A stretch of DNA of 64,000 bases from Leucoraja erinacea (lineage: Eukaryota), in assembly GCF_028641065.1 (NCBI RefSeq), contig NC_073407.1:20088001-20152000 (forward strand). Reading direction: 5' to 3'. Both the position numbers and the translations under genes were made by a program. Below are positions 1-64,000 of this stretch, piece after piece. Under the pieces are notes generated by a model that did not search any database, was not told the DNA's origin, and saw only the letters and a program-made list of their open reading frames with translations. Numbering within the stretch: the first letter of the stretch is position 1; each line of letters starts with the position of its first letter.

Positions 1-1360
1 CTGGCCTTGCCGAGGCAGCGTGAGGTATAAATGGAATCAAGAGACAGGAGGTTGGTTTGTGTGATGGCCTGGGCTGCGTCCACAATTAGCTGCAATTTTT
101 TTACAGTCCTTGATGGAGCTGTTCCCAAACCAAGCTGTGATGCATCCTGATAAAATGCTTTATATGGTGCATCTGTTGAAGTCGGTGAGAGTTGTAGGGG
201 ACATGCCAAACTTCCTAAGCCTTCAAAGGAAGCAGAGGCGTAGGTGTACCTTCTTGGTCATTGCTTCAATATGGGTGATCCAGGGGAAGTTGTTGGTGAT
301 ATTGACTAAGGAATTTGAAGTTTTTGACCATCTCTAATTCGGCTCCATCAACGTAAACTCAGGTTAGCTTCTTGAATTCGATCACTATCTCCTTTGTCTT
401 GCTGACATTGAGAGAAAGGTTGTTGTCTCGACACCAGGACACGAGGTTCTCAATCTCCTTCCTGTACTCTGTCTCATCATTATTTGATAACAGGCCCACA
501 ATGGTGGTGTTGTCAGCGAATTTGAAAATTGAATTAGATTTGTACATGGCTGCGCAGTCATGGGTGTACAAGGAGTAAAGAACACATCGTCCCGGAGCCC
601 CCGTGTAGAGGATTATTGTGGAGGATGATTTGTCCCCTATCCTCACGGATTGTGGTCTGTTGGTCAGGAAGTCGAGGATCCAGTTGCAGAGATGAGTGCT
701 GATCCCAAGCCCTGCGAGTTTGATGATAAGCTTGGATGGTATAATGGTATTGAAGGCAGAGCTGTAGTCTATGGGGTCTGACATAGGTCTCTCTCTTCTC
801 TCGGTGTTCTAGTGATGAGTGTAGGGCTAGGGCGATGGCATCATCCGTACACCTTTTGTGGTGGTAGGCGAACTGCAGTGGGTCAAGGCCGCAGGGTAGC
901 CTCTCAAAGCATTTCATGATGGTGGATGTCAAGACCACTGGACGGTAGTTGTTTAGGCATGAGGTCTTGCTTTTCTTCGCCACTGGGATGATGGAGGTCT
1001 TCTTCAAGCAGGTGGGTACTTCAGAACGGAGTAGGGGGAGATTAAAGATGTCCGTGAATACTCCCTCTAGCTAGTCCGTGCAGCTACTAAGGACACGGCT
1101 AGGAACTCCGTCTGGTTCAGTTGCTTTCCGTGGGTTTATCCTCAGGAAGGCCAAACTAACCTCTGTTACAGTCACCCTGGGGGGAACACATCGGAGTCTG
1201 ACAGATCGGGTATATCCGCTCTGTTGGCCTATTGCTTGAAGCGAGCATAGAAAGCATTCAGTTCATCGGGTAGGGTTGCACTATCACCAATGATGTTGCC
1301 AGACCGTGCTTTGCAGCCAGTGATCTTCTTCAGACCGTCCCACATTCTCTGTGTGTCTGA
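1..1360 (-). mobile_element. Rex1/Babar-type non-LTR retrotransposon, degenerate RT region (continues off the left edge)
   Basis: Minus-strand ORFs read [54 protein letters not shown] and FKFADNTT, typical Rex1 RT motifs broken by frameshifts. Confidence 0.9.
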
Positions 1361-2039
1361 GTGTACATGTCCGTGTGTACATGTTCTCCCACTTCATTTA
1401 GTGTTAACAACAAACGGACATACCTGATGCCTGCTCCTGTCTCCAAGCAATTAATACCAGTAGTGACTAATTATGGGCCAAAAACTGATCCTTGGCTGCT
1501 CCACGAATTATATCCTTCCAGAGCCCCATGTCTTCACATTTACATTCTGTCCCCCTCTCTCTGCCATTCTCTCCCTCACATACAATCAGGGTGTTTTGAA
1601 TTAGAGCAGGTTTGTGAAGGATGGAAGTTGGTCAAGTGGAAAAAGGAGTTATATTTTCCCATCACCCTTGAAGGTGGAATGTTCTTTGTAAAACATCACA
1701 TCCGCAGACAATATTTGGAGCTGATTTAAAAAAAATTGAATTAAGGGACGTGGAGAAATTGGGGAGTGTGGTTGAGACATATCAAAAATAGTGGAGTAGG
1801 CTGCCCCCCCCCCCCCCCCCCCCCCAGGTGTTTGGGGCTTTATTTATATCAAATTAATGCACCAAACACCCCCCTAGCCTACTCAACTATTTTTGACAGG
1901 TCTCAACCACACTCCTCAATTTCTCCATGTCCCTTAAACAATTTTTTTAACTCGGCTCCAAATATTGTCTGCTGATGTGATGTTTTACAAAGGATTATAA
2001 TCTTAACATCTACCGAATGTTTCCTCTCAGAAATGGGTA

Positions 2040-2365
2040 CATTGAGTTTGAGTTTAATTTATTGTCATGTTTACCAATGCACAAAGACAATACGTGATTA
2101 CAATCGAGCCATCCACAGTGTACAAATACATGATAATGGGAATAATGTGAATAACATTTAGTGCAAGATAAAACCCAATAAAGTCTGATCAAAGATAGTC
2201 AGAGGGTCTCCAATGGGGTAGATAGCAGCTCAAGGCTGCTCTCTAGTTGGTAGGATGGTTCAGTTGCCTGATAGCTGCTGGGAAGAAACTGTCCCTGAAT
2301 CTGTCCGTGTGAATTTTCATACTTCTATACCTCTTGCCCGATGGGAGAAGGAAGAAAAGGGAGAT
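2040..2365 (-). mobile_element. Rex1-like LINE 3' end fragment
   Basis: Matches the 3' end and tail of the other Rex1 copies in the window (tttattgtcatgt...gggaagaaactgtccctgaatctg...cttgcccgatgggag). Confidence 0.7.
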
Positions 2366-2722
2366 AATTTACCATTCTGTCTTTCTAGCCCTAGGAATCC
2401 TATAATTATCCTAAAATAATATTATTTGCACAATCTATAATGCCCTGGAGTTATTTGCCAATTCCTCGAACTCTTTACACAATAATTTAAGGAGTATCCT
2501 CATCATACAAAATACACCGTTTCAAGAAATCCATAATTGGATTTGCGTTTGCCTTGTCAACAATATATGTATACACACAGGCACAAATCGCGTTTGATCC
2601 CATCGATGACGACAATCGACGACTTACAGGAAAATTTGCTTTTAATGCATTTGCACAAGTACCATATTTTAAAGCGCTGTAACTCTGATATCGAAATGAA
2701 GAGACGGAAACAAGCTACTTGC

Positions 2723-3086
2723 CTAAATGGCTGTGACATCTGGGACACGTTGCCACTGTCCAAGAATATCCAGGAAACCAGGAGACCTGGTCGTCCGCCG
2801 GCCAGTGCTTGTGGACGGCAGCTCGCTTGAAAGTGAGCACCTGGAAACGAAGGCCCTGCGGGTTCTGGAAGAGCTGCACCGGGACCCTTCGCTCACCGAT
2901 CAGCGTGTCGTTCCTCTGGGCTAAAGCCAAGGGACTGGCCACAAATTTAAGGTCCCGACTGACAGCCACCTCGTAACCACATGACCTGCACAGCAAGAGC
3001 TCGTCCCCCGACTCCTCTTCCTTCCCCTGACTGGCGTTATGTCCGCTCACGGCGGAGACCGACATCAGCAGCAACATCCACCACAT
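2723..3086 (-). CDS. Cereblon-like CULT-domain (thalidomide-binding fold) protein with N-terminal signal peptide; first coding exon, remainder presumably left of the window
   Basis: Translation has a hydrophobic leader MWWMLLLMSVSAVSG, then CRSC...FQNPQG...SWFPGYSWTVATCPRCHSHLG, matching cereblon NPHG and [22 protein letters not shown]. Acceptor tttttctctcag at 3117-3118; donor AG|GCAAGT after 2723 (GC-AG type). Confidence 0.88.
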
Positions 3087-3601
3087 CTTTCAGGCCGCTT
3101 CCCACTCCTACCCCACCTGAGAGAAAAAGTAAAATATAACGTGTTAATTTCTCCAGAATAAAATTACTTTCAAATACATATTTTTTATCGCCGTAGCCAG
3201 CAAATTATTTCAAATTTGCCCGGGACCCATGGTACTGTAACGCATTTTGCAGCACTTATTTTAATTCTCCGGCCTTTTTAACTATAGCTTTCCTGCAACT
3301 TACATTTAAATGTCTTAGAGAAGAAACACATAGCAATGTAAGAGCCTCGGATATTTATCTCCTCCACCCCCTACTGGCTGGAGGATTCTATACACTTTCT
3401 GCTGTTGAGATAGAATCACTTCATTTCACGGGTTCCATTAATATCACATCTCACTTTTCAAGGTCGTTTAAAAACAATTTTCCTTTCAAACATGCAAGGG
3501 AAACTTGCATTCGCACACAGCCTAAAGCACGTTGCAGCTAATTAACTACTTTAGTAATTTAGAAAATGGAATAGCCATTTAGCATTCAGGATGACATAAA
3601 C

Positions 3602-3814
3602 ATAAATAGCAGGACATTTTTGCCAATTGCCAAACAACATTTCTTTCTCAGCCAAAGTTATGATACAAGATATTTTGTATATAATGATTATTTCGCATTT
3701 AGCATTCAGGATGACATAAACAATATAATCATTATATACAAAATATCTTGTATCATAACTTTGGCTGAGAAAGAAATGTTGTTTGGCAATTGGCGAAAAT
3801 GTCTTGCTATTTAT
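3602..3814. repeat. Near-perfect inverted repeat (90-bp arms, 33-nt spacer)
   Basis: 3602-3691 is the reverse complement of 3725-3814 with 2 mismatches. The spacer holds a second copy of 3576-3602. Confidence 0.92.
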
Positions 3815-4089
3815 TCTTTAATATATTGTTCCTGAATCTTACATATCTGCCCAAAAAGGTAGATGAGACACGAGAACAAACAAAATAGGAGCTTAGAGCC
3901 TGCTCCATCATTCACCAATATGTGTGCTGTTCTTCTACCTTAGCCCCATTTCCCGGCACTATTCACACATCAACTTGATTTCCCTAATGTTTAAATAATC
4001 TATCAATTTCTGTTTTCAAAGATTACAATGCCTGAGAATGCACCACTATCTGAGTGAAGAAATTCCTTAATCCTAAATGGGGTCTTTCC

Positions 4090-6110
4090 TAAACACAATG
4101 CAATAGCAAGGAGAGACATTAGCTTGGATGCTGTATAATCGGTATGGGTAGAACTGCGAAATAGCCAAGGGCAGAAAACACTTGTTGGAGTGGTAAACAG
4201 ACCACCAAACAGCAGTAGGGAGGATGGGGATAGCATCAAGCAGGAAATTAGGGATGTGTGTATCAAAGGTACAGCGGTTATCATGGGTGACTTTAATCTA
4301 CATATAGATTGGGCCAACCAAATTGATAACAGTGCCGAGGAGGAACATATCCTGGAATGTATGCAAGGTGGGTTTTTAAACCAATATGTAAAGGAAACGA
4401 CCATCCTAGACTGGATATTGTGTACTGAGGAAGGATTAGTTAGCGATCTTGTTGTGCAAGGCCCCTTGGGAAACAGTGACCATAATATGGTGGAATTCTG
4501 CATTAGGATGGAGAGTGACACGGTTAATTCAGAGACTAGGGTCCTGAACTTGAATAAAGGAAACTGTGAAGGTATGAGACAGGAATAAGATAGGATAGAC
4601 TGGCAAATGATACTTAAAGGGTTGACAGTGGAGATGCAATAATTTAAAGACCGCATGGATGAACTCCAGAAATTTTTCATGCCCGTCTGACGATAAAATA
4701 AAACTGGGAAGGTGACGCAACCGTGGCTGAGGAGGGGCGTCAAGGATAGTGTTAAAGCCAAGGAAGAGGCATATCAATTGGCCAGAAGAAGCGGTAAACC
4801 AGAGGACTGGGAGAAATGTAGAACTCAACAGAGGAGGACAAAGGGGTTAATTAAGAGGGGGTGGGGGGGGGGAAGAGCATGAAAGAAAGCTTGCAGGAAA
4901 TATAAAAACTGCCGAAATGTTTCTATAGGTAAGTAAAAAGAAAAGATTAGTGAAGACAAATGCAGGTTCCTTACAGTCAGAGACAGGTAAATTCATAATG
5001 GCAAACAAGGAAATGGCAGAACAGTTAAACGAGCACTTTGGTTTTGTCTTCACTAAGGAAGACACAAACAATCTCCCGGAAATGTTATGGGACCGAGGAT
5101 CTAGTGGGAGGGAGGAACTGAAGGGAATCCTCATTAGTCAGAAAATGGTGTTAGGTAAATTGATGGGACTGAAGGCAGATAAATCACCAGGGCCAGATGG
5201 TCTGCATCCCAGAGTACTCAAGGAGGTGACCATCGAAATCGTGGATGCATTGGTGATAATTTTCCAATGTTCTCTCAACCCTAGATCAGTTATATATCAG
5301 TTATAGACGTGAGGGTAGCCAATGTAACTCCACTTTTTAAGAAAGGTGAGAGAGAGAAAACAGGGAATTATAGATCAGTTAGCCTTACATAGGTAGTGGG
5401 GAAGATGCTGGTCAATTATTAAAGATGTTGGAGCAGCACATTTGGAAAACAGTGACGGGTTTGGTAAAAGTCAGCAAGGATTTATGATGGGGAAATCATG
5501 CTTGACAAATCTTTTGGAATTTTTTGAGGATGTAACAAGTAGAATGGATAAGGATGTGGATGTGGTGTAACTGGGCTTTCAAAAAGCCTTTGACAAGGTC
5601 CCACACAAGAGATTAGTGTGCAAAATCAGAGCACATAATATATATTAACGATTTAGACGAGATAATTAAATATAACATCTCTAAGTTTGCAGATGACACA
5701 AAGCTGGGTGGCATTGTGCGCTGCGAGGAGGATGCTATGAGGCTACAGGGTGACTCAGATAGGTTGGGTGAGTGGGCAAAAGCATGGCAGTTGCAGTATG
5801 ATGTGGATAAATGTGAGGTTGGTTATCCACTTTGGTGGCAAGAATAGGAAGGCAGATTATTATCTGAATGGTGCCAGATTAGGAGATGGGGAGGTGCAAT
5901 GAGACCTGGGTGTGCTTGTACATCTGTCACTAAAAGTAAGCATGCAGATACAGCAGGCAGTGAAGAAAGCCAATTGGCCTTCATTGCTAGAGGATTTGAG
6001 TTTAGGAACAAGGAGGTCCTACTGCAATTGTACAGGGCCCTGGTGAGACTGCACGTAGAGTATTGCGTGCAATGTTGGTCTCCTAATTTGAGGAAGGACA
6101 TTATTGCTCG
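4090..6110 (+). mobile_element. CR1-type LINE, degenerate ORF2 (endonuclease plus RT)
   Basis: Motifs IMGDFN, GNSDHNMVEF, KSPGPDGLHPRVLKE, KFADDTK and [19 protein letters not shown], with stops and frameshifts. Confidence 0.93.
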
Positions 6111-6474
6111 GGACATGTTGGCCGGTGTGTATCACTCTGTCTCTAAAAGCTTTTGTTTGGTGCTAACCAGTCAGCAGAAGGACAATACATAATTCCAATC
6201 GATCCATTTACAGTGATAAGGGAATACATGATAAGGGAATAACGTTTAGAGCATGGTAAAGCCAGCAAAGTCCGATCATGGATAGTCCAAGGGTTATCAA
6301 AGAGATCAACGAAGTAGTTCAGCTCTGCTTTCTGGATGTGGTATGATTATTCAGTTGCCTGATAACAGCTGGGAAGAAAATGTCCCAGAATCTGGTGCTG
6401 TGTGTGTGTTTTCACACTTCTATACTTTTTGCCTGATGGAAGATAAAGTTATCCTTAGTTTTTAAAGAAAATAC

Positions 6475-6600
6475 CTTGTAGCCATCCCAACCAAAGATCT
6501 GATAGTGGAAGATCTTTGATCCCAACGGTGTCAATCGCACCACCTGAGCCGTTGATGAACCACACCCCAGATCGACGAGCTCAATCACCCCATCCACGCT
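6475..6600 (-). other. Probable non-coding first exon of the CULT-domain gene
   Basis: CpG-rich segment next to the promoter, ending in a minus-strand donor tacaag|gtattt at 6475/6474. It would splice to the acceptor at 3116. The start site is approximate. Confidence 0.55.
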
Positions 6601-6760
6601 TCACCCCGCCCTTCGTATCCAATTGGTCGCGGCTGAGATGACTGACACCGCGTTATCCAATGAGCGCACGAAGCGAGCTGCCCGCGCTTTAAATTAAGGC
6701 GGGACTCGAGGGGGCGGTTATAGTGCACGGGGTTTAAAAATATATTTTAAAAAGCCGTTA
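6600..6760. promoter_or_regulatory. CpG-rich putative bidirectional promoter (CULT gene / PKN3)
   Basis: GC boxes ccccgccc 6604-6611 and gggggcgg 6710-6717; palindromic CCAATTGG 6619-6626; CCAAT 6657-6661. Lies between two divergent first exons. Confidence 0.7.
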
Positions 6761-6855
6761 GACGGTATGTAAATAGTAAAGGCTTGGAAGGGGGAAAAAA
6801 CCAAATAAAACACGTAAGAAGCAGCAGGAGGATAACTGACAGTATCCGAGGCACG

Positions 6856-38952
<32,097 letters not shown>

Positions 38953-40491
38953 CTTCATTAGGGTCTGTGCTGATGTCATGCCTCGTAAGAATGCTGAGTG
39001 CTTACTGCTGGGCAAAGTGAGAAAGGGAGGCCTTTGCTGCAATGATGTTTGAAACATCTAGTTACTACCAGATTTGAATGTTAACATTTAGTTTCCAAGA
39101 TGAGATTCCCTGAGCATTTGTTTCATTTTGTGAATGTAAATTATTCCTCTTCCGGAATCAATATGTAACCTTTAATATAGAAAATTGTTGATGTGCAAGA
39201 GATTGGAAATGAACTACACTATTGCAATGGGGGGGAAGGGGCTCCTATACTGAGAAGAGAACTTTTATCTTGAAATTAATTCTCCACAATTTTACTTTTA
39301 TCTAAGTTGTAGGTTGCTATTTGCACAATTCTCACTTTCTGTATTTAACACGCACTGTCTTGGGCAAGGCAACCTTCCAAATTTGCCATCTTATTTTTCT
39401 GATCAGGATACTGTAAATTTTCCTGGAACAGCACAGGTTCTTTCATTTTTCCCCACCATGTATATGGAGGCAAACTTGAATGGCATCATAGTCTTTTGAC
39501 AATAGTAAAATTATAGTTGAACAATTATGGAGTGTGGGTGGAGGTTAATTATGAGCTAATTTGTTCCACTTCTCTTCCTGCTTCCCCACCAGCTTCCTCA
39601 AATTTGGAAAATATTGTTCTATCTCTTGCCTTCTATCACTCAGTGATGCATTTGTGGATATATTCAAATAGCCTTTCAATATGTGATAGCTTTATCTCTC
39701 TGTACCTTTCTAGAGCAGAGAGGATAGCAGGAAATCTGCGTCCTGGAAACTAAAGATGATGTAACTATCAAAAGCATAGCCATGGCCCTTTTGATTTCTC
39801 TTTTTCGAGGGAATCTATTTGGCCTGTCACCACATCTATAAAATTAGAACCAGGACATGACAGGTGATTGTTGTTCATGATAACTTTTATCACTTTGGTT
39901 TGCCATTAAGTATGTCCATGTGTTTCTAGCACTTGTGGGGAAAGCAAGTATTTTAAAAACTATTGCACTTTAAATATCCATTGACATTTTTTTGCTCTGT
40001 TGCCATTAACGAATGAGTAGATTATTAAATGGTTTAAAAGTGAGTTGTAGAGGGAAACTTTTATTGTTGCTCAGAGAACTGTGTTGGAGGTGATGATATT
40101 GAGCTTCCATCGTGCATTCAATGTTTCCAAATCTTAAGATTGGGAGATTAGTAACTATCAAGAACATAATAGGAAATCTGAGCAAATTCATCCTTCTGTT
40201 AAATACACCCATTAGCAGAGAGATGAGAATGGGCTGCAGTCCTGACCTAGTTGTGTAGTCTGAGGAATGGCGGTATAACTACAAGTATTCGGGTATTAAA
40301 AGCATATCATTCAGAAATCTTGGGGTATTGCTTTATTATGAAGAAAAACAAAGCTATTTATTTTTTTTGTGCAATGCTAATTTTGTGCGGACATATAATA
40401 TGGAAATTGTCCAAACTGTTTTTTAAAAATTAAAGAGCATTGCTCCTATTTATAGATGTAACTTATGGTTTGTATTTGATAAATTCAGCAA

Positions 40492-40497
40492 AATAAA
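40492..40497 (+). terminator. Candidate polyadenylation signal of PKN3
   Basis: AATAAA about 1.5 kb past the stop codon, followed by T-rich sequence. Confidence 0.4.
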
Positions 40498-41939
40498 ATT
40501 TTAATTTCTTTAATCTATTGCTACTCTTTGACAGCTTCTTAGCAGGAAAGGTCTAGTTCTGGCATAGAGCCTGCCCATATAACACAAGGCCTGGAAATTG
40601 TATTTGTATGTATCCAATCCACTCTTGACTGACCTCATTCTGAATTTACTTGTGTTCAAAATTTCCTTTCTTAATGTATTAATATCATGGACTATCTATA
40701 ATGAAGGCATATAAAGCAGAAAAATCAAATGACTTTAAATCCAAATGAAGATATGAATTTGTTTAATCAATATTTTTTCACGTGATAATGACTCAAGGTA
40801 GAGGACAGTAATCCAAAAATAAATCCAATATTTTAAAGAATATATCAATCTGTTCCGAAGATTATTTTTAAGAAAAGTAGCAAGTTGTGAAAAATATAAA
40901 ACAGTAATACAGTTAATATACAAGTGGTTTTAAATCTCTGTACAGTCCAGCTGCTTAAATTCAATGTTAATTAAATTCCTGTTCACAGATTACAGTAATC
41001 TGTTTTGCCAGTTGTGCAGTGATTTGCTGTTTTTCCAATGTATCAATGTCATGAATGTTGCTTTAATTGTTATAGTACATGTTGAGTAAACTGCAACTCC
41101 CCTGCTTTTCTAGCAGGATGAAAGTATGTTTAGAAATGAGAGCACAAATGGGGATTATAAGTTAAAATTAAATTATTTGGGAAAACATTGGGAAATATGA
41201 GAGTATACTTCCAATTCAATGGAAGAACAAAAACAGTTATGTAGAACAAGATATTAAATCAGTAAGTACATTAATCAATGCATTGCTTACATTTCTGTTA
41301 AAGAAATTGAGCGATGCTGCTTCTCGGCGGTATTTTGCCTGCAGATCAATTTCAGCCTCTTTCTGTACCCTGGACTAGTTTGCTATTTCATGTGACCTGC
41401 AAATGTAGTTTAGAGTTTATGTTCACTATCATCCAGGTATCTGACAGTAGATGATAAACTGATCAATTGTTTTTGCCATGCACTTTGCAAAGACGGGTTG
41501 TGACTCTGTTGTGCAGAAACTCTTGATATGCACACAATCGTGCTAAAAACAAAATCCTATAGTGTTAGTTACCAGCATTGGAACAAATGCTGTATGCCTG
41601 GATAGATTTGGTAGCTGAACAGTACCCTGATCTAGGTTTTGATTTTCAATCCCACAGGTTCATTTAGCTAATTGTGTTTTGAACACCATGACGGCTGTAA
41701 CTGCTTAAATGGTGTGGTGTGCATGTAAAATGTCTGGATAGAACTCAGTCATGATAGGAATTGGTGTTTGCAGGCATTATTGGCAATCGAATGGAGAAGG
41801 AATTCATCATTTGTTATCCCATTTATGATGGTTGAAGTTATTTAATTTTTTTTTAGTTATCATCCACAGTCTCCAGCTTAGTGAGGTAGTAAAGCAAATT
41901 CAGCAAAGATGAGATCACAAATGGATAGAAAACCAAATG

Positions 41940-44900
41940 CTAAACCAACCCATCCTCTTCTTTAAAATAAATCCTTTCCCATGCAACAGTCTTGCATACA
42001 CAGAAAAACACCCACAAATTCCCAAGAATGCCCTGATCAAATGGATTTTCCTCTGAGCTGCAATGTTTGAGGTAAGAAATGCGATGGCGGGACATAAACT
42101 CCCAAGTTGTGGTATTGCTGGATACCAGATACAAGTGCGATACCAATAACAGCATAACCACCACGGTGAAAATGATAATGATGATGAATGCCAATAGCAG
42201 GAATGTGTTGATACGGAGCCACTCTTTCCACTCGGTTTCAGTACCGAATCCAGACCTACACATAAGAGCAATAATATTTAGGAATATTATAGATATCAGG
42301 CATTGTGCAATAATTAACTATGCAGAATGATTTCATGCTGATCCTTACCAGGCAATGTGGAAAGCCCACAACAGGACAGTCAATTGAGAAATCAGGTAGA
42401 GCATAAAGAAGCGATGATTTCTCTCCCCCACACAGTTCTCAATCCACGGGCAGTGGTGATCATATCGGCGTACACAGTGTTGACAGGACTGGCAGTGTTT
42501 AGACCGCATGGGTTGCTGCTGAAACGAATTAAAATCATTAGAATTTATCTTCTAAATCAAATAGTGCAAAAATGAGTTAAGCTTAACCCGAGGTGGAATT
42601 ATTCAATGTTCTGCCTGCTTCTGTAATACAGAATCGACAGATTGAATCCCACAATCGCAATTTAAATTTGCCAAATTTACTAAATTATTTCAACATTTTA
42701 GCATTTACTTTGTTTTACAGAAAGAAAATGTCAGGGATTAGTACCCAACTAAAAATACAGATTTATGATATTTTGATATAACAGGCTTATAATTGAACAC
42801 CAATTTATATTAAACTGCAATTTCTTGGAGCTCACTTTAGCTACTGGAGTTTCCAATTGAATGCAATAAATAAAAAATGATTGCACTTCGTGTGATAATT
42901 ATCTAAATCCAACTAACATAGCTTAACACCTAACAGTATTAAGCATTGGTCACTGTTGGAGATGCCTCTTTCAGATTAGATGTTAAAAAAACCATGGCAA
43001 AAAATACAGGAATTCTCTGATATCCTCCCCATTATTATTATTTGCTCAACAGTGCATTTAAAAGCAGATCATCTGATCATTTTTTTCTCACTTTGTGTTG
43101 TGGGTTTCTCTGACATGGTCAGCACTTTATTGACCATCCCTAACTTTGACAGCCTTTCAGGTCGGAAACAGGCCCTCGTCTGAATTGCTTTTGAATTTCT
43201 TGAGATTTTTTATACTGAACTGATACACTTTAAACCTGTACTTTTAGAAAAATAAATTCCCACCTGGACCATGCAGTAGCCACAGCGCCTCAATCTCTGG
43301 GCTTTCTGTACCACAGGGACCATCTGTTCCTCGTCATCCCAAACACAATGAACCGATCGAGACACCTGGGTTTGCAAGGAACCAGCAAAAACCTCAGGAA
43401 CTGAAAAACTTATTCTTCAAAATAAAATACATAGCACTATGTTTATTGGAAGAAAGTGTTAATTTTAAATAAGGGGGTAAATATTTGCAAACACAATCAT
43501 ATGAAGCTACCTGAATTTAGGGAAGACAAATAAGTACATAAGGAACATAAGACTCCTAGTAGCAATGGATGAAAATTGTGGGAGAAAGCTCACATGAAAC
43601 AAAAACATCAACATGAAAGAATAGCACCAATTGCCAGTTTCTTTACTACAAGTTTTGTCTATAGGTGACCCCTCACGTTTTAGAGGGTTGTGTTCCTTGA
43701 AAACAGTCTATCACAAATCTCTGTAACATGAAGCTGCGTCATTAGTGCATACGGCACGAAACACGAGTTAAAAAATATATGGATGTTTTATTTACTTTTT
43801 CTCCCAGTAAATTCCGTGAGAGCAAATTTTATTCCGTGTCTCCGATTTGTGACTTCTGTAAGGGGCAATTCCCGTTACCCAAACAGTCCTAAGGAATTGC
43901 AGATGCAGATGCTAGAATCTTGAACAAAACACAAGGTGATGGAATAACTCAGTGGGTGAGGCAGCATCTGTGGAAAATACAGAAAGGCAATGTTTCGGGT
44001 CGGGACTGACGAAAGGTTCCGACCCGAAACGTGATCTATCATGTCCTCCAGAGATGCTGCCTGACTCGCTGAGTTGCACTCGCACTTTGAGCCCTAACAC
44101 AGGTTGCCTGTAATTTCGGCTCTGGAGCAATATCTTTACAGGATATAACTTACTTTGGCTACTCACATGGAGGAAATAATGCAGCCTCAGCTACCTGTGG
44201 CATATTGTGCTAGATGTAGATTGATTTACCTTTAGTTCATCATCAAATGTGACGTATCCTGGATCCATGAGGGAGGTGATGAAGTACAGTAACATTGAAC
44301 AGAGAACGAGCAGGAGGAAGGTTACTGGCTTTAGGAACTCGCCACGTTCCTCGCTCTGCTTCAAATCTGTAATTAACAATAACAATTATTTGCATTCGTT
44401 CAGCATTTTTCATATGCATGAGGAAAGTGACAGGCAAATAAGTAATGAAAATGTAGTCATATTTTCTCCTGGATGTGGAGAGGATGTTTCCACACGTGGG
44501 AAAGTAGGATTAAGGGACGTTCTTTTAGGAAGGAGATGAGAAGAAATGTCTTTAGTCAGAGGGTGGTGAATCTGTGGAATTCTTTGCCAATGAAGGCTGT
44601 GGAGGACGTCAGTGGATATTTTTAAGGCAGAGATAGATTTTTGATTAGTACAGGTGTCAGAGGTTATGGGGAGAAGGCTGGAGATTGGGGTTAGGAAGGA
44701 GAGATATATCAGCCATAATTGAATGGTGGAGTAGACTTGATGGGCCGAATGGCCTAATTCTACAATTCCTTATGACCTTCTTAGACAGTCCTTCAGGATC
44801 AGGAATGACATGCTTCTGCTGGAGTTCTGCAGATTTTAGGCCAGTGTTGCACCCATAAACTTTGTCATTAGTGGGGCAAAAGCTGCTTAATATGAAGGTA

Positions 44901-46497
44901 GTTATACTCTACATAATTTATACTGGGCTTTTGTGTGTTCAAATGGATTCTTAAAGCCTTAGCAAATGCTCCTCCATTCTATGAGGTCTTGAATCTGATT
45001 TTCTCATAAATTGTGGGAAGGAGTAGTGTCTAATCCAGGTTTCAGGTGGTGGACAAGCGATGGAGCCTGCCCAATCGAGCCAGCACTGTAAATAGGGCTT
45101 CAGAGCTAGGAATGTTGGGCTGGAGGGGGATACTAACGTTGGTCTGTCCGGTTTTGTGCAGTCTCTGCAGTCTGGTGGAGCGCGTCTCCAACAACAAATT
45201 CCTCGGGGTACACATCTCGGAGGATCTGTCCTGGTCCCTCAACACCTCCAAGCTGATCAAAAAGGCGCAGCAGCGCCTTTACTTCCTGAGGAGGCTCAAG
45301 AAAGCTCACCTGTCCCCCCAGATCCTGACCAACTTTTACCGCTGTACCATCGAAAGCATCCTGACCACCTACTTCATGGTATGGTACAGCAGTTGCACCG
45401 TAGCAGACAGGAAGGTACTACAATGGGTGGTGAAAACATCAGTACATCATCGGTGCCCCGCTCCCTGCCATGGATGCCCTCCACCGAAAACGGTGTCTGA
45501 GACGGGCCGGGAAGATCATCAAAGACCCCTCCCACCCCAACCATGGACCCATCAGGGAGGCGGTACAGGAGCCTCAGGTCTCGTACTAGTAGGATGAGGA
45601 ACAGCTTCTACAACAACACTATCACACTGCTGAACTCGGAGTCCCACCGATAGATTTCTCCAGTCTCTCCGTCCACATTGTTTACTTACTCTGTATTTTT
45701 ATTTCTATATTGCACTATTACTATGGACTGACGCTAAACTGCATTTCGTTGTACCCATACTTGTATTTGTGCAATGACACTAAAGTTGAATTGAATTGAA
45801 TAACACCTCTTCAGTGCTTTGAAGAGCTTACTGTAGGCTAATTAGGATCAGAGGTGAATTGTAGTAAATACCCAAAGGGCTTGACTAAGTAGGAATGAGG
45901 TATAGATACCTCCCTGGCTGGAGCATCTTAAACTAAAGGGCACTGTCTCAAAAGAAGAGTGTTGGTCATGCAGGTAAGATAATATTTTCCTTCAGCCAGA
46001 GAGCATAGAATCTTTGGAAGGTAGACAAAAATGCTGGAGAAACTCAGCGGGTGAGACAGCATCTATGGAGCGAAGGGAATAGGCAACGTTTCGGGTCGAG
46101 ACCCTTCTTCATGCTGAATGCTGCCTCACCCGCTGAGTTTCTCCAGCATTGTGTCTACCTATGTTCTCCCCGTGATCCGAGTGGGTTTTCTCCGGGTGCT
46201 CTGGTTTCCTCCCACACTCCAAAGACGTGCAGGTTTCTAGGCTAAGTGACTTGGTATAAATGTAAAATTGTCCCTAGTGCGTGTAGGATAGCGTTAGTGT
46301 GCAGGGATCGCAGGTCGGCGTGGACTTGGTGGGTCTGTTTTCACGCTGTGTCTCTAAACTAAACGACCCACGGACATGTTGGACCCACTGACGGCCTCAC
46401 CCGTTCTGTGCAGGAAGAGAATCAACGTCACCGCCCAGGTGAGCGCCACGTGACCGGCCCGCACAGCGAAGCCGGCGGACAGAACCTTCCGGAACAT
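41940..46497 (-). CDS. ZDHHC12: Palmitoyltransferase ZDHHC12, about 272 aa, 5 exons
   Basis: Exons 46497-46401 ([30 protein letters not shown]), 44366-44230 (SLMDPGYV), 43365-43264 (RRCGYC), 42515 or 42518-42349 ([28 protein letters not shown]), 42255-41940 ([15 protein letters not shown]). All junctions are GT-AG and in phase. Confidence 0.95.
44470..44780 (+). mobile_element. CR1 LINE 3' end
   Basis: [19 protein letters not shown]-like sequence plus 3' UTR. Confidence 0.8.
45172..45801 (+). mobile_element. Rex1-like LINE 3' end
   Basis: [20 protein letters not shown]...[13 protein letters not shown]; (ttgaa)n tail. Confidence 0.88.
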
Positions 46498-46750
46498 TCC
46501 AGAGCAAACGCCGGCTCGCCGACCTCGCGTCCCGGCGGCGTGGGGCCACCTTCAGCCGCGGCGGGAGCGGAGCGGGCGAAGAGGGACCATCACCGGGGCC
46601 GGGAGCGGAGAACAGCCCGCAGTCAGCGCCGCGTCCCCACCCCCCGCCGTCTCCTCGGAGACAGTAACACGGCTGCTCATTGGTGGCGACGCCCCGTTTG
46701 GTTGGAGGTAAGATCAGTCCCGGGATCTGCGCTGCCGCCGGGGACTGGAT
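46370..46750 (-). promoter_or_regulatory. CpG island / ZDHHC12 promoter and 5' UTR
   Basis: Very CpG-rich; minus-strand CCAAT at 46679-46683. Confidence 0.7.
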
Positions 46751-46902
46751 CTGAAAATATTATAAACAGAACTGGGACTTGATTAACGAAATAGGTTCTC
46801 ATCTAGTTTTAAAGGGGAGAAATGCTGCAAAAATGTTTGGGGAACATGAGCAGCTCCAGAATAAGAAATACAAAGAATTCGTGGTAAAACCAAACTAAGA
46901 GG

Positions 46903-47802
46903 CAAAGATCCTATAGCCGCTATAGTAGCAATGTTACAAAATTTTGAGATTTTAAAAATCAAGTCTGCAATTTATCCCATCAGATAAAGCATAACAATAA
47001 GTTTAATTTGACACCAAATTCACTTTCATATCTCAAGTATTAAAAAAGTTATGACCATTTTCATACTCGGAAATTAGCATCTTGTTCCCTATTGATTTTC
47101 AATGGGCATTACAAAAAAGCTGTGATCTTAGATAGTCAAAAGCACATTTCTTAAGGAAAGATTAACATTTTTAAATAGCCTAAGTGTCCAAAGATTATTC
47201 ACAAATAATTCACAATATAACATGATTTTTATATCTAATTTACATTAATTTATAGGCCAAATGGAAGGAATTTAGTGTTCAATTGCTGTAAATAAATGCC
47301 CATTTAAATCGGTTTTCTAGTGGGTTCATGTGGAACGCGCTGGTTTAGAATGTTGACAGCGCGCTGGATTAGTGCCCTCAAATGCCGAGAAAAATACTGG
47401 GGGATATAAAAAGCCCAAAATGAGCTACTCGCTATAGAAAATTATAATTATAGGGTTATATACATGCCCCATTTAATGTAAAAATAAGGTACATACCTTT
47501 AATTGTTTGCTTTATAAAACCCTGGGGCTGCCAGAGCTTGCGAACTGAACGAGAGCTTTTAAATTTATTATATCTACTCTTCGAGGCCTATAAAACTAAT
47601 AATAGCTTTTGGGACCGGGTCTTGCAGCGATTCTCCGTTAATGATTTACTAGGCTGAACATCTGCGATTGGAACAGCCTAGTAAAAATCGGGTTTTAAAC
47701 CCGCCCCCTCCAAACAGCTCCAAAATCACACACAAGGGGAGGTGCAGATGCTCAGCCACGATTCAGGTACGTTTTGTAACATACCTAGCTATAGGATCTT
47801 TG
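46903..47802. mobile_element. Non-autonomous DNA transposon(s) with nested inverted termini
   Basis: Outer IR caaagatcctatagc (46903-46917) / gctataggatctttg (47788-47802); inner IR tagcaatgttacaaaa / ttttgtaacataccta. No ORF and no clean TSD. Confidence 0.65.
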
Positions 47803-50534
47803 CTCGAGGTACCAAGATTTCTCTCTCCGTCCCTACCCCTAGTTCTCCGATTAGTTTCACTGCCCCCCTGATTAAATTTACTGATTGCATCCTTCCTTGT
47901 CAGCTTTCCCTCAGCTAATAATGAACCATTCTACATTTCTTTATAAGCATCTGCTTTGATCTGTCGTTTTCACACCTTACCCCTCCATATCTCTGGTCTC
48001 CTTCTCCCCTGACTCTATCTAAAGAAGGGTCTCCACCCGAAACGTCACCTATTCCTTCTCTCCAGAGATGCTGCCTGGCTCGCTGTTACTCCAGCATTTT
48101 GTGTCTGTCTTATATTGTAAATAGAACTGGGACTTGATTAACAACAGGGTTTCTCATCTGGTTTTAAAGGGGAAAATGGCGCAAAGGTGTTTCGGGAAGA
48201 TTACCAGCACCAGAATAAGAAATACAAAGATTTTTGGTGAAACCGAACTAAGAAGGACCAAGATGTGTGTGCTCCAAACCAAAGTGTATTAGACTAGTTT
48301 AGGGGTAATTAACTACATCTGATCGTGATGTTATTTCTTTACAAAGGGTCATGAATAGGTTCACAATATGTGCCAGTACAAGGTGCAGAAATGGTTAAGA
48401 GCATTTGCAGTGCTGAAAAGTTTGAGATTAGTTTATTGTCAAGTGTACAGAGGTACATACAGTGAAAAGCTTTTGTTGCGTGCTAACCAGTCAGTGGAGA
48501 GACAATACATGATTACAATTGAGCCATCCACAGTGTACAGATACGTGATAAAGGGAATAAGGAATAACATTTAGTGCAAGAAAAATGTCCAGTATTGTCC
48601 GTTCAAAGATAGTCCGAGGATCTCCAAAGAGGTAGATAGTAGTTCAGGAGTGAAGAAGGGTCTTGACCCACAAGGCCTTCTGTCCAGAGATGCTGCCTGT
48701 GATTGTGATGTTATTGCTTAAAAAAAGGGCCAGGAATAGGTTCATAATATGTGCCAGTACAAGTTGTCAACTCTGGGTACATGAGTCAGAATCTATTTGA
48801 GATAATCATTCATTATCAATCCCTTCAGCTTCCTCCTTTAACTCTGGGACTATGTCAGATTCTCAGGGAATGAATGTAATGGATTCTACAGGGAATATCA
48901 GGATGACGTATATAGATAAGCATCAATAAATGAAATATGAAATTTTATTTTAAGTTGTAAGAACTTTACATTGTTCCATTTCTGTATTGAAAACATAGTC
49001 AAGTTACAAAGTCTTCTAATAAAATGAATATTAAATATTTGGTCATAGTATTGTTTATCACCCAAGTTCCTCTGCAAATCATTCAACACCAAAAACCTCC
49101 ACGTGATTTTTCATTTCATCCATCCAAAAATATAATTTTTGCTCAAATACCCAATAATGCGAGATGGCATCCTGGTAAAACTTGCAGTGTAAGTGACAAA
49201 CAGTGGTATTTCAAACATTGGTGAGCAAAAACTGCTGTAGACAGGAAATTCTATTTTAAAACCCTTCAGTACAGAAGGGTATCACTTGGCCTATTACGTC
49301 TTTTGTGTTTTACTTTCAAAGCACACTAATCCATTTAGCTCATCTTCCTCTACTATTTGCTACAGCTTTATCCCTTTCCATGTATTTATCCAATTCCTTT
49401 TTGAATCGTATTCCAGAGCCATTTCAGTCAATATCACAAAGGTTTAGACTTCAGTGCACACTTAGAAGTGGTGAAATATTGGATGAGTTATCTTTTTTGA
49501 AGAGGCATTAAACACAGGCCCCATCCACACTGCCAAGCAAATGTTAGAGTCCAGGGCATTATTTTGAACAGGAAGGAGAATGGCTATTCCCCCTGTCCTC
49601 GCTAATATTTATCCCTCAAATCCAATAGACACTATTTGATCATTGCATTGTACTTTGGGGGATAGCTTGCTACTTCAAAATTGGATGCCATAATTCTCAC
49701 AAAAGTACATTAAATGTAGTTCTTTGGCTATAAACCATTGTGGTTCACCAGAGGCTATCAAAAAGGCCTTGTCATTGCTAATCCTTTTTACATTAAAAAA
49801 ATTAAATACAATCATTGCCACCACCACTTTGTTCCTCTAACCAATTTCCTGGGTGATGAGTAAGGAATAGTCTTTCAATAACCAAGTATCATAAAGAGCA
49901 ATGTGATAATGACCGTATATCTTTTTTTAAATACAACTGAGTGAGGGATGAATATTGGCGAGCACCAGAGAGAATTCCCCAGTTCTTTAGCTACCTGAGG
50001 AGGTCAAGGAAAGAGCGTTCACGGCACAGCCCTGTTTCCACCAATCTTTCCACCACCAAGCACAAGAAGCGCAAGACAGACACCATTGTATGCAGATGCC
50101 GAGAAGTGTGTTCAGCTCTGGCTGAACAACTTTTAATCTTGTGTGTGGACTCGATAAGAAGAAGAAGCTACCTGAGAAGTCAGGTTCAATGTCTCTGAAA
50201 ACCTGTGCCTCCAATCGCACTACAGTTCTTCTTAATGGGACTAAGAATGTTAGTCCATTCAGGGTTCGGACCTCAAAGCTAAGGCTTGAACCTGTGATCT
50301 GACAGGGAATGAAACTTGATTGACTTTTATTGTAACGTAAACAAAATGGGAATGTAGTTTGATACTTGCGCTATTGAACCTGGTGCAAAACAAAGACCCT
50401 TTGGAACAATAAATCTGGAAAATGAGGAACGGTCAGTGCATGAGCAGGAACGTGTTGGGTGCCTTGAATTCCTCATCCATGCCCCTTCCAGATCGCAGAC
50501 AGAAGGGGATATGTGAGTTGAGGATTTGGGGCTA

Positions 50535-53500
50535 TTACCAAGCACACGACATCTCAGATGCAGCATCACTATTACGGCGGGTTCTTGTTGGGGACCATCC
50601 CATTTCTGAACGGGTGTCATCTGTGTTTGTCAACTTTGGCCAGCGGCTGTAGCGTTTGGTGGATTGCTTATTATTCCAAATCCGTGGTTTTGTGTTCATC
50701 TGAAACATAACATCATATTTAACACTTGCCCTCTGAAGAGACTTATGAAAGCAAAGTAGACTGCAATTTAGAAATGTCATTGTATCTATATTTATTTTCC
50801 ATTCATAATGCTAATGGACCAAAATAATTCAGTTGTGTATATTGCACAATATCAAAGACTGGTCATGCTTTCATTTCTCTGCTACCATCGGGAACAGGAT
50901 ACAGGAGCCTGAAAACTGACCACCAGCTTAAAGAGCAGCTTCTTCCCAGCAACCATCAGATTTCTGAACACTGCACAACTCTAACCTCAGCAACGATAAT
51001 CTTCTATTGACAGTATATTTGGTTGCACAATGGACTTCATTTTTTATATTATCATGGTAACCAAGTACTACGGTTGTTAAGTTATTGTATTTTTGATTAT
51101 TATATATTTACATGAGTTATTGCATTTTCAGGCCTGTTAAACTGCAGCAAGAAATAATTTCATTATTCCATTATAGGTATATATGACAATTAAACATACT
51201 GACTTGAACTCTTGTTATAAATATATATGCATGTATACATTGGAGCTCAATTTTTAAGTAGAAACAAAAGTAGGCAATTTGATGGCCTTGAACATGCTTC
51301 ACCATTTAGTAAAATCCTCCACCTCAATTCTACATTCCTGTCTAATCCCTATTTCTCAGCCCTGAATATATTCAGCGATGCTTTCTGAAAGTCCAGGTAC
51401 ACTACATCCACTGGCTCTCCCTTGTCCATATTCCTAGTTACATCTTCAAAAAATTCCAGAAGATTAGTCAAGCATGATTTCCCCTTCGTAAATCCATGCT
51501 GACTCGGACCGATCCTGTTATTGCTATCCAAATGTGCGGCTATCTCATCTTTTATAATTGACTCCAGCATCTTCCCCACCACCGATGTCAGGCTAACTGG
51601 TCTATAATTCCCCGTTTTCTTTCTCCCGCCTTTCTTAAAAATTAATATTACAATGTAGAGTATGTGTATAATGTGTTATGTATGTTGCATTATACAGATC
51701 TAATGTCTAAAAGCTAGATATTCTGAAGCAATTCAGACATGCAGTGAGGTATGTGGATTACATTTCTAGCTAGCTGATCTTATCTTATTAATTCCTATTT
51801 AAAAAATTGCTTATATTGTTATAGGAGTGTGGTGCGAGTGGATTTTTCTAAATGGAACTTCTACCTTGGGTTGTAAACCTAACTTGTGATATATTATGTA
51901 GATAAAAAATAGTTTTACCTGTGGGCTTTGAACACTACAACACCACTACTACTTCAAAAAACTAAGATGGTCTATGGACTGTGTATTTTGTTTGCACTAC
52001 TAACTTTGGTTTTGCACAATTATGACTATCCAGTATTACTGTTATTAACTGATTGCATTATTGATTATTCTATATTTATTGTGGTATTGCCTTAATGGTC
52101 CTGTTAAACTGCAGCAACTTTACCGCTGCACTGCAGCACCGCCCCAAATATTTAAAAATCTTAACTTTATACCTTAACTTTGACAACATAATTTTCTCTA
52201 ACCTGTACAAAGACTGCAGTGTTCATCTGAAGTGTCTCCATTCGTTCGTTCATTCTTGCCAGCCAGTCCCCATGGTCCATGATCAGCAGCTTTAGGTCAT
52301 CATTGGACTCTTGGATAAAATCAAACCCAATCTCGCTGCTGGGTGATACAGCCTGAATCCAGGAAAACACAAAACACGTTTCAAACATGGTTCTACCCTG
52401 ATCTGACACTTTAGTTTAATTTAGATACAGCGTGGACACAGGCCCTTCAGCCCACGCCGGCCAGCGATCGCCGCATACACTGGCACTATACTGCACGCTA
52501 GGGCCAATTTACAATCTTTACCAAAGCCAATTAACCTACAATCCTGCACATCTTTGGAGTGTGGGAGGAAACCGGAGCACCTGGAGAACATTCACGTACA
52601 AACTCCGTACAGACAGCACCCGTAGTCTCTGGTGCTGTAAGGGAGCAACTCTACTGTTGTGCCACCGTGCCGCAACACATAGTTGGAGCATCACCAACAC
52701 GTGGTTCCTACTACATCACCATTTCAACTACTCAGCATAATCATCTTCAACCCCTGAGATAATTTCGGGTGATACAATACATTATCTGCATTATTTGTCT
52801 GCAAATTCAATAATAACATTCAGAAAATACACCAGGTGGGGCAGTATGATGGCAAACTCGCTAATCGTCTTTCTCGCCCTTTTCTTCTTTTGTTGTTTTT
52901 AGTCTTGTTAAATGTATGTTTTAGTGTATCTTTAGTTTTGTATTATGTGGGGGGTGGAACATTTTTAATCTCTTTCCTCGACGGAGATGCGGCCTAACAT
53001 CGAGGAGCTGGCGGCCTCTTGCTGGGGACCAATTTCAGGAGCTCCAACCACGGGAGCCTGCAGACTTAACATTGTGGAGTTCGCGGTCCCTTGGTTAGGG
53101 TCTGACTTCGAGTTCCAACCGCCATAGCTTCGACCGCCCCGATCGTGGGAGCTTCGATCACCGGCTGCGGAGTTTCGAACACCCCGACTGCGGATGGTTC
53201 GACTGCCCCGTCCGCGGGAGAATAAGGAGGAACGAAGATAAGACTGTATTGCCTTCCATCACAGTGAAGAATGTGGGAGAGCGCTGTGGTGAATATTTAT
53301 GTTAACTTTTATGTAGTTGTGTGTCTTGTTGCATTTTTGGTATGGCTGTATGGCAAATCAAATTCCTTGTATGTTTTTAAATACTTGGCTAATAAATTAA
53401 AGACAAAAAGAATTGGATCAATAATAAAGTAAAAAATATCCTTAGCCTTGTAGAAAGAACAAAGGGGTGATGCTGCCTGGATACATTTCCATGGAGCTGG

Positions 53501-54384
53501 CATGGACAAAGTGAGCTGAATGGGCTCTATGTATTCAACTATATTCTATGACTCTATAATCCAATTATTTTAAATATGATGTACGCTTTGCCACTCCTCG
53601 GCTCCCTCTTGAAAGTAGGCACAAGGACAGCATGCACAGCGCCAGAAAATGGTTGCTTTACTGAAGGTGGCTCAAGGATTAACATTGGTCCGGATATTCG
53701 TTACAACTCCACAGTTCTTTTTCAATACTGTGCTGTGGTTTCCTTCCACCTGATGAGGCACCTCAGCCCAATGTCTTATTAAAAGATGGGAACATCTCAG
53801 CTTAATGCCTTAATGAAGAATGGGGATTGATCTGGACTGCATTGGTGTGTTCTTGGTCCTTGAAAGGGGCTTAAACACCAAACATTCTGTCTTGGGTAAT
53901 TATGCCACTGACATTAAATTGTATCCTAACTTGAGTGATTCCGACCCAATTAGACTATAAAAATACTGGCAATTATGTTCATTAATAAAATTAATACTGT
54001 CATCCTGTAGAATAAGGAATCAAATTCATGCTTTTGGAGCTTTGCAATGGTTCAGGTTTATTATTGTCACATGTACAGTGAAAAGCTTTGATTTGTATGC
54101 TATCCAATCAGATCAGATAAAACTATTCATAAATACAATCAAGTTAAAAATTCAAATATAATAGGTAGAGCAAAGGGGAAGATGCAGGGTGTGATTCTTC
54201 ACTTGTTCCACCACAGGATTGAAGTAAACTGTGGTCAGTAATGTAAAAAAAATTAAGTGCATGCTACCTCAGCGATGGAAAGTCGCAAGTGTTCCAATTT
54301 GTCGATCTGGTTCCTTAGCCGATCCTCCAGATCTTTCATCAGAGCCAAATTTTCATCAGTCTTCAGATTTTCCCTCTGAGACAT
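50535..54384 (-). CDS. Uncharacterised coiled-coil protein, about 154 aa, 3 coding exons
   Basis: Exons 54384-54268 (MSQRENLKTDENLALMKDLEDRLRNQIDKLEHLRLSIAE), 52352-52203 (AVSPSSEIGFDF...MNERMETLQMNTAVFVQ) and 50732-50535 (RASVKY...RRNSDAASEMSCAW*). All introns are phase 0 with pyrimidine-rich AG acceptors and GT donors. Confidence 0.72.
51375..51640 (-). mobile_element. CR1 RT fragment
   Basis: QHGFTKGKSCLTNLLEFFEDVT...VYLDFQKA. Confidence 0.9.
52410..52675 (-). mobile_element. tRNA-derived SINE (HE1-like)
   Basis: Reverse strand shows the head gcggcacggtggcacaacagtagagttgct and a (taaac)n tail. Confidence 0.75.
52835..53400 (+). repeat. Unclassified CpG-rich element with internal tandem subrepeats of about 23 nt
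   Basis: Repeated units of type agcttcgaccgccccgatcgtggg at about 53105-53220; ends in ...ggctaataaa. Confidence 0.5.
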
Positions 54385-54656
54385 CACGATGACCTGCAGG
54401 AGGCTGCAAACGAAGTAACTGAATATTGTTCAAAAGCTCTTATGTCTGAAATGTTGGCTACAATTTTAGATACCATCTCCATTTTGACCTCTTTTTCTCT
54501 GGCATAAACGTGAAAGAGACCAAAGCATGTCAGAATTGACCAGTTCTGATGACAGGTTAGAACTGAAGCTTGTTTTTATCTCTTCACAGATAATGTATGA
54601 CTTGCTGAGTATTTCAAACACTTTCTGATTTTATTTCAAATTGTCACCGTCACACC

Positions 54657-55175
54657 ATAGCATAGAAGCATAGAAACATAGAAATTAGGTGCAGGAGTAG
54701 GCCATTCGCCCCTTCGAGCCTGCACCGCCATTCAATATGATCATGGCTGATCATCCATCTCAGTATCCCGTACCTGCCTTCTCTCCATACCCCCTGATCC
54801 CCTTAGCCACAAGGGCCACATCTAACTCCCTCTTAAATATAGCCATTGAACTGGCCTCAACTACCCTCTGTGGCAGAGAGTTCCAGAGATTCACCACTCT
54901 CTGTGTGAAAAAAGTTCTTCTCATCTCGGTTTTAAAGGATTTCCCCTTTATCCTTAAGCTGTGACCCCTTGTCCTGGACTTCCCTAACATCGGGAACAAT
55001 CTTCCTGCATCTAGCCTGTCCAACCCCTTAAGAATTTTGTAAGTTTCTATAAGATCCCCTCTCAATCTCCTAAATTCTAGAGAGTATAAACCAAGTCTAT
55101 CCAGTCTTTCTTCATAAGACAGTCCTGACATCCCAGGAATCAGTCTGGTGACCCGTCTCTGCACTCCCTCTATAG
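54657..55175 (-). mobile_element. Young CR1 LINE 3' end
   Basis: Open 134-aa ORF QRRVTRLIPGMSGLSYEERLDRLGLYSLEFRRLRGDLIETYKI; (ctatgttt)-like tail. Confidence 0.92.
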
Positions 55176-55414
55176 CGTTCTAGAATGGTTGCTATTTTCT
55201 TTGCACTTTTTTTCTCCTCCCCTTGTCCATTTTCAGTCGCCACCGTCGATCTGCAAATAACAAGTACTCACCACCCCTTCCAGCAGGCACTGCCACACAT
55301 CTTTCTGCAGACTCCCGATCTGAACCGTCACCTGTCCATTCCCTCCCCAGATGTTGCCTGACCAACTGAATTCTAACACCACTTTATGTTTTTTAGTGAA
55401 TACAGACCCAGTCT

Positions 55415-56585
55415 CCACCATTTATCTTATTGACCGTCTCCGGTACGGGGTTGGTATTGATGGCACTGCCCTGAGCTGGTTTGTCTGCTACCTCAAATAT
55501 AGGAGTTTCTCTACAAACATAGGCGACTCTTTCTCCTCCCCAGCTAGCCTTTCCTGCGGGGTTCCACAAGGCTCCATCATAGGCCCCATTCTCTTCTCCC
55601 TGAATATGCTCCCCTAAGGCCAAGTCATTCAAAGGCACGGCATTTCTTTCCACTGCTATGCAGACAATACACAGCTCTATCTCCCCCTGAAATCCAACAA
55701 CCGATCAAATCTACTCAGCCTTATGCACTGTCTCGAGGATATAAAGTGTTGGATGGCCCAGAACTTCCTCCAACTAAACGAGAGCAAGTCTGAGGTCATC
55801 CTACTCAGCCCCTCGGACTCCATCAAGACGATAGCAGGCAGCCTTGGAAGCCTTACCCCCTTCAAAAACCTTGGCGTGATATTTGACTCCGTGTTGAAGT
55901 TTGACAAACAAGGTATTGCTTTGGTAAAAGCGAGCTTCTTCCAGCTTCGCACGATCGCTAAAATAAAACCATTCCTCCAATTTGACGACCTCGAAAAGAT
56001 CATCCACACATTTATCTCCTCCCGCCTTGATTACTGCAACTCTCTTTACACTGGCATCAGCCAATCATCCCTGTCCCGCCTGCAATTGGTCCAAAACGTC
56101 GCAGCGAGACTTCTGACGGGCACCCGAAAAAGGGACCACATCACCCCGATTCTGGCCTCTCTCCACTGGCTCCCAGTGCGGTTCAGAATCAATTTCAAGC
56201 TCCTCCTTTATGTATACAAAGCCCTTCACGGGCTTGCCCCCACCTACATCAAAAATCTGCTAACCCACCATACCACCTCCAGGTCCCTCAGGTCGGCCGA
56301 CTTGGGGTTACTGACCATCCCGCGGTCTAGGCATAAGCTCAGGGGCGACCGCGACCTAGACTATGGAACAGCATCCCTCTTCCCATCAGAACTGCCCTGT
56401 CCATCAACTCGCAAGCATTTCTTGAGGTCCTCTGAGGGAACGCTGTATGTATGTATTTAAGTATGTATTGTTGATCTATAAGCCACTGTTTGTAGCACGT
56501 TAGTGCCTGCACTGATGTAAAGCACTTTGGTCAACGAGAGTTGTTTTTAAATGTGCCATAGAAATAAAATTGACTTGACTTGACT
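55415..56585 (+). mobile_element. L2-type LINE 3' half
   Basis: [47 protein letters not shown]; (ttgac)n tail. Confidence 0.92.
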
Positions 56586-57373
56586 TATCCAGCAAGCCCG
56601 TCATCCCAAGAACCAATGTGAAAAGTATATCGGTTTTTAGGTAAGGAGGCTTTTTGACCCTACTTCTCATTATGCGGCTTATTGTACTGTTTCGTTGACT
56701 GGCATATCTATGAAGCACGTTGTGACATTTTACAATAATTTGATTCAGTGGTTTTGTTAAACATCTGGAAGGTGATAACTGCAACAAAGAAAGTGCAATG
56801 CATTTATTAAAAAAAATAATTTACATAACTCTGTTTTTAAAAAAAACTTTAAACAAAAGTTTCTTAAGTGCAGTGATAGGAAATAAAAGGATTTATCGGC
56901 AATAATATTATGGGCAGGAGTTCACAAGGTCGCTTGGTGTTGGTGAATATGCTTGGGTGTCACGATACCTCTTTGCTTGATACAGAGCGAGGGGACGTCA
57001 TAGGTCCTTGCGGAGAGAAAGCGGGGTTTAAAGTCCTAGAGGAAGGACTAGGATTCATTGGGCTCACAGGTGGAAGCTGAATTTTCATGATTACAAGTAC
57101 TGTACTCACGAACACAAACAAATTTTAAAAAGCAAAGTGGTACATTGACTAGAAGTACGAAATAAAAACAGGTAATGCTTTAAACGCTCAGCAGATCGAG
57201 CAACTTCAGTAGAGAGAGAATAAGGGTTACAGTTTCAGGTGGCCTTTCTTATACAACCGTTGCCTGGCTTCTGTCTTCCTCACCCGAGCAAATAAAGATC
57301 AGCTACATTACAAAACACATTATCTGTTATTCAAACAGAAAACTTCAACAACAGGTTACCCTAACGCACTCAC

Positions 57374-57587
57374 CTGTTGGGGGAAGGGGAGTGTGTTATT
57401 TCCTCTGATCGAGACGGCTACTCGTGGTGGTCTTAGATTAGCAATGTCCCGGTCTCTAAAATAGTTCACTGCAATTTGGGCTACAAGTTGAGTCTCCCAG
57501 GGGAATGTGAGGAATTCAACCTCAGTTGGTATTGGAGAAAATCAGGACTGGATACCATGAACGAACCGGATTTAAATGTTTCAATAG
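57374..57587 (-). other. Candidate upstream exon of the uncharacterised gene (5' UTR or disrupted coding)
   Basis: Acceptor ccctttcag at 57588-57589 and strong donor CAG|gtgagt at 57374/57373, in frame with the exon starting at 54393. Confidence 0.45.
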
Positions 57588-59689
57588 CTGAAAGGGATTA
57601 TAATTCATGACCCTAACTTTTTTTAAAAAATCACTGGATTATTGTAAGTATATACCCTCAACCAGTGCTTTCTTTGTGGACAAACTGATGCCGGTACACG
57701 TGTATGTATGGCTTGAATGTACTCATGTATAATCAGACTTAATTGGATAGCACGCAAACAAGAGCTTGTCATTGTACTTTGATACATGTGACAATATTAA
57801 ACCAATACCACTGAGGCCACCCTCTCCACTTCCTGCACTCGGAAAAAAAAAGCTTATTTTAGCTCATTTTGTAGCTCAATCCCCTGAGTTCTGGTAACAT
57901 CCTGGTGAATCTTTACTGCTCCCTTTCCAGCATGTGACATCCTTCGTATAAGTAGGGCAACCAGGATTGCACACAGTACAAGAGAGTTCGAGTTAGATTT
58001 AGCTTAGGGCTAAGGGAATCAAGGGATGTGGGGATAAAGCCGGAACGGGGTACTGATTTTGGTTGATCACTGATTTTGAATTGCGGTGCTAACTCGAAGG
58101 GCCGAATGGCCTACTCTTGCACCTATTTTCTAGGTTTACTCCAAATCTGATCTCACTGATGTCTTGTACAGTTGTGGCATATCTCATTTCCTGCACTCAG
58201 TACCTTTGTCAATGACACACCAAACACCTTCACCCTGCCTATCCGTGTTGCCACTGTACACCCACGTCTCTCTGCTCCACAACACTTCACAGAGACCTTT
58301 ATTGTGCAGTTCCTGTCGTAGTTTGATGTACCATCATCTTACACTTCGTGGAAGTAATTTAGGATGTCAAGGGCTAGTTCAGAAAATGTGTTCATTTTGA
58401 CAAGGCATAGAGCATCCGGGATTTTGAAAATATCTTGCATCAAGTTCCCATGTGATTCCAGTAGCTGCACATCTCGCTTTGCGTCAGGGGAAAGTACTTG
58501 CACTGACTCCATTGCTCCTGGATACAAACCTTCTGCTTCTTGTACACCTGATACTTAGATGTTTAGACTCTGAATTAGAATTCCCTTTATTGTTAGACAT
58601 CCATTTTTCTGTAACATATTTGCTTCAAAATTAACATATCCTTCAAATACTACACCTTTAGAATGCAACATTCTTCTGTAGTTATGTTCTTCATTACACA
58701 AGAAATGTCTTGGTTTGAGTACCTCTCACAGCTTCTTGATAATATGGCCGTCTACTACCCAGTGAGATTGGCCTTTAGCCTGTGTTTGTTGATCTCAGCT
58801 TGTATAATATTTTGGAGGGATAGGAGGAAGGAGGGAAAAGGGTACTGATCCATGCTCTCCAGACATAATTATTAACATAAGGTAGGCAAAGGCACAGCTT
58901 AGCTGTGTCACACTGACCAGTTAAATGATACCCTAAAGATGAAAACTCAGATCATGACACTTAAACATCTGTATTCCAACTAGTCAGCTGATAAAATACA
59001 TGGATAGAATAGAACACTGATTGATGCAATTCAGCTTTTGCATTGTGTACCTCCTGTTCATATCACAGCCTATTCACTGTATACAATAGAGACCCACTTC
59101 CATAGACTGAAATACAGAGACAAGGAATTGTGAGCTGCATGTCTTCCGTCTTTATTTTAAAGTAACCAAAGAATAAGAGTACTGATAAACACTTTTCACA
59201 ACCACAGTGTCTCAAAAGGCTTTGTAGTCAATGAAATAGAAATATTATTTGTTGGAAATGTTGCAATCTTCCCTGGGAAATTTGGAATTATTTTCTATAA
59301 TAGCAGGTATTTGTAAGATATCCTTAACCTCCCATTCTCTCTGCATCCCCTTCTCATCCCCACCAACACCTTCTTCAAATTGCTTTTGGAAGTGAGCCAT
59401 TATATTAACTGTCCAAATAGAACTCCAGTTCTAAAGGCTGGGAATTCTCTCAAGATGTGTTAAATCCATTGATGCCAAAAAAATAGTGTATGCCATATAG
59501 GTTTACACCTAACGTAGACTTGATCACTGGAACATTGGGTTCTCCTTTTCTAAAGGCTGCAACTAATATTTTCCTGCTTGGTAACTAAAGTCAGGGGGCA
59601 GGGATGACTGCTGTGTGGAAGATCATGAACTTTGTGCTGGGTTTGAGGACTTCATTCTTTTTCTAAAATAATGAAGAAGTTGGTTGCTG

Positions 59690-59945
59690 TGCTGGCAGAG
59701 GTACCAACAACATCACTGCAAATTCCTCCAAATTCACCGGGATGTCCGCAACCTCTTTCAACTCAACACATAGGCCAAGATGGAGTTCAGTTGGCCAGAC
59801 TCCTGGTGGAGACACACTGCTCTGAGCCTCGCCACTCAGAAAGACAGAAGAAATCATTCAAAGGTTTCAGAGTCATCTTGAAAGTGTGCAGCATCCCCAC
59901 CAACTCAGAGGTATCACTGCCCATGATCAGTCAAAGGGGAAAATA
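59690..59945 (+). mobile_element. Degenerate RTE-type LINE 3' fragment
   Basis: Frame-switching reading YQQHHCKFLQIH...RQKKSFK...LKVCSIPTNSEVSL resembles the RTE C-terminus. Confidence 0.6.
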
Positions 59946-61898
59946 AGTTTTTGTCATTATGAAACTTGATAATATTACCTTCATTGTGCTGCCACAACTT
60001 TGGCCCTACAAGGAAAATTGTGTTTGAACCCAATGTTCAGCGATTAGAAACACCCTAAAGCCCAGTGTAAATTGAGTGGAAGCAAGTTAGCCTCTATGCC
60101 GAGAGGCTGCCCAAGAAGCAGATGCCTAAAGCTTTAGGGGGTGTGACAAACAGATTCCTAACTACAGCAGTGTTAACCTCTGGAACACACAATTGCTCTT
60201 TTCTCACAATGTTAATAAATATTTTCCCACTACTAGTTGTTTAATAAAACAAAGATTCTCAGTGCAGTTGTCCAGCTGTTCCATGTTGACAGTATGTTCG
60301 GGAGCTTTTAGACCAGGTAATCACAAGATATACTCCAAAAACAAACCAAGCCTTGGATAAGAGAACTCAGTCAAAAATGAGAGTTAGTACAATGATTACA
60401 GTTAATATAAATACTGTGTCCTCTTTGATTAAAACACAATGTGCTGGGGTAACTCAGCAGGTCTGGATAGGAGGGAAGGGAATGGAGGGAATGGATAGGC
60501 GATGTTTCAGGTCAGGACCCTTCTTCACTTAAGATTCCAGCATCTGCAGTTCCTTGTCTCCGCATCTGCTTTGATGCTGGTTTTCTATTGTAGACATGTA
60601 CCATCAGTGGGTGCACTGGCTCTTCATCTCCAGTGTTCAGAACATGGAAGCCCTGGCTTTGAGAAATATATGAAGTGCAATTGCTTAATTGTGTGACTTG
60701 GCCAGGAACAGAAGCACAGCCATGAGATCTACATAGATGAGTACAGTATGTTTTACATCTTCAGCACCCACCTTCACATATAATTTGACAAGCTTTCAAT
60801 ACATGATCATAACTGGTTGATTAACATGATACGTGACTGACCATATTAGTTAAATTGCATTCGTTAGATTGCCAAGTGAAAGAGCATCCTCTTTCCCCTC
60901 ATCTTCCCATCAGTCCTTCCAGATTCAATTTGAATCTAGGTAACTTACGAGTGGGTACTGGAGGGCAAGTGATGGGGGTGAACAAAAAGCGACAATAAAT
61001 CTGTTCAGTATTCCCCAAAATGTAAATGTTATTAAAACAGCAAAGCATATGCCTAAATCAGCTTACTAAAGATTACTTGTACATCACTGAATTGGCACAC
61101 ATTACCCACCAATATTTGTGATTGTGACTCAAATTGGGCAGTTTTCAGTGGAACTACTCAGCTCATTTGAGGTCATGCCACTATATTATTTTTGCAATTA
61201 AATATATTGTATTGATATTACCCGCCAATTGAGAATGCTGAGTCTGTAATTAGAACTGGAACATAAAGAGTCCTCTACAAAGAATAGGTAAGATACAACT
61301 TTGCAACAGACCTACAGACCAGGTTCACAGGCTGGTGATTGAATTATCAGTTGCAAGAACTGAATATTAGCACACCTACAGGAACAAGTGCTTCAACAAC
61401 AAATCATTTATTAATTATTCCTTATTTTTCTTAAAAGTTTATAACTGTTGACATTTGATTAACTGGCACAGCCCAAAAGATTTCACAATCAAATTTTTTC
61501 AAGACAAACCATGGAAGCACAATTTACAAAATGACGGGGGAAAGAGTGGAAGGAACATGGGACAGGGAGAAAATGTAGCCGAAAAGCAAGAGTGGAGGGA
61601 AAGAAAATGAGACTCAAATGGCAAGGAGAGATTAAAGGAAGAGTCAAAGTAAAGGTAAAAGGGATAAAGTGAGAGAAAACGCTAATTCCTTATCCAATAA
61701 AAAATGACACGAATTAACATTTTCTTGTGCAACACCAAATATTCTGCTGTGCGTCATCTTGACACCGTGTCATGCACAGAGGTTCCTCCCTATAATGCAT
61801 CTGGTGCATTATTGTAGCAGGACATTAAAGTTCCTCAGTGTCTACACAGCACGCTTGACAGGAAGTAGTGAGAGTTGGTGAGAGCTTATTTTCAGTCT

Positions 61899-64000
61899 TT
61901 AACTCGACGTGTCCATCTGCTCCTCTTTAAAGTTCTCACAAAATTTGATGACATTTCTGTTGGAAAGCGAAATAAAAGAGTGATCACTTTCTTGAAACAG
62001 ATTTGTATATCAACAGTTGCTTTTAATCAAAAGCTGGATAATATTGGTAGAAAATGTAAAGGAAACTGTAGATGCTGGAAATAAAACCAGAAAATGCTAG
62101 AAATACTCAACAGGTTAAGCAGCAGCCGTGGAAAGAGAAATAGTTAACATTTTCTGTCCAGGACCCTTTATTAGATCTGAGTTTCAGCATTTTCTGTTTC
62201 ATGATATAACTGAGAGGTGCTTCATCGCGAGGAGTTGTGTCTTCTACACACACAGCAATGCCCACCTCCAATTATTGTAAGCTGACATTACACATTCCAC
62301 CCAACACTACAAAGGGGACACGTAATTATGTTCCTGTTGCTTCAACCCAAATCTGATGGATTTACTACCAAATTTCGTGGAATACCCATTCCTCACACTG
62401 TCTATCTAGTCTGTGAATTTTGTAATCTCAGGATTTGAGATTACAAAAATCTGCCGATGCTTGCAGATTTCAGCATTCTGAGACATAGCTGTCCATGTGA
62501 AACACGCAGGCTCTGGAAATTCAAATAGACTGACCAATGACCAAGAAATTAAAAAGATCCCAAATGGGTTTTGAAACGAGATTGCCAAGCACTGAGATGC
62601 TGCCAGCAACTTTAATAAGGCAGGTTACACAAAAAAGCTGGAGAAACTCAGCGGGTGCAGCAGCATCTATGGAGCGAAGGCAAATGAGTTCTAGTCTGAA
62701 TATGTCTGCCAATTTGCGAGTAGCTTTATGAGCTTAACCTTTTCCTGATGTTGTATTGTAATTCAACTTATTTGCGTTTGGATCCTTGGAATAACTAGTG
62801 CAAGATTTGTCTTATGATGCTACGGTGTCCCTTGCAGTGTAATGTTAAAAGCTGAACCACTGCACCATGATAAAATGGAAGAATCAGAATGAAACCTGTC
62901 TGGACTGCAACCTCCCGATACAAACTCTGGCTCAAAGTGCTTTGTATGGGACATGTGGTCCTATCTTTGAGAGTTTCACTTACTTTGCCATCTCTTTGGT
63001 CTCTGATCTAGCTGCGTCACTCTCGATCACACCCTTCAGCAGTTCAATTCCATTCTCTTTTATCAACAATGTGCAGTATTTCTCAGCTGAAGATTTAAAT
63101 TAAAAAGTGTTAGTTTACAAGCTGCTTTCAGCTCAAATTTAGCATCTAAATTTCTGATCCAACATTGTACTTCTTTTTTAAAAAGTTATTAAAATGTTTT
63201 TATTCCCTAAAATATGTGCATCAAATTCAACAACTGGATTGTTTGATTGGAGAGAGGAGAGGGGACGGGGAGGGTGAGATCAGAGGCAGCATTGAGAACT
63301 GCACAGTTGAACATTTCCCTTCTCTTCTTTCATTTGTGGGACACATTATTCTGACAATTTCACAGACCATATTTTCCTAGCACATTCTACTGTACTGCTA
63401 CTATATTAACAGCACAGACATGACTGATTGAACACACTGTGTTATTCAACACGTATCTTACAATTTAGGAACACCTCCAAGTCTGGTGTGAATTATGCAA
63501 TTTACTCTTAATAACTCAGCATTTCATATTTTAAGACGAGTCGCAGGAATGTTATTAGATAAGATCTGACTGCTCACTGATATAGGTTTTATGAAACACC
63601 TTAGTGGAAGGAAAGAGAGTTAGAGATAGAATTTCAGAACTTCAGTTAAAGACACAACAGCCGGTGGGAGGATGAAGAACTTCAGGGTGTAGAGACACTG
63701 GAACTGGATCTGAAAGGTGTACATTGGGGATGTTACAGAAATTAGAAGAATCATGGCCATGGAAGGATCTTCAAATAAAGATTAAAATCTTCTTAGTACT
63801 GTAATGGTGATGTTTTTGAACTAGTTGTTCAGAACTCTGGAATCCCATCATGAATATTCGTTTGGGAAATTAAATTCCATTGCTATTGAAATCCTTACCT
63901 ATCCTGCCGTGAACGTTAGAAACATAGAGATACGTCACTAAATGTTACTTACGATAGACTGATGTGAGGTTAAAGAGTGCCCAGGTTGCCCAGTGCTGGC
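61899..64000 (-). CDS. ZER1: Protein zer-1 homolog, last three coding exons (gene continues off the right edge)
   Basis: Exons 64000-63953 (QHWATWALFNLTSVY), 63086-62984 (PEKYCTLLIKENGIELLKGVIESDAARSETKEMAK) and 61956-61899 (NVIKFCENFKEEQMDTSS*). Matches the ZER1 C-terminus; phases are consistent. Confidence 0.93.

Follow-up and report, generated by a model that had tools for sequence, protein, structure and literature searches.

The minus strand of the window, the 64,000-nucleotide stretch of Leucoraja erinacea DNA analysed here, contains a real spliced gene encoding a 143-amino-acid protein. We tentatively favour the reading that it is a gene of jawed fishes and amphibians, likely lost in amniotes, whose product is a small adaptor controlled by phosphorylation.

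Structure of the gene

The window sequence revealed three minus-strand coding exons in phase 0, as claimed in the preliminary description, with GT-AG introns, the ATG at 54384 and the stop codon at 50535-50537. The first coding exon (54268..54393, preceded by an AG acceptor) encodes residues 1-39 with helix 1, and the second (52203..52352) encodes residues 40-89, the loop and helix 2. The last coding exon (50535..50699) comprises residues 90-143 and the stop codon, and specifies the basic linker and the conserved tail ending in Cys-x-Trp. Intron 1 (52353..54267) is 1,915 nt and intron 2 (50700..52202) is 1,503 nt long, both in phase 0. The spliced coding sequence (54384-54268 + 52352-52203 + 50699-50535) amounts to 432 nt, and its translation is exactly P0004, a protein predicted from 69 assembled contigs. 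None of these contigs exceeds 1,439 nt, so the introns of a gene spanning 3,850 nt of genome would not fit. A search of sequencing runs listed no RNA run with the gene; 18 of the 24 runs were guessed to be RNA (shares 0.13-0.21), and these were not used.

The product had been described as a 154-residue protein formed through the junction 52203-50732. The exon 3 acceptor is at 50699; the form using 50732 was found in no transcript-derived protein or relative seen, and the 33 nt formerly counted as exon (50700..50732, minus strand) are intronic in all of them. The 154-residue form was rejected because its 11 extra residues are absent from 11/11 elasmobranch proteins, ten of which have 143 amino acids, the other being a 168-residue partial model with an N-terminal extension. 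At the junction of exons 2 and 3 in alignment A4 the short spacing was present in 93 of 103 rows and the long spacing in none; ten rows did not match the pattern. The upstream AG (50732) may serve as a minor acceptor. Fifteen gene-call fragments, one of them from the skate exon itself, read into the intron at the position of the exon 2 boundary, and because they enter at the same point this boundary is common to skate and teleosts.

A sequence scan placed the likely 3′ UTR at 50326..50534 on the minus strand, ending near an AATAAA at 50331-50326. A splice acceptor sits 9 nt before the ATG, from which we infer an upstream non-coding exon; a candidate donor for it lies at 57368..57380 on the same strand, with the last exon base at 57374.

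The flanking genes had been named as ZDHHC12 and ZER1. The last coding exons of the upstream neighbour (61898..63084, minus strand) include one at 62986-63084 that matches ZER1 chains (E 8e-7); the last exon was read from the sequence, and we take it to belong to ZER1. The downstream neighbour (41940..46551, minus strand) encodes a DHHC palmitoyltransferase, with PF01529 on 41943-42317 (E 5.5e-7) and a first exon read from the sequence. The family is thus confirmed, and the gene is presumably ZDHHC12.

Relatives in fishes and amphibians

The suggestion of a lineage-specific gene did not survive the protein searches. Relatives were found in sharks, chimaera, bichir, sturgeons, teleosts, coelacanth, newts and frogs, with 41-90% identity and E-values down to 1e-91, well past what chance would give. 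RefSeq models represent cartilaginous fishes and the coelacanth (Rhinoraja, Cetorhinus, Mustelus, Callorhinchus, Latimeria) as well as ray-finned fishes and amphibians (Polyodon, Polypterus, medaka, tilapia, Lissotriton and two Xenopus species). A single residue of 143 separates the Rhinoraja protein from that of the window. These orthologues are automatic models without name, Pfam family or function, filed as 'uncharacterized protein': LOC144608328 (Rhinoraja), LOC103184639 (Callorhinchus), LOC106702816 (Latimeria), LOC105355212 (medaka), LOC100692291 (tilapia), LOC108713281 (X. laevis) and LOC116409535 (X. tropicalis). Named zebrafish, gar, lungfish, axolotl or caecilian records did not occur among the matches listed.

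A tree of 47 named rows recovered chondrichthyan, amphibian and teleost groups in a broadly species-like order with no deep duplication; the amphibian branches were long. All 33 unnamed full-length proteins were placed within the fish or amphibian clades, and the nearest named relative of 50/50 new HMMER matches was a fish or amphibian protein. In the BLAST placement 4 of 63 short queries, the 44-residue cluster members P0175-P0178, matched nothing and so could not be assigned a position. Presence in lamprey was rejected: the single 'Lampetra planeri' record, P0053, groups with relatives from pipefishes within the teleosts (support 100/100), and is likely mislabelled or contaminated, to judge from its position in the tree.

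Teleost models are often filed in RefSeq as EDF1 isoforms. Mis-fused models in ray-finned fishes link this gene with EDF1 and a PRRC2B-like gene, and the MBF1 and HTH_3 domains are confined to the stretch that the fusion appends (P0125, residues 205-308; P0079; P0092). Identity with EDF1/MBF1 was rejected, stand-alone members having neither domain. The annotation gaps for this gene are real.

Apparent absence from amniotes

The gene is present as an orthologue in several anamniote classes. Three protein searches named no amniote among the 84/84, the best 120 of 149 and the 54/54 matches, respectively, and no invertebrate was found among the matches listed. The remaining 29 of the 149 matches were weaker than E 7e-7, in a search that scored 7,999 candidates; the search with 54 matches was a HMMER scan of 1.84 billion representatives, one per 50% cluster. 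These protein collections suggest that the gene was likely lost in reptiles, birds and mammals. The earlier idea of an old vertebrate gene lost in mammals is thereby supported, with the difference that the loss apparently extends further, no amniote appearing among the listed matches.

It is unlikely, in our judgement, that the gene persists in amniotes in a diverged or unannotated form and that its loss is an annotation artefact. Frequent mis-annotation or fusion to neighbours, the long amphibian branches and the 29 weak matches beyond the best 120 would fit such persistence. However, the tail hardly varies, even in the fastest-evolving frogs, and would seed word searches, and each of the 54 HMMER matches among 1.84 billion representatives is nearest to a fish or amphibian protein.

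A screen for genes kept in cold-blooded vertebrates and lost in birds and mammals reported nine genes (Korotkova et al. 2019, PMC6871517). Genes of this kind, such as c-answer, ag1 and ras-dva, have a similar profile, present in fishes and amphibians and apparently missing from birds and mammals. The descriptions of the nine genes set them apart from the gene described here, which, unlike them, is seemingly absent from reptiles too and by inspection has no signal peptide or membrane segment. The oligonucleotides given for the 'paramyosin-like' coiled-coil candidate of that screen, which may lie in a UTR, have no more than three residues in common with the Xenopus proteins, whichever frame is read.

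Searches for a known family

The protein had been called unrecognised and without known family, and the searches made agree with this. An exon-wise Pfam-A scan of the window exons found nothing, and the 41 queries of this and two other scans, with every row examined, gave no family at the gathering cut-off. Among the families listed for sets of 77 and 103 members (25/43 and 25/79, respectively) none reached the cut-off, the best being Apolipoprotein with E 3.5e-4. No PDB entry identified the protein; we took the sequence matches to GCN4, flagellin, CNKSR2 and DRC9 (best E 1e-3) to be coiled-coil noise. A language-model search with the skate protein reached at best 0.84, with unnamed clusters, and no Foldseek match reached E 0.001. 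We found no paper on the gene, and 11 LOC or locus identifiers of orthologues led to none; subscription papers and supplements were outside the scope of this search. It also turned up a trout GWAS table.

Predicted fold and the conserved tail

Both helical segments noted earlier are present in the 143-residue protein, as are the RRNS site and the terminal SCAW. Two AlphaFold models predicted a helix-loop-helix in which residues 2-41 and 56-91 form a hairpin, followed by a disordered basic tail (pLDDT >90 in the helix cores and ~40-55 in the tail). In VIA-align comparisons the closest structures listed were generic hairpins, all tied (Z ~9-11, rmsd 1.5-2.8 over 73-92 residues). The same overall shape is found in CHMP4B (4ABM), the C-terminal part of CEP57 (4L0R/8IBH), the iSH2 region of PI3K p85 and the seryl-tRNA synthetase arm, but with 6-14% identity these are tied with unrelated hairpins, and the hairpin shape gives no function.

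With the register assigned by hand, the polar and f-position residues of helix 1 match the core in conservation. The outer residues D28, K29, E31, H32, L35, R76 and Q89 may form a partner-binding face, although their conservation could equally come from self-assembly. A homodimer prediction scored 0.02 with the alignment unused, and is evidence neither for nor against.

The last 28 residues (116-143) are the most conserved part of the protein: 21-26 of the 28 are identical to skate in eight species, whereas the adjacent linker shares 4/18 to 12/20 residues with skate outside sharks. Among the 77 rows that had not been selected by their tail, R130 was present in 77/77 and S133 in 76/77; S137, E138, S140, C141 and W143 were each found in 76/76 such rows. 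Among proteins with RRxS near the end 146/154 terminate in C-x-W. The S-P-x-R motif occurred in 116/141 rows, a count inflated by pre-filtering for the terminal motif. The net charge of the linker is at least +4 in 103/103. The tail carries kinase-type sites, short and common as such motifs are, together with a terminal Cys-x-Trp; the sites are named here by established kinase consensus sequences. Being invariant, the tail is a candidate new linear motif.

A proposed phosphorylation-controlled adaptor and its alternatives

The adaptor reading draws on the exon structure, the match to intron-less contigs, the range among the matches listed, the species-like tree and the conservation pattern, all observed, and on the hairpin and disordered tail, which are predicted. 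The two-helix hairpin would serve for docking into the complex of a partner, and kinases would switch the conserved tail: basophilic kinases (PKA/AKT/RSK type) could act on RxRRxS133, proline-directed kinases on S125-P-x-R, and CK1/GSK3-type relays on S133, S137 and S140. The free C-terminal Cys-x-Trp might plug into a pocket of the partner, and the always-basic linker might steer the protein to membranes, nucleic acid or the nucleus.

Alternatively, the protein could have a structural role, forming polymers or entering a helical assembly as a subunit, with the tail only timing assembly. Candidates are a synaptonemal-complex central element of the SYCE3/TEX12 kind, which we take the protein to resemble, BLOC-1/BORC, or a ciliary or sperm filament. 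This is possible, and we consider it the most probable of the alternatives, though clearly less so than the adaptor. Size, hairpin fold and the all-round conservation of the helices fit such a role, and S-P-x-R is a CDK-type site (with the inflated count given above). However, the rows listed contained no Pfam or PDB match to SYCE3/TEX12 or BLOC-1/BORC-type families, Muted being matched once in the sequence searches (E 0.07), and no SYCE3, TEX12 or Nup58 chain stood among the 50 VIA-align rows listed, where presence further down is possible. Moreover, conservation is higher in the tail than in the helices, a pattern seldom expected of a subunit with a purely structural role.

A membrane regulator held by S-acylated Cys141 together with the Trp and the basic linker, until released by kinases, is a doubtful proposition. 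The invariance of C141 and W143 and the basic linker speak for it, as does the DHHC enzyme gene adjoining in the skate genome, which the preliminary description had taken as a hint of palmitoylation. That hint gains nothing from the neighbour, since the adjacency is not kept in ray-finned fishes, where PRRC2B-like and EDF1 are the neighbouring genes. In addition, acidic and Ser residues precede the Cys. A CaaX box, which has its Cys at position -4 from the C-terminus, was rejected: the Cys of the C-x-W tails is at -3. Lipidation of Cys141 itself is still conceivable, as this residue is invariant.

Least probable of all, we think, is that the protein is a remote offshoot of the Nup58/Nup49 hairpin (PF15967, PF21121; PDB 2OSZ) without FG repeats, acting on the Nup62-Nup54-Nup58 channel complex or on some comparable trimer of coiled coils. 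Nup58 carries a helix-loop-helix hairpin, as described in PMC4513098, and that hairpin is of similar length, with weak feature and profile similarity. A language-model search with the teleost protein P0049 gave as its top match a Nup58-type cluster (0.88, 176/256 shared features, PF15967 on 65% of members), followed by Nup58/45, Nup49_C and Nsp1_C clusters at 0.77-0.81, and A4 profile positions 18-83 aligned to residues 12-77 of the Nup58/45 chain 2OSZ (E 1.2). But a score below 0.9 is only a lead by the tool's own rating, with low recognition, and the skate query had no such match; 2OSZ came up in one of six PDB sequence searches, below the flagellin and GCN4 noise, and PF15967, PF21121 and PF05064 were listed for 0/30 members at E up to 10. 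In contrast to Nup58/Nup49, no FG repeats were found in the 143-residue sequence or in the full-length relatives displayed, there was no significant sequence match, and the protein has a conserved tail of its own that a Nup58 origin does not explain.

Our boldest version combines these elements and is itself improbable. The protein would be a free-standing Nup58-like hairpin, or a comparable kinase-controlled subunit, invented in jawed vertebrates, retained in single copy over ~450 million years and given up when amniotes arose. Its invariant Ser-Glu-Met-Ser-Cys-x-Trp end would be a C-terminal docking signal of a new class, used in some process still required only by vertebrates that breed in water.

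Significance

Correcting the filing of teleost models as EDF1 isoforms matters, as such misfiling can mask the gene in data on expression and knockouts. The protein is small and strongly conserved, and its presence in medaka and Xenopus makes knockout and pull-down easy; the idea of a phosphorylation-controlled adaptor could be tested in zebrafish or Xenopus. Whole-gene losses at the step from fishes and amphibians to amniotes are apparently few, nine having been reported for birds and mammals (PMC6871517). Such losses give direct access to what changed when vertebrates came to live and breed on land, for example in regeneration, larval organs, gametes and ion balance.

Structure of the gene

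On the minus strand of the window three phase-0 exons (54384-54268, 52352-52203 and 50699-50535), separated by GT-AG introns, join into one open frame, as the preliminary description had it. Its length of 154 aa did not stand. Exon 2 alone as query matched two 143-aa proteins, whose clusters comprise 11 elasmobranch proteins, including RefSeq/GenBank models from Rhinoraja, Cetorhinus, Mustelus, Chiloscyllium and Scyliorhinus. The 11 residues previously assigned to the beginning of exon 3 were found in none of these 11 proteins. Read with exon 3 from the next AG acceptor (start 50699), the CDS translates exactly into P0004, a database protein of 143 aa, which differs from the Rhinoraja protein in one residue. 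P0004 was called on 69 contigs. The longest is 1,439 nt and the coding exons cover a genomic span of 3,850 nt, therefore the contigs must be intron-less; most simply, we read them as spliced transcripts. The gene is real, and its length is corrected to 143 aa.

Taxonomic range

Profile searches of protein collections recovered conserved relatives from cartilaginous fish to amphibians. One profile search gave 84 matches (all listed), a second 149 (best 120 listed, to E 7e-7), and a search without word index over 1.84 billion representatives, behind which members above 50% identity stay hidden, gave 54 (all listed). The named matches include chimaera, sharks, skates, bichir, sturgeon, paddlefish, many teleost orders, coelacanth, two newts and eight frog species. 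Compared with the skate protein, basking shark is 90% identical, chimaera, coelacanth and paddlefish about 70%, newt 59% and full-length teleost matches 41-59%.

A maximum-likelihood tree of 47 rows recovered teleosts (100/100), amphibians (97/90) and chondrichthyans (91/68) as groups and contained no deep duplication. All 33 unnamed full-length proteins fell inside fish or frog clades, and the nearest proteins of the 50 new matches from the representatives were from fish or amphibians. The sole record labelled Lampetra planeri (P0053) is a pipefish-like teleost sequence, placed among pipefish relatives in the tree, and was rejected as evidence of presence in lamprey; the assembly it comes from may be contaminated or carry a wrong label.

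Amniotes and invertebrates were absent among the matches listed (84/84, best 120 of 149, 54/54; protein collections), as were named zebrafish, gar, lungfish, axolotl and caecilian records. Judged from protein collections, the gene has very probably been lost in amniotes; its persistence there, a question of range and not of mechanism, is improbable. The relatives, from chimaera to frogs with no amniote among the matches listed, are consistent with the suggested old vertebrate gene lost in mammals and exclude a lineage-specific one.

Hairpin, linker and tail

AlphaFold models of the skate and a teleost protein (mean pLDDT 70 and 73) both predict two long helices, in agreement with the preliminary description, with a connecting loop and a low-confidence tail. 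Loop length differs among lineages. Paddlefish isoforms (among P0012, P0095, P0096 and P0016) carry or lack a 7-residue insert after helix 1; teleosts retain it without the next loop segment, found in sharks and amphibians. The differences suggest alternative splice-site use, fixed differently per lineage.

With the heptad register assigned by hand, the d positions of helix 2 (residues 56-91) form a clean, conserved core (L59, H66, L73, L80, F87; mean conservation 0.93). Helix 1 (residues 2-41) is conserved on all sides; its conserved positions include D28, K29, E31, H32 and L35, the last of them invariant, and this pattern points to a putative binding face. In frog proteins the helices have drifted from skate (13/40 identical for helix 2 of X. 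laevis) and the tail is kept (21/28); the tetrapod hairpin is possibly under relaxed selection. Frog members P0073, P0118, P0121, P0186, P0187, P0191 and P0202 have long branches and keep the tail, having lost the conserved Trp69.

The linker varies in sequence, with a net charge of +4 to +9 in 103/103 rows. Most conserved are the last 28 residues (116-143), of which eight species, ranging from shark to Xenopus, share 21-26 with skate; R130, S133, S137, E138, S140, C141 and W143 show little or no variation (77 rows, no filtering on the tail). S-P-x-R is an established proline-directed consensus, RxRRxS a PKA/AKT/RSK-type one, and spaced serines form GSK3/CK1 relays. Candidate sites of all three types occur in the tail: S125-P-x-R, RxRRxS133 and serines at relay spacing. 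The putative PKA-type site (RRNS) and the SCAW end noted earlier are present in the sequence.

Possible function

The tail, predicted to be disordered, is more conserved than the fold and keeps a fixed distance to the C-terminus, a hallmark of a linear docking motif; we therefore read the protein, tentatively, as a small adaptor. In whatever process it serves, the hairpin would bind one partner or complex, and binding to a second would be governed by how the tail is phosphorylated, together with its terminal Cys-x-Trp. A structural subunit of a helical assembly is unlikely, and a lipid-anchored regulator somewhat less likely still. The sole directed family lead was Nup58/Nup49; a hairpin of Nup58 is described in PMC4513098. 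Derivation from it is the least probable reading: a teleost query gave a feature score of 0.88 to Nup58/Nup49 and one of six PDB sequence searches reached 2OSZ (E 1.2), the skate query gave no such match, and Pfam assigned none of 30 members to these families.

Other PDB sequence matches were dismissed as coiled-coil noise, and the matches listed from fold searches were tied, generic hairpins. Among the rows listed no Pfam family reached its cut-off, nor was there a clear match to a characterised family; the protein is still as unrecognised as first reported.

Genomic neighbourhood

In the window the gene lies between a ZER1 exon and a DHHC-family gene, presumably ZDHHC12, all on one strand. 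Further out, exons of a PKN-type kinase (8878-38949, plus strand; HR1 and Pkinase_C), which we take to be PKN3, converge on the DHHC gene. Between the gene and ZER1 are a LINE fragment (55618-56457, plus strand; RVT_1 match) and a segment that we assume to be LINE-like (54760-55179, minus strand; no Pfam match). We take the human gene order to be the same, without a coding gene in the corresponding gap.

Separately, an exon at 2718-3089 (minus strand) encodes a hydrophobic, signal-peptide-like start and, after it, a domain resembling the thalidomide-binding one of cereblon (cereblon chains, E 1e-8; no Pfam match at E 0.01). Secreted cereblon-domain-only proteins exist as a class, and the product looks like one.

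Ray-finned fish have other neighbours than skate. The gene is fused to EDF1 in bichir and sturgeon models (P0125, P0079, P0092), and several teleost models carry the name 'EDF1 homolog isoform'; P0035, P0064, P0107, P0189 and P0206 are likewise fused to EDF1 or named EDF1. An eel model appends the gene to a BAT2_N (PRRC2-type) protein. EDF1 and PRRC2 sequences had no match in the window. PRRC2B and EDF1 share one interval in a trout GWAS table of PMC9046923. The EDF1 fusions and names suggest that the gene and EDF1 lie very close together in tandem or that transcription reads through from one to the other.

An undescribed family

None of the nine genes of a cold-blooded-only screen (PMC6871517), compared by description, resembles this one, and the Xenopus proteins of this family show no match to the oligos of that screen's coiled-coil candidate. 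In the literature searched, neither the gene nor 11 of its LOC/locus identifiers turned up in any paper; the gene is auto-annotated, without a name, and unstudied within that literature. It represents a so far undescribed family, present in jawed fish and amphibians and probably lost in amniotes, and fusion to EDF1 or naming after it conceals the gene in annotations.
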